A program made the translations under genes and the position numbers. DNA of 63,589 bases, filler included, from a bacterium (GTDB lineage: Bacteria; JAMORN01): assembly GCA_027063545.1 (NCBI GenBank). It is 11 parts of 11 records of this genome, joined end to end, with 100 filler letters (N's around TTAATTAATTAA, not from the genome) between each part and the next. Parts side by side here need not be neighbours in the genome. Positions count along the whole stretch, not along the records: positions 43,827 to 49,772 come from JAMORN010000163.1; 10 more parts are not named here. The stretch is one strand, 5' to 3'. Below, in pieces: positions 1-63,589 of this stretch (position 1 is the stretch's first letter; every line of letters starts with the position of its first letter). The notes beneath the pieces were generated by a model. It was given only the letters and a program-made list of their open reading frames with translations. It searched no databases and was not told the DNA's origin.

Positions 1-1
1 C

Positions 2-556
2 TTAACTATTTTCCAACTTTTGACTATTAGTCATTTTTTCCCTTATGGTCATTTTTTGACCTTTAGTCAATATTCTAATATAGAAAAAAAATATTTTTTT
101 GTCAAATTTTTTTAAAATTTTTTTTTTAAATCTTTGAGATGCTATATCATCAAAGAGTTTTTGAGTTTCTTTATAAAAATATTTTTTATACTCTTCTATA
201 CTCTTATCCTTTAATTTTTCAACTATCTTTCTATTCCTAGATGCTTCTATATATCTTTTTTTCAATTCATCTAACTTTGATAAAATTACTTGAATTTTTT
301 TTATTTCACTATACTCTCTTTTTTGATTTTCATACAAAAAACTATTACTATATCTCCATCTTGCTAGATCTATTTTTCCTATTCTGTTTTTACTTTCATT
401 TTTTAAAACTTGTATTTCTTTTTCTTTAATTTCTTTTAATATTTCCTTTTGTTTTTCTAAAATATTTTGTTGATTTATAAAATCACGATGTGCTAACTTT
501 TCCTTTAACTCTCTATATTTTAAAAATTTCTCTAATCTAAAATTATATCTTCTCAT
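2..556 (-). CDS. fliJ: Flagellar export protein FliJ (C-terminus probably over-extended)
   Basis: N-terminal YNFRLEKFLKYR, coiled-coil body, 'EASRNRKIVEKLKDK...ETQKLFDD' FliJ-like end; directly downstream of fliI. Confidence 0.85.
   Translation of the reverse strand: MRRYNFRLEKFLKYRELKEKLAHRDFINQQNILEKQKEILKEIKEKEIQVLKNESKNRIGKIDLARWRYSNSFLYENQKREYSEIKKIQVILSKLDELKKRYIEASRNRKIVEKLKDKSIEEYKKYFYKETQKLFDDIASQRFKKKILKKFDKKIFFFYIRILTKGQKMTIREKMTNSQKLENS
21..69. promoter_or_regulatory. Array of TGAC/GTCA half-sites in 9-bp phase, putative transcription-factor binding sites
   Basis: TGAC at 21 and 57, GTCA at 30, 48 and 66; forms TGAC-N5-GTCA twice and GTCA-N5-TGAC once. Confidence 0.5.
77..105 (-). 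promoter_or_regulatory. Putative sigma70 promoter pointing out of the window
   Basis: Minus strand TTGACA-N17-TATATT. Confidence 0.5.
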
Positions 557-582
557 AAGTTATAATAATGATATTTAAAAAA

Positions 583-1899
583 TTACAAATTTATCTTTTC
601 TGCTATGCTATATAATATCTTAAGAGTTTCTTCAAAAGAAAAATGTTCATCAACTCTTTGTTTTAAAAAATTGTTTATATCTTCATTCAAATTAATAGCA
701 AGATCTATCTTAGGATTTGTTCCTTTCTGATAAGCACCTAAATTTATTAAATCTTCATTATCCCTATATATTGACATTAAAGTCTTAATTTTACCAGCTG
801 CTTCTAAATGTTTATTATCTACTATTTCACTCATAAGCCTTGAAATACTTGAGAGTACATCAATAGCAGGAAAATGATTTCTATTGGCTAAAGCCCTAGA
901 TAATACAATATGCCCATCAAGTATTCCCCTTGCAGTATCTGAAATAGGCTCGTCTAAATCATCCCCTTCAACTAATACTGTATATATACCTGTTATTGTC
1001 CCTTTAGAAGAATTCCCAGCCCTTTCCAATAATTTAGGCATTAATGCAAAAACACTAGGAGGATATCCCCTTGTAGTTGGAGGTTCTCCAATAGCTAAAC
1101 CTATCTCTCTCTGAGCCAAAGCAAATCTTGTTAAAGAATCCATCATTAAAAGTACATTCTTCCCTTTATCTCTAAAATATTCTGCTATTCTCGTTGCTAC
1201 AAAAGCAGCTTTTACCCTCTCTATCGCTGGCTTATCTGACGTTGCAACTATTACTACTGATTTCTTTAACCCTTCATCTTTCAAATCTCTTTCTAAAAAT
1301 TCCCTAACTTCCCTACCTCTTTCTCCTATCAAAGCAATAACATTTATATCTGCAGAAGAATATCTAGCTATCATACCAAGCAGTGTAGACTTCCCTACAC
1401 CACTTCCTGCAAATATTCCTATTCTTTGTCCCTTACCTATAGTTAATAGCCCATCTATAGATTTTATTCCTGTTTCAATTGGTTGAACTATCTTTTCTCT
1501 TTCTAAAGGATTAGGAGCATCATTAGATATTGAAACATATTCATATTTATTAACTTCTCCCTTATTGTCTATTAATTCACCTACACCATTTAATATTCTC
1601 CCTAACAATTCCTCAGATACTTTTATCCCTAGTATAGACCCTGTTGCTTCAACTATAAAACCTGATTTTATTCCTTCCATATGGGATAAAGGCATAATGT
1701 ATGTAATATTATTATTAAAACCAACTATCTCACCTTTAGAGATTACATTCCCTTTCTTATCTTTTATAAAAACTAACTCTCCTATAGAAGAAACAGGCCC
1801 TTCTGATTCAACTGTTAATCCTACAACCCTTTTTATTGTTCCTATGAGTCTATAAGAAATCTCATTGGATATTAGATTCTTATATTTTTCAAGAAACAT
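583..1899 (-). CDS. fliI: Flagellar export ATPase FliI
   Basis: GQRIGIFAGSGVGKST Walker A, IGERGRE, MDSLTRFA, GEPPTTRGYPPS, DGHIVL. Confidence 0.97.
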   Translation of the reverse strand: MFLEKYKNLISNEISYRLIGTIKRVVGLTVESEGPVSSIGELVFIKDKKGNVISKGEIVGFNNNITYIMPLSHMEGIKSGFIVEATGSILGIKVSEELLGRILNGVGELIDNKGEVNKYEYVSISNDAPNPLEREKIVQPIETGIKSIDGLLTIGKGQRIGIFAGSGVGKSTLLGMIARYSSADINVIALIGERGREVREFLERDLKDEGLKKSVVIVATSDKPAIERVKAAFVATRIAEYFRDKGKNVLLMMDSLTRFALAQREIGLAIGEPPTTRGYPPSVFALMPKLLERAGNSSKGTITGIYTVLVEGDDLDEPISDTARGILDGHIVLSRALANRNHFPAIDVLSSISRLMSEIVDNKHLEAAGKIKTLMSIYRDNEDLINLGAYQKGTNPKIDLAINLNEDINNFLKQRVDEHFSFEETLKILYSIAEKINL

Positions 1900-2638
1900 T
1901 ATTTTCCCATAATTCTAAAATTTTTTCCCTTAACTTTTTTATCCTTTCCTCAACCCTAGCGTCGACAATTCCCTTTTCAGATTTTACAATAACACTACCC
2001 TTTGAAAAATCCTCTCTAGGTATATACTCTATCAATTCCTTTTTAGCTTCTATTGGTTGCCACAAATATTCTTTTGATTTTAAAATCAACAAATCATTAG
2101 GATTTAAATAAATTTGAAGTTTTGAAGAAAAATCAATATACTCTACCAAATCTTTTAATACCTTTATAATATATTCTTTATCTTCTTCAATCTTTTTATA
2201 TATAATTTTCTCAACAAATATATTTAAAATCTCTATAAAGTCTCTTTCTATTAAACTCAACATCTCCTTTTTTGAATTCTCTATATTCTTTACAAGATCC
2301 TCTATAAGAGAAGAATATTGCTTTAATTCATTATCTAAAATCTGTTTATATTTTTCCTCTAAATCCTTCTCTGCTTTTTTATATCCCTCATCAAAAGCCT
2401 TACTTTTTTCTTCTATTATTTTTTTTTCATATTCTTTTTTTATATCCTCTATTATTCTATCTTTTTGTTTTAACTTTAGCTCCAAGTCCTTTAATTTAGC
2501 TTCATATTCGTCTACTATTTTATTTGTCTCTTCTTCTATATGTTCCTTTTCTAAGTCTGGTAAAATAAGATCATTAATCTCAAAACTCTTATTCTTTTTA
2601 TCTAAAAGATTTTTTATTTTATTACGATTTATATCCAT
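1889..2638 (-). CDS. fliH: Flagellar assembly protein FliH
   Basis: Coiled coil with AFDEGYKKA, C-terminal LNPND...GSVIVKSEKGIVDA; lies between fliG and fliI. Confidence 0.9.
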   Translation of the reverse strand: MDINRNKIKNLLDKKNKSFEINDLILPDLEKEHIEEETNKIVDEYEAKLKDLELKLKQKDRIIEDIKKEYEKKIIEEKSKAFDEGYKKAEKDLEEKYKQILDNELKQYSSLIEDLVKNIENSKKEMLSLIERDFIEILNIFVEKIIYKKIEEDKEYIIKVLKDLVEYIDFSSKLQIYLNPNDLLILKSKEYLWQPIEAKKELIEYIPREDFSKGSVIVKSEKGIVDARVEERIKKLREKILELWENNVS

Positions 2639-2656
2639 ATATAATCCTCTTTATAT

Positions 2657-3736
2657 CTACATAATTAATTCGTTCTCCCCACCTCTACCTGCAATAACAA
2701 TTTCACCTTCTTCTTCCAGACGTCTTACCACTTCTACAATCTTCTGTTGCGCAGCTTCAACATCCTTTACCCTAACAGGTCCCATATACTCCATCTCTTC
2801 TTTAATCATCTCAGCTGCTCTTGAAGACATATTCTTGAAGAATTTCTCTTTTAACTCATCACTAGCACCCTTTAAAGCTAATGTTAAATCTTTTGTATCT
2901 ATCTCTTTTAAAATTCTTTGGATACCTCTATCATCTATTAATAAAATATCTTCGAATACAAACATTAAATTCTTTATAGCTGTAGCAAGCTCTGGATTAT
3001 CTTTCTCTAATGTCCCTAAAATATTCTTCTCAGTAGCCATATCAACCATATTCATAATCTCAGCTATTGATTTTATTCCTCCAACTTCTGTTGTTGTACC
3101 TCCAGCAAGTCCCCTTATTTGATGTGCTAATATTTCATCTAACCTTTTTAATATATCTGGAGAAATACTTTTCATTGTTGCAATTCTTACAGCTACATCA
3201 ACCTGCATCTCTGGGGGTAAAGCGGATAAAATTTGCGCTGCTTTTTGAGTATCTAAATATGCCAAAAGTAATGCTATTGTTTGAGGGTGCTCATTTTGAA
3301 GTAAATTTACAAGTTGGGCTGTATCTACTTCATTTAATAAATCAAAACCTGTCTTTTGAATAGAACTTTTAATCTTTTCTATTAACTCTTTTGCTTTATC
3401 TGGACCTAAAGCGTCCATAAGTACTTTTTCGGCAAAAGATAATCCTCCCTGAGCCACAAATCTTTGTGCCATTAATATTTCATTAAACTCTTCCAGTACC
3501 ATATCCTTAACTATAGGATCTACATTCTGAAGTTTTGCAACTTCTGTTGATAAAACTTCTATTTCTTCTTCTGTAAGTTTTGCAAAAATCTTTGCTGAAG
3601 ACTTAGCCCCTAAAGAAATTAATACTATTGCTGCCTTTTGAACACCTGTTAAAGAATTATATATTTCTTTTGCTTTATTTAAAGCTTCGGAATCTTTATA
3701 TCTAGACTTAAAAAAAGTCTTTTTTTCCTTTGCCAT
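2657..3736 (-). CDS. fliG: Flagellar motor switch protein FliG
   Basis: QKAAIVL, EHPQTIAL, MFVFED, NMSSRAAEM, GPVRVKDVEAAQ. Confidence 0.97.
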   Translation of the reverse strand: MAKEKKTFFKSRYKDSEALNKAKEIYNSLTGVQKAAIVLISLGAKSSAKIFAKLTEEEIEVLSTEVAKLQNVDPIVKDMVLEEFNEILMAQRFVAQGGLSFAEKVLMDALGPDKAKELIEKIKSSIQKTGFDLLNEVDTAQLVNLLQNEHPQTIALLLAYLDTQKAAQILSALPPEMQVDVAVRIATMKSISPDILKRLDEILAHQIRGLAGGTTTEVGGIKSIAEIMNMVDMATEKNILGTLEKDNPELATAIKNLMFVFEDILLIDDRGIQRILKEIDTKDLTLALKGASDELKEKFFKNMSSRAAEMIKEEMEYMGPVRVKDVEAAQQKIVEVVRRLEEEGEIVIAGRGGENELIM

Positions 3737-5277
3737 TATTTTTTATCCCCACCTTTTGATTTAGATTGCATAAGCACCCTTATAGCAGAAACAATTACAT
3801 CAATATTCTCCTCCATTTGATCTTCTATATCCGCAACCATACTCTCAAAAAATTCCTCTTCCTCTTCTTCTTCTTTAGCTACAGCAGCTGAAGGACCAGA
3901 TACAGGTATATATTCCGGTTTTTTGGCAGTAAAAACATTCATTAAAGAAGATACCATACTCTTTAATAATAAAATTATAAATATTACTACAAAAAATAAA
4001 AGTCCCCATTTTATTTGTTTCATCAACAATTCTTTCTTTTTTTCTTTTTCCATAGCCATAAGCTCTTGATTTATATAAGATCTATCAAATTGAACATTTG
4101 TAACAACAACCTCATCCCCCCTATCAGCATTAAATCCAACAGCTTTCTTTACTAACTCTTCTATTTTAGCTAATTCATCTTCACTTCTAGGTACATATAC
4201 AATAGAATCTCCCTGTTTTTTATATATTCCATCTATAGCAACAGACACTGTTAATCTTTTTATATTCCCTACCTCGCCAATTATATGAGATATTGTCTTA
4301 TCAATTTCATAATTTACAATCTGATCTTCCTTTTGAGTATTATTCTGATCCTGAGCCGATTGACTAGAATATTTTTTTACCTCTTTACTTCTAACTACAC
4401 CACCTTCTGGGTTATACTGCTCAACTGTTTTTTCAATTCTTTCAAAATTTAAATCTGCAGATACTCTTACAACAGATTTTCCCGGCCCCAATATATTATC
4501 TAACAATGATTGAATTTTATTTTGTAAAGCCTTTTCAACATTATTTTTTAACTCCTGTTGAAAAGCTGTTAGATGAGCTATTTCTTCTTGTTGATAAGGC
4601 GAAGTTAAAAGATTACCATACTGATCTACTATTGTTACATTATTTCTATCAAGTCCTTCAACAGCAGAAGATACTAAGTATACAATTCCTTCTATCTGTT
4701 TTTTAGTTAAACGTTTTCCAGGTTTTAATTTAACAATAACAGAGACTTTGGCTGGCTCTTCTTTATCTTCAAAAATAGATTCTTTTTTAAAAACAATATG
4801 AACTCTACATGCTTCTATTTCTTTAATAGAAGATATCGTTTTTGCTAATTCTCCTTCCAATGCCCTTTTATAATTAACCTTTAATTGAAAATCAGTTAAT
4901 CCTAAAGAAGATTTATCTAATAATTCATATCCTATTATTTTACTATCAGCAGGAAGTCCATCCTTTGCCAAAACCATCTTTATTTCATATTTTTTATTCT
5001 TAGGTACTAAAATCGATCTCCCATCATCTCCTATTTTATATTTATATCCATCTTGTTTTAATCTATCTATAATAGCGGCCATATCATCATCAGATAAATT
5101 TTTATATAAATAAACCATCTCTTCACTTTTTGAAGTAGAAACAGGGGTAAAAATAATAAAAGCAAGACCTATAAATGTTATACTAATAATAGTGGATACT
5201 AATATCTTTTGACTTAAAGAAAGTTTATTCCAAACTTGTAATACATGATTTATAAACTGCTTAAAAAACTCTACCAT
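3736..5277 (-). CDS. fliF: Flagellar MS-ring protein FliF
   Basis: Two TM segments, GYELLD, RALEGELAKTI, SSAVEGL...NVTIVDQYG, NYEIDKT, AVGFNADRGD. Confidence 0.96.
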   Translation of the reverse strand: MVEFFKQFINHVLQVWNKLSLSQKILVSTIISITFIGLAFIIFTPVSTSKSEEMVYLYKNLSDDDMAAIIDRLKQDGYKYKIGDDGRSILVPKNKKYEIKMVLAKDGLPADSKIIGYELLDKSSLGLTDFQLKVNYKRALEGELAKTISSIKEIEACRVHIVFKKESIFEDKEEPAKVSVIVKLKPGKRLTKKQIEGIVYLVSSAVEGLDRNNVTIVDQYGNLLTSPYQQEEIAHLTAFQQELKNNVEKALQNKIQSLLDNILGPGKSVVRVSADLNFERIEKTVEQYNPEGGVVRSKEVKKYSSQSAQDQNNTQKEDQIVNYEIDKTISHIIGEVGNIKRLTVSVAIDGIYKKQGDSIVYVPRSEDELAKIEELVKKAVGFNADRGDEVVVTNVQFDRSYINQELMAMEKEKKKELLMKQIKWGLLFFVVIFIILLLKSMVSSLMNVFTAKKPEYIPVSGPSAAVAKEEEEEEEFFESMVADIEDQMEENIDVIVSAIRVLMQSKSKGGDKK

Positions 5278-5280
5278 AGA

Positions 5281-5604
5281 CTATATATTCATCCTTTCTA
5301 ATTCTTTATAAGCATCTATAAGTTTATTCTTTATCTCTATCATTAAATCAAAGGCTATATCTGCTTCTGCTATAGCATTCATAACCTGATTTATATCTTT
5401 AATTTCTCCAGATAACATTTTCTCTATACTATCTTTTACTTTACCTTGAAGATTATTAACATCTTTCAAAGTTTCCTTTAATACATCCTCAAAACTTTTA
5501 TTTTGCACTTTTTCGTTTTGTTTAGTATCTAATTTTCTTGGTAAATTTGTTTGATTTATTTTACTTAATAATGAATCTAATCCGTTTGTGTTGTTTATAA
5601 CCAT
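5281..5604 (-). CDS. fliE: Flagellar hook-basal body protein FliE
   Basis: C-terminal EIKNKLIDAYKELERM; position between flgC and fliF. Confidence 0.95.
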   Translation of the reverse strand: MVINNTNGLDSLLSKINQTNLPRKLDTKQNEKVQNKSFEDVLKETLKDVNNLQGKVKDSIEKMLSGEIKDINQVMNAIAEADIAFDLMIEIKNKLIDAYKELERMNI

Positions 5605-5640
5605 ATTTCTTCTCCTTTATATTTAAAATATATATTTTTT

Positions 5641-6138
5641 TTAAATAATTTCTAATGATTTTTGTAGTATCGCTTTAATAGATTCAAAACTTGTTGCATT
5701 AGCTTCATAAGCTCTTTGGGCTTCTATCATCTTTACCATCTCTTCCACTGGATTAATGTTTGGATATCTTACATATCCATTCTTATCAGCTAAAGGATGA
5801 GAAGGATCGTAAACTAACTTTGGGGGAATATCCTTATCAACTATGGAAGTTACTTCTACACCCTCTCCTACTTTTTCTTTTACAACATCTTTTTCATCTT
5901 CAGGAAAATGTTTCCTATCTGTTCTATATAAATCAATTTTTTGGGAAAAAATTTCCTTAAAATCATTTAAACCTTTAGGTTTTAAAATAATTTCTTTAGG
6001 TTTATATCCGTCACCATTATCTGATAAAACAGTATTAACATTGGCTAAATTAGAAGCTATTATATTAAGTCTTAGCCTTTGAGCTCTCATTCCACTTGAA
6101 GCTATTTCTAATCCTCTAAAAATGCCTGTTAGTGCCAT
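5641..6138 (-). CDS. flgC: Flagellar basal-body rod protein FlgC
   Basis: SGMRAQRLRLNIIASNLAN, YDPSHPLAD..GYVRYPN, RAYEAN. Confidence 0.97.
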   Translation of the reverse strand: MALTGIFRGLEIASSGMRAQRLRLNIIASNLANVNTVLSDNGDGYKPKEIILKPKGLNDFKEIFSQKIDLYRTDRKHFPEDEKDVVKEKVGEGVEVTSIVDKDIPPKLVYDPSHPLADKNGYVRYPNINPVEEMVKMIEAQRAYEANATSFESIKAILQKSLEII

Positions 6139-6159
6139 TTTTTATACTCCTTTTTTATT

Positions 6160-6342
6160 CTAATATTGTGTTCTTGAAGTTATAGCCTTTTTTAAACTAT
6201 TATACTGAAAATTTAAAAATTTTACTCCCATATTATATAGTATTTGATTTTCAGCCATTTTTGCCATCTCTTCATCTATATCAACATTATTTACTCCAGA
6301 ATACATATTATCATCATCTGGAACATATACCTCTGGCTCTAT
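6160..6342 (-). CDS. flgB: Flagellar rod protein FlgB, 3' fragment (not in ORF track)
   Basis: Manual translation ...SGVNNVDIDEEMAKMAENQILYNMGVKFLNFQYNSLKKAITSRTQY*; upstream of flgC; cut by gap. Confidence 0.9.
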   Translation of the reverse strand: MEPEVYVPDDDNMYSGVNNVDIDEEMAKMAENQILYNMGVKFLNFQYNSLKKAITSRTQY

Positions 6343-6343
6343 T

Positions 6344-6443
6344 NNNNNNNNNNNNNNNNNNNNNNNNNNNNNNNNNNNNNNNNNNNNTTAATTAATTAAN
6401 NNNNNNNNNNNNNNNNNNNNNNNNNNNNNNNNNNNNNNNNNNN
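6344..6443. other. Artificial contig spacer
   Basis: 100 nt: Ns flanking TTAATTAATTAA (stops in all frames). Confidence 0.99.
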
Positions 6444-6445
6444 CA

Positions 6446-8680
6446 GAACATAAAAAAATAAAAGTTGAAGAAACTTTAAGGGTTAGTGTTAAACTTTTAG
6501 ATGAATTAATGACTTTAGCAAGTGAAATGGTACTGGCAAGAAACCAACTTTTAAATCTTTCTCAATATGTTGAAAATGAGGTTGAAGGTTTTGCTAACAC
6601 TTTACAAGCTATAAATAGATTGACAACAGAGCTTCAAGAAAAGATAATGCAAACAAGAATGCAGAAAGTTGATGTTGTATTTAAGAAATTTCCAAGGGTT
6701 ATTAGAGATTTGGCAAATAAATTAAATAAAAAAGTAAGATTAGAGGTTTCTGGTCAAGATGTAGAACTTGATAAATCTATAATTGAAAATTTACCTGATC
6801 CTATGACACATTTAATCAGAAATGCTATAGACCATGGTATTGAACCTCCAGAGGAAAGAAAACAGATAGGAAAGCCTGAAGAAGGTGTTATAAAAATTGA
6901 GGCTAGACAAGAAGGTGGTTGGGTAATTATAGATATATCTGATGATGGTAGAGGGTTAAATAAAGAGAAGATAATTAAAAAGGCTATAGAAAAAGGTATT
7001 ATTGCCCTTGGTGAAGAGAAAAATATGACAGATAAGGAAATTTATAATCTTATATTTCAACCGGGCTTTTCAACAGCTGAAAAAGTTTCTGACATTTCAG
7101 GTCGTGGTGTTGGAATGGATGTAGTTTATACAAATATAACAAAGTTAGGCGGAACAGTCTTAGTTAATAGTGAAGAAGGAAAAGGAACAACAATAACTTT
7201 AAGACTTCCTTTAACACTTGCTATTATGCCGGCTATTGTAGTAAAAGCAGGAAATCATAGAGTTGCTATACCACAAACAGCTTTAGTTGAAATAGTTGTT
7301 TTTAGTAAAAATGATTCTACAAAAAGAATTGAAGAGGTTCATGGCGCTCCTGTTTTAAGATTAAGGGGTAATTTGCTCCCACTTCTTAGATTAACAGATG
7401 TTCTTGAAATAGAAAGGTATTTTGTTCATCCTGAGACAGGAGAATTAATGAAGGATAGAAGAACAAGAATAGCAGATAGAAGACAACCAAAAGGATTAAA
7501 AGATTTTAATAATGATCCAGATAGATATGATGGACTTGGAAGACGTGATCCAACAAAGAATGTGAATAGAATACTTGTTTTAAAGTCAAATGAAAATGTA
7601 TTTGGACTTTTAGTGGATGAGATTATAACAAATGAAGAGATTGTAATAAAGAGTCTTCCAGGATTTTTAAAACATTTAGAAGTATATTCGGGAATTTCTA
7701 TAATGGGTGATGGATATATTTCTTTAATTATAAATATTGAAGGAATTATCAAGAAAGCAAACTTAAAGTTTGCTTCTATAGAAAAGGTAAATAAGGAATT
7801 ACAAGAGGAAGAAGAATTGAAGAAATTAAGAGAATCTCAGTCTCTATTATTATTAAGACATGATGATAATGAAAACCTCTTTGCGGTTAATATTGATATC
7901 ATAAAGAGAATTGAAAAGGTTACAAAAGATGATTTTGAAGAGGTAGGAAATAAATTATATCTAAAGAGAAAGGATGGTATCATTGAGATTGTAACCTTTG
8001 ATAAATTCTTTGATGTAGAACCTTTTGACTGGAATAAAGAAGAGTTATTTGTTGTTATACCAAATATTCATGATGGTGGTATAGCATTTTTGGTACAAGA
8101 TATAGCAGATACTTTAACTATTCATGTTGATTTAGATACCAAAACAATTAATAATCCTCTTCTTTTAGGAACTATGGTAATAAAAGACAAAATAGTTTTA
8201 TTCCCAGATATATATAAAATATACGAAAATGTTAATCCTCAAAAATATAAAGTAGAGAAAAAGCCGCAGATTATAAAGAAAGATAAAATAAAGATTTTAT
8301 TAGTTGAGGATACACCTTTCTTTTTAAATACTGTAAAAAGATATTTAGTTGATGCAGGATATGACGTTGATACTGCTGTAGATGGTCTACAAGGACTTGA
8401 CTTATTTAAGAAAAATCAAGGAAAATATGATATAATTGTTTCTGATATTGTTATGCCAAGAATGAATGGTTGGGATATGGCGGCTGAGATAAGAAAGATT
8501 GATAAAGATATTCCTATGATAGCTTTAACAACACTTTCTAGTGATACAGATGTTCAAAAATGTTTTGAAGTTGGATTTGATGAATATGAATTAAAACTTT
8601 CTAAAGAGAGACTTTTAAAAAAAGTAGCAAATCTTTTAGAAGTTAGAGGTAAAAAACTAGAAAAGAAAGAAGAAAATTAA
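6446..8680 (+). CDS. cheA: Chemotaxis histidine kinase CheA, 5'-truncated (dimerisation, HATPase, two CheW-like domains, receiver)
   Basis: Open frame from contig start (ETLRVSVKLLDELM), HLIRNAIDHGIE, DDGRG, GFSTA, SGRGVGMDVV, LPLTLAI, C-terminal REC (VED...SDIVMPRMNG). Confidence 0.95.
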   Translation, partial: EHKKIKVEETLRVSVKLLDELMTLASEMVLARNQLLNLSQYVENEVEGFANTLQAINRLTTELQEKIMQTRMQKVDVVFKKFPRVIRDLANKLNKKVRLEVSGQDVELDKSIIENLPDPMTHLIRNAIDHGIEPPEERKQIGKPEEGVIKIEARQEGGWVIIDISDDGRGLNKEKIIKKAIEKGIIALGEEKNMTDKEIYNLIFQPGFSTAEKVSDISGRGVGMDVVYTNITKLGGTVLVNSEEGKGTTITLRLPLTLAIMPAIVVKAGNHRVAIPQTALVEIVVFSKNDSTKRIEEVHGAPVLRLRGNLLPLLRLTDVLEIERYFVHPETGELMKDRRTRIADRRQPKGLKDFNNDPDRYDGLGRRDPTKNVNRILVLKSNENVFGLLVDEIITNEEIVIKSLPGFLKHLEVYSGISIMGDGYISLIINIEGIIKKANLKFASIEKVNKELQEEEELKKLRESQSLLLLRHDDNENLFAVNIDIIKRIEKVTKDDFEEVGNKLYLKRKDGIIEIVTFDKFFDVEPFDWNKEELFVVIPNIHDGGIAFLVQDIADTLTIHVDLDTKTINNPLLLGTMVIKDKIVLFPDIYKIYENVNPQKYKVEKKPQIIKKDKIKILLVEDTPFFLNTVKRYLVDAGYDVDTAVDGLQGLDLFKKNQGKYDIIVSDIVMPRMNGWDMAAEIRKIDKDIPMIALTTLSSDTDVQKCFEVGFDEYELKLSKERLLKKVANLLEVRGKKLEKKEEN

Positions 8681-8695
8681 AAAAGGAGTTAATAT

Positions 8696-9226
8696 ATGGC
8701 TCAATTTGTGACATTTAGATTAAAACATATGCTATGTGGTATAAATATTTATCTTGTTAGAGAGTTCAATAAATATAATAAATATACACCAATTCCTTTA
8801 GCTCCAGATTTTATAGTGGGTTTTTTGAATTTAAGAGGAAAGATTGTTACAATAATAGATTTAGCTCAAAGGATAGGGGTTGTAAAGAGAGAGGGAGGAC
8901 GTTTATACTCAGATAAAGATGTGGATATTGTTTATGAAAATAAGGATAATTTAAAAAATTTAATATTAAAAACTGATGAAGAGATAGAACCACTAAGAGA
9001 AAAAGGATGGATTAATACTCATTTATTAAATGATAATGTTGGATTTTTAGTTGATAGTATAGAGGATGTTATAGAAATAGATCCCGAGCAAATTCAACCA
9101 CCTCCTGCTAATCTTCAAGCAGGAGAGCAGTTTATTAGTGGAGTGGTTGAACTGGATAATGATCTTCTTATTCTTCTTGATGTAGAGTCTATATTAGATT
9201 TTGCTCCAAAAGAGCAAAGAAGATAA
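8696..9226 (+). CDS. cheW: Chemotaxis adaptor CheW
   Basis: TPIPLAP..IVGFLNLRGKIVTIIDL, GFLVDSIEDV. Confidence 0.93.
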   Translation: MAQFVTFRLKHMLCGINIYLVREFNKYNKYTPIPLAPDFIVGFLNLRGKIVTIIDLAQRIGVVKREGGRLYSDKDVDIVYENKDNLKNLILKTDEEIEPLREKGWINTHLLNDNVGFLVDSIEDVIEIDPEQIQPPPANLQAGEQFISGVVELDNDLLILLDVESILDFAPKEQRR

Positions 9227-9242
9227 AAATACATTATTTTAT

Positions 9243-9890
9243 TTACTCCAGGGCTTCTTTAATTTTATGAAGAAGCTCTGGAGGATTATTAATAGGAAAT
9301 TCTATTTTATCTAAAATTTCGTTAATATTTTTTTCTTTAATTTTAATATTATCTAACTTTTCTTTTAGTCCCTTTTTACTTACGATAGGATATTTTATAC
9401 CTTTTATTTTTTCCAAAACAATGATACTCCAAGGTAGGGTATATAATTCTACATTTTCTATTGATTTTTGAGAATAATATTCATACATAATTTTAGGTTC
9501 ATCTCCTTTTTTTAAAAGTTCCCAAGCCCAATTAACAAGACCACCAGCAAAGTGTTCTCTAGATTTTTTTTCTTCTTTTTTGATTGCCTCAAAATCATTT
9601 ATCTTTTTCATTACATATTCTTTATCAGATTTTAAAATATTTTTAACTGTTTGTTTTGTTAGACCTACAATTTTTGCTATCTCTTCATCTGTTTTTAGAT
9701 ATTCTTCTTTTAATATTTTTACATAGGCTGCTCTTACTATGGATTCAAGCCATGTAAGTGTTTTATATTCAATAAGTTTATTTAACCCTCCAAGTAGTTC
9801 TAAACTTTTAAAAAAGATATTATATACCTTCTTTTCTATTTCTCTATTAAGAGATTTTTGATTATTTATTGGATTTATTTGGATTACCAT
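9243..9890 (-). CDS. KaiC-associated HTH regulatory protein (TIGR03879-like)
   Basis: LTWLESIVRAA, KTDEEIAKIVGLTKQTVKNIL HTH, HFAGGL; directly downstream of KaiC-domain gene. Confidence 0.75.
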   Translation of the reverse strand: MVIQINPINNQKSLNREIEKKVYNIFFKSLELLGGLNKLIEYKTLTWLESIVRAAYVKILKEEYLKTDEEIAKIVGLTKQTVKNILKSDKEYVMKKINDFEAIKKEEKKSREHFAGGLVNWAWELLKKGDEPKIMYEYYSQKSIENVELYTLPWSIIVLEKIKGIKYPIVSKKGLKEKLDNIKIKEKNINEILDKIEFPINNPPELLHKIKEALE

Positions 9891-9921
9891 AATCCCCTCT
9901 TTTTTTTGGTATACTCTTTAA

Positions 9922-10818
9922 TTATAGCTCTTCACTTATCGGTTTTAATATTCTTATAAGCCCAGTATCTGTAATTTCCATAAAATGAGTTCTAGTATCA
10001 TGGCCAGATAGTCTACAACCGTCAATTCTAAATAGTCTAACAACCTCTCCTAGTTTTTTCTTATATGTTCTAGCCATATATTGAGAAGATATTAATTCTT
10101 TAGCTAAAACTATACTTCCATCAACTATATGTCCAACAGCATAACCACCTGCTGCCTCTGCTGTTAAGTCCTCATGACTATTTCTTTTTTGAGAAATAAA
10201 TATGGCAGTTTGATACCACTTTTTCATAAAATTAAATAGTTTTCTAACAATAGTTCTTGCCATTACCTCTTTGCTTTCAAAAAGTCCGGTGATAGAATCA
10301 ATAACAGTAAATTTAATGTTATATGTTTTTATTGCATATGCTAGTGTTGCTAAAAGTTCAGGAATATTTTCTCTTATAGCTGAATTGGATGCAGCATCTA
10401 TTAGTATTATATTATCTTCAATTTCTTCAAATTTATATCCCATAGCATAACTTCTATATTTAAGAGAAGAGATAACAAAATTAGCAGGAGATTCCACAGT
10501 AATATAAGCAACTTTTTGTCCTCTTTTTGCTTGTGTTATAGTAAATTGTTCAGCAAATATAGTTTTTCCAGTATCATTTGTCCCTGTAAGATTGAAAACA
10601 GAATAAGCAGGTATTCCTTTTAAAGATACTTTTTTTACTTCTCCTGTTTCTTCATCAACTTTTATTGTATAAAATAAATCATCTAGTCCTTCTATACCTG
10701 TTGGAATTCCATAAATTTCTTTAGCCTCTTTAACTATTTTTGCTCCTACCAGAATACTTTCTTTATGGATTAGTTCTTCGTAATTATTTTGAGTTTTTTT
10801 AGTTTCTTCATTTGTCAT
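9922..10818 (-). CDS. Single-domain KaiC-family ATPase (TIGR03878-like, thermophile type)
   Basis: GIPTGIEGLD, GTNDTGKT P-loop, VIDSITG, SQKR, EAAGGYAVGHIVDG, RIDGCRLSGHD. Confidence 0.85.
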   Translation of the reverse strand: MTNEETKKTQNNYEELIHKESILVGAKIVKEAKEIYGIPTGIEGLDDLFYTIKVDEETGEVKKVSLKGIPAYSVFNLTGTNDTGKTIFAEQFTITQAKRGQKVAYITVESPANFVISSLKYRSYAMGYKFEEIEDNIILIDAASNSAIRENIPELLATLAYAIKTYNIKFTVIDSITGLFESKEVMARTIVRKLFNFMKKWYQTAIFISQKRNSHEDLTAEAAGGYAVGHIVDGSIVLAKELISSQYMARTYKKKLGEVVRLFRIDGCRLSGHDTRTHFMEITDTGLIRILKPISEEL

Positions 10819-10834
10819 ATTTTCAGTCCTTTTT

Positions 10835-12736
10835 TTATATTTTTTTAACTCTATTTTGCAGTTTAAATAGATAATTTAAAGCCTCAATTGGTGTCATATT
10901 ATTTAGATTAAGTTTTTTAATTTCTGTAAGGATTGATTCTATCTCTAAATTTTCATTATTAAACAACGTTAAATTTTCATTATTTACATTTTTAACAGTT
11001 TCATTTTCATCTAATATTATTGAAATTTCATATTTTTCAATTTTATTTAAGATTTCTTTTGCCCTTTCAATTACTTTTTGGGGTACACCTGCTAATTTAG
11101 CAACATCTATGCCATATGAATCACTCACACTACCAGGTACTAATTTTCTTAAAAATATAAGCTTATCGTCTTCTCTTTTTATTGCTATATTATAGTTTTT
11201 TACTTTTGGAAGTATCTCTTCAATCTCAGTAAGTTCATGATAATGGGTGGCAAATAGTGTTTTAGGATTTCTATTTTTTTCATTATGGAGATATTCAACT
11301 ATTGCCCAAGCAAGAGAAAGTCCATCAAAAGTAGAAGTTCCTCTCCCTACTTCATCAAGAATAACTAAAGATCTATTTGTTGCATTATTTAAAATATTTG
11401 CAACTTCACTCATCTCAACTAAAAATGTACTTTGTCCTTTAGATAATCTGTCATATGCTCCTATTCTTGAGAATATTTTATCCACAATAGATATTTCTGC
11501 ATGTTCTGCAGGTACAAAAGATCCGATATGAGCAAGAAATACAATCAAAGCAACTTGCCTTAAATAAGTAGATTTACCCGCCATATTAGGACCTGTAATT
11601 ATCATAATTTGATTTTCTTTATCAAGATATGTATCATTAGGAATAAATTTTTCTTCTTTTATAATTTTTTCAATAACAGGATGTCTTCCATTTTTTATAA
11701 ATAATCTATCTGTTTCTGTAATTTCAGGTTTTGTATAGTGATTTTCTATAGCAACTATACTGAATGAGATTAAAACATCCAAAAGAGCAATAGCTTTAGA
11801 TGTATTTTGAAATTTTTCAATACTTTTAGATAGTTTTTCAATAATAGAGTTGTATATCTCATTTTCTAACTCTTCAACCTTTTCTTCCCCAAATAGAATA
11901 ATTTCTTCAGCTTTTTTTAGTTCTTCTGTAATATATCGTTCTGCATTTACAAGTGTTTGTTTCCTTATATAATCATCAGGCACATTATGGATTTGGGTTT
12001 TAGGAATCTCAATATAATATCCAAATACCTTATTATATTTAATTTTTAAACTATTTATTTTTGTTCTTTCCCTCTCTTTTTGTTCCAATTCTATTAGATA
12101 TTTTTTTGAATTTCTAATTTTATCAATAATAGAATCAAGTTCTTGAGAAAATCCTTCTTTTATTATTCTTTTATCACCTTCAATTATCTTTTCATTTATA
12201 GAGTTATGTATAAGTTCATATTCAGATGTTAGATTTTCTATATTATCTATAATTTCTTTTTTTATAAGAGAAACTTCTTTACAATTTTTTTCTAAAATTT
12301 CCTTGATTTCTTTAATAGATGGGATTGCTTGTTTAATTGTTAAAAGATCCTTAGGAGTTATCTTTCTATATATAAGTTTATTAGATATTCTTTCAATATC
12401 ATATATTTGTTTTAATAGTTTTATAATTTTTTCTCTAGTAGAAGAATCTTTATAGAAAAATTCTACAGCTTCAAGTCTTTTTTTGATTTTTTCTTTATTT
12501 TTTAAGGGATATGTTAAGAAAAGTTTTAATAGTCTTGTACCCATAGGAGTAGATGTTCTTTTTAAAATATTAAAAAGTGTTGATTTGTAATCATCTGAAT
12601 GAAGTGGTTCTAAAATTTCAAGATTTCTAAAAGTATTGTAATCTATTTCTAAAAATTCAGAGGATGAACGTTTTTGAATATTTCTAAAATGTTTTGGTTT
12701 TATTTTTTTTGTATCAGAAAAATATGTAATAATAAC
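10835..12736 (-). CDS. mutS: DNA mismatch repair protein MutS, 5'-truncated
   Basis: Frame open to gap (RNLEILEP...TPMGTRLL), RKQTLVNAERY, TGPNMAGKSTYLRQ, STFLVEM, DEVGRGTST, FATHYHELT, SYGIDVA. Confidence 0.97.
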   Translation of the reverse strand, partial: VIITYFSDTKKIKPKHFRNIQKRSSSEFLEIDYNTFRNLEILEPLHSDDYKSTLFNILKRTSTPMGTRLLKLFLTYPLKNKEKIKKRLEAVEFFYKDSSTREKIIKLLKQIYDIERISNKLIYRKITPKDLLTIKQAIPSIKEIKEILEKNCKEVSLIKKEIIDNIENLTSEYELIHNSINEKIIEGDKRIIKEGFSQELDSIIDKIRNSKKYLIELEQKERERTKINSLKIKYNKVFGYYIEIPKTQIHNVPDDYIRKQTLVNAERYITEELKKAEEIILFGEEKVEELENEIYNSIIEKLSKSIEKFQNTSKAIALLDVLISFSIVAIENHYTKPEITETDRLFIKNGRHPVIEKIIKEEKFIPNDTYLDKENQIMIITGPNMAGKSTYLRQVALIVFLAHIGSFVPAEHAEISIVDKIFSRIGAYDRLSKGQSTFLVEMSEVANILNNATNRSLVILDEVGRGTSTFDGLSLAWAIVEYLHNEKNRNPKTLFATHYHELTEIEEILPKVKNYNIAIKREDDKLIFLRKLVPGSVSDSYGIDVAKLAGVPQKVIERAKEILNKIEKYEISIILDENETVKNVNNENLTLFNNENLEIESILTEIKKLNLNNMTPIEALNYLFKLQNRVKKI

Positions 12737-12738
12737 AC

Positions 12739-12838
12739 NNNNNNNNNNNNNNNNNNNNNNNNNNNNNNNNNNNNNNNNNNNNTTAATTAATTAANNNNNN
12801 NNNNNNNNNNNNNNNNNNNNNNNNNNNNNNNNNNNNNN
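12739..12838. other. Artificial contig spacer
   Basis: Same 100-nt N/TTAATTAATTAA linker. Confidence 0.99.
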
Positions 12839-12840
12839 CC

Positions 12841-13098
12841 AATTCATCAAATTACAATATCATAAATATTAATATATATCCTATTGAATTATTTGAAGAT
12901 AGCATTTATAATCAAGAAAAATTTTCTACATATGAATATTCTAAACAAACAAATATAGATATTTGGCAAGACTATACAAAAAGAACTATATATATCAAAG
13001 ATACTATAGATTCTATTTATATAAATATAGATTATGCTGCTTCTAATCCCGAAGATGCAGATTCCATAAAAACTATAATACTAGAAAATATTAAATAA
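12841..13098 (+). CDS. 3' fragment of a hypothetical protein
   Basis: Open frame from contig start to TAA at 13098 (...DIWQDYTKRTIYIKDTIDS...ILENIK*); no recognisable motif. Confidence 0.55.
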   Translation, partial: NSSNYNIININIYPIELFEDSIYNQEKFSTYEYSKQTNIDIWQDYTKRTIYIKDTIDSIYINIDYAASNPEDADSIKTIILENIK

Positions 13099-13106
13099 AA
13101 ACTTAG

Positions 13107-13157
13107 ATAAAAGGTCAGCTCTATTTTTTTCTTGACTTTATAGAGTTGACCTTTTAT
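13107..13157 (+). terminator. 18-bp inverted repeat, terminator and/or operator overlapping a putative ttuA promoter
   Basis: ATAAAAGGTCAGCTCTAT-N15-ATAGAGTTGACCTTTTAT (17/18 match), followed by a T-run; TTGACT-N17-TATTTT at 13132-13160. Confidence 0.6.
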
Positions 13158-13207
13158 TTTTTTAATCTAAAAATCACTAAAATTATAATAATAGAGGTAT
13201 AGAGTAT

Positions 13208-14137
13208 ATGGCTCTATGTAGAGTATGTAAAGATAAAGGGATAAAAAAAGAAGCTGACGTTTTTTTAAAAGAGGATAAACTTTATCTATGTGAACAACAT
13301 TTTAATGAAAGATTTGAAAAAAATGTCCTATCAACTATAAAAAAATATAGAATGGCAAAAAAAGATGATAAAATTCTTGTAGCTCTATCTGGTGGAAAGG
13401 ATAGTATGGCTTTATGGTATGTTTTAAATAAATTGGGATATAATGCAAAAGGTTTTCATATAGATTTAGGAATAGGAGAATACTCAAAAAAGTCAAAGGA
13501 AGTAGTTTTAACACTAGCTAATATATTAAAGCAAGAAGTAATTATTATTGACATAAAAAAAGAATTGGGAGCAACTATCCCTAAAATAGCTAATAAAATT
13601 ACTAGAAAAACTTGTGCTATTTGTGGAACTATAAAAAGATATTACTTCAATTATGTAGCTCATAAAAACAGATTTAATATAATAGCCACAGGCCATAATT
13701 TCGATGATGAAGTATCTACATTATTTGGAAATATATTACAATGGAACTTTAAATATCTCTCTAAAAAATACCCTGTTTTATGGGAAGATGAATTTTTTCC
13801 AAGGAAAATTAAACCATTTGCTTTAACAACAGAAGAAGAGATAATTAATTACGTAAAATTTAATAAAATACCATATATAACCTGTAGATGTCCTATGAGT
13901 GAAAATACCCCAACTAACTATATATACAAAGAAATTCTATTAGAATTAAGTGGAAAATTTAGAGGATTAAGAAAAAAATTTTATAAAACTTATCTAAAAG
14001 ATGTTTTTCCTCTTTTCAATCAGCAAAAAGAAAAATATTTAAATAAAAAATTAACTCATTGTAAGATATGTGGAGAACCTTCTTTACATGAAATCTGTAG
14101 TGTATGCCAAATAAAACAAAAACTTAAAGAGAATTAA
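13208..14137 (+). CDS. ttuA: tRNA 2-thiouridine synthetase, TtuA/Ncs6 family
   Basis: N-terminal CxxC...CxxH, SGGKDS PP-loop, CAICG, GHNFDD, CP, C-terminal CxxC...CxxC zinc finger. Confidence 0.85.
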   Translation: MALCRVCKDKGIKKEADVFLKEDKLYLCEQHFNERFEKNVLSTIKKYRMAKKDDKILVALSGGKDSMALWYVLNKLGYNAKGFHIDLGIGEYSKKSKEVVLTLANILKQEVIIIDIKKELGATIPKIANKITRKTCAICGTIKRYYFNYVAHKNRFNIIATGHNFDDEVSTLFGNILQWNFKYLSKKYPVLWEDEFFPRKIKPFALTTEEEIINYVKFNKIPYITCRCPMSENTPTNYIYKEILLELSGKFRGLRKKFYKTYLKDVFPLFNQQKEKYLNKKLTHCKICGEPSLHEICSVCQIKQKLKEN

Positions 14138-14988
14138 AAGAGCTTTTCTATAAACTTAAAAAAACCTATATCCTCAAAAAAATCTTTTAATACTAAAGAA
14201 GGTATCTGTCTTTCAACTATAGCATTAACTACCTCTTTATTAAAAGGAATCTTTAAAGAAAATTCCTCTCCCTCACTTTTTAAATATGCCTCTATTTTTT
14301 CTGTCATTTCAATATTCAAGTCATACTTATTAATAACAAAAAATGTCTTTATTTTAAAACTCTTAACTAACTCATATACCCTTTTTAAATCATGCAACCC
14401 AGAATTAGTTGGCTCTGTAACTATTATAACCTTTCCTGCTCCTGTTATTGAAGATATAACATTACATGCAACTCCCGGTGTTCCATCTACTATTAAATTA
14501 GATTTGCCTAATTCATTGGCTATCTTTTTGGCCCTCAATCGTACCTCTGAAACTAATTTTCCAGAAGTCTCTTCCCCAGGAATAAGTCTTGCATGTACCA
14601 TTGGACCCCATTTTGTCTCTGAAATAAATATATTTCCAACAACAATATCCTTCATAGAGATAGCATCAGTAGGACATACATATGCACATACCCCACAACC
14701 CTCACATTTAGCTATATTTATTCTAATATCTTCACTAATAGCTCCAAACCTACAATTTTGATAACATAATCCACAATATGTACATCTATCATAATCAATA
14801 ACAGCTTTTTTTGTTCCTACAAAATCTATAATTTCTTTAATTTCTGGAGAAGTTAAAATATATAAATCTGGAGCATCTACATCACAATCTGCTATAACTT
14901 TATCTTCAATATATGGTATTAATGAGGAAGTAAGTGTTGTCTTACCAGTACCTCCTTTACCAGAAATTACAACAATTTCATTTAGCAT
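14134..14988 (-). CDS. MinD-like P-loop ATPase with 2x[4Fe-4S] insert (COG1149-like)
   Basis: SGKGGTGKTT, DCDVDAPDL, CxxCxxC...C ferredoxin motifs, SGKLV, VTEPTNSGLHD. Confidence 0.9.
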   Translation of the reverse strand: MLNEIVVISGKGGTGKTTLTSSLIPYIEDKVIADCDVDAPDLYILTSPEIKEIIDFVGTKKAVIDYDRCTYCGLCYQNCRFGAISEDIRINIAKCEGCGVCAYVCPTDAISMKDIVVGNIFISETKWGPMVHARLIPGEETSGKLVSEVRLRAKKIANELGKSNLIVDGTPGVACNVISSITGAGKVIIVTEPTNSGLHDLKRVYELVKSFKIKTFFVINKYDLNIEMTEKIEAYLKSEGEEFSLKIPFNKEVVNAIVERQIPSLVLKDFFEDIGFFKFIEKLF

Positions 14989-15009
14989 ATTTCTCTTCCT
15001 TTTAATTAA

Positions 15010-15630
15010 TTAAGATTTTATAAACTCCATTGTCACAAACGAGCCTATTCCATAACCTTCTATTACATCATCAAATCCTTCTGGATTTATTGTTTGATAT
15101 ATTCTACCAACATTAAAAAAAGACTCCTTTGCAAATTCTATTACCTCATCCGATGTAAAAAAATTAGCTATATAATAAAATTTACTATTACTTCTTTTTT
15201 TCTCATATAATCTTCCCAACTCACTATCTTTATCTACAAAACCAACAATTAATCTTCCATTCTTATCCAATACTCTATTTATTTCTTTAAAAACCTTTAA
15301 AGGCTTATCTACAAAACAAATTGTCGTCACAAACATAATTAAGTCTAAAGAATTATCTTTTAATGGGAGCTCTTCTGCTATAGCCCTTACTACATTTAAT
15401 CCTTTTTTCTTTGCTATTTTTAACATCTTAATAGAAGGATCTATACCATATTTTATTCCAAAAGGTAAAGAAAATCTACCTGTTCCTATTCCAACCTCAA
15501 ATCCTCTAGAAAATTTTATATTCTGTAGAATTCTTTTTATAGCTTTTATTTCCAAAGAATATAAATCTTTATGCTCTTCAAACCATAAATCATAATAATG
15601 ATAATACTCTTCAAATGGTTCTATTTTCAT
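15010..15630 (-). CDS. Class I SAM-dependent methyltransferase
   Basis: EVGIGTGRF motif I, GIDPS, AEELP, TTICFVD. Confidence 0.88.
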   Translation of the reverse strand: MKIEPFEEYYHYYDLWFEEHKDLYSLEIKAIKRILQNIKFSRGFEVGIGTGRFSLPFGIKYGIDPSIKMLKIAKKKGLNVVRAIAEELPLKDNSLDLIMFVTTICFVDKPLKVFKEINRVLDKNGRLIVGFVDKDSELGRLYEKKRSNSKFYYIANFFTSDEVIEFAKESFFNVGRIYQTINPEGFDDVIEGYGIGSFVTMEFIKS

Positions 15631-16481
15631 AATAATTCTTTTATATTATTATAAATTGCTGTAAATATTTCATTATAACTTTTTATATAAGTAGAAATAA
15701 GCTCTCCTTTAGAATAATAATCGACAATAAGTTTATCAAAATTAATTTCTCCTAAAATAGGAATACCCTCTTTATTCAAATAGTCATAAATCTCTCTAGA
15801 ACCTAAATTTGCTCTATTAATTACAACTCCAAATTTTATATCTAATTCCTTTAACATCTCTATTACTAACTTCATATCAGAAATTCCAAATGGAGTTGGT
15901 TCACTAACTAATACTGCGAAATCAACTCCTTCAACGGTATTATAGGCAGAACAAGATGTACCAGGGGGAGAGTCTATTATACATAAATAACCTTTTTGGG
16001 AATACTCATTAGAAATAGCTCTTAAATCCTTTATTATATCTGTTGCTGCTAATTCTCCAATGTTTAAAATACCATAGTAAAATTTAAATCCTAAATCAGT
16101 ATCTCTTTCTATAATTTTACCTATATCCCTTTCTGTATACTCTATAGCATCTCTAGAACAAACCATCTTACATCCACCACAGCCATGACATGATTGAGGA
16201 ATTACAATAACCTTTTTTTTACCTACTAATATCCCTCCAAATTGGCAAAACTTACCACATTCACCACATAAATCACACTTATTTTCATCAACAACAGGAT
16301 AAATTACATTTACCTTCTCCTCTTTTATATCCTTACCTTTAAAAAATAAATGAGAATTTGGTTCCTCTACATCATTATCAAAAAAAACAATTTTCTCTTT
16401 TTTTGCTATAATAGCTGCTAAATTTGTACTTACAAAAGTCTTTCCTACACCACCCTTTCCACTTAATATTGCTATTTGCAT
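15627..16481 (-). CDS. MinD-like P-loop ATPase with 2x[4Fe-4S] insert (second paralog)
   Basis: SGKGGVGKT, DNDVEEPN, CDLCGEC...C and CHGCGGC...C, DSPPGTSC, SEPTPFG. Confidence 0.9.
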   Translation of the reverse strand: MQIAILSGKGGVGKTFVSTNLAAIIAKKEKIVFFDNDVEEPNSHLFFKGKDIKEEKVNVIYPVVDENKCDLCGECGKFCQFGGILVGKKKVIVIPQSCHGCGGCKMVCSRDAIEYTERDIGKIIERDTDLGFKFYYGILNIGELAATDIIKDLRAISNEYSQKGYLCIIDSPPGTSCSAYNTVEGVDFAVLVSEPTPFGISDMKLVIEMLKELDIKFGVVINRANLGSREIYDYLNKEGIPILGEINFDKLIVDYYSKGELISTYIKSYNEIFTAIYNNIKELL

Positions 16482-16484
16482 AAT

Positions 16485-16823
16485 TTATACCTTTTGTAAT
16501 TTATTATTATTGTATAAATCTATAACTTCCTTTACACTCATATTAAAATTGTCTAATTTATATGCATCTATTCCTAAAGCATCTAAAGTATCTTTTGATT
16601 TTGGACCTACTTCATAGGCAATAACTACATCAACATTATTGTCAGATAATAATTGAACAGCTTGACGTCCAGCCCCACTGGCAACATCTTTAGCTGTATT
16701 TTCTATTATTTCTAGACTATCTTTATCAGTATCATATATAGCAAAAAAAGCTCCTCTTCCAAATCTTTCATCAATTAATGAATCCCACCCCTTATCTTCT
16801 CTTACTGGTACTGCTATTCTCAT
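16485..16823 (-). CDS. NifB/NifX-family small protein
   Basis: MRIAVP, RFGRGAFFAIYD, GAGRQAVQ, VGPK. Confidence 0.88.
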   Translation of the reverse strand: MRIAVPVREDKGWDSLIDERFGRGAFFAIYDTDKDSLEIIENTAKDVASGAGRQAVQLLSDNNVDVVIAYEVGPKSKDTLDALGIDAYKLDNFNMSVKEVIDLYNNNKLQKV

Positions 16824-16922
16824 ATCCTTTTTCTCCTTTTTAATTTAATTAACTTTTAAATTTAGACCTTTCTAACTTTATTAGTTTAAAATAATAATTT
16901 TTAATTAAATAATCAAAATATT

Positions 16923-17400
16923 TTAAAATCTTCTTCTGTTATATTTTTTATTATATTCTATAGATTTATTTCTTAATAAAATTATGGGTAAAATATTTTG
17001 TTCAAATGTTTTCTTTTGAGTTGAAGTTAAAATAGTAAAATAGGCTATTTTATTTTTTAATAAAATTAACTTTATATTCTCTATTTTTTCTAATTTTTTA
17101 TTGATCTTATTTTTATTAAATCCTTCATTTAGAATTATTTCATCTATATCTAATTTTAATCTTTTGAATTTTATATACATAATCCAAATTCTTTTTACGA
17201 TATTCTAGAAAAAATTCTCTAATTTTATCTTTTTGCTTATCTGTCAAATTTAAAGTGGTATCTACTAAAATATAGCTTATTACTCTTGAATGATAAGGTA
17301 ATCTACTTCTATTTTCTTTTTTAAATCCTCGAGAATAAACTTCTATATTTATCATAAATAAAAAAATTAAAATAAGAATTAAGTATTCTTTCCTATTCAT
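16923..17400 (-). pseudogene. Frameshifted Spy/CpxP-like periplasmic protein
   Basis: Signal peptide and LNLTDKQ in ORF 17140-17400, ILTSTQK in ORF 16923-17180; one-base shift near 17155 rejoins them; SD AAGGAGG. Confidence 0.65.
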
Positions 17401-17414
17401 TTTATACCTCCTTT

Positions 17415-17706
17415 TTATAGATTTTCTTCATTTATTATAAAGTCCTCTATGTATATATCATCTTCTATATCATTAAAAATAAAAATATAGCTATTTATAT
17501 CTTCATTTATATAATCATCTATATTTAATGTATCTGTATAACTATAAGCTTCCGAAAAAAAATGAATCTTTCATATTTAACAATAACAAAAAATAAGAAA
17601 ATATACCTATAAATAATATTAATAAAAAGGAGTGTTTTATTATTATATTTATTATATCTTCTTCACTAAAATCAATTTCTGGCTATATTGGCTTATAACT
17701 TAGCAT
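17415..17706 (-). pseudogene. Disrupted single-TM putative anti-sigma factor
   Basis: SD AAGGAGG + ATG at 17706; MLSYKPI then in-frame TAG, continues PEIDFSEED...TM (SFLLILFIGIFSYFLLL), then a shift in the T8 run near 17555 into an acidic tail ending at TAA 17415. Confidence 0.55.
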
Positions 17707-18247
17707 CTTTTACCTCCTTTTTTAATTTCTTTAATATTCTCAAATGTAATACATCAACGTATGAAGGCTTTATATTAAGAATATCTGCTATTTCCTTGGA
17801 ACTTTTACCATCCAAATATCTTAAATAAATAGTTCTCTCTTGAGGATTTAATTTTTTTATAACTTTCTCTATAATCTCTTTACTCTCAGAATTATCAAAA
17901 CTTTTATCCTATATATTTTAAGTTCTTAAATACTAAATTATCTTCATTGTATAACCCTATAAATTTCAATAACCTTCTCTTTCTATATTTATCTATAGCG
18001 TTGTTATAGGCTATTTTATACAAATATGTAGAAAAATTATAAGCAGAATTGTAGTTTTTTACTATCTCTTTTAACTTCAAAAAGGTCTCACTCACTACAT
18101 ACAGGCTATCATCTTTATTAAAAAAATATTATATATATAATTAAACAAAGGCCTATAATAATATTTTATAATCATCCTTTGAGCATCTTTATTATCAGGA
18201 TTTTTCTTTAAAATATCAATATATTTATCAATATCAATACTATTCAT
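17693..18247 (-). pseudogene. ECF sigma factor with two frameshifts
   Basis: Region 2 (YYRPLFNYIY / SETFLK...FSTYLYKIAYNNAID) and region 4 (LNPQERTIYLRYLDGKSSKEIADILNIKPSYV) lie in three segments; shifts near 18120 and 17910. Confidence 0.8.
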
Positions 18248-18305
18248 ATCTGATTCCTTATATATCTATTATACAAAAAGATAAAGTTGAATCTAACAAT
18301 ATTTT

Positions 18306-19028
18306 TTAAAATAAAGACTCTAATTTTTCAAAGAATGTTGGAAAAGAAGTCTCTATCCATTCAGAATTTTTTATCAATACTCCTTCCTCTGATGCAAGTC
18401 CCAATACTGCAAAACTCATAGCTATTCTATGATCCCCGAAACTATCAACAATTCCACCTTTTACTCTACCATTTGTTCCTTTTACTAAGAAACTACCCTG
18501 TGATAATTCCCTACTATCTACACCTACATTATTTAAATTAACAACTACTGACTTTATTCTATCTGTTTCCTTTACCCTTAACTCTTCAACATCTTCAAAA
18601 ATAGTTTCCCCTTCAGCAAAAGCAGCTGCCACAGATAAAATTGGAATCTCATCAATAATAGATGGAATAATAGCCCCACCTATATTTATTCCCTTTAATT
18701 TAGATGGCTTAACTATTATATCACCAATAGGCTCTTTATCTTCATTTCTTACATTAACTATCTCTATATTCGCTCCCATTTCTTTTAAAACACCTATAAA
18801 AGCGCTTCTTGTTGGATTTAATAAAATATCCTTTATTACTACCTCTCCATCTTTTACTATTAACCCAGCAACAACAAAAAAAGCTGCACTTGATACATCA
18901 CCGGGTACATAAAAATTCCTAGCTCCTTTTAATTGTTGTCTAGTAATAGATATATGTCTAATTCCATTTATATTTTCTATTTCAATCTTTCCTCCAAAAA
19001 ATCCTATCATTCTTTCTGTATGATCCCT
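18306..19028 (-). CDS. aroA: EPSP synthase, 5'-truncated
   Basis: RDHTERM, VPGDVSSAAF, IDEIP, ELRVKETDRI, GDHRIAM, SFPTFF. Confidence 0.96.
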   Translation of the reverse strand, partial: RDHTERMIGFFGGKIEIENINGIRHISITRQQLKGARNFYVPGDVSSAAFFVVAGLIVKDGEVVIKDILLNPTRSAFIGVLKEMGANIEIVNVRNEDKEPIGDIIVKPSKLKGINIGGAIIPSIIDEIPILSVAAAFAEGETIFEDVEELRVKETDRIKSVVVNLNNVGVDSRELSQGSFLVKGTNGRVKGGIVDSFGDHRIAMSFAVLGLASEEGVLIKNSEWIETSFPTFFEKLESLF

Positions 19029-19029
19029 T

Positions 19030-19129
19030 NNNNNNNNNNNNNNNNNNNNNNNNNNNNNNNNNNNNNNNNNNNNTTAATTAATTAANNNNNNNNNNNNNNN
19101 NNNNNNNNNNNNNNNNNNNNNNNNNNNNN
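19030..19129. other. Artificial contig spacer
   Basis: Same 100-nt linker. Confidence 0.99.
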
Positions 19130-19531
19130 GTTTTAAAGAATATTGAAATAGCTTTAAAATATTCTCATGTTGAACTAACCACCCTAATAATTCCTGGTTA
19201 TAATGATAATGAGGATAAATATTCTAAATTAATAGAGAATATTGGAAAAAATTTTTCAAAGGATATTCCTCTTCATATTTCAAGATATTTCCCCCATTAC
19301 AAATTTACTGCTCCTCCTACGCCTATAGAAAAGTTAAAATTTTTATATGAAAGAGCAAAGGAATTTTTAAACTATATTTATATAGGAAATATTTTAGATA
19401 CTAGTTATTCAACTACCTATTGTCCATATTGTGGAAAAAAACTTATAGAAAGAGATGGGTATAATATAAAACTTTATACAAATTCGAATATTTGTCCAAA
19501 TTGTAAAAGAGAGTTAAACTTTGTTTTTTAG
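19130..19531 (+). CDS. AmmeMemoRadiSam-type radical SAM enzyme, 3' fragment (not in ORF track)
   Basis: Manual translation HVELTTLIIPGYND...IPLHISRYFPHY...PPTP...YIYIGN...TYCPYCG...CPNC. Confidence 0.85.
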   Translation, partial: VLKNIEIALKYSHVELTTLIIPGYNDNEDKYSKLIENIGKNFSKDIPLHISRYFPHYKFTAPPTPIEKLKFLYERAKEFLNYIYIGNILDTSYSTTYCPYCGKKLIERDGYNIKLYTNSNICPNCKRELNFVF

Positions 19532-21887
19532 AAATATTATCTTTTTATTAATCTTTTTATTTTTTCTATTTAAAAATCTTTTATTCTCTCAAGATTTATT
19601 TTATAATAATTCTTTACCTAAAAAATCGGATGTAATAGATACTATTAGGTATGATTCAAAGTTAATAAAATATGATATAAAAACAGGAAAGATTTATTTA
19701 ATTGAAAATGCAAAAGTTTATTACAAAAATTTTGTATTAAATAGTGATTCTATTTATATAGATCTTGATTCCTCTCTTTTTTATGCAGTGGAACATCTTT
19801 TTATAGTTGTTAAAGACAAAGGGAAAAGAGATACAATTTTTCTTGATAGTTTAATATACAACATGAAAAAGGATAAAGGTCTTTTTTATAATGTAAAATC
19901 TAGGTATGATAATGCTATATATTTCTTTTTTGTTGTAAAAAAAGAGAATAAACATACTTATTATGGCAAACATGGCTTTTACACAACAGATATTGATACT
20001 TCGCCAGGTTATTACTTTTATACTAAATATGTAAAGATAAAAGAGGACAAAAAGGTTATAATTGCAAAACCTATAGTACTCGTGATAGTGGATGTTCCTG
20101 TTACACTAATTCCTTACTATATATATCCTTATGAGAAAAAAAGAAAAAGTGGTTTTTTAAGACCTGTTTGGGGTGGAAGTGAGAGTTTTGGAAGATATAT
20201 TAGAAATGTAGGTTATTATTGGGCAATAAATGATTACATGGATTTAGAATTAAACTCTACATTCTATGAGGGACGATATGTAAGTTATATGATAAAGTAT
20301 AATTTTGTTTATAGGTATTGGGTTCCCCTTTCAAGTTGGCTTTTTAGGGAGACAAGAAATATTGATTATTTTTTTAATGAAACCCAAAGAAGTCGTTATA
20401 TATCTGTTTCTCATACTAATTATTTAGATTATAATAAAAATTTTAAGATTTCTATAAATGGTAATTACACCTCTAATAAATTTTTTATGGATTCTTTAGA
20501 ATATGATGAACAAACCCTTTTAAACAGAAATATTATATTAACAGGGACATTTTCAGGAAAAATTACTGAAAATACAATGATAAACCTAACAGTAAAAAGG
20601 GATCAAAAGATTGATCTTAAACAAATAACATGGAATAAACCATACTTTTCTCTATATATGCCAGAGATTAGATATCTTACATTAAAAAGGCTTTTTTCTT
20701 CAGATAGGTATTGGTATTATTTTAAAAATTCACCTAACTATAATTCTATAGCAAATAGTGAGATAAATAGATATTACTTTAAATATTCACCAATTAATTT
20801 TTTAAGAGTAGAGTTTTATGATGATTCAAATTTTGTGTATTATAAAAGGTGGGGTTGGAGTGTTCCTATATCTATAGGAAGAGACCCTTTTAAACTTTAT
20901 TATTTTAATATATCTCCGACTTTAAATATATCAAATGTTGGGATGAGTTTTTTCAAGGATTCTGTTAGAATTTACAAAAGTGATACATTGTATGTGGATA
21001 CATTAGTGTATAAAGATAGTATAGTTAGTGTAACTTCTTATAGAATGAGTATGGCTTTTTCTACAAGGATTTATGGAATATCAAGGTTTAATATATTGGG
21101 CTTAAGAGGAATAAAACATACCCTTTCCCCTTCTATAGTATTATCATATAGTCCAGGTATTGAAGAGCCTTATCATTATGAACCTCTTGTTGGAACTATC
21201 TATTCATCTAAAGAAAAGACAATATCTTTAAATTTAAATCAAGATATTTCTACTAAGTTTCAAAAAAATGATACATCAAAGGTATATTATACAACCCTTT
21301 TTATTTTAGGTAGTAGAATTTTTTATAATTTTAATGTAGAAGATAAAAAATTAAGTATGCTAACAAATTCTTTATCTATTCCATGGCTTCCTTTTTTTGG
21401 AGCTTCTTTTATTGTGGATTTTTATGGAGATGATAGTGTATATAGCTTAAAAAATACAAATGTTTATTCTTATACTTATAGTTTAAGGTTTCCTATTAAT
21501 TTAAGGGGTTATATATTTAATGGTGATTTAAGAGATTTTAATAAAAAATCAAGAGAAAAATATTCAAATATAAGTTTTTCTACAGGACTATTTATTAATT
21601 ATTCTGCAATAAGGGTTACAGATGATCTTTATAAAAAGACAAAAACATACTCAACAAATTTTTCACTAACATTAAACCTAACAAAAACTTCAAAACTCTC
21701 TTCTTCTCTTTATTATGATTTAGAAAAAGGAAAGGTGGTAAATATTTCCTTTAATTTTGAAAAACAGATAAGAAGATGGAAGATGACAATGCTTTGGGTT
21801 CCTATGGGTGTTATAAAAAGATGGGAGTTTAAAGTATATTTAATTGATTTACCAGATATTAAAGTAGAAAAGAAATTATCATTTTAA
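19521..21887 (+). CDS. lptD: Putative LPS-assembly outer-membrane protein LptD
   Basis: Signal peptide, OstA-like N-domain, RKSGFL, GYYWAINDYMDL, KHTLSPSI, aromatic-rich barrel. Confidence 0.75.
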   Translation: MFFRNIIFLLIFLFFLFKNLLFSQDLFYNNSLPKKSDVIDTIRYDSKLIKYDIKTGKIYLIENAKVYYKNFVLNSDSIYIDLDSSLFYAVEHLFIVVKDKGKRDTIFLDSLIYNMKKDKGLFYNVKSRYDNAIYFFFVVKKENKHTYYGKHGFYTTDIDTSPGYYFYTKYVKIKEDKKVIIAKPIVLVIVDVPVTLIPYYIYPYEKKRKSGFLRPVWGGSESFGRYIRNVGYYWAINDYMDLELNSTFYEGRYVSYMIKYNFVYRYWVPLSSWLFRETRNIDYFFNETQRSRYISVSHTNYLDYNKNFKISINGNYTSNKFFMDSLEYDEQTLLNRNIILTGTFSGKITENTMINLTVKRDQKIDLKQITWNKPYFSLYMPEIRYLTLKRLFSSDRYWYYFKNSPNYNSIANSEINRYYFKYSPINFLRVEFYDDSNFVYYKRWGWSVPISIGRDPFKLYYFNISPTLNISNVGMSFFKDSVRIYKSDTLYVDTLVYKDSIVSVTSYRMSMAFSTRIYGISRFNILGLRGIKHTLSPSIVLSYSPGIEEPYHYEPLVGTIYSSKEKTISLNLNQDISTKFQKNDTSKVYYTTLFILGSRIFYNFNVEDKKLSMLTNSLSIPWLPFFGASFIVDFYGDDSVYSLKNTNVYSYTYSLRFPINLRGYIFNGDLRDFNKKSREKYSNISFSTGLFINYSAIRVTDDLYKKTKTYSTNFSLTLNLTKTSKLSSSLYYDLEKGKVVNISFNFEKQIRRWKMTMLWVPMGVIKRWEFKVYLIDLPDIKVEKKLSF

Positions 21888-21894
21888 TAGTTTT

Positions 21895-22374
21895 TTAAAG
21901 GCTATTTAAAAATTCGCATAACTTATTAAAGAAATTTTCTTTAAAGTTTTGAGGATCTTGTTCAAAGATTTCTTTCATAGAATGTTTTTGTAGAAATTTT
22001 ATAATACTTGAATGGAAGATAATAGAGAACATAGTATCATTTTCAGGGATGATAGAGAAAACTATACTATTTACTTTTATTTTATCAATAGAATCAAAGT
22101 CTATAGCTTTAATTAAGTAAAAGAACAATATTATTGGTGTATCAAGTTTTTTTAGTCTTATGTGAGGGATTGCTATTCCTTCACCTATGGAAAATCCACC
22201 TTGTTTATCTTGTTTTATAATATTTTCATAAAGATAATCTTTTTCCTCTTCATCTATAATTTTTAGTTCTATGCATTTATTTACTAAATAATTATAGAAT
22301 TGTTCTTTACTAAAAAACTTTTCTTCTACCACAAAAATATTTTCTTTTTTTATATATTTACCAATAGGATTCAT
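21895..22374 (-). CDS. PTS EIIA (Ntr/Fru-type) domain protein
   Basis: IGEGIAIPH phospho-His motif, IDFDSID. Confidence 0.85.
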   Translation of the reverse strand: MNPIGKYIKKENIFVVEEKFFSKEQFYNYLVNKCIELKIIDEEEKDYLYENIIKQDKQGGFSIGEGIAIPHIRLKKLDTPIILFFYLIKAIDFDSIDKIKVNSIVFSIIPENDTMFSIIFHSSIIKFLQKHSMKEIFEQDPQNFKENFFNKLCEFLNSL

Positions 22375-22382
22375 AATATTTA

Positions 22383-22412
22383 AATATAATATAAACTCTT
22401 GCGTCTTGTCAA
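22383..22412 (-). promoter_or_regulatory. Putative sigma70 promoter for the EIIA gene (possibly leaderless)
   Basis: TTGACA-N18-TATATT, ATG 8 nt after the -10 element, no SD. Confidence 0.45.
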
Positions 22413-22427
22413 AGCTAAAGACATAAT
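22399..22427 (+). promoter_or_regulatory. Putative sigma70 promoter for the nucleotidyltransferase operon
   Basis: TTGCGT-N17-CATAAT. Confidence 0.4.
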
Positions 22428-22485
22428 TTATATTAAAAACTAGAAAGTTTTTTCTAATATAAATTTAAATAACTAAGGAGGGTTA

Positions 22486-23499
22486 ATGAAAGCGATTTTA
22501 CCAGTGGCAGGAGTTGGATCAAGACTTAGACCTTTTACTTTAACAAAACCTAAAGCCTTAATCCCCCTTGTTGGAAGACCAATAATTTCTTATATAATTG
22601 ATAGTTTAATAGAAATAGGTGTTAATGAAATAATTTTTGTGATAGGATATTTAGGAGAAGAAATAAAAGAGTATGTAAAATACGAATACAACAATAGAGA
22701 TTTTAAACCTATTTTTGTTTTTCAAGAGGAAAGGCAGGGACTTGCTCATGCTGTTTATATGGCAAAGGAAGAGTTAAAGAAAGAAGAGGATGATATAATA
22801 ATAATCCTGGGGGATACGATTATTGATACTTCTTTAAAAAAGATAATAGACTCTAATTTTAATGGACTTGGAGTTAAAGAGGTGACAAATCCTCATAGAT
22901 TTGGAATTGTTGAAATAGATGAAAATGATATGCTAATAGATTTGGAGGAAAAACCTGAACATCCAAAAACTAATCTTGCTTTAGTTGGACTTTATTATTT
23001 TAAAAGCTCTTTTAAACTTCTTGAGGGTCTTGAATATATAATAAACAACGATATAAAAGTAAGAGGAGAATATCAACTTACAAGTGTAATAGAGCATTTA
23101 TTAAAGGAAGGGGAGGCTTTTAAGATTTATAGGGTTAATGATTGGATTGATTGTGGTGATTTCGATTCCCTGAGAGAAGCTAATAATTACTTTTTGAATA
23201 AACTTGATAGTAAATATAAGATTGATGAAAAGAATAACACTATTTATATTCCTCCTTATTACGTTGGAGAGGGAAGTGTAATAAAAAATTCTATAATAGG
23301 ACCTTTTGTTTCTATAGGAAAAGGTTCTGTCATTGAAGATTCTATTATAAAAAATTCAATTATCTCAGAAAACGCAACTATAAAGAGATATTTACTTAAT
23401 AAAAGTATAATAGGTGAAGAAGCAAAATTAATAGGAAAACATAGTAGTTTAAATTTATCCGATCATGCTCAGATTGTAAATGGGGTAAATGAAGTATAG
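22486..23499 (+). CDS. Sugar-phosphate nucleotidyltransferase (glucose-1-phosphate thymidylyltransferase-like) with hexapeptide tail
   Basis: PVAGVGSRLRPFT...PKAL, GLAHAV, LGD, EKP, GEYQLT, WIDCG, C-terminal left-handed beta-helix repeats. Confidence 0.9.
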   Translation: MKAILPVAGVGSRLRPFTLTKPKALIPLVGRPIISYIIDSLIEIGVNEIIFVIGYLGEEIKEYVKYEYNNRDFKPIFVFQEERQGLAHAVYMAKEELKKEEDDIIIILGDTIIDTSLKKIIDSNFNGLGVKEVTNPHRFGIVEIDENDMLIDLEEKPEHPKTNLALVGLYYFKSSFKLLEGLEYIINNDIKVRGEYQLTSVIEHLLKEGEAFKIYRVNDWIDCGDFDSLREANNYFLNKLDSKYKIDEKNNTIYIPPYYVGEGSVIKNSIIGPFVSIGKGSVIEDSIIKNSIISENATIKRYLLNKSIIGEEAKLIGKHSSLNLSDHAQIVNGVNEV

Positions 23500-23512
23500 T
23501 TAGGAGTGTTAT

Positions 23513-24412
23513 ATGAAAAAAAATAATATTAAGTTCTATATTTTTTCTTTTATAATTACTTTTTTTATACTAGGATGTAATATTTTTTCTTTTTACTATG
23601 AAAAGGATACTTCTACTATCTCTTATAGTGATTGGGAAAAGATATATCAAGATATGATAAATGAGAATAACTATGATTCAGCCCTATCAATAGCCAAAAT
23701 TTTAATTGATTTAGATTCAAATAGAAGTGATGGTTATTATCTTTATGCAAAGGCATATAGATATAAATATTTCAATAGATATTTTTTACTTCAAGAATAC
23801 TTAAAAACACAAGATTCTTCAGGATATATACCCTTATGGGATCTTAATATATTTACTTTAGAGAGTATTTATGTAGCAAATAGAGTTATAAAAGATGATT
23901 TACAAATAATAGTTGATAGAAATTTAACAGGAAATTATACAAAAGATGATATATTAGGAGATCTTCTTCTTTCCACATCAATAGTTGCTTTTTTAAGTTT
24001 AAAGGATATAGATGGTGATGGCTCTTTACTTGATGATACCACATTTTTTAAATTTTTTAATGTACTTCTTACTGATACAGGATTAATACTAGAAAATTTA
24101 GATTCTCTAGTTGATTATATAGCAAGGCCAGAGGTTATAAATACTATGATAGATAGAGCAGATACCCTTTTAGGCCTTGTTGTTGATTATAGTGATGAGT
24201 TTATTACAGATACTACAAGTTTGGAGTTAATTGATAGTGTAGCTACAGAGATTAAACAATATATTGTTTATTATAAAATAGCTGATGGAATTGATAATGA
24301 TGGAGATGGTAGAATAGATGAAGAGGATTTAAATGGAAAAGATGATGATGGGGATGGGCTTATAGATGAAGATTCTAGAGCTATTCCAGAGATAAGCTTA
24401 GATTCTTTATAA
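23513..24412 (+). CDS. Putative lipoprotein with acidic DxDxDG repeats
   Basis: Lipobox ILGC, TPR-like N-part, DIDGDG and tandem DGIDNDGDGRIDEE / NGKDDDGDGLIDED. Confidence 0.7.
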   Translation: MKKNNIKFYIFSFIITFFILGCNIFSFYYEKDTSTISYSDWEKIYQDMINENNYDSALSIAKILIDLDSNRSDGYYLYAKAYRYKYFNRYFLLQEYLKTQDSSGYIPLWDLNIFTLESIYVANRVIKDDLQIIVDRNLTGNYTKDDILGDLLLSTSIVAFLSLKDIDGDGSLLDDTTFFKFFNVLLTDTGLILENLDSLVDYIARPEVINTMIDRADTLLGLVVDYSDEFITDTTSLELIDSVATEIKQYIVYYKIADGIDNDGDGRIDEEDLNGKDDDGDGLIDEDSRAIPEISLDSL

Positions 24413-24442
24413 ATAAAAAAGAAAAAATAGGAGTATAAATAT

Positions 24443-25264
24443 ATGAAGAGATTATTGACAATTTTCTTTTTTTATATATTTTCAAATACATTACTCTACG
24501 GATATACAAGTCCTAGATTTTATAGCTTAGAGAATTTGGCAAAAGGGAATTCTGATATAGTTTTTTTTAATAATCGGTATGGGATGTATTATAATCCAGC
24601 GTTGATGGACGGGAGTGATCAAATATTTTATTTAACATTAACAGATATAGGTTTTGCCTTTGAAAGAAGTTTTTTAGATTTTTCAGAGTTTGTTTTAACG
24701 AACTTACTTAATTTTAAAAGATTTACTTCAAACCCAGAATATATAAATAAAAGTTTTCAAGATAAAACAGGTGTATTTGATATGAGATATTTACATTTGG
24801 GTAATTATATAGAAGCAGATATTCAAGCTTTAGGTATAGGGTTAGGCGTGTGGGGTTATAATAATTTAGCTGTTTCTTATGATGATGGAGTTTATTTCCC
24901 AATAGTAAGAGTTAAAGGAAAAATGGCTTATTCTTCACAAATTTCTTATGGTTTTAGATTATTAAAACAGCTTTCTATGGGAATATCTTTAAGATATTGG
25001 ATTTATCCCCAAGATTATGCTTTTATTAGTATTTTAGATGTAGTTAATAAAATAGAGGGTGATGATAGTACTACTTTATTTAAAGATACTTCTGGTGTGT
25101 TTTATCAGTTAGAAAACGGTTCTTTTGATTTAAAGGACTATACTCATTTAAGCTTAGATTTAGGATATATTTATTATATGAAAAATATTAGAATAGGCTT
25201 TGTTATAAGAGACTTAGTACATGTACTTTCTACAGATAAAGTGGATAAAAGTTTTGATATAGGT
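24443..25264 (+). CDS. TraF-like/FadL-like outer-membrane beta-barrel, 3'-truncated
   Basis: Signal peptide, LAKGNS...YYNPA plug motif, beta-strand pattern LSLDLGYIY...IGFVIRDL; cut by gap. Confidence 0.65.
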
Positions 25265-25364
25265 NNNNNNNNNNNNNNNNNNNNNNNNNNNNNNNNNNNN
25301 NNNNNNNNTTAATTAATTAANNNNNNNNNNNNNNNNNNNNNNNNNNNNNNNNNNNNNNNNNNNN
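25265..25364. other. Artificial contig spacer
   Basis: Same 100-nt linker. Confidence 0.99.
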
Positions 25365-25978
25365 CTTGATCCCTCAAACGCTGGAAGAAAAGAATGATGA
25401 ATATTTATAATCCTATCTCTATATTCATTAACAAAAAACTCTGATAAAATTTGCATATATTTGGCTAATGTAATAACCTCTATATTACTTTCTTTTAGAA
25501 TTTTTATCTCTTCTTTCTCTTTTTCTAAACGGGTCTCTTTAGTCTTAGGTATATAATAAAAATCTATACCAAAACCCTCTACTAACTCTCTATGAATATC
25601 GTGATTTGAAATAACCAATTTTATATTTCCATTAAATTCTCCCTGTTTATTATGCCATAAAAGTTCTAATAAAACATGATCTTCTTTACTGACAAAAACT
25701 GCTATATTATTTTTTTCTTTATTTGGATATTCATAGAATCTATAATTCATTGAAAACTTTGAAGCTATTTTCTTAAATACATGCTGATTTAATTCTTCTA
25801 TAGAATAATTAAAGTTATCTAACTTCCATTCCAATCTCAGAAAAAAAACTTTATCATAAGGTTCTACATATTCATTCAATGATATAATATTTCCATTATT
25901 TTTGTATATAAAATTAGTAATAGAAGCTAAAAGCCCGGGAGAATCCGGGCAGGAAACCAACAATATACCTTTCTTCAT
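25365..25978 (-). CDS. purU: Formyltetrahydrofolate deformylase, 3'-truncated
   Basis: ACT domain SCPDSPGL, VSKEDH, ISNH, LAKYMQILS, INIHHSFLPAF. Confidence 0.95.
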
Positions 25979-26841
25979 TATAATGTTCCTAAATATTCTT
26001 TTAAAATTTCTGCTCTGCTAGCATGTTTTAATCTTTTAAGAGCCTTCTCTTTAATCTGTCTTACCCTTTCCCTTGTTAAATTAAATTTTTCTCCTATTTC
26101 CTCTAAGGTATGAGGGGTCTCATATCCTATTCCAAAATATAACTTTATAACTTCAGCCTCTCTTTTACTTAAAGTTGATAATACAACCTCTATATCTTCT
26201 TTTAATTTTTCACGTCTTAAATTTTCTTCAGGTGTTGGAAAACTATTATCTTTTACTATATCAATTAATGCAGCATCTTCCTTTTGTTTAATTGGAGCAT
26301 CTAAAGATAGATGATTTGAACTAATCTTTTTAGTTTCATCAATCTCCTCTTCTGACATCTTCATCTTCTTAGCTAACTCTTGCTTTGTTGGTGCTCTTCC
26401 TAATTCTTGCTCTAATTCAGAGGTAGCTTTACCAATCTTATAAATATTTCCTACTCTATTTAAGGGAAGCTTTACTATTCTTGAATGTTCAGCTAACGCC
26501 TGAAGAATAGCTTGTCTAACCCACCATACAGCATAAGAAATGAATCTAAAATCCCTTTCTTCATCAAAACGATATGCAGCTCTTATTAATCCAAGATTAC
26601 CTTCGTTTATTAAATCAGATAAAGGTAATCCTTGATTTTGATAATTTCTGGCTACAGATACAACAAATCTTAAATTAGCTTTAATTAATTTTTTTAATGC
26701 TTCTTTGTCACCTTTTTTAATTCTTCTTGTTAATTCCTTTTCTTCCTCGGTTGTTAACGATTTTGTTTTTGCTATTTCTTTTAAATATACTGATAAAGAA
26801 TAGTCTTCTGAAAAAAATCCACCTTTACTCTCTCCTGCCAT
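25978..26841 (-). CDS. RpoD/SigA-family sigma factor lacking region 1.1
   Basis: YLKEI, ANLRFVVSVA, DLINEGNLGL, FISYAVWWVRQAILQAL, TLEEIG...LTRERVRQIKEKAL; 287 aa. Confidence 0.93.
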   Translation of the reverse strand: MAGESKGGFFSEDYSLSVYLKEIAKTKSLTTEEEKELTRRIKKGDKEALKKLIKANLRFVVSVARNYQNQGLPLSDLINEGNLGLIRAAYRFDEERDFRFISYAVWWVRQAILQALAEHSRIVKLPLNRVGNIYKIGKATSELEQELGRAPTKQELAKKMKMSEEEIDETKKISSNHLSLDAPIKQKEDAALIDIVKDNSFPTPEENLRREKLKEDIEVVLSTLSKREAEVIKLYFGIGYETPHTLEEIGEKFNLTRERVRQIKEKALKRLKHASRAEILKEYLGTL

Positions 26842-26856
26842 ATCATTCCCCCTGAA

Positions 26857-27177
26857 TTACTCTTTTTTTAGTTTACAAATTGAAATTATATAGTTTAAAT
26901 AATCTAAATTACTATTTTCAACCTTTATTTCTAAAATTTCCGGAACAATATATGGATGATGTTCCTTTATATAACGTTCTATTAATTCAAAATTATCTTC
27001 TATACTTTTCATTATTGCCATAACCTCAGGGTCATCATTAATCTTTCCTTCCCACCAGTACATACTTTCTATATTTGAAAAAATATTAGCACATGCAATA
27101 TATTTATTTTCTAAAAGTCCTTGAATTATAGATTTAGCTGTTTCTTTATTTGGAAATGTTGATATTACTAAAATCAT
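26857..27177 (-). CDS. cutA: Divalent-cation tolerance protein CutA
   Basis: ACANI, SMYWWEGKI, HPYIVPEI. Confidence 0.93.
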   Translation of the reverse strand: MILVISTFPNKETAKSIIQGLLENKYIACANIFSNIESMYWWEGKINDDPEVMAIMKSIEDNFELIERYIKEHHPYIVPEILEIKVENSNLDYLNYIISICKLKKE

Positions 27178-27221
27178 ATACTTAAAACTTAATATAAAAT
27201 TATTTACATTATTTTATATTT

Positions 27222-27250
27222 ATTGTAATAAAATTTTTTAATTTTGTCAA
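27222..27250 (-). promoter_or_regulatory. Near-consensus sigma70 promoter for cutA-sigma-purU
   Basis: Minus strand TTGACA-N17-TACAAT, about 45 nt upstream of cutA. Confidence 0.65.
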
Positions 27251-27279
27251 TAGGTAGAAAAAAAATTATTTTATTCTAT

Positions 27280-28071
27280 ATGGTAAATATATACAATTTA
27301 AAACATAAAAAACAAGAAAAAGAAAAAATTGTTGGTATTACTGCTTATGATTTATTTACTTCATTAGTAATAAAGGATCTCAATGTTGATTTTATTTTAG
27401 TAGGTGACTCTTTAAATATGGTAGTAAAAGGTGAGGATAATACTCTTTCAACAACATTAGATGATATAATTTACCATACTAAAATTGTTTCTAAAATTAT
27501 AAAAGACAAAATTATTGTTGCTGATATGCCTTTTTTAACGTACCATATATCTAAAGAACAAGCCTTAGAAAATGCTGGAAAAATAATACAACAAACAGAG
27601 GCTACAGCTGTTAAAATTGAAGGTGGAGAATATAGAATAGAAACAATAGAATTTCTTATAAAAAATGGAATTCCTGTAATGGGACATCTTGGTTTAACAC
27701 CACAGATGTTATATACTATGGGGGGATATAAAATATTCGGGAAAAATAATGACGAAAGAAAAATTCTAATAGAAGAAGCTTTAAAACTTCAGGAAAAAGG
27801 TGTTTTTGCTCTTATTCTTGAAGGTGTAAAAGAGGATATCGCTAAAGAAATAAGTGAAATGTTAGAAATTCCTGTTATTGGGATAGGTGCTGGAAGATTT
27901 GTAGATGGACAAATTCTTGTTATATCTGATATTCTTGGTATGCATGATAAAAAACTACCTAAATTTGCAAGAAAATATGTAGACTTACTAAAAATTGGTC
28001 AGGAAGCTGTTTTAAACTATATAAATGATGTGAGAACTTTAAACTTTCCTTCAGATAAAGAGGTTTACTAA
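27280..28071 (+). CDS. panB: 3-methyl-2-oxobutanoate hydroxymethyltransferase
   Basis: TAYD, LVGDSL, ADMPF, AVKIEGG, GHLGLTPQ, GIGAG..DGQILV; ATG 27280 preferred over the track's TTG 27244. Confidence 0.96.
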   Translation: MVNIYNLKHKKQEKEKIVGITAYDLFTSLVIKDLNVDFILVGDSLNMVVKGEDNTLSTTLDDIIYHTKIVSKIIKDKIIVADMPFLTYHISKEQALENAGKIIQQTEATAVKIEGGEYRIETIEFLIKNGIPVMGHLGLTPQMLYTMGGYKIFGKNNDERKILIEEALKLQEKGVFALILEGVKEDIAKEISEMLEIPVIGIGAGRFVDGQILVISDILGMHDKKLPKFARKYVDLLKIGQEAVLNYINDVRTLNFPSDKEVY

Positions 28072-28072
28072 T

Positions 28073-28921
28073 ATGAAAGTTATTTCAAAAATAGAAGATA
28101 TCAAAAAAACTATAAAAGAGGTAAAAAATAAAGGTAAAACTATAGGATTTGTCCCAACAATGGGTTATCTCCATGAAGGGCATTTATCTCTTATAAAAAA
28201 AGCTAAAGAAAATTCTGATTTTGTAGTTGTTTCTATTTATGTTAATCCTACTCAGTTTGGGCCTAATGAAGACTTTGATAAATATCCTAGAGACATAGAA
28301 AGGGATAAAAAATTATTAATAAATGAAGGAGTTGATTTATTATATTTACCCCAAGATAATGAGATATATCCAAAAAATTTCTCAACATTTGTTGATATAG
28401 GAGAAATAGGCAATAAGTTATGCGGTAAGTATAGGCCTGGTCATTTTAGAGGAGTTACTACTATTGTGTTAAAACTATTTAATATAGTAAATCCTGATAT
28501 TGCTGTATTTGGTAAAAAAGATGCTCAACAGCTAATTATAATAAAAAAGATGGTGAAAGAACTTCATTTAGATGTAAAAATTTTAGAAGGTGATACTATT
28601 AGAGAAAAAGATGGCCTTGCTATGAGTTCTAGAAATACATATTTAAATAAAGAGGAAAGAGAGGCTGCTACTAAAATATATAAATCATTATTAGAAGCTC
28701 AAAACTTAATAAAAAAGGGTATAGATAATCCTAGTATAATAAAAGAGGTTATAAAAAATTCTCTTATTGATCCCTTAATTAATATTCAATATATTGAAAT
28801 TGTTGATATAGAGAACTTAAATCCTGTACAAAAAATAGATAAAGATACATTAGTTGCAATTGCTTGTTTTGTTGGACAAACTAGATTAATAGATAACTTT
28901 TTTGTTAAAGATATATTATAA
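28073..28921 (+). CDS. panC: Pantoate-beta-alanine ligase
   Basis: PTMGYLHEGH, VNPTQF, RPGHFRGV, FGKKDAQQ, AMSSRN, RLIDN. Confidence 0.97.
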   Translation: MKVISKIEDIKKTIKEVKNKGKTIGFVPTMGYLHEGHLSLIKKAKENSDFVVVSIYVNPTQFGPNEDFDKYPRDIERDKKLLINEGVDLLYLPQDNEIYPKNFSTFVDIGEIGNKLCGKYRPGHFRGVTTIVLKLFNIVNPDIAVFGKKDAQQLIIIKKMVKELHLDVKILEGDTIREKDGLAMSSRNTYLNKEEREAATKIYKSLLEAQNLIKKGIDNPSIIKEVIKNSLIDPLINIQYIEIVDIENLNPVQKIDKDTLVAIACFVGQTRLIDNFFVKDIL

Positions 28922-28929
28922 AAAAAAGG

Positions 28930-29799
28930 ATGGAAGTAATGTTAAAAATAGCTATACCTAATAAAGGAAGATTATTTGATAAAACTATCTCTTTATTATC
29001 AGAAGCTGGTTTCAAATTTGATATAAGTGAAAGACAATTATTTGCTCCAATTTTTAATTTTCCTATGGAAATTTTATTTGTTAGGGCTGATGATATTCCT
29101 ACTTATATATACTCTGGTATAGTCGATTTAGGAATAACAGGACAAGATTTAGTTGCTGAAGAAGAGGTTGATATACAACAGCTTTTACCTTTAGGTTATG
29201 GGAAAGCTTCTATGGTAGTTGCAGCACCTGAAGGAACTATTGATAGTATAGAAGATTTAAAAAACAAAGGAACTATTAGAATTGCCACTTCTTTCAAAAA
29301 TATTACAAAAAGATTTTTTGAAGATATTAATATAAAATATGAAATTGCTGATATACATGGGGCTGTGGAAATAACCCCTCGCCTAGGATTATCTGATGTT
29401 ATAGTTGATATAACCTCCACTGGCACCACTTTAAGAATGAATAAGTTGAAGATTATCCATAAAATTATGGATTCTCAAGCTACATTATTTGCTAATAAAA
29501 ATTCTCTTAAAGAGAAAGAAGAAGATATAAATATTGTAGTAAATGCCTTAAAAAGCGTATTAGATGCTCATAAGAGAAAATATTTAATGGCCAATATTCC
29601 TAAAAATAATATAGAAAAAGCAAAAGAAATTGTTCCGGGGATAACTGCACCAACAGTGTTATCTTTATATTCTACAGAAGATATGGTTGCAATACATGCA
29701 GTGGTAAATGAAGATGAGATTAATCACATAGTAAATTCTCTAAAAAAAATAGGGGCAACAGGAATTTTAATTTTAAATATTGAAAGAATTTTCGAATAA
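28930..29799 (+). CDS. hisG: ATP phosphoribosyltransferase (long form)
   Basis: IAIPNKGRL, RADDIP, DLGITG.D, GAVE, DITSTGTTLR, C-terminal PGITAPTV regulatory domain. Confidence 0.96.
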   Translation: MEVMLKIAIPNKGRLFDKTISLLSEAGFKFDISERQLFAPIFNFPMEILFVRADDIPTYIYSGIVDLGITGQDLVAEEEVDIQQLLPLGYGKASMVVAAPEGTIDSIEDLKNKGTIRIATSFKNITKRFFEDINIKYEIADIHGAVEITPRLGLSDVIVDITSTGTTLRMNKLKIIHKIMDSQATLFANKNSLKEKEEDINIVVNALKSVLDAHKRKYLMANIPKNNIEKAKEIVPGITAPTVLSLYSTEDMVAIHAVVNEDEINHIVNSLKKIGATGILILNIERIFE

Positions 29800-29819
29800 A
29801 ATTTTTAAAGGAGTTAAAT

Positions 29820-30092
29820 ATGGATTTAAGGGAACTATATAATATTATAGACGATAGAAAAAGAAACCCCCAAGAGGGAAGTTACACTAACAAACTTCTT
29901 AATCATGAAGAAAAAGCTTATAGGAAATTAAATGAAGAAGTATATGAACTTATATATGCATGTTTAAAACAAGATAAAGAGAATATAATATATGAAGCAG
30001 CTGATGTATTATATCATTTATTAGTTGTATTAGCCAAAAATGATGTATCAATAGATGAAGTTTTTAAAGAATTAGAGTCGCGTAAAAAATAG
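29820..30092 (+). CDS. hisE: Phosphoribosyl-ATP pyrophosphatase
   Basis: GSYTNKL, KLNEE, EAADVLYHLLV. Confidence 0.93.
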   Translation: MDLRELYNIIDDRKRNPQEGSYTNKLLNHEEKAYRKLNEEVYELIYACLKQDKENIIYEAADVLYHLLVVLAKNDVSIDEVFKELESRKK

Positions 30093-30590
30093 TTCTTTTC
30101 CTGTTTTATATTCTATAATTTTAAACTCAACACTTAAATCTTCATTTATTACTATCTCACCATAAGAGGCTGTTTGGCCTCTATCTATATCATTTTTTAA
30201 GTGCCCCGGATTAAATGTAACCTTATTCTCTCCTATTAAATTAAAGCTATATTTATGGGTATGGCCATAACAATGTATAAATTCTGGATATTTATACCAA
30301 AACTTTCTACCATCTTCTATAGTATGAGATAAAATAAATACTTTACCATTTATTATTACCTCTTTTACATTATCTATATCTGCCTTAAAATACTCCTCAC
30401 AATATATACCAGGTACTATAACAACTTTTTCATTCACATCCTTTAAATAATATTTTAATAACTCTCCATCTTTATAGTAATCACCTAAATGAAAAATCTT
30501 ATCATATTTAGAAAAATCAAAATTGTTATAGAACTCTTCCATTAATTTTGATGAATGAGTATCTGAGAGTACTAAAATCTTTGTTTCCAT
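30072..30590 (-). CDS. YfcE-like metallophosphoesterase
   Basis: SDTH, HLGD, GHTH, NPG. Confidence 0.8.
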   Translation of the reverse strand: METKILVLSDTHSSKLMEEFYNNFDFSKYDKIFHLGDYYKDGELLKYYLKDVNEKVVIVPGIYCEEYFKADIDNVKEVIINGKVFILSHTIEDGRKFWYKYPEFIHCYGHTHKYSFNLIGENKVTFNPGHLKNDIDRGQTASYGEIVINEDLSVEFKIIEYKTGKELFFTRL

Positions 30591-30599
30591 AGGCCACTC

Positions 30600-31379
30600 C
30601 TAACTTATTTCAAATATAGATTTTAAAAGTTTTTTTGTATAATCATGTTTGGGCGATTCATATACCTCTTGTTTCTCTCCTATTTCTACAATACTCCCTT
30701 TATTCATTACAGCCACTCTATCAGCTATATAATAAACTACAGAAAGATCATGGGATATAAATAGCATAGAAAATTTATAATAATCTTTTAAATCCAATAA
30801 TAAATTTAGAATCTGAGCTTGAACTGACACATCTAAGGCACTAACTGGTTCATCTGCCACTAAAAATTTAGGCTTTAATAATAAACTTCTTGCTATCACA
30901 ATTCTTTGTTTTTGTCCTCCAGAAAATTCATGAGGATATTTATTTAAATCATTTTTATTTAGCCCTACATTTGCAATTACTCTATCAATTTCATATTCAA
31001 TCTCTTTTTTACATTTAAGTCCATGAACCCAAAGAACTTCCTCTAGTATTCTTCTTATCTTATATTTAGGATTTAGGGAAGAATATGGATCCTGAAAGAT
31101 TATCTGTACTTCTTTTCTGAAATTTAAAAGCTCTATTTTATTAAACTCAAATATATTTTTTCCATTATAAAAAATTTTTCCCCTATCAATATCTATTAAT
31201 CTTAATACTGCTCTTGCTAATGTGGATTTTCCACTTCCTGATTCTCCCACCAATGCTAATATCTCATTATCATATATATTTAAATTTATATTATTCAATG
31301 CTTGAAGTTTCCTTAAAGGCTTTCCCCAAAAGTTTTTTTCTATTATAAATTCTTTATATATATTTTTAATTTCTATCAT
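30600..31379 (-). CDS. Oligopeptide/dipeptide ABC transporter ATP-binding subunit (OppF/DppF-like)
   Basis: GESGSGKST, FQDPYSSLNP, YPHEFSGGQKQR, DEPVSALD, HDYTKKL. Confidence 0.93.
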   Translation of the reverse strand: MIEIKNIYKEFIIEKNFWGKPLRKLQALNNINLNIYDNEILALVGESGSGKSTLARAVLRLIDIDRGKIFYNGKNIFEFNKIELLNFRKEVQIIFQDPYSSLNPKYKIRRILEEVLWVHGLKCKKEIEYEIDRVIANVGLNKNDLNKYPHEFSGGQKQRIVIARSLLLKPKFLVADEPVSALDVSVQAQILNLLLDLKDYYKFSMLFISHDLSVVYYIADRVAVMNKGSIVEIGEKQEVYESPKHDYTKKLLKSIFEIS

Positions 31380-31470
31380 AAAGCCAACATGCTACCTTGT
31401 GATTTTCATTTATAGTTTTATATAAAGGATATTTATTTTTGCATAAATCTATCTTTTTTTCACATCTATT
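31366..31470 (-). CDS. C-terminal fragment of an OppD/DppD-like ATPase
   Basis: Manual translation NRCEKKIDLC...P......HKVACWLY, the Cys-containing tail typical of OppD. Confidence 0.7.
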   Translation of the reverse strand, partial: NRCEKKIDLCKNKYPLYKTINENHKVACWLYDRN

Positions 31471-31570
31471 NNNNNNNNNNNNNNNNNNNNNNNNNNNNNN
31501 NNNNNNNNNNNNNNTTAATTAATTAANNNNNNNNNNNNNNNNNNNNNNNNNNNNNNNNNNNNNNNNNNNN
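31471..31570. other. Artificial contig spacer
   Basis: Same 100-nt linker. Confidence 0.99.
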
Positions 31571-32535
31571 TTTCTACTAAAATATATTAAGGAATTATCT
31601 AAAAAAACAAAAAATAAATGGGATGATGCAATTTTTGAAACAAAATTTTTAGATTACTCCATTTCTCTTTTCCCATTAGCAGTTTTGTATCAATATTCAA
31701 GTGTGTTAGGAGATTATCAAAGATTTTTTCAAAAATCTATTCTTATTGTTTCAACCTTTATACTTTATTTAATTATTAGTAATTTTTTAGATGCTTTATT
31801 AAAAATTTATTCTCAATATCCTATTTCTAAGAAAAAACCAATAAAAGGATATATTCAAATAATAAAAATATTCTTATTTGTAATAATTAGTATAGTTACA
31901 ATATCTATTCTTTTTAATACATCTCCTTGGAAATTTTTAAGTGGAATAGGAGCACTCACTGCTGTGGTTATGTTAATATTCAAAGATACTATATTATCAT
32001 TTATTGCTAGTCTTCAACTTTCATCTCTTGATCTTATGCATGAAGGTGATTGGATTGAAATACCAAAATTTGGAGTTGATGGAGAAGAATAAAAAGATCT
32101 ATTTATATAGATTTAAATACAGCAAGATTTCTCACAGGTCGAGATATAGAAAAACTAAAAAGAGTAAAACTTATCAGAGAATATATTGAAAAAAAATTAA
32201 AGGAAATAGAAGAGTATAATAAAAATTTAGATACAGAAGTTACAATAAATGGAAGAAGACTTACAAATATTGGAACATTTAGAAAATATGCAGAATTTTA
32301 TTTAAGAAACAACCCTAATATAAGAACAGATTTAACTCTTATGGTAAGGCAACTTCAACACACAGATAAAGGTCTTCCATTAGAGGTATATTGTTTTACC
32401 AAAACAACTAAATGGACAGAATATGAAGAAATTGCTGCAGATATTTTTGATCATTTATTTGTTGTTGCTAGAGAGTTTGGCTTAAAGATATTTCAACTTT
32501 CTAATGTAGGTACAAATAGGGTTATAGATGAATAA
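31571..32535 (+). pseudogene. YbdG/MscM-type mechanosensitive channel with internal deletion and frameshift (5'-truncated)
   Basis: Frame 1: KPIKGYIQ...LIFKDTIL...GDWIEIPKFGVDGEE*; frame 2 from 32083: RRIKRSIYID...NGRRLTNIGTFR...MVRQL...GLPLEVYCF; conserved middle segment is absent. Confidence 0.8.
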
Positions 32536-32699
32536 TTTGAATTAAAAACTATTTTTTTTCTTTTATTTTTCTCTAAAATAACTTATTTTAATTTTATCAA
32601 TGTTAGTTCCTTAAAAATAAAATTTCAAAACCCCAAAAAATTAAGCCCTTTAACATTTTGGTATAACAAAATTAAAAACTTATTAACTAGGAGTATCTT

Positions 32700-33173
32700 A
32701 TGCAACAAGTAACAAAAAACAAAGTAGTAACATTTAACTACACTTTAAAAACAAAAGATTCTGAAGAGGTTGTTGATTCTTCAGAAATGCACGGTCAACC
32801 ATTAAAGGCTATTTTTGGAATCGGACTTTTAATACCCGGTCTTGAAGCTAGAATGGAGGGTATGACAGTTGGTGAAAGAAAAATTATAGAAGTTCCAGCC
32901 AATGAGGCTTATGGAGAAAGAAAATTAGAACTTATAAGAAAAGAACCAAAAGAATACTTTCAAGGAATTGAACTTCAAAAAGGAATGACTCTTCAAGGCC
33001 AAACTCAAACTGGAGAGATTATAAATTTAATAGTTGTTGATTTTGATGATGAGACCGTAACCGTTGATTTTAACCATCCTTTAGCAGGAAAAGATTTAGT
33101 TTTTGATGTTGAAATTTTAGAGATTAGAGATGCAAGCCCTGAAGAACTAACCCATGGCCATGTTCATAATTAA
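32700..33173 (+). CDS. slyD: FKBP-type peptidyl-prolyl isomerase SlyD
   Basis: LIPGLE, AYGER, VDFNHPLAGKDL.F.VE, IRDASPEELTHGHVH. Confidence 0.93.
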   Translation: MQQVTKNKVVTFNYTLKTKDSEEVVDSSEMHGQPLKAIFGIGLLIPGLEARMEGMTVGERKIIEVPANEAYGERKLELIRKEPKEYFQGIELQKGMTLQGQTQTGEIINLIVVDFDDETVTVDFNHPLAGKDLVFDVEILEIRDASPEELTHGHVHN

Positions 33174-33251
33174 TTCATAATTAAAAAACTAATTTATTCA
33201 AAGAGGGATTTAAGTCTATTTAGCTTTAAATCTATTTAGGCTTTTTCCCTC

Positions 33252-34673
33252 TTATATTAAAAGAAAATATATAAGAGGTAAAATTAAGACATTATCTTTC
33301 TTTTCTATTTTATTACCCTTAGAATTTAAAAGAATACCATAACGAAATTCTTTACTTCTTAATTGACTTAAAGTTTTTTTGCTACTTCCAATCTCAATTG
33401 CTATTGGTTTGGAATTTGTTCTTACAATAAAATCAGGTGTTTTTTTCTCTTTATCTTTTGTATAAAATGTTAAATCTCCCACATTCTTTTTTAAGTATAA
33501 AGCAACTATATCCTCATATAACTTAGGATGAAACTTTTCTTTATTATTTTCAAAAACTTTTCTTATTATTGCATACCTTATTGTTGGAGAGATAAAAAAT
33601 AATTTTTCATATTGATTTATTCTATTTTTTACTCCACTATAAAAAGGAAATTTAACTAAAATCTCAGAATTTATTAAAATATCAATAATTCTATTTATTT
33701 TTTTCAGTTTTATACCTAGAAAATTTGATATTTTTTCCTGGTTGAAATCATCTGTAAATGGAATATAGTAAAGAATTTTATTAACTTCATCTTTATCTTC
33801 AATGTTATAAAAATCAACAATATCTTCATTTACTATCCTCTTTAACATTTCTAAGATACTATCTAATATACTCTTTTTTTCGTCATTTAATAAAATTCTT
33901 GGTATATTATGATAAAAAACGTATTGCTCTAGTATATTCTTAAAGAATGAACTTTTTTGTTTAATAGTTGTTAAATAACTTGATATATCTGGTTCTATTT
34001 TTTTTAATCTATCATAAAGTTCTAAAGTGGTATCTGAATAAAAGATAATCTCTTTTAACTTTTCAGAAAGCCCTTTTTTAGGAAAAATATACTCTCCTTT
34101 TTTATAAAAATTTCTTATTAACACAAACTCAGGAAACGATAAGGGATACAAACTCTGAAGTGTCCATCTTGATGCTAAATCAACATTGTAATTTAATGAA
34201 AGTGAAGAAGAACCACTTACAATAATGAATATATCTTTATATTTATCATATAAAATTTTTACTATTAAATCCCAATTTTTTAAATATTGAGCCTCATCTA
34301 AAAATAATACTACTCTATTTTTTCCTTTTATTTTATCAAAAGATTCTATTAATATTGAAGAAGTAAGATTATAGTTATAAGCAATATCTAAACTTAAATA
34401 GTATATATCTATGTTTTTATCGTTATTATAAATATAGTCAATAAGCTGCCACATAAGCAGAGTTTTACCAACACCTCTTATTCCTGTTATTCCAATTATT
34501 CTCGGTTCCACTAAGGTTTGTTTTATAAAATTATTTATATAAGATTTTAATTTTACAAATAAAAATCTTTTAGGATATTTTAAGTTAATATACGGATGAT
34601 AAACTTTATCTTTTATTTCTTTATAATCTACCTTAGCGTTTTTAAAAAAATTAACTCCAACATCTATATTCAT
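33252..34673 (-). CDS. AAA+ ATPase with C-terminal PD-(D/E)xK-like domain (COG1373-like)
   Basis: GIRGVGKT, LFLDEAQ, SGSSS, PLSFPEF, KLFFISP, PDFIV...AIEIG. Confidence 0.8.
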   Translation of the reverse strand: MNIDVGVNFFKNAKVDYKEIKDKVYHPYINLKYPKRFLFVKLKSYINNFIKQTLVEPRIIGITGIRGVGKTLLMWQLIDYIYNNDKNIDIYYLSLDIAYNYNLTSSILIESFDKIKGKNRVVLFLDEAQYLKNWDLIVKILYDKYKDIFIIVSGSSSLSLNYNVDLASRWTLQSLYPLSFPEFVLIRNFYKKGEYIFPKKGLSEKLKEIIFYSDTTLELYDRLKKIEPDISSYLTTIKQKSSFFKNILEQYVFYHNIPRILLNDEKKSILDSILEMLKRIVNEDIVDFYNIEDKDEVNKILYYIPFTDDFNQEKISNFLGIKLKKINRIIDILINSEILVKFPFYSGVKNRINQYEKLFFISPTIRYAIIRKVFENNKEKFHPKLYEDIVALYLKKNVGDLTFYTKDKEKKTPDFIVRTNSKPIAIEIGSSKKTLSQLRSKEFRYGILLNSKGNKIEKKDNVLILPLIYFLLI

Positions 34674-34681
34674 AACCCTTC

Positions 34682-35881
34682 CTACTTCAAATACCCATAT
34701 TTTTGAAATAGTCTTCTAATATTTCTTATTGCCTGTTTAATTCTATGCTCATTTTCAACAAGTGCTATTCTAATAAACCCTTCGCCTTCTGCTCCAAAAC
34801 CAGATCCAGGAGATACTGCAACATCAGCCTCCTCTAAAAGTAGATTAGCAAACTCCATACTTGACATGTGGGAAAATTCTTTTGGTAGAGGTGCCCAAAC
34901 AAACATTCCTCCTTTAGGAACTGGAACCTCCCAACCTAATTTTTTAAGACCCTCAATTAATACATCTCTTCTTCTTTGATAGGTAAGTCTTGTTTCTTCC
35001 ACACAATCTTGAGAACCATTTAAAGCTGTAATTGCTGCTACCTGAATAGCAGTAAAAAGACCATAATCGTAATATCCTTTAATCTTAGCAAGAGCTTCTA
35101 TTAACTCTGGATTTCCCACAGCAAACCCTACTCTCCAACCTGCCATGTTGTATGACTTACTCATTGTTGTAAACTCTATAGCAACCTCTTTTGCTCCTTT
35201 AACCTGCATAACAGATGGAGCCTTATATCCATCAAATGTAATATCCCAATAAGCAAAATCATGTATTAATATAATATTGTTTGTTCTACAATACTCAACT
35301 ACATGTTCAAAAAAATCTAAATCAACTACTGCTCCCGTTGGATTATGAGGAAAGTTAAGAATTAAAGCCTTAGGTTTAGGATAAAAATCTTTTACTATAT
35401 CATTTAAATCAGGTATAAAATCCTTTTCTCTTTCAAGTTTTATAGGAACGATATTTCCTCCTGCTATCATTACAGCATAAATATGTATAGGAAAAGCAGG
35501 AGTTGGAACAACTACTACATCACCTTCATTTAAAATTGCTAAAAATAAATGACTAAGTCCTTCTTTTGAACCTATTGTTACCAAAACTTCTTTTTCTATA
35601 TCAAATTCTATCCCAAATTTTCTTTTATACTTATTTACAATTGCTTTTCTTAGATTTGGAATACCTCTTGAGTTTGAATATCTATGAGTTTTGGGGTCAT
35701 TAACAACCTCTTTCAGTTTATTTACAATATGCTCAGGAGTTGGTCTATCTGGATTTCCCATACCAAAATCAATTATATCCCTTCCTAGACGCCTTAGTTC
35801 ATGTTTTCTTCTATTTAATTCCCCAAACATATAAGGAGGAAGCCTTTTTAATCTATTAGAAAACATATTAGAATCTAACAT
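34682..35881 (-). CDS. Class I/II PLP aminotransferase (AlaC / LL-DAP aminotransferase-like)
   Basis: RLPPY, DFGMGNPD, IGSKEG, NFPHNPT, HDFAY, SKSYNMAGWRVG, ALVENEHRIKQA. Confidence 0.9.
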   Translation of the reverse strand: MLDSNMFSNRLKRLPPYMFGELNRRKHELRRLGRDIIDFGMGNPDRPTPEHIVNKLKEVVNDPKTHRYSNSRGIPNLRKAIVNKYKRKFGIEFDIEKEVLVTIGSKEGLSHLFLAILNEGDVVVVPTPAFPIHIYAVMIAGGNIVPIKLEREKDFIPDLNDIVKDFYPKPKALILNFPHNPTGAVVDLDFFEHVVEYCRTNNIILIHDFAYWDITFDGYKAPSVMQVKGAKEVAIEFTTMSKSYNMAGWRVGFAVGNPELIEALAKIKGYYDYGLFTAIQVAAITALNGSQDCVEETRLTYQRRRDVLIEGLKKLGWEVPVPKGGMFVWAPLPKEFSHMSSMEFANLLLEEADVAVSPGSGFGAEGEGFIRIALVENEHRIKQAIRNIRRLFQKYGYLK

Positions 35882-35953
35882 CTTTTATCTCCTTTTATTT
35901 TTTTTTGTTTACAATATATCTGTTAATTTAAAATAAAAATTTTTATTATTTAA

Positions 35954-36676
35954 TTATATAATTTTCTTAATAATTGATTTATCTTCTACAAAAAGAAGAT
36001 CAATAATAGACATATATGGAAGAAAATCTTTATTTGTTTTAAAAGTAATTTGATTATAAACAGGGTGTGAATAGTCATGCCATTTTACTTTTATACCTTC
36101 CCTTAAAAATTTTTCTTCTTCTAAATAATCTTTGGCGCTTTTTCCTGAGATATATTCATCTACTTTTATATTAAACCTTCTCTCTAAATTTTCAATCACT
36201 TTCAACAGTCTATCTGTTTTTTTAAACTTCTTTTCTATTTTAAACTCACTTGCCAGAATAAAATTTGTATCTTCTTCTAACCCTATATATTTTGCTAAAT
36301 CTAATATTAAATTAATATCCAAATCAACAAGAAATTTATAACCTCTATTAATATGATATTCTATTATATCAAAAACCTCCTTAAAATAAGGGGTTGTTTT
36401 ATATGAAAATTTTATACTTTTTAAATGTTTTTTTTGCCAATTTTGAATATATGAAATCTTTACTTCATTTATCTTATACTCAAAATAAGGTTTTTCAAGG
36501 CTAACAGGAACTGATAACCAAATCCAACCATTTGGAGTCTTAATCCTATTTCTTGTTCTCCAATCCCGGATTGTAAATTGAACATCATCATAAAAAACAA
36601 AAAAATCTGCCTGTTTTATTAAATTAAAGTAGCCTATCCATGGCAAATAAGAAGGCTGAAGAATTACTATTTTCAT
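35954..36676 (-). CDS. WbqC-family protein
   Basis: ILQPSYLPWIGYF, YDDVQF, RNRIKT, YISG.SAKDY, SIIDLLF. Confidence 0.92.
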   Translation of the reverse strand: MKIVILQPSYLPWIGYFNLIKQADFFVFYDDVQFTIRDWRTRNRIKTPNGWIWLSVPVSLEKPYFEYKINEVKISYIQNWQKKHLKSIKFSYKTTPYFKEVFDIIEYHINRGYKFLVDLDINLILDLAKYIGLEEDTNFILASEFKIEKKFKKTDRLLKVIENLERRFNIKVDEYISGKSAKDYLEEEKFLREGIKVKWHDYSHPVYNQITFKTNKDFLPYMSIIDLLFVEDKSIIKKII

Positions 36677-37329
36677 TTTCCGTTATTTTCTCTATTCACT
36701 TTATATGTGAGTTCCCACAGTGGATAAGAGGTTATAATAGTTATATCTCTAGATAGTCCTTTATATAAAAAATCAAAAAATTCCTGAAAATCAGGATAAA
36801 AAAGATGGGATTCTTTATAATTAACTGAGGGAGAAAGTGTATTAAATATTATTCCAAATTCAGATATCCTATACATTTTTATAATTACTTCTTTTATATA
36901 TTCATAAAAATCCTTAGTCTCAAGATCAGATTTTACATTAAATATTCCACTTGCTATTACAACATCAAAGGATCTTTTTTCAAAAGAAAGTTCTAAAAAC
37001 TCTCCTATAAATAAATTTTCTTTTATATTTGGAAATCTCTCTTGAGCTTTTTTTATCATATTAGCCACTAAATCAACTCCATAATATTCAAATACTTTAG
37101 TAGATACTTTTGTTGAAATAAAATCATAAAATGCTCCGTATCCACATCCTACATCTAAAATTTTTATTTTTGGTTTTTTATATAAATAATTCTCTAAAAA
37201 CTTATAAATATACTCAAATCTCATGTATTGACTATATAAATCTGCCCAATCCACTCCTTTGGGAGTATCCTTATATTGAGAAAATTTTTTAAAGTAATAC
37301 TCTTTTATAACATTTGGTATCCTTCTCAT
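36673..37329 (-). CDS. Class I SAM-dependent methyltransferase
   Basis: GVDW...QYMRF, ILDVGCGYG, GVDL, ASGIFN. Confidence 0.88.
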   Translation of the reverse strand: MRRIPNVIKEYYFKKFSQYKDTPKGVDWADLYSQYMRFEYIYKFLENYLYKKPKIKILDVGCGYGAFYDFISTKVSTKVFEYYGVDLVANMIKKAQERFPNIKENLFIGEFLELSFEKRSFDVVIASGIFNVKSDLETKDFYEYIKEVIIKMYRISEFGIIFNTLSPSVNYKESHLFYPDFQEFFDFLYKGLSRDITIITSYPLWELTYKVNRENNGK

Positions 37330-37330
37330 A

Positions 37331-37669
37331 TTATTTTACCTTTTCTTTTATTATATAATCAGCCCTTAATGCCTGCCAATCTCTACAATCCCTACATACA
37401 GGAGGAAGTTTCTCCCATTCTTTGTTTTTATGATATTCTCTATATATCTTTAGCTTAGAATTCTTCCAAACATCCTTTATTGAAGATTCTGATACATCTC
37501 CAACTATAACTTTACCATCCCAATCCATTGGACATATTGGAACCTTTCCATCATGAAATATTGTTATTAATTTCATAATATAGTAACATGGAAATCTATG
37601 TTTATTATCATAAATTAGATGCTTTGCCTCTACAGTATTTGCCCAAGAAGCTTTAGGCCTTATTTTAAT
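37331..37669 (-). CDS. Radical SAM/SPASM protein, 3' fragment
   Basis: Frame open to gap: RFPC...DGKVPIC..D...GD......DVW...CRDC. Confidence 0.8.
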   Translation of the reverse strand: MKIRPKASWANTVEAKHLIYDNKHRFPCYYIMKLITIFHDGKVPICPMDWDGKVIVGDVSESSIKDVWKNSKLKIYREYHKNKEWEKLPPVCRDCRDWQALRADYIIKEKVK

Positions 37670-37769
37670 NNNNNNNNNNNNNNNNNNNNNNNNNNNNNNN
37701 NNNNNNNNNNNNNTTAATTAATTAANNNNNNNNNNNNNNNNNNNNNNNNNNNNNNNNNNNNNNNNNNNN
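37670..37769. other. Artificial contig spacer
   Basis: Same 100-nt linker. Confidence 0.99.
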
Positions 37770-37771
37770 TT

Positions 37772-38134
37772 AAATCATATAAAAAAGAATACAAAGATGG
37801 AGAACAAAAAAGGGATTTTATTTATGTAAAAGATGTAGCAAAGGTTATTCTATTTTTTTTAGAAAATATAGAAAAAAATGGACTTTTTAATGTAGGTACA
37901 TCCCAAGCAAGAAGCTGGAATGAATTAGCAAAGGTTATATTTGAAACTTTGAATATACCAATTAATATAGAATATATAGATATGCCCGAAGACATCAAAA
38001 AAAATTATCAATATTTTACACAGGCAAATATCAATAAACTCAGAGAAGCTGGATATATAGACGAGTTTACTCCAATAGAAGAAGGTGTAAAAGAATATAT
38101 AAATAATTATCTAGAAAAAAAAGAGTACATATAA
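37772..38134 (+). CDS. hldD: ADP-L-glycero-D-manno-heptose 6-epimerase, 3' fragment
   Basis: YKDGEQKRDFIYVKD, GLFNVGT, IEYIDMP, YQYFTQA..KLR.AGY. Confidence 0.9.
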   Translation, partial: KSYKKEYKDGEQKRDFIYVKDVAKVILFFLENIEKNGLFNVGTSQARSWNELAKVIFETLNIPINIEYIDMPEDIKKNYQYFTQANINKLREAGYIDEFTPIEEGVKEYINNYLEKKEYI

Positions 38135-38151
38135 TAAAAAGGAGGCTAAAA

Positions 38152-39597
38152 ATGTTAATAATGTATAAAATTGATGAAACCCCTAAAGAAGGAGAAATTA
38201 GTTTTATTATAAATAAAATTAAGGCTAATTTTATAATAGGGCATCCTACATATAATAATCAAGATAATATTGGATCCTTAATAGAGAAAGATATTAAAGG
38301 TATATTAAAATATATAAAAGAAAATTCTCTTATAATAATTAGTGATGGAACTAAAACTATAGAAAATGATGATAAAAGTGTTTTTGAGGCTATAGAGAAA
38401 ATTTTTCCTATTTTAAAAGAAAAATATGAACAGAATTTAAATAATTTAAATATTGATGTGGCTATCTTGGTTAGTATGTATGATGGATATATGGGGAATA
38501 GAATTCCGGGTAAAGGGTCTGCTTTAAAACTAATATACAGTGAAGTATACAACTCAAATTTCGGAGAATTTCTAACCCTTTTAGATGGAGATTTAAGAAA
38601 TGATGTTAATGAATGGATTGGAGTTTATAAAAAGATCATAGAATATCATAAAGAGAATTTTGGTGATAAGCCTTTATTTGTTACAGCAAAATATGCTCGT
38701 CATTTTGTTGATGCCTCTTTAACAAGATTTATTGTTTCTCCTTTAACAACTGGTTTTGGTATGTTTGTTCCTGGAGGAATATCAGGAGATATATTTTTAA
38801 ATAAAAAGGCAGTGGAAAATGAAATAAAGGCTAAATGGTCTGAAAATAGATATAAATATGGGACTGATATATCAACTACAATTGATAATATTGTAAATGG
38901 TACAATAATATATGAGGCTTATTTAGGTGCCAAACTACATGATATAACCGATGAAGCAAAACTTGCAATAATGCCAAGAGAAGTAATTGGTGCAATTTTA
39001 GAAAAATTTATAGAAAAAGAAAAGGAAAATGGTATTATATCTAAGATAAAACAAGAAAAACTTGAGTTAAAATTTCCAATAATATTTGATTCTTCAAAAA
39101 CAGGTATAGATTTTATTGATCCAGGTTATACAGATGTATTCAATATTGATGTAAAGACAACTAATTTAATTGAAAAATTTATAGACTACAAAAACTCCAT
39201 AGAAAAGGTATTTGGCACAAGCTTTGCAAAAGAAATAGAAAAAAGAGTTGAAAAGTTAAAAGAAAATTATAAAAATGAAAATAACAAGATTTTATTCCTA
39301 GATATAAACAGAGATCTTTGGATAGATATATTAAATAAAGCTTTAAATTATATTTTATCTACAGAGGACGTTGAAAATACAAAGACTGCTCTTAGTTATT
39401 TGTATACAGCAAGTTTTCTTGAATTTGTAAAAGAAAAACTTGAGTTTTTAAATATAAAAACATATAAAGAAATAAGAAAAAAACAAAAGAAGTTAGGTGT
39501 TCCTAAAGAGATTGCAAAAGAATTCTATGAAAAGGAAGTTGATGAAAAAATTAAAGATATGAGTATAAAATTTTATAACCTCTTTATAGGAGGATAA
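38152..39597 (+). CDS. GT-A glycosyltransferase, glucosylglycerate/mannosylglycerate synthase (Ggs/Mgs)-like
   Basis: GHPTYNN, ISDG, PGKGSAL, LDGDLR (DxD), YARHFVDASLT, GGISGD, YGTDI, LGAKLHD. Confidence 0.7.
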   Translation: MLIMYKIDETPKEGEISFIINKIKANFIIGHPTYNNQDNIGSLIEKDIKGILKYIKENSLIIISDGTKTIENDDKSVFEAIEKIFPILKEKYEQNLNNLNIDVAILVSMYDGYMGNRIPGKGSALKLIYSEVYNSNFGEFLTLLDGDLRNDVNEWIGVYKKIIEYHKENFGDKPLFVTAKYARHFVDASLTRFIVSPLTTGFGMFVPGGISGDIFLNKKAVENEIKAKWSENRYKYGTDISTTIDNIVNGTIIYEAYLGAKLHDITDEAKLAIMPREVIGAILEKFIEKEKENGIISKIKQEKLELKFPIIFDSSKTGIDFIDPGYTDVFNIDVKTTNLIEKFIDYKNSIEKVFGTSFAKEIEKRVEKLKENYKNENNKILFLDINRDLWIDILNKALNYILSTEDVENTKTALSYLYTASFLEFVKEKLEFLNIKTYKEIRKKQKKLGVPKEIAKEFYEKEVDEKIKDMSIKFYNLFIGG

Positions 39598-39599
39598 AA

Positions 39600-40877
39600 A
39601 TGTGTTTAAGAATAGGATTTATAAGCACTAGAATTTCTGGTCTTGATGGTGTAAGTTTAGAAACAAAAAAATGGGTGAAAGTATTGGAAGAATGGGGACA
39701 TAAGATATTCTATTTTGCAGGTGAGTTGGATACACCTGAAGATGTAAGCTATCTTGTTCCTGAAGCACACTTTAAATATCAGGTAAATGAAGAGATTAAT
39801 CAAGAGATTTTTAATATTCAAAAAAGGCCTAAAAAAACCACAAAAAAAATAGAAGAATTAAAGCAACATCTTAAAGAACATCTTGAAAAATTTGTCAAAA
39901 AATTTGATATTCAAATGTTAATTGTCGAAAATGCTCTGGCAATTCCGATGCATATACCTTTAGGGCTTGCTATCACAGAACTTATTGCTGAGACTGGAAT
40001 ACCTACTATTGGGCATCATCATGACTTCTTCTGGGAAAGATCAAGATTTTTAATTAATGCAGTAAATGAGTACATAGAAATGGCTTTCCCTCCTAATTTA
40101 CCTTTTATAAGACATGTGGTTATAAACTCTATTGCCCAGCAGGAGCTTGCCGCGAGAAAAGGGGTATCATCATTTTTAATTCCTAATGTGATAGATTTTT
40201 CTAAGGAACCTCAAGAACCAACACCTGCAGAGAAACAGAGATTCTTAGAATATTTTGGGTTTGAAGAAGATGCTATTATATTCTTACAACCAACAAGGGT
40301 TGTTGCAAGAAAAGGAATAGAGCATGCAATTCAACTTGTAAGGAAGTTAAATAATCCTAAAATAAAACTTGTTATTACTCACTCAAAAGGAGATGAAGGG
40401 CTTGATTATTATAATTGGTTAATAGAGTATGCAAGAAGTGAGAATATTAATATATACTTTGTTGATGATAAATTAAATGTATCTGATAGTGAAAAAGAAA
40501 AAGGATATACCTTATGGGATGTCTATCCTTATGCTGACTTTGTTACCTATCCTTCAAGTTTTGAAGGTTTTGGTAATGCGTTTTTAGAAGCAATTTATTA
40601 TAAAAAACCTTTATTAGTTAATAGATATCCTATTTACATTACTGATATAGAACCTAAAGGATTTAAAACAATAACAATGAATGGATTTTTAACAGAAGAC
40701 AATATTAAGGAGGTAAAAAGGGTTTTAGAAGATAGTCATTATAAAAAACTTATGGTTGATGAAAACTTTAAATTAGGAAAGAAATATTTCTCTTTTGATG
40801 TTTTAAGAAAAAAATTATTATCTATTTTTATTTCATTCTATGGAGTAATTAATGAAAATGATTTTAAAATAGGGTAA
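39600..40877 (+). CDS. GT4 glycosyltransferase, mannosylglucosylglycerate synthase (MggS)-like
   Basis: GLDGVSLE..KW, HHHDFFWER, HVVINS, QPTRVVARKGIE, TYPS.FEGFGNAFLE. Confidence 0.75.
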   Translation: MCLRIGFISTRISGLDGVSLETKKWVKVLEEWGHKIFYFAGELDTPEDVSYLVPEAHFKYQVNEEINQEIFNIQKRPKKTTKKIEELKQHLKEHLEKFVKKFDIQMLIVENALAIPMHIPLGLAITELIAETGIPTIGHHHDFFWERSRFLINAVNEYIEMAFPPNLPFIRHVVINSIAQQELAARKGVSSFLIPNVIDFSKEPQEPTPAEKQRFLEYFGFEEDAIIFLQPTRVVARKGIEHAIQLVRKLNNPKIKLVITHSKGDEGLDYYNWLIEYARSENINIYFVDDKLNVSDSEKEKGYTLWDVYPYADFVTYPSSFEGFGNAFLEAIYYKKPLLVNRYPIYITDIEPKGFKTITMNGFLTEDNIKEVKRVLEDSHYKKLMVDENFKLGKKYFSFDVLRKKLLSIFISFYGVINENDFKIG

Positions 40878-40882
40878 AATAA

Positions 40883-41725
40883 ATGAGGATAAAAGCGCTA
40901 ATATTTGATATATATGGAACAATACTAATACCCTTTGATCCAAAGGCTAAGACAATCTCTGATCCTGGAAAAACTAAAAATATAGATAATGGATTAAAAA
41001 AATTATTAGAAATTCTAAAAGAAGAGTTTAAGATACATTTGAATGATTCTGAACAATACATTAGCTATCTTAAAGAAAAATATTTTAAACTAATAGAGTT
41101 TCTTCAAAACAAATCTAAAGAAAAGAAAAAAGAGATTGTATCTCCAGAGATTATAATTGAAGAGTTATGGAAAATATTATTAAAAGAAGAGTTCAATCTT
41201 AATATTAGTTTAGATAAACTTTCTGAAATTGCTCTTTTGGTTGAAAAAGAGGCAAATCCTACTATTATTGAGAGAGACACATATAAAACTCTAATATGGT
41301 TAAAAAATGATTTAAAAAATAAAGGAGTAAAAATTGGAGTGTTATCAAATGCCCAAAGTTATACTCCTAAAATAATTGAAGAAAATCTTTTTAAATATTC
41401 CTCTAAAAAAATTAATTTTTTTGACATATTTGATAAGGATATTTGTCTTTTCTCATATAAACTACTCTGTTCAAAACCAGATCCTATAGTTTATCATACA
41501 CTAATAGATAAACTTTCTGAATATAATATTCCTCCAGAAAATACTCTTTTTATTGGCAATGATGGAATAAATGATATAAAAATACCTAAAGAATTTGGCT
41601 TTAAAACCTTATTTATAAATAAAGTTCCTGCAAATATTGATGAAGCCAAAAAATATATGGATTTTGAAGGAGAGGATATATCTATTTTACTCTCTCTTTA
41701 TGAGAAAGGTAGCATCACCATATGA
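40883..41725 (+). CDS. HAD-superfamily hydrolase
   Basis: FDIYGT, LSNA, KPD, IGND..ND. Confidence 0.85.
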   Translation: MRIKALIFDIYGTILIPFDPKAKTISDPGKTKNIDNGLKKLLEILKEEFKIHLNDSEQYISYLKEKYFKLIEFLQNKSKEKKKEIVSPEIIIEELWKILLKEEFNLNISLDKLSEIALLVEKEANPTIIERDTYKTLIWLKNDLKNKGVKIGVLSNAQSYTPKIIEENLFKYSSKKINFFDIFDKDICLFSYKLLCSKPDPIVYHTLIDKLSEYNIPPENTLFIGNDGINDIKIPKEFGFKTLFINKVPANIDEAKKYMDFEGEDISILLSLYEKGSITI

Positions 41726-42751
41726 ATAGAATCTATATTTTTTTTCTATAGCATGGCTATAAATCTTATACCAATGAGTTTTTTCTTTTGGTATATCAAT
41801 AGAATCGTCTAAAAAAGCTGCTATAAGCATTAACAAAGTTGATTTAGGAAGATGGAAATTTGTTATAAGGGCATCTATAGATTCTATTTTATAAGGTGGA
41901 TATATATAAAGATTTGTATGACCATGGCCATATGAAAAGGTTTTATTTTCCTTATCATATATCGTTTCTAATGTCCTTACAACTGTTGTCCCTGTTGCTA
42001 TGATTCTTCTATTTTCCATTTTTGCTTTAGTTAATTTTTTAGCAACATCTTTTGATACAAAATACTCCTCATAATGCATTCTATGTTTTGTAACATCAGA
42101 TGTTTTTACTGGTCTAAAAGTTCCAACACCTACATGAAGGGTAATATATAAAATATCTACTCCTTTTTCTCTTAATCTATGAAGAAGGTCTTCTGTAAAA
42201 TGGAGCCCTGCTGTTGGAGCAGCTACAGATCCTTCTTTTTGGGCAAAAACTGTTTGATAAAGTATTTTATCTTCGTCTTTATCCTTTCTTTTAATATAAG
42301 GAGGTAGAGGAACATGGCCTTTTGAATATAGAAGTTCTCTTATATCAAATTCACTATAACATAGCCTTGTTGCACCTATTGGAGAATCTTTTATTATATT
42401 TTTAAAAATAATCTCCTCTCCTGTTTCTAAAATAAACTTTTCTCCAATTTTCATTTTTTTTGTAGGTTTTCCCATTATCTCAAAATGGTGAGAATCAATG
42501 ATCTTTAAAACAACAATCTCTGCATCTTTACCATTAATTTTACCTAAAAGCCTTGCTGGATAAACTTTTGTATTATTCAAAACTAAAATATCACCTTTTT
42601 TGAAATAATCTATAATCTCATAAAAAAATCTATCCTCAATAAGATCTTTCTGATAATGATATACTAAAAGCCTAGAATCTTTTCTCTTTTTTGATGGTTC
42701 TTGAGCTATTAAATCCTCTGGTAGATTATAATCAAATAATGAGATCTCCAT
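41687..42751 (-). CDS. queA: S-adenosylmethionine:tRNA ribosyltransferase-isomerase
   Basis: FDYNLP..LIAQ, PLPPYI, AAPTAGLHF, LHVGVGTF, TNFHLPKSTL, YRFYSYGD. Confidence 0.97.
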   Translation of the reverse strand: MEISLFDYNLPEDLIAQEPSKKRKDSRLLVYHYQKDLIEDRFFYEIIDYFKKGDILVLNNTKVYPARLLGKINGKDAEIVVLKIIDSHHFEIMGKPTKKMKIGEKFILETGEEIIFKNIIKDSPIGATRLCYSEFDIRELLYSKGHVPLPPYIKRKDKDEDKILYQTVFAQKEGSVAAPTAGLHFTEDLLHRLREKGVDILYITLHVGVGTFRPVKTSDVTKHRMHYEEYFVSKDVAKKLTKAKMENRRIIATGTTVVRTLETIYDKENKTFSYGHGHTNLYIYPPYKIESIDALITNFHLPKSTLLMLIAAFLDDSIDIPKEKTHWYKIYSHAIEKKYRFYSYGDATFLIKRE

Positions 42752-42786
42752 AACGCATATGAAAATAGATATATTTTCATTCTATT

Positions 42787-43473
42787 TCAATCTTTTATTA
42801 ATTTTTTTATCGGGCATTCATTACATTTTGGAGTTCTCTTGGAGCAATAATTTTTCCCAATATTTACAAATAGAGCATGATACTCATTATATATTTTCAC
42901 ATCCTCTGGTATACTTAAATAAAATAATTTTGCTATCTCATCATATTCAATTTTATCACTCTCAATCACCCCATGTCTTAAAAGAATCCTTTTTGTATAA
43001 GCATCTACAACAAAAATAGGTTTTTCAAATGCATATAAAATAATAGAATCTGCTGTTTCTTTTCCTACTCCCTTTACTGATAAAAGTTTTTCTCTTAAAC
43101 TCCATTTATCAATACTAACATCAAATTTTCCACCAAACTCTTTTAACATAAATTCAGCAAAATTTTTTAACTTCTGAGCTTTTTGATTATAATAACCAGA
43201 TGGCTTAATAAGTTGCGCAAGATAATCTTTATCTAATTCTAAAATCTTTTTAAAATCTAATAAACCTTCTCTTTTTAAATTTTCAATCGCCTTTTCAACA
43301 TTTTTCCATGTAGTATTTTGAGTTAAAATTGCCCCTATAGAAATCTCTTCTTTTGTCTCACCGGGCCACCAATATTGAGGCCCTAAATAATCGTATAAGT
43401 GTTTATATAATAAAAAAAGATCTTTGGAAGAAAGTTGAGGCTCAACTTTTAAATCCATTTTGCTCATGTCCAA
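42787..43473 (-). CDS. Endonuclease III-related HhH-GPD protein
   Basis: WWPGET, GAILTQNT.W.NV, GVGKETADSI, VVDAYT, HALFV..GK..C...PKC..CP. Confidence 0.88.
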   Translation of the reverse strand: MDMSKMDLKVEPQLSSKDLFLLYKHLYDYLGPQYWWPGETKEEISIGAILTQNTTWKNVEKAIENLKREGLLDFKKILELDKDYLAQLIKPSGYYNQKAQKLKNFAEFMLKEFGGKFDVSIDKWSLREKLLSVKGVGKETADSIILYAFEKPIFVVDAYTKRILLRHGVIESDKIEYDEIAKLFYLSIPEDVKIYNEYHALFVNIGKNYCSKRTPKCNECPIKKLIKD

Positions 43474-43481
43474 CTAAAACC

Positions 43482-43724
43482 CTAATATCCTACCATTATA
43501 CCAAACCTATATGTCCTAAGTTCATTCACACCCGGATAATCTCCCTCTTCCTCCGCATAAGAAGCAAAACTCACCTTTACGCCTACATATCTAACAAAAA
43601 ATCCCCATGTAGGATATCCTTGAGAAATCCCTACCATAAAGCCTATAGGAATCCAAGAGACCTCCATACCTGTATTTATCTTTTTCCCTAACGCATAATC
43701 TCCTGTTAAATAACTTATAGAGAA
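43482..43724 (-). CDS. C-terminal fragment of a TraF-like outer-membrane beta-barrel
   Basis: Frame open to gap: KKINTGMEV...GISQGYPTWG...SYAEEEG.YPG...RTYRFGIMVGY*; ends in an aromatic residue. Confidence 0.6.
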   Translation of the reverse strand, partial: FSISYLTGDYALGKKINTGMEVSWIPIGFMVGISQGYPTWGFFVRYVGVKVSFASYAEEEGDYPGVNELRTYRFGIMVGY

Positions 43725-43726
43725 GG

Positions 43727-43826
43727 NNNNNNNNNNNNNNNNNNNNNNNNNNNNNNNNNNNNNNNNNNNNTTAATTAATTAANNNNNNNNNNNNNNNNNN
43801 NNNNNNNNNNNNNNNNNNNNNNNNNN
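43727..43826. other. Artificial contig spacer
   Basis: Same 100-nt linker. Confidence 0.99.
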
Positions 43827-44869
43827 ATATCCATTATTGCTTCCTTAAGTTTATAAGCCTTATTCTGGGACTTACCTATAGTAGAGTCCCATCTTTTTTC
43901 ATATAATTTCAATTTAGATTCCGATAAATCATTTGCTTTTAAAGCCTCAATTGCCACTTCTGCTGCTATTTTGGCAGCATTCAACCCATATGTAATTCCT
44001 CCGCCACTTATAGGATTCACCTGTCTAGCTGCATCTCCTATAATCATAAAATTATTTTTTACCAACTTAGGAGCTCTTCTTGCTACAGGCACAGCACCTG
44101 TTATAAAATTTAAAACCTTTGCTTGTGGATAAAATTTTTCCATAAAAGAATCTAACAATACCTTTGGAGAATATTTTACAGCTTCTGTTCCTATAATACC
44201 AAGACCAATATTAGCAGTATTTTTAGATTTAGGGAATACCCATACATATCCTCCCGGAGCATACTCTTTATTTACATAAAAAATAGCTGATGGTTCTTTT
44301 ATATCAATATTATAAACAAAATATTGAGCACATATCTCTATATCATTTAAAGGTAAACTTGTATCTATACCATAATCTCTTGCTACTTTACTTTCAACTC
44401 CATCTGCTGCAACTATTAATCTTGCATAAAGTTCCTTTTCTCCAGTCATTGTTATAGCTTTTACCCCTACAACCCTTCCATTATCATCTAAAATTAAATT
44501 CTTTACATAATACTTTAAAAAGAAAACTCCTCCATTATCCATTGCAATAAATCCTAAAGCCTTATCAAAAATCTTTCTATCTAAAATTAAGGCATAATTA
44601 TCGCCTAAATCCAATTTAACTTGATAAAGACTTGGGGAATAAATTGTTGCAGAATTAAGTTCATAACTTACCCATCTATCATCAAAATAACCACCTAAAG
44701 CCATTTTTAATCCACCAATACCAACACCTTCACCACATCTAACGGGAACTCCTATCTCTCTATCTTTTTCTAATACAGCTACCTTAAATCCTGCTTCTGC
44801 TACTTTACTAGCAAAAAAATTCCCAACAGGCCCTGCTCCAACAACTATAACGTCGAATTCTCTATTCAT
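43827..44869 (-). CDS. Geranylgeranyl reductase family flavoprotein, archaeal DGGGPL-reductase-like, 3'-truncated
   Basis: VVGAGPVG, EK..EIGVPVRCGEG, AADGVES, APGGYVWVFPK (PxxYxWxFP), GDAARQVNPISGGG. Confidence 0.85.
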
Positions 44870-44886
44870 ATATATTATCCTTTAAC

Positions 44887-45060
44887 TTATTTTTCTATTT
44901 TTAAAGCCTTTGTCGGACAAATCTTTACACAAATACCGCACTCTGTGCATTTAGATTCTAATACTTCAAAATGATTTTCATATAAATTTATAGCATTAAA
45001 GGGACAAACTGCTACACATGCCCCACAAAAATCACATTTTTTTGTATCACATATTAACAT
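44887..45060 (-). CDS. 2[4Fe-4S] ferredoxin, 57 aa (missing from ORF track)
   Basis: Manual translation MLICDTKKCDFCGACVAVCPFNAINLYENHFEVLESKCTECGICVKICPTKALKIEK*; two CxxCxxCxxxCP motifs; SD-like AGAGGA upstream. Confidence 0.93.
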   Translation of the reverse strand: MLICDTKKCDFCGACVAVCPFNAINLYENHFEVLESKCTECGICVKICPTKALKIEK

Positions 45061-45063
45061 TTT

Positions 45064-46050
45064 TTAATCCTCTTTTAATTTTTTCTTTATAGATTCATAA
45101 ATTTTTTTTAATTTTTCTTTATCTTTTTTTGAAAAAGTATTATTGTTATAAAAGTAAAATAATTTTTTATATAAATCAAAAGCTGCTTGAGTTTTATTTA
45201 ATTTTTCTAACACAATAGCCTTTTCATACATTAAAACAAACCAATTATAAGGATATTTATCTTTTATTTTATCATAAAATTCCAGTAATCTGTTTGTGTA
45301 AAACAAAAATTTATTATGTTTATTCCATTTCTTATAAAGCTTTATAAAATCCCATAAATATAATCTATCTCTATTATTGTTTTCATATCCTTTTTTTATT
45401 ATAGCCTCAGCGATTTTATAATCTCCTTCTTCAATATATATACCTATTAATGTATGAATAGCCATCTCCTTAGAAAAAAGGCTATTATCTATTGCCTTCC
45501 TTAATAAATAAATAGCTTTCTTTTTATTTGTTTTTTCCCTTATACCTAACCACCATAACTTTTCTCCTATTTTCCCTTTACCATAATAATAAAATCCTAA
45601 ATAATAATAAGCATCATAAAGAGTTGAATCTATGTTAATGCTTCTTTTAATATTTTCTATCCCATCAAATGCATATAATATTCCTTTTAACTGATCATTA
45701 TCTATCATATAAGCCCCTTTTACAATTTTAATAGCTCCTAAATAATATTCCTTCCAAGCATCATTCTTATATAATTTAGCTAAGGAATCAGTTATTCTCA
45801 TATAATATAACATATCCTTCTCTTTAAAATTAGAAGCATAATCTAACATAATAGCCCCATATAATAATGTTTTTAAATAGTAGCCTATAGGATCATTAGG
45901 ATATTTTTTTATTAAAATGTTGTATAAACTATCCACTCTATTATAATCTTGATATGTTAAATAATATATAGATTTTTTGATTAAAATGGAATCTTTATCC
46001 CACCATATTGGAGAATCTGCATATATAGAGATACTATAAATATTTACCAC
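45064..46050 (-). CDS. Exported TPR-repeat protein
   Basis: Helical repeats with YPNDPIGYY and LYDAYYYLG; start may lie upstream at ATT 46086. Confidence 0.7.
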   Translation of the reverse strand: MVNIYSISIYADSPIWWDKDSILIKKSIYYLTYQDYNRVDSLYNILIKKYPNDPIGYYLKTLLYGAIMLDYASNFKEKDMLYYMRITDSLAKLYKNDAWKEYYLGAIKIVKGAYMIDNDQLKGILYAFDGIENIKRSINIDSTLYDAYYYLGFYYYGKGKIGEKLWWLGIREKTNKKKAIYLLRKAIDNSLFSKEMAIHTLIGIYIEEGDYKIAEAIIKKGYENNNRDRLYLWDFIKLYKKWNKHNKFLFYTNRLLEFYDKIKDKYPYNWFVLMYEKAIVLEKLNKTQAAFDLYKKLFYFYNNNTFSKKDKEKLKKIYESIKKKLKED

Positions 46051-46061
46051 AAAGAAAGATA

Positions 46062-46832
46062 TTATAATAATCCAAATCTTTTTAATAAAACACTCCCTTT
46101 TGAAAATTGCAAATAGAGTTTTTCATTTAAACTATTAAAAAAATTTATTAATCTATTTTTCTTTAATATTTTATAATATAAAGTATACTTATTGTCAAAA
46201 ATTATTCCTGTATTTGCTATTAATAAATTATTATCTCTAATTCCTAAATTAGAGTTTATTGAGAAAATAAATCTATAATAATTCTTTGCTATATTCAAAG
46301 AAAATTTATCTATTACTCCAAAAGGCGGAGAAAATGATATAACATCTACATTAAATTTTTTTTCTAAAATATATTTTGAATCCTTTAACTCTTTTTCTAA
46401 TTGGGAATACTCTAAATAACTTAATGGTTTATGAGTTAAAGAATGAGAGCCTATAGAATAACCTCTACTTATGAATTCTTTAATTGTTTCATAATCCAAG
46501 GATTTTCTTTTTTTACCTATTACATCCCATAAAAAATATTCTCCTATGTAATTGCCTATAACAAATAGTATACCCTTGAAATCTTTGGGTATACTATTTG
46601 ATGTAATTAAAAAATTTAAACTTTCCTCAGCATCATCAAAAAAAATTATCACGCCTTTAGAGTTTATTTTATTATTTAAAATATCAATATCCGTATAAAA
46701 ATTATACCCACTTTCTTTTATCAGCCATAAAAAATCTATAAACTCATTTCTATCCACCTTATTTCCTAAAAAATAAAGGCCTTTATCTTTAAAACCATGA
46801 AACCCTATAATGGAAATATTCTTAATATCCAT
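46062..46832 (-). CDS. Polysaccharide deacetylase (CE4/NodB-like)
   Basis: IFFDDA, GSHSLTH, FSPPFG. Confidence 0.8.
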   Translation of the reverse strand: MDIKNISIIGFHGFKDKGLYFLGNKVDRNEFIDFLWLIKESGYNFYTDIDILNNKINSKGVIIFFDDAEESLNFLITSNSIPKDFKGILFVIGNYIGEYFLWDVIGKKRKSLDYETIKEFISRGYSIGSHSLTHKPLSYLEYSQLEKELKDSKYILEKKFNVDVISFSPPFGVIDKFSLNIAKNYYRFIFSINSNLGIRDNNLLIANTGIIFDNKYTLYYKILKKNRLINFFNSLNEKLYLQFSKGSVLLKRFGLL

Positions 46833-47783
46833 CTATTTTCCCAGTTTAGGATATATAGTATTATGTCTTAATTTATAATATATTAGTGTTATTATGTAAA
46901 AGAAAAGGTAAGTAATCAATAAATAAGGAAAAAAAATAGATGTTATAAGCATTAATACACCACCCCCAATTTGATAAGTATAATATAAAGAAAACTCTTT
47001 ATATTTAAAGATAAATGGTAGCATATAAGAAAAAATTGATGATATTGATGATAATATAACTATCAAATTTTTAGTCTTAACTCCCAATATAAGAGAGATA
47101 ATCAAAAAAATAATTGATAAAATCAAAGATTTCTTTATACCAATAAAAATAGGAGTTGTAATCTTTCCATTTTTTAGATCTCCCTTAATATCTGGTAATG
47201 TAGAACCTATGCTTCCAGCTCCCATAAGAAAAAAATAAGCAACTATATTCAAAAATATATCCTGCTGGAAAATCATATTAAATTTAAATGTATAAGTAGA
47301 TGAGACATAACCTAAAATAACAGAAACTACCCCATATCCTAGAGCATTGGATAAAAAATCTAGAAATGGTCTTCCTGTAAAATAAAATGGCTTGTTGTTA
47401 TATAGATAGCCTATAATTAAAGCAATAAAATATAAAATTGCATAGTATATAAAATTGTTAGAAAAAGATATTATAGTAAACCCCACAATTATATAAAAAA
47501 ATTCAACAACCTTAGCTAATTTAATATTTTTTATTTCTATAAATCCTGGGCCTCTATTAACTTTATCAACCTCATAATCATTTATTCTATTGGATAAAAA
47601 TATAGATAACATTACAAATGAAAATCCTATTATATTTAATAAAAAATCTTTATTAATATCAAAATAAAAATGTAGAGTTGATAAATCTTTATCCAATAAA
47701 AATCCTAAAACCATAAATAAATATACTGTTGGTAAAAGTATCGGACGAGATAAAAAAAATATATCAATTAACTTAATTATCAA
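46833..47783 (-). CDS. UbiA-family membrane prenyltransferase
   Basis: FFLSRP, NRINDYEVDKVN, LPDIKGDLKNG, multiple TM helices. Confidence 0.88.
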   Translation of the reverse strand: MIIKLIDIFFLSRPILLPTVYLFMVLGFLLDKDLSTLHFYFDINKDFLLNIIGFSFVMLSIFLSNRINDYEVDKVNRGPGFIEIKNIKLAKVVEFFYIIVGFTIISFSNNFIYYAILYFIALIIGYLYNNKPFYFTGRPFLDFLSNALGYGVVSVILGYVSSTYTFKFNMIFQQDIFLNIVAYFFLMGAGSIGSTLPDIKGDLKNGKITTPIFIGIKKSLILSIIFLIISLILGVKTKNLIVILSSISSIFSYMLPFIFKYKEFSLYYTYQIGGGVLMLITSIFFPYLLITYLFFYIITLIYYKLRHNTIYPKLGK

Positions 47784-47787
47784 TAAT

Positions 47788-48762
47788 TTATTCTCCTGTT
47801 AATGAAGGATAATTTTTATTAAATCTATATTTATAATAGATTTTTGAAATTAAATATGTAAAAAGTACCACAATCAAATACCATTTATAATAAAAAAATA
47901 AAGAAATTGTTACAAAAGCTACTGAAGTCTTAAATGCTATAAAAATAATCTTTTTATTATCATCTCTTAGAAGGTATAAATATACTAAAAGACTACCCAA
48001 TACACCTATAATAAAAGGACAACTTTTTTCTATTATATCACTTCTCATCAAAAATATACTCAAAAAAGCTAATAACATAAATAAAATAGAGACTTTTATT
48101 GTAATATCTTTCCCATATTTTACTACAAACGTAATTTTTCCCGCCTTTCTATCTCCTTGCTCATCAACTATGGTTGTTAATAAAAATATAGCAGCATTAC
48201 CAAAGGTCATAGGCAAAGAATATATAAAAGCTTCTTTAGAAATATGAGTAATAGATATCCAACCTGCAAGAAATGTTACAAGTCCATGTCCCAAACTATC
48301 TGCTAAAAGACCTAATATAGGCTTATTTTTCCATAAAAAAGGTGGAAGATTATAAGTTACTCCAAAAAAAGATGCCATAAAAAATACTAAAACAATATCC
48401 CATCTACTATAAAATATTCCCATATATAAAGCATATAAATTTGATATAGAAAACAAAAGAATAGATAATATTATTGCATGGGATTTAGGTACAACATTTT
48501 CCGATATTAAAAATAATTTTTTATTTAATTTGTCTGTTTCTATATCATTCAGCTGATTAAAGATATAATAACTAGATACAGCTAGAGAAAAAAATATAAT
48601 ATTAAAAAAAAATTCTTTATTAAAAAATGGAGATATATTATTACCTGAAAATAAAGCTCCATAATAATAACCAAATAAAAAAACCGTCCAAACAGGTACT
48701 AACAAAAATAGCCTCATTAAAAAAAGATAATCTATAAATAATCTAAAATAATTTTTCATCAT
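47788..48762 (-). CDS. UbiA-family membrane prenyltransferase (second paralog)
   Basis: NQLNDIETDKLN, YNLPPF.WK, IVDEQGDRKAG, multiple TM helices. Confidence 0.88.
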   Translation of the reverse strand: MMKNYFRLFIDYLFLMRLFLLVPVWTVFLFGYYYGALFSGNNISPFFNKEFFFNIIFFSLAVSSYYIFNQLNDIETDKLNKKLFLISENVVPKSHAIILSILLFSISNLYALYMGIFYSRWDIVLVFFMASFFGVTYNLPPFLWKNKPILGLLADSLGHGLVTFLAGWISITHISKEAFIYSLPMTFGNAAIFLLTTIVDEQGDRKAGKITFVVKYGKDITIKVSILFMLLAFLSIFLMRSDIIEKSCPFIIGVLGSLLVYLYLLRDDNKKIIFIAFKTSVAFVTISLFFYYKWYLIVVLFTYLISKIYYKYRFNKNYPSLTGE

Positions 48763-49772
48763 AATTTTCTACTTATTATAGGTAAATATACAGTTATAGA
48801 AAAGCCTTCATCAGAAGAATTATCTATTTCTATATCTCCGTTAAAGGCTTTCACCATCTTATTAACAGCATTTAATCCTATTCCTATATGGAAATTAGGA
48901 TCTTTTGTATAATATAAATTTAATAAATAATCCTCATCATTAATATAGTATCCAACAGAAACAACTTTTATATATAAACTAAAAGACTTATCTGGAATTA
49001 ACCCAACCCCTACTTTAACCTTTATTTTATTTGAATGTGAATGCTCTATAGCATTAAAAACCAAATTTTCTAATATTCTTTTTAAAAATTCTTTATCAAT
49101 CAATACATGAGAATATTTTTCTTCTATTTCTATTATAAATTCTATATCCTTATCTATTATTTGGGTTATTTTGCTGTAGTACTCTTGAAACTCCTTAAAT
49201 AATTCCCTAACATCATATTCTTCTATATTTAACTCTATAGCAGAAGATAATACTTTTATATTAAATAAATCTCTATTTATCTTCTCTGTTAAAAGATCTA
49301 ACTTTGCAAAAGTATCTGATTCTGCACTTCTAACCAAAATATTTCCACTTAAACTTTCCACTATTTCATTTAACTGTTTACTATATCCTTCTAAAACTTT
49401 TATAGGTCCAGATACTATTCTCTCCCATAATTTTTTTATAACTTTTGTCTCATTTTCCTGTATTTGTTGTTTAAAGTATGTAACATCTCTAATAACAATC
49501 AAATAAAATGGCTCTTGTATACCCTCTGTGGATCTTGAAACAGAATAGAATATTATTTGATAAGTAAAAATCTTGTTTTGATATGTAACATCCTTGAAAA
49601 ATGATAACATATTCAATGATGACAAATCTATATATTTATAGTTTAAATCTTTCATAAAATCTAAATCTAAAATATTATCTAATTTTTCTATTTTTAATAT
49701 TTTTAATATATTATTAGCCTGCCAATTTTTAAAAAATATACTACCATCACCTCTAAATACAAAAATAGCATC
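48759..49772 (-). CDS. PAS-like + HATPase sensor-kinase-like protein with degenerate catalytic motifs, 5'-truncated
   Basis: Frame open to gap (DAIFVFRGDGSIFFKN...IRDVT); N-box NLVFNAIEH, YTK, GIGL; no His in the expected H-box, G1 reads VSVG. Confidence 0.7.
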   Translation of the reverse strand, partial: DAIFVFRGDGSIFFKNWQANNILKILKIEKLDNILDLDFMKDLNYKYIDLSSLNMLSFFKDVTYQNKIFTYQIIFYSVSRSTEGIQEPFYLIVIRDVTYFKQQIQENETKVIKKLWERIVSGPIKVLEGYSKQLNEIVESLSGNILVRSAESDTFAKLDLLTEKINRDLFNIKVLSSAIELNIEEYDVRELFKEFQEYYSKITQIIDKDIEFIIEIEEKYSHVLIDKEFLKRILENLVFNAIEHSHSNKIKVKVGVGLIPDKSFSLYIKVVSVGYYINDEDYLLNLYYTKDPNFHIGIGLNAVNKMVKAFNGDIEIDNSSDEGFSITVYLPIISRKL

Positions 49773-49872
49773 NNNNNNNNNNNNNNNNNNNNNNNNNNNN
49801 NNNNNNNNNNNNNNNNTTAATTAATTAANNNNNNNNNNNNNNNNNNNNNNNNNNNNNNNNNNNNNNNNNNNN
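49773..49872. other. Artificial contig spacer
   Basis: Same 100-nt linker. Confidence 0.99.
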
Positions 49873-49873
49873 A

Positions 49874-50932
49874 CTCTTAAAAGAAGATGAAGATTTAAGG
49901 GATACATTTAACTATTTTTTTATTGATGAGTTTCAGGATATAAATGCTCTTCAATATAAGTTTATTAAATCATTTAATATTAAATCCCTATTTGTAATAG
50001 GAGATAGAAAACAAAATATTTATGAATTTAGAGGTTCTGACTATAGATTTTTTGATATATTAGAAAAGGAGTTTAATGCAAAAAAATTTTATTTAACAAT
50101 AAACTATAGAAGTGATGAGGATATTGTTAATCTATCAAATAAATTCTTAAATGTAGAGCCTCCTCTTACAGCAACAAAAATCTACAATGATAAATCTATC
50201 TCCATATTTGAAGCATCAAACTCTAATGAAGAGGCTTATTTTATTATTAATAAAATAGAAGAGTTAATTGGAGGAATGGGATTTTATAATGTTAATTTTC
50301 TTTCTTTAGATAAAGAAAATATATCTTTTAAGGATATTGCTATAATTGTAAGACACAGAAATGTTATAACAAAAATTGTTGAATATCTTAAAAAACGGGG
50401 TATTCCATATACAATTGTTGGGGTAAAAGCACCTTGGAGTGAAGATGATTTTGTTATGCTAGTTGAAAAATTAATAGAAAACAAAAAAGATGATTGGAAA
50501 GAATATCTTTTTGATAAATTTAAAGAAAAAACTAATGACAGTGTTTATTTAGAAAAATTTGAGTCTATATTAAAAACCTATTCCTCTATAGAAGAACTTT
50601 ATGACTATATTATATTTAACCCATACATAGAGATTGATAGAGAATATGAATCTGTTAAGATATTAACAATACATGCTTCAAAAGGACTTGAATTTGACAG
50701 CGTTTTTATTCCTTCTTTTGATAAAGAAAATTATCCTTCTAAGATATTTAACAATAATATAGATGAGGAAAAAAGATTATTTTATGTGGCAATAACAAGG
50801 GCAAAAAGAAATCTATTTTTCTCTTATAACAAACATGTGGGAGAATCTCCTTTTATTGAAGGAATAAAAAATTTAATTTCAAAAGAAAAGATTAAAAAGA
50901 AAAAGGATGCTGATCAACTGAAATTTTTCTAA
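49874..50932 (+). CDS. UvrD/Rep/PcrA-family helicase, 5'-truncated
   Basis: Frame open from contig start: IDEFQD, IGDRKQNIYEFRG, NYRS, TIHASKGLEF, EEKRLFYVAITRA. Confidence 0.93.
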   Translation, partial: LLKEDEDLRDTFNYFFIDEFQDINALQYKFIKSFNIKSLFVIGDRKQNIYEFRGSDYRFFDILEKEFNAKKFYLTINYRSDEDIVNLSNKFLNVEPPLTATKIYNDKSISIFEASNSNEEAYFIINKIEELIGGMGFYNVNFLSLDKENISFKDIAIIVRHRNVITKIVEYLKKRGIPYTIVGVKAPWSEDDFVMLVEKLIENKKDDWKEYLFDKFKEKTNDSVYLEKFESILKTYSSIEELYDYIIFNPYIEIDREYESVKILTIHASKGLEFDSVFIPSFDKENYPSKIFNNNIDEEKRLFYVAITRAKRNLFFSYNKHVGESPFIEGIKNLISKEKIKKKKDADQLKFF

Positions 50933-50947
50933 ATAAGGGGGATAGTT

Positions 50948-51649
50948 TTGGCTAAGGTAAGGAGTATTATTGTGGATATTGATAACACGCTCTTATCTCA
51001 GGCAAGAAGAATATTAACAGTTATTAGTATGGTAAAGAATACTCCTATTGATATAGAAAAGGTTTTAAATGGAAGTATATCCTTAGAAAAACCTTTGGAG
51101 TATTATAAACAAATGAATGAAAAAGAAATAAGGCTTTTTTATTCTATTTTTTTAAGCGATATGTATTATTATGATGAAGAGAAAAAAGAGTATCTTGTTG
51201 ATCCAATACCTATGAGTAGAGAAATCCTTTGGGCTTTAAAAAAAGATGGTTATAGAATATTCTATGTTACAGCACGAATATATAATAATATTGTAAAACA
51301 ATTTGATATGACTTATAAAATGCTAAAAGATTTTGATTATCCTATAGAAGATAAAGATATGGAACTTATTCTTATGCCCAACGATTATATACCAGATTCT
51401 TATGAAGGTTTTTATTCTTTAGCAAAAAAATTCAAAAGGGAAGTATCTAAAGAATTAAAAGCCAAATATAGGGCTTTTATTGGTATTGGGGATTCTTCTT
51501 CGGATATAGATGCTTATAATGAAGCAGGTATAGTAAGTGTTCAAGCACGCTTTGTTATTCCAGAATATAAATACTACAATAAAGCAAAAGAAGCTGTATA
51601 TAAATGGAGTGATTTTCTTGATATTATTGAGAAATATAAAAATGTCTAA
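50948..51649 (+). CDS. HAD-family acid-phosphatase-like protein
   Basis: VDIDNTL, VTAR, IGDSSSD. Confidence 0.75.
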   Translation: MAKVRSIIVDIDNTLLSQARRILTVISMVKNTPIDIEKVLNGSISLEKPLEYYKQMNEKEIRLFYSIFLSDMYYYDEEKKEYLVDPIPMSREILWALKKDGYRIFYVTARIYNNIVKQFDMTYKMLKDFDYPIEDKDMELILMPNDYIPDSYEGFYSLAKKFKREVSKELKAKYRAFIGIGDSSSDIDAYNEAGIVSVQARFVIPEYKYYNKAKEAVYKWSDFLDIIEKYKNV

Positions 51650-51690
51650 CTAATAATCGATATTAAATGAAGTTAAATTAAAAATATTTT

Positions 51691-52284
51691 CTAAAACTGA
51701 AGACCGCTTTGAACACCTGGAATATTTTGAAGATCTTTACTATCAAAATAAATATAAAAATAAATCTCTCCTTCACTACCTGCTAAAACCATCCATAATT
51801 TACCATAATTGTCATCCCACTCTGCATACCACATCTTTCTTCCCATCTTTATAAGTTGGCCTATTGTAAATTGCCTATCTTCTGATTTTGGCATATAACT
51901 TTTTGTAATAGGTCCATACTTGGCAAGAAAAGCTGCTTGATACTTTTGAAATAAATCGGTCCATTCATCTGGAGAATGAGGATTTGAAAAAACAATCCAT
52001 ACCCTTTTTAATAAATTATCATAAAAACCAAAATAAACATCAACAGAATCATACAAAAAATAGTCCCTAAATGTATAATAGGTTAACGGCTCTCCTTGAT
52101 CCTCTGCTGGGAAAAGCTTATCAAGTAGAATTGATTTTACCTCATCGTAGGTCATTCCAAAAGTAAAATCCTTATATCCTCCTATTGCCTCATAAACTAC
52201 TTCTGAATAGGAGATTTTAAATAATCCCCCTATAATTAAAAAAACTATTACTATAATAACTGCTAATCTTTTTTTCTTTTTCAT
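51691..52284 (-). CDS. Hypothetical exported protein
   Basis: Basic N-terminus plus hydrophobic signal; FGMTYDEV, KYGP; no function recognised. Confidence 0.7.
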   Translation of the reverse strand: MKKKKRLAVIIVIVFLIIGGLFKISYSEVVYEAIGGYKDFTFGMTYDEVKSILLDKLFPAEDQGEPLTYYTFRDYFLYDSVDVYFGFYDNLLKRVWIVFSNPHSPDEWTDLFQKYQAAFLAKYGPITKSYMPKSEDRQFTIGQLIKMGRKMWYAEWDDNYGKLWMVLAGSEGEIYFYIYFDSKDLQNIPGVQSGLQF

Positions 52285-52336
52285 AACTAGATATTTCCCA
52301 ATTGGTTATTTTACCTTATGTATTTAAAATAAAAAA

Positions 52337-54964
52337 TTATTCAAAAAAGTAAATAGTTTTATTCTCATTAATTTCAAACGGAACTCTGTCTTTTAAATCT
52401 TTTTTTATTATTAAAACACTACTTGTTTTGCTTTGCAATGCTTCCAATTGTTTCAAATCTTCCTCATTTTCTGGATCATATAAAATTATATTTTCTATCA
52501 CTTTTAACTGAGATTCTATATTCTTATTTACATAAACCTCTTTTAAATTGTGTTTTAATTCAAAAACAATATTATAATAAAGACTTCTATTCTTTTCTAG
52601 GTTATCTGCATATATAATTATTCTACCAACTTGAGAAAGAATATTTTTTAAATCATCTATATTAAATTCTCTTTTTATAAAATCTTTCTCTTCAATTTTT
52701 GAAATATCCATATTTTTTAGTTTATTTAAAAACTCAAATCTTCCTTTTGAGCATATAAAATTGTTATCAATCGCTTTTATATGAGAAACATAACTATTAT
52801 AATAAAATACCTCTACCTTACAATTATCATCACATAAATCACATCTTAATATCTTTGATTTATATTTTATTGGAAGTATTCTATGGGAGTTAGGCTTTTG
52901 AATAATCCCTGCTGTTGGACAAACATCAGTACAGTTTCCACAATTATCACAAAAATTCTTATCAAAATCTAAATACATATCAAAGCCTCTTTCAACAAAA
53001 GATAACACACCTACCTTATGAGTAGATGAACATACATCAATACATTGACCACAAACAATACATTTATTTCTATTTACTTCAATATTTGGAGTAATATTTT
53101 CTATCTTATGATATTTAAAATCTCCTTTATAAGAAAGTTTTATACGATATTCACTTGAATATTCTCTTAATTTACAAGTATGTAAAGCACTACACCCACA
53201 CTCAAAACATCTATCAGCCTCTCTTGAAGCTTCTTCTTGAGTTATTTCCAATTCTATCTCTCTAAAATCCTTAATTCTCTCTCCTGGAGGGTTTTCTTTA
53301 GGCTTTATTCTATTATATCTAAAAATACTCTCCTCAGGAATTATATATGAAATATCCTTTAATATCTTATTTTTCTCTTCCTCACTATCAAAAAATAAAT
53401 ATCTTTTGGAATAAAACTCATATTCTATCTCTTTCTTTTCCAAATAATTTTTAACCTTTTTATATGCTTTTTTACCATGACCTATTGCATCAATAACCAC
53501 AGATGGCCCTGTTATACCATCTCCTGCAACAAAAAGATCCTCTATTGATGTAGATACCCCCCACTCGTCATAAGTTTCAGGATAACCGTATTTATTTAAT
53601 ACTATTCTATTATCATCTATACCTTTTTTATAAACATCTGTGTCAACCCTTTGACCTATTGCTGCTATAATTATATCTGCTTCCTCAATTTTGTATTCAT
53701 CAAGTTCTATAAGTTTTCCCTTTTTACTATTTGGATCTTCCTCTATTTTAGTTTTAACAAATCTAATACCCTCTGCTTTATCCTCTTTTTTTAACAACTC
53801 CTTAGGAGCCCAGTTAAATTCAAAAATAACCCCTTCTTCTTGAGCATGATAAATCTCCCAAGGATGAGCTGGCATCTCTTTTCTTGATCTTCTATATAAA
53901 ATCTTTACCTCTTTTGCATTAAGTCTTAAAGATACCCTTGCTGCATCAATTGCTACATCACCCCCACCTATCACTAAAACCTTCTTTCCTGAAATCTCAT
54001 CTTCCTTTATCTTTCCTAATTTAAAATTAATTAAAAACTCAAGCCCTTTATATATATTTGAAACCTCATACTCTCCTTCAAGACCTAACTTTCTTGAACC
54101 CATTGCACCAATTGCTAAAATAACAGAATCATATCCCTGCTTTTTCAAAGAAGAGTATGTAATATCCTTACCAAACTCTACATTATTAATAAAATTTATT
54201 CCTAAAGCCTTAAATATCTCAAGTTCCCTATCAAGAAGTTCATCATTTAATCTATAATCTGGTATTGCATACCTTAACATTCCACCAGGCTCAGGAAGTT
54301 TATCATAAATATCTACTTTATACCCATCTTTTGCTAAATAATAACCTGCTGTTAATCCTGCAGGACCCTGCCCAATTATTGCAACCTTAAAATTTTTATT
54401 AGGAAGTTTATTAGCCTTTCTATACTTATAAGCATTTTCTGCTGCTTTTCTTTTTAAATCATTAATATTTACAGAAATATCAAGATGCTGTCTATTACAA
54501 TTATATTCACATTTTCTAACACATACCCTTCCACATACTATTGGTAAAGGATTATCCTCTCTAATAACCTCATCTGCTTCTATATATTTTCCTTCTTTTA
54601 CTAACTTTAAATAAGATTGAATATTAACATTTGCAGGACATGCCTCTCTACATGGGGCAATACAATCAGCAAAATGATTGGATACTAAAAGACTTAAAGC
54701 CTCTTTTCTTGCATCTTTTACCTTTGGTGTATTGGTATATATTTTTATCCCTTCCGAAATCTTTGTTGAACAAGAAGGTACATTCATCCTTCTTCCATTT
54801 ATCTCTACCTCAACAACACAAACAAAACAACTATTTTTATGGCCAAGTCTTGAATTATAACATAAAGTTGGAATCTTTATATTAGCATATTTCTCTACAG
54901 CTTTTAAAATTGTTAAATCATTCTCTTTTATGTTGTACTCTTTATCATTTATATAAATTTTCAT
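52337..54964 (-). CDS. NuoG-like [2Fe-2S]/[4Fe-4S] protein with inserted GltD-like FAD/NADPH domain (StnC-like)
   Basis: IPTLC...CFVCVVE...C, APCREACP, CGRVC...C, GQGPAG, GGMLRY, IGGGDVAID, YRRS, EADRCFEC.C, CIVCGQC..C, CGNCTDVCP, CDLC...C...C.KGRF. Confidence 0.85.
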   Translation of the reverse strand: MKIYINDKEYNIKENDLTILKAVEKYANIKIPTLCYNSRLGHKNSCFVCVVEVEINGRRMNVPSCSTKISEGIKIYTNTPKVKDARKEALSLLVSNHFADCIAPCREACPANVNIQSYLKLVKEGKYIEADEVIREDNPLPIVCGRVCVRKCEYNCNRQHLDISVNINDLKRKAAENAYKYRKANKLPNKNFKVAIIGQGPAGLTAGYYLAKDGYKVDIYDKLPEPGGMLRYAIPDYRLNDELLDRELEIFKALGINFINNVEFGKDITYSSLKKQGYDSVILAIGAMGSRKLGLEGEYEVSNIYKGLEFLINFKLGKIKEDEISGKKVLVIGGGDVAIDAARVSLRLNAKEVKILYRRSRKEMPAHPWEIYHAQEEGVIFEFNWAPKELLKKEDKAEGIRFVKTKIEEDPNSKKGKLIELDEYKIEEADIIIAAIGQRVDTDVYKKGIDDNRIVLNKYGYPETYDEWGVSTSIEDLFVAGDGITGPSVVIDAIGHGKKAYKKVKNYLEKKEIEYEFYSKRYLFFDSEEEKNKILKDISYIIPEESIFRYNRIKPKENPPGERIKDFREIELEITQEEASREADRCFECGCSALHTCKLREYSSEYRIKLSYKGDFKYHKIENITPNIEVNRNKCIVCGQCIDVCSSTHKVGVLSFVERGFDMYLDFDKNFCDNCGNCTDVCPTAGIIQKPNSHRILPIKYKSKILRCDLCDDNCKVEVFYYNSYVSHIKAIDNNFICSKGRFEFLNKLKNMDISKIEEKDFIKREFNIDDLKNILSQVGRIIIYADNLEKNRSLYYNIVFELKHNLKEVYVNKNIESQLKVIENIILYDPENEEDLKQLEALQSKTSSVLIIKKDLKDRVPFEINENKTIYFFE

Positions 54965-54981
54965 ACTATCATTCTCCAGAT

Positions 54982-55815
54982 TTAAGAATCTTTATATATA
55001 GCCTTTGTTGGACAAATTCCTATACAAGACTCACACTTTATACAACCATCTTGATTTATTCTATACTTTCCATTCTCAAGTTTAATAATTGTATTTGTAG
55101 GACAAACATTACTACACGCACCACAACCAATACATTTATCCTCATCTATAACAACCCTTATTAATGCCTTACATACCTTAGCAGGACATCTCTTTTCTCT
55201 AATATGAGCTAAATACTCATCTCTAAAATACTTAAGAGTTGTAAGTACTGGATTTGGGGCAGTTTTACCTAAAGCACACAAAGAATTTTCTTGTATTTTT
55301 TTTGCTAAATCCTCAAGTTTATCTAAATCCTCTTCTTTCCCTTCTCCATTTGTTATTCTCTCAAGAATCTCAAGCATTCTTTTTGTCCCAATTCTACAAA
55401 AAGTACATTTACCACAAGATTCTTTCTGGGTAAAAGAGAGAAAATACTTGGCTACATCAACCATACAGGATGTTTCATCTAAAACTATAACACCTCCAGA
55501 ACCTACTATAGCACCAACTTTTTTTAACTCTTCATAATCAATTTGAGTATTAAATAAAGATTTAGGAACGCAGCCTCCTGATGGCCCTCCAATCTGAACA
55601 GCTTTAACCTCTTTATCCTCCTTAATACCACCACCTACTTTAAATACTAAATCTTCAATTGTTATTCCAAAAGGAACCTCAACAAGCCCTGTATTTTTCA
55701 CTTTACCTGCTAATGAAAATACCTTTGTACCTTTAGATTTATCTGTTCCATACTTGGCAAACTCTTTTGCAGAATGTCTTATTATCCATGGAATATTGGC
55801 AAATGTCTCTACATT
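54982..55815 (-). CDS. NuoF/HydB/StnB-like NADH-binding flavoprotein, 3' fragment
   Basis: NVETFAN, GTKVFSLAGK, QIGGPSGGC, ESCGKCTFCRIG, SLCALG, C-terminal 2x[4Fe-4S] domain. Confidence 0.92.
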   Translation of the reverse strand, partial: NVETFANIPWIIRHSAKEFAKYGTDKSKGTKVFSLAGKVKNTGLVEVPFGITIEDLVFKVGGGIKEDKEVKAVQIGGPSGGCVPKSLFNTQIDYEELKKVGAIVGSGGVIVLDETSCMVDVAKYFLSFTQKESCGKCTFCRIGTKRMLEILERITNGEGKEEDLDKLEDLAKKIQENSLCALGKTAPNPVLTTLKYFRDEYLAHIREKRCPAKVCKALIRVVIDEDKCIGCGACSNVCPTNTIIKLENGKYRINQDGCIKCESCIGICPTKAIYKDS

Positions 55816-55915
55816 NNNNNNNNNNNNNNNNNNNNNNNNNNNNNNNNNNNNNNNNNNNNTTAATTAATTAANNNNNNNNNNNNNNNNNNNNNNNNNNNNN
55901 NNNNNNNNNNNNNNN
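55816..55915. other. Artificial contig spacer
   Basis: Same 100-nt linker. Confidence 0.99.
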
Positions 55916-55917
55916 TT

Positions 55918-56343
55918 CTAAAGATTAAGAAGGGCTTAAGTGCTTATATAATTTTTAATGGAAAAAAGATAAAAGGATATATTTATTCAAAACCTAAATA
56001 TTTAAGTTCTATTGATAGAGCTGGAGAAGTAGAGATTTTACTAAAAGTATTCCCTAAAAATTTACTGCCAGGTATGAGTGTAAATGTAGAGATTCCGTAT
56101 AAAAAAGAGAAAGTATATGCTATAGATATGGCAAGTGTTATATTAGATCCTATATCAAGAAAGAATTTCATCTATATAGTTGACGAAAATAATATAATAA
56201 AAAGGGTATTTGTTAATATAATAGACTATTATAAAAATTATGCTATATTAGATAATTTAGATACTAATATAATAAATGAAGATACAAAGATTGTTCTAAA
56301 AGGTGCTAATGTGGTAAAAGAAGGAATAAAGGTTAGATATTAA
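55918..56343 (+). CDS. RND periplasmic adaptor, 3' fragment
   Basis: Frame open from contig start, LLPGMSV, KIVLKG..VKEGIKV; directly upstream of the RND permease. Confidence 0.75.
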   Translation, partial: LKIKKGLSAYIIFNGKKIKGYIYSKPKYLSSIDRAGEVEILLKVFPKNLLPGMSVNVEIPYKKEKVYAIDMASVILDPISRKNFIYIVDENNIIKRVFVNIIDYYKNYAILDNLDTNIINEDTKIVLKGANVVKEGIKVRY

Positions 56344-56375
56344 TTAAAATTTAGTATAAAATTTGGAGGTATGAT

Positions 56376-59300
56376 ATGTTTCTTGCTAAAATAGGTGTAA
56401 AAAGACCGGTTGCAACTTTAATGTTATTTTTGGCAATTTTTTTAGCAGGTAGTGTTGCCTTCTATAAGCTTCCTCTTGACTTATTGCCAGAAGTAGAGAT
56501 GCCTACAATTACTGTTATGACTGTATATCCAGGTGCTGATGCTAAAACAATTGAAGAAGAAGTAACAAAAAAATTAGAAAGTTATTTAGCAACCGTGAGT
56601 AATTTAGAGGAAATAAAAAGTATTTCAAAAGATAATGTGTCATTTATTACTTTAAAATTTTCTACGGATGAAGAAATTACTACAGCAGAAAATAATGTAA
56701 GAACAGCTCTTGAATTTGCAAAACCCAACTTGCCTTCAGGAATAAAATCTCCAGTAATTTATAGACTTGATATGTCTCAATCACCGATTCTTGAATATGC
56801 TATTATTTCGTTAGACTCAAATAATGTTGGATTAAAAAAGTATGTAGAAGATAATATTGCTGATGAATTAAAGAAAGTAAAAGGGGTAGGAACGGTTTTA
56901 ACAATAGGAGGTAAAGAGAGAGAAATTCAAATAAAATTAGATAGAAATAAATTAGAAGCTTATAATATAAGTTTTGATCAAATATCTAATATTTTAAAGA
57001 TGGAAAATTTAAATATTCCAGCAGGAGATATAAAAACAGGTGATTTAGATTTTGCGATTAGAATACCAGGAAGAATTACATCTTTAGATGATATAAAAAA
57101 TATCCCTATTACATCTTTTGGAGGGGAGGTAGTATATCTTAAAGATATAGCAGATATACAGGATACAATAGAAAAAAGTGATGTATATACTGCAGAAGGT
57201 TATAATGATGCAATTTTTCTCGCAGTTACAAAACAATCAGGAGAGAATACTCTTTTAGTAGTTAATAGAGTAAAGAAAAAGGTAAAGGAGTTAGAGGCTC
57301 TTATGCCTTCAAATGTAAAAATTGTATTAGGAAGAGACAATTCCGAAATAATAACATATGCTATAAATAATTTGATGAGTACAATTTTTTATGGAGCTAT
57401 TTTTATTATATTAGTTGTATTTTTCTTTTTAAGAAATATCAAAAATACTCTTATAATAATTTTTACTATACCTTTTTCTTTAATAATAGCATTTATATTT
57501 ATGTATTTAAATGGTTATACTATTAATGTACTAAGTTTAATGTCTCTCGCTGTAGCAATAGGTATGGTTGTAGATAGTGCAATTGTAGTGTTAGAAAATT
57601 CTATTCGTCACATAGAAAAAGGAGAAAAACCTTCTTCTGCAGCAATATTTGCAACCAGTGAGGTAGGTTCAGCTATAGTAGCCTCTACATTAACAACTAT
57701 AATTGTACTTCTTCCTCTTTTATTTTTAACAGGTATTATTGGAAAATTATTCGGACAGTTTAGTATTTTAGCTTCTATTGTATTATTAGGATCGTTATTT
57801 ACAGCTTTAACATTTACTCCTATGTTAGTATCTAAATTAATAAAAAGAGAAGAGATTATAAATCCTAAACATTCTAAATTATATAAGTTAATGGAAAATA
57901 CTTTTAATACAATGGAATCATTTTATGTAAAGATATTAAATTGGGCTTTAGACCATAAACTTTTAGTAATAATAATTAGTACTTTATTTTTTATTTTTAC
58001 ATTATATGGTATAAAAATGGTTGGGACAGAATATATTCCTGATATAGATACAGGAGATGTAACTGTGGTTATAAAGCTTGAACCAGGTACTAGGGTAGAA
58101 AAAACAAAGAAAGTGGCAGATAAAGTTGTAGGAATAATAGAAAGAAATTTTAAAGATGTAGAAAATATAACAACTATTGCTGGACAAACAGAACAAGGAC
58201 TACTTTCTTTGGCTGGATATGAAGAAGGAACAAATATTGCAACTATATATTTAAAAATAAAAAAGAAAAGTAAAAGAACTCAAAAATATTCATCTGAAGA
58301 AATAGCAAAGATGCTAAGAGATTCTATATTGAAAGAAATACCGGGCGTTATAGATGTCAAAGCTACAGCAGCAGTGATAGCACAATTTATAACGGGAGGT
58401 TCTAAAGTAGAGTTAAGGTTATATGGAGATGATATTGATACTTTAAAAATATATGCAAATAAAATTAAAGATTTATTGAGTGATGTAAAAGGATTAACCT
58501 CTTTATCTACTGATATAAATGAAGTAAAAAAAGAGGTCCGAATAAAAGTTGATAGAAAAAAGCTAGAATTATATGGGATAAATATGGCTATGGTAGGGTT
58601 GAGTGTTAGAAAGGCAATATATGGGGAAAAAGTTGGAAAACTTAAAGAAGGAAATAATGAATATGAAATAAGAGTTATTTATGATGATAAATATAGAAGA
58701 ACTTTTAATGATATAAAAAATATTTTAATTCCAACTTTAACTGGCAGAATGGTTCACCTTTCAGAAATAGCAAATATTGAGATAGGAGAAGTACCTATAA
58801 ATATAATAAGAATTAATCAACAAAAAGTCGCAACAATAACAGGAGATTTAGATGGTACTCTGCCTTTAGGTGATGTAAAAACAAATATAGAGAAAAAACT
58901 AAAAACATCTCTTTTCTTACCTAAAGGATATAGATTAGAATTGGCAGGATTTTTTAAAGAACAAAAAAGTACTTTTAAAAATTTAAGTTTCTTCCTTCTT
59001 GTTGCAATTATTCTTGTTTATATGGTAATGGCGGGACAATATGAGGCGTATAGAGATCCTTTTATAATAATGTTTTCTGTTCCTTTTGCAGCTAGTGGTG
59101 CTTTTATAGGATTTATATTAACAGGAACAACAATATCTGCTATTTCATTTTTAGGTATAATAATTCTTGTAGGAATTGTTGTTAATAATGCTATAGTGTT
59201 AGTGGATTACATAAATCTTCTTAGAAAAAGAGGATATAAGTTATATGATGCAGTTAAACAAACTGCTAGATATAGATTTAGACCTATTCTTATGACAGCC

Positions 59301-59468
59301 ACAACTACAATTTTAGGTTCTCTCCCTATGGCGTTATCCAGAGGTGAAGGTAGTGAACTTTGGAATCCATTGGGAATAACAATTGTATCAGGGCTTTTAG
59401 TATCAACAATGGTAACATTGATATTTGTGCCTGTACTTTATACAATTTTTCATAGAAAGGAGGAATAA
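56376..59468 (+). CDS. RND efflux permease (AcrB/AcrD/AcrF family)
   Basis: KRPVAT, YPGA, GMVVDSAIVVLEN, GIVVNNAIVLVD, RFRPILMT; 1030 aa. Confidence 0.95.
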   Translation: MFLAKIGVKRPVATLMLFLAIFLAGSVAFYKLPLDLLPEVEMPTITVMTVYPGADAKTIEEEVTKKLESYLATVSNLEEIKSISKDNVSFITLKFSTDEEITTAENNVRTALEFAKPNLPSGIKSPVIYRLDMSQSPILEYAIISLDSNNVGLKKYVEDNIADELKKVKGVGTVLTIGGKEREIQIKLDRNKLEAYNISFDQISNILKMENLNIPAGDIKTGDLDFAIRIPGRITSLDDIKNIPITSFGGEVVYLKDIADIQDTIEKSDVYTAEGYNDAIFLAVTKQSGENTLLVVNRVKKKVKELEALMPSNVKIVLGRDNSEIITYAINNLMSTIFYGAIFIILVVFFFLRNIKNTLIIIFTIPFSLIIAFIFMYLNGYTINVLSLMSLAVAIGMVVDSAIVVLENSIRHIEKGEKPSSAAIFATSEVGSAIVASTLTTIIVLLPLLFLTGIIGKLFGQFSILASIVLLGSLFTALTFTPMLVSKLIKREEIINPKHSKLYKLMENTFNTMESFYVKILNWALDHKLLVIIISTLFFIFTLYGIKMVGTEYIPDIDTGDVTVVIKLEPGTRVEKTKKVADKVVGIIERNFKDVENITTIAGQTEQGLLSLAGYEEGTNIATIYLKIKKKSKRTQKYSSEEIAKMLRDSILKEIPGVIDVKATAAVIAQFITGGSKVELRLYGDDIDTLKIYANKIKDLLSDVKGLTSLSTDINEVKKEVRIKVDRKKLELYGINMAMVGLSVRKAIYGEKVGKLKEGNNEYEIRVIYDDKYRRTFNDIKNILIPTLTGRMVHLSEIANIEIGEVPINIIRINQQKVATITGDLDGTLPLGDVKTNIEKKLKTSLFLPKGYRLELAGFFKEQKSTFKNLSFFLLVAIILVYMVMAGQYEAYRDPFIIMFSVPFAASGAFIGFILTGTTISAISFLGIIILVGIVVNNAIVLVDYINLLRKRGYKLYDAVKQTARYRFRPILMTATTTILGSLPMALSRGEGSELWNPLGITIVSGLLVSTMVTLIFVPVLYTIFHRKEE

Positions 59469-59469
59469 T

Positions 59470-59820
59470 ATGGTATTTATATGGTCATATCCACAAGATG
59501 AGATTATTGTAGAAAAGAGCTATTATATTGTTTTTTTGGTTTATAATGAAGCAATAAGAGAAGAAGTTTTATCTATAATTAGAAAATACAATATTGAAAG
59601 CTATGATATCGTAGAATCTATTATAAATAAACCTAGACATGGAGAACCAAGATTAAAAGATGATGTATGGCCTGGAGAAGGTGAGATGTTAAGTTTTATT
59701 TGTGATTCGTCTTTAAAGGAAAAAGTGAAAAAAGATATAATAGAATTTAATAAAAATGTTGTCCATGAGAATGAAATAATAAAATTATATACATCAAAAA
59801 TAGAGGATTTAGTATACTAG
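59470..59820 (+). CDS. Small P-II-like transporter-associated protein (PG0541-like)
   Basis: GEPRLKDDVWPG motif; follows the RND permease; SD GGAGG favours ATG 59470. Confidence 0.65.
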   Translation: MVFIWSYPQDEIIVEKSYYIVFLVYNEAIREEVLSIIRKYNIESYDIVESIINKPRHGEPRLKDDVWPGEGEMLSFICDSSLKEKVKKDIIEFNKNVVHENEIIKLYTSKIEDLVY

Positions 59821-59925
59821 ATATTATTGAAAACTTAGTAAAATAAATTTAGATCTTTGTTCATTAGTAAGCCATTTATTTCCATCATCTAGTTTATTAA
59901 TATGCTCACTAAGAAGAATTAAAGA

Positions 59926-59955
59926 CTCTCCGAAGAGTTTGATCTCTTCGGAGAG
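59926..59955 (-). terminator. Intrinsic terminator hairpin between convergent operons
   Basis: Perfect 12-bp stem CTCTCCGAAGAG-N6-CTCTTCGGAGAG; T-rich tail on the minus strand after the hsp20 genes. Confidence 0.8.
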
Positions 59956-59994
59956 CCATATATTTTTATCTATCCTTCTCATTATTATCCTCTT

Positions 59995-60423
59995 TTATTT
60001 TGTTTTTAAAGTAATCTTTTTAGATTTCTTTTCTTCTTTTTTAGGTAATATTATAGTTAATACTCCATCTTTAAATTCAGCTTCAATTTTTTCTATATTT
60101 ATATCATCGGCTAATTGAAAACTTCTTTTAAATTCTCCATATACTCTTTCTGAATAATAATAGCCTTCCTCTTTTTTGTTTTCTTCTATTTCTTCTTTTT
60201 TTACTCCAGATATAGTTAATACATTATTTTCATCAATCTCAATAGAAATATCATTTTTATCTATACCTGGTAATTCAGCTTTTAGTATGTATTTATCTTT
60301 TTTTTCGATAATTTCAACAGCAGGGATTAAATCATATCTTCTATTTTCTAAATTAAACATGCTAGAGAATAACTTGTCAACTTCATTTAATACATTTATT
60401 GGATTATATTCTAAAATGTTCAT
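59995..60423 (-). CDS. Hsp20/alpha-crystallin small heat-shock protein
   Basis: PAVEI, AELPGI, ERVYGEFKRSF.L, A.FKDGVL.I.LPK. Confidence 0.95.
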   Translation of the reverse strand: MNILEYNPINVLNEVDKLFSSMFNLENRRYDLIPAVEIIEKKDKYILKAELPGIDKNDISIEIDENNVLTISGVKKEEIEENKKEEGYYYSERVYGEFKRSFQLADDINIEKIEAEFKDGVLTIILPKKEEKKSKKITLKTK

Positions 60424-60442
60424 AGCCTACCTCCTTTTTTGT

Positions 60443-60850
60443 TTATTTTACTTTTATAGAAATCTTTTTAGGCTTTTTTTCTTCTTTTTTAGGTATCACA
60501 ATTTTTAATATACCATTTTGATATATAGCATCTATTTTATCTGCGTCAGCAATATCTGGAAGTCTAAATTGTCTTTCAAACTTTCCATATTTTATTTCAG
60601 AGTATATTACGTTATCTTCCTCTTCTCTTTTTTCTTCTTTCTTTTCTCCATAAATTTTTAAAATATTATTTTGAGTTTCAATAATTATATCTTCTTTGTT
60701 TATACCTGGTACTTCCATTTGTAAAATAAAGCTATCTTCTGTTTCTTTTAAGTCAATAGGGAATTTTATAGGGATTTCATTAACTTCATCAAAAAATCTA
60801 TCAAGTATTGAATTTAAAAAGTCTCTTTTATACTCTTTTATATTTGCCAT
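60443..60850 (-). CDS. Hsp20/alpha-crystallin small heat-shock protein (paralog)
   Basis: PIDLKE, EVPGI, EIKYGKFERQF.LP, A.YQNGIL.I.IPK. Confidence 0.95.
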   Translation of the reverse strand: MANIKEYKRDFLNSILDRFFDEVNEIPIKFPIDLKETEDSFILQMEVPGINKEDIIIETQNNILKIYGEKKEEKREEEDNVIYSEIKYGKFERQFRLPDIADADKIDAIYQNGILKIVIPKKEEKKPKKISIKVK

Positions 60851-60894
60851 TTCACCCTCCTTTGTTAGTTTTTTTGTTTTCTATTTATATAAAA

Positions 60895-60911
60895 AACAAA
60901 TATAATGCCAA
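60895..60911 (-). promoter_or_regulatory. sigma54-like -24/-12 promoter upstream of the hsp20 pair
   Basis: Minus strand TTGGCATTATATTTGTT (GG-N10-GT); IHF-like TTTCAATATGTTG at 60928-60940. Confidence 0.5.
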
Positions 60912-61025
60912 ATTATAATTTATTATTTTTCAATATGTTGTAACAAAAAGTAGAAAAAATAAAAAGATATTAATATTTTTTGAAACAGATAATTTTAAAG
61001 ATAAAACATTAAGATGTTTAATATT

Positions 61026-61424
61026 TTAATTAATATTTAATATGAATTCTCTTTTTTCAATTTTTATATATATTCTATTCTCATCTATTTTATATTCTAT
61101 AATATTGTATCTACCAATATTTTTTTCATTTTTTAGAATATTATCTTTATCTTGTTCAAAGAATAAATAAAATCCATTTATGGAAAAGCTACTCCATAAA
61201 ATTAGGTATATTCCATGTTCAAAAAAGAATACATCAAAGAATTTTGTACTTTCAAATGAGTATTTCTTACCATTAAATTTATATTGGGTGTATATCTTTT
61301 TATATGTTTTTTGAGCTTTTTGTTCAAGAATTTTAAGAGTTTTTTTCTTTTTTGTAAAAGAGTATATTACTTTAATAATTATTCCAAAAATAATTCCACC
61401 TACTATAAAAAGAAAATTTTCCAT
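61026..61424 (-). CDS. Hypothetical membrane-anchored protein
   Basis: N-terminal TM helix, SD-like AAGGA upstream; no motif recognised. Confidence 0.55.
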   Translation of the reverse strand: MENFLFIVGGIIFGIIIKVIYSFTKKKKTLKILEQKAQKTYKKIYTQYKFNGKKYSFESTKFFDVFFFEHGIYLILWSSFSINGFYLFFEQDKDNILKNEKNIGRYNIIEYKIDENRIYIKIEKREFILNIN

Positions 61425-61460
61425 AATTTTATTCCTTTATTTTTTATTTTTATTTTTGTT

Positions 61461-61850
61461 ATGAAGAAAAAAATAAATTTTTATCTTTCATTTTTTACAT
61501 TTTTTATAGTTGTAGCATTAGTATTATTTCAGTGTTCTAGTAGTCTGAAAAAACAAGAAACTTCCTTTATTCTGAAAGATACTACCCAATCTTTACATGA
61601 AGAATCATATAATGAAGAAGACTTTTTATTAAATGAAAATGCTAATATAGCTGATGTATTTGATTTTGATAGAGATATAACAGTTAAGAATTCGTTAACT
61701 CATAATATATGGATAAAGGTTGCGTTAGATAGATATAAAAGGGAGGTGCTACTATTTAATATCTCTGGTGGAGTTATTATTTATAGTAAAGATAATAATA
61801 ATTTTAAACCTGTTATGAAATATAAACCTAACAAAGAAGAGCAGTTTAGA
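61461..61850 (+). CDS. Putative lipoprotein, 3'-truncated
   Basis: MKKKINFYLSFFTFFIVVALVLFQC-SSS signal with Cys; ATG 61461 preferred over the track's 61284. Confidence 0.55.
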
Positions 61851-61950
61851 NNNNNNNNNNNNNNNNNNNNNNNNNNNNNNNNNNNNNNNNNNNNTTAATT
61901 AATTAANNNNNNNNNNNNNNNNNNNNNNNNNNNNNNNNNNNNNNNNNNNN
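61851..61950. other. Artificial contig spacer
   Basis: Same 100-nt linker. Confidence 0.99.
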
Positions 61951-62015
61951 CCTCTCTCATATACAAGATAAAATAAAAATTGAAGGAATTAAATAAAAGA
62001 TTTATTTTTAGGTAT

Positions 62016-63589
62016 ATGTATAATCCTCAAAACCCTTTAATAGTCCAATCAGATTATACCCTCTTTTTGGAAATATACAATCCTTTAGGCAAAGAAGCTG
62101 AGGATAAGATTAGATTATTCTCTGAATTAGAGAAGGCTCTTGATTATATTCATAATTTTAAAATAACAACCCTTTCTTTATGGAATGCTGCTAGTATTGG
62201 CTTAACATATGATAATATAATTTCTATTTTAGAAAAGTATTCTAAGTTTCCAATTCCTGAAAATGTAAGAGAGTTTATAAAAGACACATTAGATAGATAT
62301 GGTATTTTAGTTATTTATAAAGATAGTAATGATAAATATATTTTAGAGGCAAAAGAAACTTATTTAATAGATGAGGTATATAATCGAAAGCCTTTCAATG
62401 AATTTTTTATAAGAAGAATTTCTGATAGTAAAGTTGAGTTTAACCCTTTTTATAGAGGAAGACTGAAGAGTGAATTTATAAAGCTTGGCTATCCAGTTGA
62501 TGATAGAATTGGATTTATTGAGGGAAATCATTTAGATATTGAACTTTTAAATATAACCAAATCAGGAAAAGAGTTTAAGTTAAGGGATTATCAACAGCAG
62601 GCAGTGGATGCCTTTATAAAATCTAAAGATGATACCCAAAGCTTTGGAGTTATTGTTTTGCCTTGTGGTGCAGGAAAGACGATAGTTGGTATAGGAGTAA
62701 TGACTAAAGTAAAAGAGCATACTCTTATATTGGTAACAAATATTACTTCATTAAAACAATGGAAAAGAGAAATTATTGATAAGACAACTTTGACAGAAGA
62801 CCAAATAGGAGAATTTTCTTCTGAGAAAAAAGAAATAAAACCAGTAACTATAGCTACTTATAATATACTAACTTATAGAAAGAGTAAAAAAGAGGATTAT
62901 AAATATTTTAATATATTCTCTGAAAACAATTGGGGGCTTATAATATATGATGAAGTCCATCTTCTTCCAGCACCTGTATTTAAGATAACCTCAGAAATTC
63001 AATCTAAAAGGCGTTTAGGACTTACAGCTACATTAGTAAGAGAAGATGGAAAGGAAGATGAAGTATTCTCTTTAATTGGCCCTAAAAAGTATGATATGAG
63101 TTGGAAAGATCTGGAATCTATGGGATTTATAGCAAAAGCAGTATGTAGAGAAATAAAGGTAGAATTGCCAGACGAATTAAAAAGAAAATATGCAACAGCA
63201 TCTGATAGAGAAAAATTTAAAATAGCTTCTATGAATCCTAAAAAACTGGATATATTAAAAAAGCTTCTAGAAAAGCACAAAGATGAGTATATATTAATAA
63301 TAGGACAATATATAGAGCAATTGAAATCTATTTCAAAAGAATTAGATTTACCATTAATTATTGGGGAGACTTCTGATAGTAAAAGAGAAGAATTATATGA
63401 GAAGTTTAAAAAGGGAAAGATAACAAGATTGATAGTAAGTAAAGTGGCAAATTTTTCAGTTGATTTACCAGATGCTTCAGTAGCAATTCAGATTTCGGGA
63501 ACATTCGGATCAAGACAAGAAGAAGCCCAGAGATTAGGAAGAATTTTAAGGCCTAAAAAAGATGGACGTACAGCTTATTTTTATAATAT
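62016..63589 (+). CDS. Bacterial XPB/Rad25 DNA helicase, runs off the window (not in ORF track)
   Basis: Manual translation MYNPQNPLIVQSD...SLWNAA...LRDYQ...VLPCGAGKT...DEVHLLPAP...RRLGLTATLVRED...GSRQEEAQRLGRILRPK. Confidence 0.95.
   Translation, partial: MYNPQNPLIVQSDYTLFLEIYNPLGKEAEDKIRLFSELEKALDYIHNFKITTLSLWNAASIGLTYDNIISILEKYSKFPIPENVREFIKDTLDRYGILVIYKDSNDKYILEAKETYLIDEVYNRKPFNEFFIRRISDSKVEFNPFYRGRLKSEFIKLGYPVDDRIGFIEGNHLDIELLNITKSGKEFKLRDYQQQAVDAFIKSKDDTQSFGVIVLPCGAGKTIVGIGVMTKVKEHTLILVTNITSLKQWKREIIDKTTLTEDQIGEFSSEKKEIKPVTIATYNILTYRKSKKEDYKYFNIFSENNWGLIIYDEVHLLPAPVFKITSEIQSKRRLGLTATLVREDGKEDEVFSLIGPKKYDMSWKDLESMGFIAKAVCREIKVELPDELKRKYATASDREKFKIASMNPKKLDILKKLLEKHKDEYILIIGQYIEQLKSISKELDLPLIIGETSDSKREELYEKFKKGKITRLIVSKVANFSVDLPDASVAIQISGTFGSRQEEAQRLGRILRPKKDGRTAYFYN

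Follow-up and report, generated by a model that had tools for sequence, protein, structure and literature searches.

A distinct clade of UbiA-superfamily prenyltransferases in a candidate accessory isoprenoid-lipid gene cluster of FCB-type bacteria

That FCB bacteria carry ether-lipid genes of archaeal type has been published before (Villanueva et al. 2020, PMC7852524; Coleman et al. 2019, PMC6431249), and a passage of the former study describes bacterial CdsA as able to activate archaeol-type lipids. On the euryarchaeal side, passages from two further papers (PMC9385802, PMC10821996) report that the geranylgeranyl reductase (GGR) of Methanosarcina acetivorans requires the ferredoxin from its own locus, and that 4Fe-4S genes adjoin the GGRs of Archaeoglobus and Thermoplasma. 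The locus analyzed here combines a ferredoxin–GGR pair with UbiA-1 and UbiA-2, two membrane prenyltransferases that are paralogues A and B of an uncharacterised clade, distinct within the UbiA superfamily. The arrangement of these genes is conserved across several related phyla of bacteria, and its likely product is a saturated isoprenoid lipid. A preliminary description had proposed it as an undescribed system: this remains true of the UbiA clade and the genes around it, for which we found no earlier description in the literature searched, but not of the archaeal-type lipid genes of the FCB group.

Within the window, the 63,589-nucleotide stretch of DNA under analysis, positions 43827..49772 form a single short contig, one of about eleven such contigs joined by N linkers. 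The linkers flanking it, at 43727..43826 and 49773..49872 (N50-TTAATTAATTAA-N50), are non-biological, join unrelated contigs and mark the contig boundaries; thus, the sequence beside it in the window is not its true genomic context. Our ORF coordinates confirmed seven co-directional genes, all on the minus strand, with the tight spacings first reported: the stop of a sensor-kinase-like gene (HK) overlaps the start of UbiA-1 by 4 nt, the next junctions are gaps of 4, 0, 11 and 3 nt, and 17 nt separate the ferredoxin (Fd) from GGR. Domain profile matches likewise agreed with the gene families originally named. The contig is indeed cut at both ends, the HK frame being open at its 5′ end and GGR lacking about 45 C-terminal residues. 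Its depth is low (~5x) and the bin is fragmented. Contigs from three public runs match it piecewise at 95–100% identity; they differ from it at one T/C site and show no rearrangement with good support, the sole joints having 21-letter sides. No GGGPS, DGGGPS-like gene or GGPP synthase was found among the 62 other ORFs of the window.

UbiA-1 (324 aa; 47788..48762, minus strand) and UbiA-2 (316 aa; 46833..47783, minus strand) match the UbiA profile PF01040 with 75.1 and 46.9 bits, respectively (cut-off 34.2). Both retain the Asp-rich, Mg2+/diphosphate-binding motifs that had been noted in each (NQLNDIETD and DEQGD in UbiA-1; NRINDYEVD and DIKGD in UbiA-2), and they end in the tails YYKYRFNKNYP and YYKLRHNTIYP. 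The structure model of UbiA-1 (pLDDT 94.5) displays the UbiA fold, with AfUbiA (4TQ3) and MjDGGGPS (6M31) as the nearest solved structures. A search of 5.8 billion proteins matched UbiA-1 to only 36, a profile of which recovered 406 cluster representatives at E<=1e-30. In genome contigs, 239 of 344 pattern-matching stretches were confirmed as relatives of the clade, and 80 loci were kept, from MAGs titled Zixibacteria, Marinimicrobia, Fibrobacterota/Chitinispirillia, WOR-3, Stahlbacteria, Cloacimonadota, KSB1 and others; the present searches found the clade in no organisms other than FCB-type bacteria. It is recognised by the motifs NQxxDxxxD and DxxGD and by a YYKxRFxxxYP tail at the C-terminus. 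The pattern NxxxDxxxD is present in 83/83 clade rows, its 'NQ' form in 82/83 and the tail in 80/83, and D199 and D203 are invariant in a 34-row alignment (A1).

In a 98-row tree (quick search, LG+G4, without archaeal reference sequences), all 83 clade rows cluster together (SH-aLRT 98), apart from the DGGGPS-like (SH-aLRT 98), MenA (99) and DPPR-like (100) groups, with E. coli UbiA and CyoE also falling outside. Neither protein approaches the curated cut-off of any NCBIfam model, the best matches being 37.7 and 42.3 bits. Tree and models together place both UbiAs outside MenA, UbiA and CyoE, the placement on which the preliminary description had made its proposal depend, and led us to reject them as orthologues of DGGGP synthase, MenA, UbiA, CyoE or DPPR synthase. 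UbiA-2 groups with the second copies of the Fibrobacterota/Chitinispirillia tandems (SH-aLRT 99). The A/B split itself is moderately supported (SH-aLRT 82 and 93) and may reflect species history rather than two functions. Most clade-positive genomes have a single copy, which is evidence against a mechanism that would require two steps or a heterodimer, of the kind first suggested.

The neighbourhood of the clade is conserved: paralogue A lies by a 2x[4Fe-4S] ferredoxin and an archaeal-type GGR, and paralogue B by an exported TPR protein, in some loci together with a CE4 deacetylase. Among the 46 loci outside subclade B, 20 have Fd, 19 a same-strand downstream GGR, 18 an upstream CdsA and 13 an upstream PHP-like hydrolase. 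Fd is found at 0/34 loci within subclade B, where TPR follows downstream in 14 (tblastn) and CE4 is present in three. By ORF clustering, the TPR family occupies positions +1 to +3 in 20/80 loci, and GGR lies within five genes in 21/80. In the Marinimicrobia sample the clade is present in 22 of the 61 genomes, and in 21 of these 22 GGR shares its contig and strand and lies about 0.2 kb downstream; GGR is still found in 33 of the 39 clade-negative genomes, indicating that the reductase is independent of the clade UbiAs. In the Fibrobacterota sample 33 of 61 genomes have the clade and 21 of 61 an adjacent A–B tandem; the distribution of the clade inside each phylum is patchy. Three loci (L019, L033 and L072) read UbiA-UbiA-TPR, followed by Fd-GGR in the first two and by Fd in the third. 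In Zixibacteria, paralogue A lies downstream of cdsA, and neither GGR nor TPR is adjacent at the 20 Zixibacteria-type loci. This recurrence across MAGs titled under several phyla supports a conserved, functional neighbourhood over a chance one.

GGR (43827..44869, minus strand; 347 aa present, 3′-cut by the contig end; GGR_cat 90.3 bits) is identical to a full-length protein of 392 aa (P0187). It displays the motifs REIGVPVRCGEG and PGGYVWVFP and exceeds the cut-off of TIGR02032 (208 against 158.8 bits). With its C-terminus short by some 45 residues, it scores 200.9 and 181.7 bits on the DGGGPL reductase models (cut-offs 780 and 580), compared to 69.6 bits on the MenJ model (cut-off 700). Among solved structures its best match is the Thermoplasma DGGGPL reductase 3OZ2 (E = 2e-50), and it shares 41–46% identity with proteins named from Methanosarcina, Methanoperedens and FCB bacteria. 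The reductase is thus archaeal DGGGPL-reductase-like and not MenJ-like, as had been proposed. The gene upstream encodes a 57-aa 2x[4Fe-4S] ferredoxin (44887..45060, minus strand; Fer4 61.8 bits) with two CxxCxxCxxxCP motifs. In a WOR-3 genome (G004) an Fd–GGR pair lies directly upstream of GGGPS, which ties the reductase to the ether-lipid gene set.

The CE4-family polysaccharide deacetylase (256 aa; 46062..46832, minus strand; Polysacc_deac_1 55.9 bits) retains DD66 and H130-S-L-T-H134, and no signal peptide or hydrophobic segment was found in it. Its association with the clade is thin (5/80 loci, L023, L047, L075, L007 and L068, plus the window), and orientation varies. The TPR protein, with TPR_17 and TPR_14 matches that are both under their gathering scores, is encoded on the minus strand at 45064..46086 (340 aa) from an ATT start or at 45064..46050 (328 aa) from a GTG start, the first ATG/GTG/TTG available. 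Whether it is exported, as first described, turns on this choice: the ATT at 46086, preceded by the Shine-Dalgarno-like AAGGGAG, gives a signal-peptide-like N-terminus (KK plus a hydrophobic stretch) resembling 21 homologues, whereas the start at 46050 lacks it. The family lies directly 3′ of the clade UbiA in relatives and is present in 19/22 clade-positive versus 17/39 clade-negative Marinimicrobia genomes, counts that ignore kinship. HK (48759..49772, minus strand; 5′-cut by the contig end) combines a PAS-like N-terminal region with a HATPase_c domain (44.3 bits in a profile search). The label of degenerate kinase holds: HisKA gave no match at E<=0.01 in a profile search, and the only histidines of the 337-aa fragment (222, 244, 246 and 295) lie within or just ahead of the ATPase domain, leaving no phospho-acceptor. 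Its association with the clade is rare elsewhere among relatives.

In the phyla with the clade, GGGPS, a true DGGGPS-like UbiA and GGR are almost always present as well. GGGPS is present in 49/61 Marinimicrobia and 58/61 Fibrobacterota genomes, and a separate DGGGPS-like UbiA in 57/61 and 56/61, respectively. This co-occurrence points to the cluster being an accessory branch, rather than the core, of the FCB archaeal-type lipid set. A replacement of GGGPS by the clade UbiAs was rejected on the same GGGPS counts. On NF009523 (PRK12884), UbiA-1 and UbiA-2 score 37 and 28 bits, against 174–246 for the relatives' DGGGPS-like UbiA; the earlier idea that they might supply the DGGGP synthase of the archaeol pathway fails on these scores and on the separate enzyme held by relatives.

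We judge it an even question whether the contig is an accessory isoprenoid-lipid gene cluster of FCB-type bacteria operating by the following steps. Each UbiA would move a polyprenyl group, likeliest geranylgeranyl, from its diphosphate onto a membrane-bound acceptor, which would differ from that served by the canonical DGGGPS-like enzyme. The ferredoxin, the presumed electron donor, would reduce the FAD of GGR, which would then saturate the isoprenoid chain or chains. The cytoplasmic CE4 protein might de-N-acetylate a sugar head group, the exported TPR protein might handle the product on the periplasmic side, and the histidine-less kinase-like gene would be regulatory at most.

The foremost alternative, which we regard as possible but unlikely, is that the UbiAs are extra DGGGPS-type enzymes acting on GGGP or a related glycerol-phosphate ether, yielding an archaeol-like diether of other chain length, stereochemistry or regulation for Fd–GGR to saturate. 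AfUbiA (77 bits) and MjDGGGPS (65 bits) are the solved proteins closest to them in profile and fold, GGGPS and GGR are found in the same phyla as the clade, the clade lies directly 3′ of cdsA in 18/80 loci, whose product could activate such lipids, and CarS is above its cut-off in 0/5 relatives' genomes. However, the separate DGGGPS-like gene makes a second enzyme for the same step unneeded, the NF009523 scores are far apart, the clade does not join the DGGGPS-like group in the tree, and, with DGGGPS-like queries, 0/83 clade rows reach the blastp thresholds set in the 2020 study (E<1e-10, 70% coverage, database size 2e7).

Somewhat more doubtful is a role like that of DPPR synthase, in which the UbiAs would act on polyprenyl phosphate and so supply the synthesis of envelope glycans with a lipid-linked sugar donor or carrier, with CE4, the exported TPR protein and the Cloacimonadota GT4/GT2 in the glycan pathway and GGR saturating a dolichol-like carrier. 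The DPPR-like group is the weakly nearest neighbour of the clade (SH-aLRT 80), two Cloacimonadota loci (L023 and L047) read GT4-CE4-UbiA-TPR-GT2, and Zixibacteria loci read uppS-cdsA-UbiA. In mycobacteria a phosphatase follows DPPR synthase, and a PHP/CehA-like metallohydrolase lies upstream of the clade in 13/80 loci. Against this, DPPR synthase models give at most 24.3 bits (cut-offs at least 207), and the solved enzyme (40.7 bits) matches more poorly than AfUbiA or DGGGPS. Three relatives' genomes have separate true DPPR-synthase-like genes (231–315 bits, two passing the 234-bit cut-off), the adjacent purF is an ordinary one (484.5 bits against 350), and GT genes neighbour the clade in one lineage only.

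A plain quinone pathway, in which a MenA/UbiA-type enzyme would prenylate an aromatic head group and a MenJ-type enzyme would then reduce the side chain, is highly improbable: several Marinimicrobia loci have a MenA-like gene (about 456 aa) two or three genes 3′ of GGR and UbiA-1 weakly matches a MenA model (32 bits), but the MenA, UbiA and MqnP models are far under their cut-offs or unmatched at E<=0.01, the clade is split from MenA, E. coli UbiA and CyoE, and GGR sides with the DGGGPL reductases over MenJ. Least credible of all is that the genes are mere neighbours by chance or through misassembly, a notion to which the short, shallow contig, its fragmented bin and the rarity of the CE4 and kinase associations lend something, but which is largely refuted by conserved synteny (UbiA-Fd-GGR, UbiA-TPR and the UbiA-UbiA tandem), by junctions of −4 to +17 nt and by the coverage from three runs.

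Returning to the accessory-cluster reading, its logic of a UbiA-family prenyltransferase followed by a GGR-family reductase is also that of ChlG/BchG and ChlP/BchP. BchG and ChlG models are among the best, yet weak, NCBIfam matches of UbiA-1 (37.7 and 32 bits; cut-offs 212–313), chlorophyll a synthase reaches 60.5 bits in a PDB profile search and GGR 111 bits on BchP-ChlP (cut-off 343); no other gene of the window points to phototrophy. DPPR synthase (8J8J), a UbiA-superfamily enzyme of envelope glycan synthesis, is set apart by its low profile scores and its separate homologues in relatives. With AfUbiA and MjDGGGPS (6M31/7BPU), the UbiA-1 model shares the fold (Foldseek probability 1.00, TM-score 0.63–0.72), and the clade shares the N-x3-D-x3-D and D-x3-D motifs; the invariant Tyr136 and nearly invariant Lys144 stand where motif 2 is expected, as matched by eye rather than by an alignment with MjDGGGPS. 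The clade differs in its identity of only 18–20%, in 'NQ' for the 'ND' that six other UbiAs display in motif 1, followed by xN(K)KLF, and in its tail, which is absent from the other UbiAs compared.

The FCB GGGPS/DGGGPS genes share with this locus the organism group, the UbiA superfamily and a euryarchaeal-like GGR, and its relatives carry them too; the window UbiAs nevertheless belong to another clade by score and by tree, beyond the search criterion of PMC7852524. The TPR, CE4 and PHP-like hydrolase partners are absent from the relevant passages of PMC7852524 and PMC6431249, whose supplements may hold wider UbiA trees. The pairing of GGR with ferredoxin agrees with the euryarchaeal arrangement described in passages of PMC9385802 and PMC10821996, sharing a small 2x[4Fe-4S] protein beside a GGR with the RCGEG and PxxYxWxFP motifs. 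The window GGR is 44–46% identical to the proteins named from Methanosarcina and Methanoperedens; the present pair differs in that it belongs to a bacterium and that its ferredoxin gene, part of an operon that includes the UbiAs, is placed upstream of GGR.

The seven genes lie on exactly one contig (43827..49772, 5946 bases, GC 0.247), and the 63.6-kb window around it is not a single molecule: eleven pieces, each about 6 kb and arranged from longest to shortest, are separated by N runs that enclose TTAATTAATTAA. Because the window is such a chain of eleven contigs, gene context across the N50-TTAATTAATTAA-N50 linkers at the contig joints (6344..6443, 12739..12838, 19030..19129, on to 61851..61950) is artificial. 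The TTAATTAATTAA at 15002, a twelfth copy, belongs to the natural sequence of a contig. The other contigs, from the same bin, are unrelated to the studied one and carry flagellar genes, LptD, AcrB and housekeeping genes; a search of the 62 other window ORFs for isoprenoid-lipid genes (GGGPS, G1PDH, CarS and polyprenyl synthase) returned none. The window MutS is 45-50% identical to those of four phyla, a spread too even to guide taxonomic placement. On a separate contig, 52337..55815 encodes an 875-aa Fe-S/flavin oxidoreductase (Fer2_4, Fer4_20, Pyr_redox_2, Fer4_7) adjoining a NuoF-like fragment, a module that looks like an electron-bifurcating hydrogenase- or NfnB-like unit and is unlinked to the UbiA finding. 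The studied stretch is covered at low depth by contigs from three public sequencing runs, which carry the label 'hydrothermal vent metagenome'; these contigs show no supported rearrangement and a single T/C difference. This polymorphism, at 45232 in the 3' part of the TPR gene, reads C in the contigs of all three runs, so strain variants coexist. A metagenome scan with UbiA-1 as query matched only the contig itself (L136).

Seven genes follow one another on the minus strand with junctions spanning a 4-nt overlap to a 17-nt gap, the spacing given in the preliminary description; the family names it gave are correct by Pfam and NCBIfam model matches, and the motifs it quoted are present in the translations. 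The kinase-like frame is open into the contig end and its N-terminus is missing. The protein has a HATPase_c domain, gives no HisKA match at E ≤ 0.01 and has no histidine before residue 222 of the fragment, which makes the label 'degenerate' a fair one; we rejected a two-component sensor histidine kinase, as the fragment has no HisKA/DHp domain with a phospho-acceptor histidine. The CE4 protein matches PF01522 at 55.9 bits against a cut-off of 23.1 and displays the Asp-His-His metal site (DD66 and H130-S-L-T-H134). Regular expressions for the usual motif forms found neither an RxPY-type nor an LxH motif in it, and its deacetylase activity is for this reason only predicted.

The claim that the TPR protein is exported depends on its start codon: it fails for the protein called from the first GTG (46050), which has no signal peptide, and becomes plausible from an in-frame ATT at 46086. 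This codon lies seven bases past AAGGGAG, overlaps the CE4 stop by 25 nt, and adds KK and a hydrophobic stretch, yielding an N-terminus that matches those of 21 homologues. From the sequence, the non-canonical ATT is probably the true start, in which case calling from the GTG removes a signal-peptide-like N-terminus. An ESM Atlas search with the TPR protein recovered only unnamed TPR clusters of FCB bacteria, and a complex prediction of it with UbiA-1 scored 0.00 in a run without controls, which weighs neither way on binding. In Cloacimonadota, one ORF (L098, G001:C105, 628..3006) codes for a protein of 792 aa in which a UbiA domain (~246-495) is joined to a TPR region at the C-terminus (~550-789); this fusion echoes the UbiA-TPR gene pair, and its UbiA part lies outside the clade in the tree.

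The two prenyltransferase genes encode UbiA-fold enzymes of a new clade, both predicted to be catalytically intact. UbiA-1 and UbiA-2, which share 31% identity, score 75.1 and 46.9 bits on PF01040 (gathering score 34.2). Each keeps both Asp-rich motifs, as had been noticed earlier: NQLNDIETD and DEQGD in UbiA-1, NRINDYEVD and DIKGD in UbiA-2. The residues N68, D72, D76, D199 and D203 are invariant in a 34-row alignment (A1). The UbiA-1 model (pLDDT 94.5) is an all-helical, multi-pass membrane fold with 4TQ3, 6M31, 8DJK, 8J8J and 4OD5 as best Foldseek matches. None of the curated NCBIfam cut-offs was approached, the best scores being 37.7 bits for UbiA-1 (BchG subfamily) and 42.3 bits for UbiA-2 (PRK12875).

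A UbiA-1 search of 5.8 billion proteins found 36, a few named 'candidate division WOR-3', with the best foreign homologue at 43% identity. The profile of these 36 retrieved 406 cluster representatives at E ≤ 1e-30 among 1.84 billion; every one of the best 150 matches was a clade member, so that this search supplied no outgroup. In species genomes, 239 of the 344 pattern matches were confirmed as clade relatives, and the best 80 of these 239 loci all come from MAGs titled Zixibacteria, Marinimicrobia, Fibrobacterota/Chitinispirillia, WOR-3, Stahlbacteria, Cloacimonadota, KSB1 and others. The clade is marked by NQxxDxxxD (ND elsewhere), DxxGD and a C-terminal YYKxRFxxxYP(T/S)L tail: NxxxDxxxD is present in 83/83 clade rows, the 'NQ' in 82/83 and the tail in 80/83, and six comparison UbiAs from outside have 'ND' and no YYKxRFxxxYP-type tail. 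Five genomes of relatives hold, beside the clade member, other UbiA paralogues that curated models recognise, namely DPPR-synthase-like (231-315 bits) and MenA-like proteins and, in four of the five, a DGGGPS-like paralogue of 267-279 aa (174-246 bits on NF009523/NF009521).

We placed 98 rows of at least 250 aa (83 clade members, 12 paralogues and E. coli UbiA, MenA and CyoE) in a tree by a quick search under LG+G4, built without archaeal references. All clade rows fall in a single group (SH-aLRT 98), and the DGGGPS-like (98), MenA (99) and DPPR-like (100) proteins form separate groups of their own. Within the clade, subclade A (82) unites the window UbiA-1 with proteins of Zixibacteria and Marinimicrobia and with the first UbiA of each Fibrobacterota tandem, and subclade B (93) the window UbiA-2 with WOR-3, Stahlbacteria and Cloacimonadota proteins and the second tandem copies; UbiA-2 joins the second genes of tandem pairs from Fibrobacterota/Chitinispirillia at 99.

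That the UbiAs supply an extra DGGGPS-type enzyme acting on GGGP is rather unlikely in our assessment. MjDGGGPS (6M31) is, with AfUbiA (4TQ3), the nearest solved protein by both sequence profile and fold. We rejected a DGGGP synthase identity, since across the models NF009521 to NF009523 UbiA-1 scores 37, 18 and 26 bits and UbiA-2 28, 20 and 26 bits (37 and 28 being the NF009523 values) against cut-offs of 269-353; the DGGGPS-like paralogues of relatives reach 174-246 bits versus the 18-37 of the window UbiAs. DGGGPS-like queries, run at the blastp thresholds that the 2020 FCB study had used, picked up 0/83 clade rows. We consider it quite unlikely that the product is a polyprenyl-phosphate or DPPR-like glycan carrier. 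The DPPR-like group is the nearest tree neighbour of the clade, if weakly (SH-aLRT 80). A DPPR synthase identity was discarded because the models (NF008976-NF008978) give 24.3 bits where 207 is required and 19.3 where 474 is. A quinone pathway is highly improbable. MenA-like proteins do accompany the clade in relatives' genomes, and the window UbiAs fall outside the MenA, UbiA and CyoE families, with model scores far below cut-off or absent and separate tree groups. The best MenA score is 32.4 bits versus a cut-off of 277, the UbiA_proteo, CyoE and MqnP models give no match at E ≤ 0.01, and E. coli MenA, UbiA and CyoE all group apart, so that MenA, UbiA, CyoE and MqnP identities were each rejected. 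For the reductase, MenJ (NF045655) was likewise rejected at 69.6 bits versus 700.

The ferredoxin-GGR pair is of euryarchaeal type. The GGR (P0002) scores 208 bits on TIGR02032 versus 158.8 and 90.3 on GGR_cat (PF22578) versus 27, and carries VPVRCGEG and PGGYVWVFP. These correspond to RCGE and PxxYxWxFP, described in PMC10821996 as the catalytic Cys motif and the cavity motif of GGRs. The protein is about 45 residues short at the contig end; an identical 392-aa protein (P0187) occurs on a 16,259-bp contig elsewhere. Compared with archaeal DGGGPL reductases, MenJ and BchP, it sides with the first: 200.9 and 181.7 bits on NF041160 and NF041080, 111 on BchP/ChlP and least on MenJ. Both DGGGPL equivalog scores, obtained with the shortened protein, stay below the cut-offs of 780 and 580, and a full-length relative from a Marinimicrobia-type locus (L045) reaches 242 bits versus 780. 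The best solved relative is Thermoplasma 3OZ2 (E = 2e-50), and identity is 41-46% to FCB proteins and to ones named from Methanosarcina and Methanoperedens. According to the reviews PMC9385802 and PMC10821996, the M. acetivorans GGR requires the ferredoxin of its own locus, and the GGR genes of Archaeoglobus and Thermoplasma likewise have 4Fe-4S genes beside them.

The UbiAs, the ferredoxin-GGR pair, the predicted exported TPR protein and CE4 show conserved linkage. We counted neighbours in the best 80 of the 239 confirmed loci, with L035 and L065, absent from the tree, counted with subclade A. Of 46 non-B loci, 20 have ferredoxin, 19 GGR downstream on the same strand, 18 CdsA upstream, 13 a PHP-like hydrolase upstream, two TPR downstream (by tblastn) and none CE4. 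The 34 B loci have none of the first four, TPR downstream in 14 (by tblastn) and CE4 in three; GGR lies within 4 kb in another position in three cases. By ORF clustering, the TPR family occupies +1 to +3 in 20 of the best 80 loci. The typical orders are pyrH-frr-uppS-cdsA-UbiA in Zixibacteria, PHP-purF-UbiA-Fd-GGR-dinG-MenA-like in Marinimicrobia, PHP-UbiA-UbiA-TPR-Fd-GGR in Chitinispirillia, UbiA-TPR in WOR-3 and GT4-CE4-UbiA-TPR-GT2 in Cloacimonadota, so the window order kinase-A-B-CE4-TPR-Fd-GGR is the union of associations seen elsewhere. The suggested operon is supported by this recurrence of UbiA-Fd-GGR, UbiA-TPR and UbiA-UbiA; beside it, an explanation by chance neighbours or artefact, for a contig known at low depth, is barely credible. 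An 84,830-bp contig also seems to carry homologues of both UbiA-1 (P0005, 43%) and GGR (P0189, 49%).

Other genes recur in these neighbourhoods. A metallohydrolase of the PHP superfamily, about 350 aa long (CehA/McbA-like, 59-64 bits versus a cut-off of 80; HxH...SDG), is conserved upstream of the subclade-A UbiA, at -1 or -2 in L028, L029, L033, L035, L039, L045, L049, L053, L064, L070 and L073; the titles of these MAGs include Marinimicrobia and Chitinispirillia. Two or three genes past GGR in Marinimicrobia, downstream of dinG, there is a MenA-like prenyltransferase (L045, L053, L055, L059, L064, L070); it is about 456 aa long and is extended at the N-terminus by some 150 residues. In Zixibacteria-type loci the clade UbiA is followed by the radical SAM enzyme of the enigmatic AmmeMemoRadiSam system (TIGR04337 310 bits, cut-off 220), as gene +1 in L010, L015, L016, L021, L042, L043 and L051 and also in L006; a literature search found no paper on what that system does. 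The proteins encoded after UbiA in L065 and L078 belong to a single ORF cluster, and the one from L065 is a fusion of Memo and AMMECR1.

Across phylum samples, the UbiA clade was found in 22/61 Marinimicrobia and 33/61 Fibrobacterota genomes, GGGPS in 49/61 and 58/61, DGGGPS-like proteins in 57/61 and 56/61, and GGR in 55/61 Marinimicrobia genomes; at the sample threshold of NF009523, only the four archaeal genomes matched among the controls. As these phyla nearly always hold the published archaeal-type trio, the clade is an accessory gene, which neither substitutes for GGGPS/DGGGPS nor is needed by GGR. In 21 of the 22 clade-positive Marinimicrobia, GGR follows the UbiA gene about 0.2 kb downstream, with both on one strand of one contig; in the remaining genome they lie on different contigs. 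The clade-positive Fibrobacterota comprise 21 adjacent tandems, one genome with its copies on different contigs and otherwise single copies. The idea that these tandems replace GGGPS and DGGGPS, raised by one genome (G002) without either, was rejected on the sampled Fibrobacterota counts. CarS exceeded its cut-off in 0/5 relatives' genomes, and the Fe-ADH_2 model, matching 13/14 control genomes, was dropped as an unspecific G1PDH marker. In WOR-3 (G004), the Fd-GGR pair is directly upstream of GGGPS; that locus (L126, G004:C25, 7397..9460) reads alaS-Fd-GGR-GGGPS, followed by RmlA-like, SIS and GHMP-kinase genes. On a Zixibacteria chromosome (G005, L128) GGGPS likewise adjoins alaS, and Fd-GGR stands beside murJ.

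The reading we prefer, to which we give about even chances, combines prenyl transfer, Fd-GGR saturation, CE4 tailoring and TPR handling. The UbiAs would transfer a prenyl group, probably C20, to a membrane acceptor that is not, or not solely, the DGGGPS substrate; a ferredoxin-driven GGR would saturate the chain, a cytoplasmic CE4 could tailor an N-acetyl-sugar head group, and the TPR protein may handle the product in the periplasm. A bolder version, which we offer as speculation and judge decidedly unlikely, makes A and B the third and fourth prenyltransferases of the bacterial 'archaeal-type' pathway, for an unknown class of saturated isoprenoid glycolipid (e.g., a phytanyl-type ether with a de-N-acetylated amino-sugar head), with the C-terminal YP tail of the UbiA passing the lipid to the exported TPR protein for the outer leaflet or outer membrane. 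Were it true, many FCB bacteria would hold an isoprenoid envelope lipid overlooked by standard fatty-acid-based lipidomics. To our knowledge, FCB-group bacteria make the strongest case that membranes of 'mixed' archaeal and bacterial type occur in nature, and we know of no such lipid that has been linked to a gene in living cells of the group.

PMC7852524 and PMC6431249 already describe archaeal-type lipid genes in FCB bacteria, together with a euryarchaeal-like GGR. Full-text literature searches, and term searches within these two papers, PMC9385802 and PMC10821996, found no account of the second UbiA clade, its tandem form or its link to Fd-GGR, TPR and CE4, which are new as far as searched. 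What they add is that a euryarchaeal-type Fd-GGR is coupled in several phyla with UbiA proteins of a clade that would have escaped earlier DGGGPS homology searches; with Fd-GGR tied to this separate clade, the FCB isoprenoid lipid repertoire probably extends beyond GGGPS and DGGGPS. The clade is a concrete, cheap target for heterologous expression, and cultivable Fibrobacterota/Chitinispirillia with the tandem would permit genetics. Among known systems, the GT4-deacetylase pairing of Cloacimonadota presumably resembles the GT4 plus deacetylase logic of the GlcN-lipid and thiol cofactor pathways.
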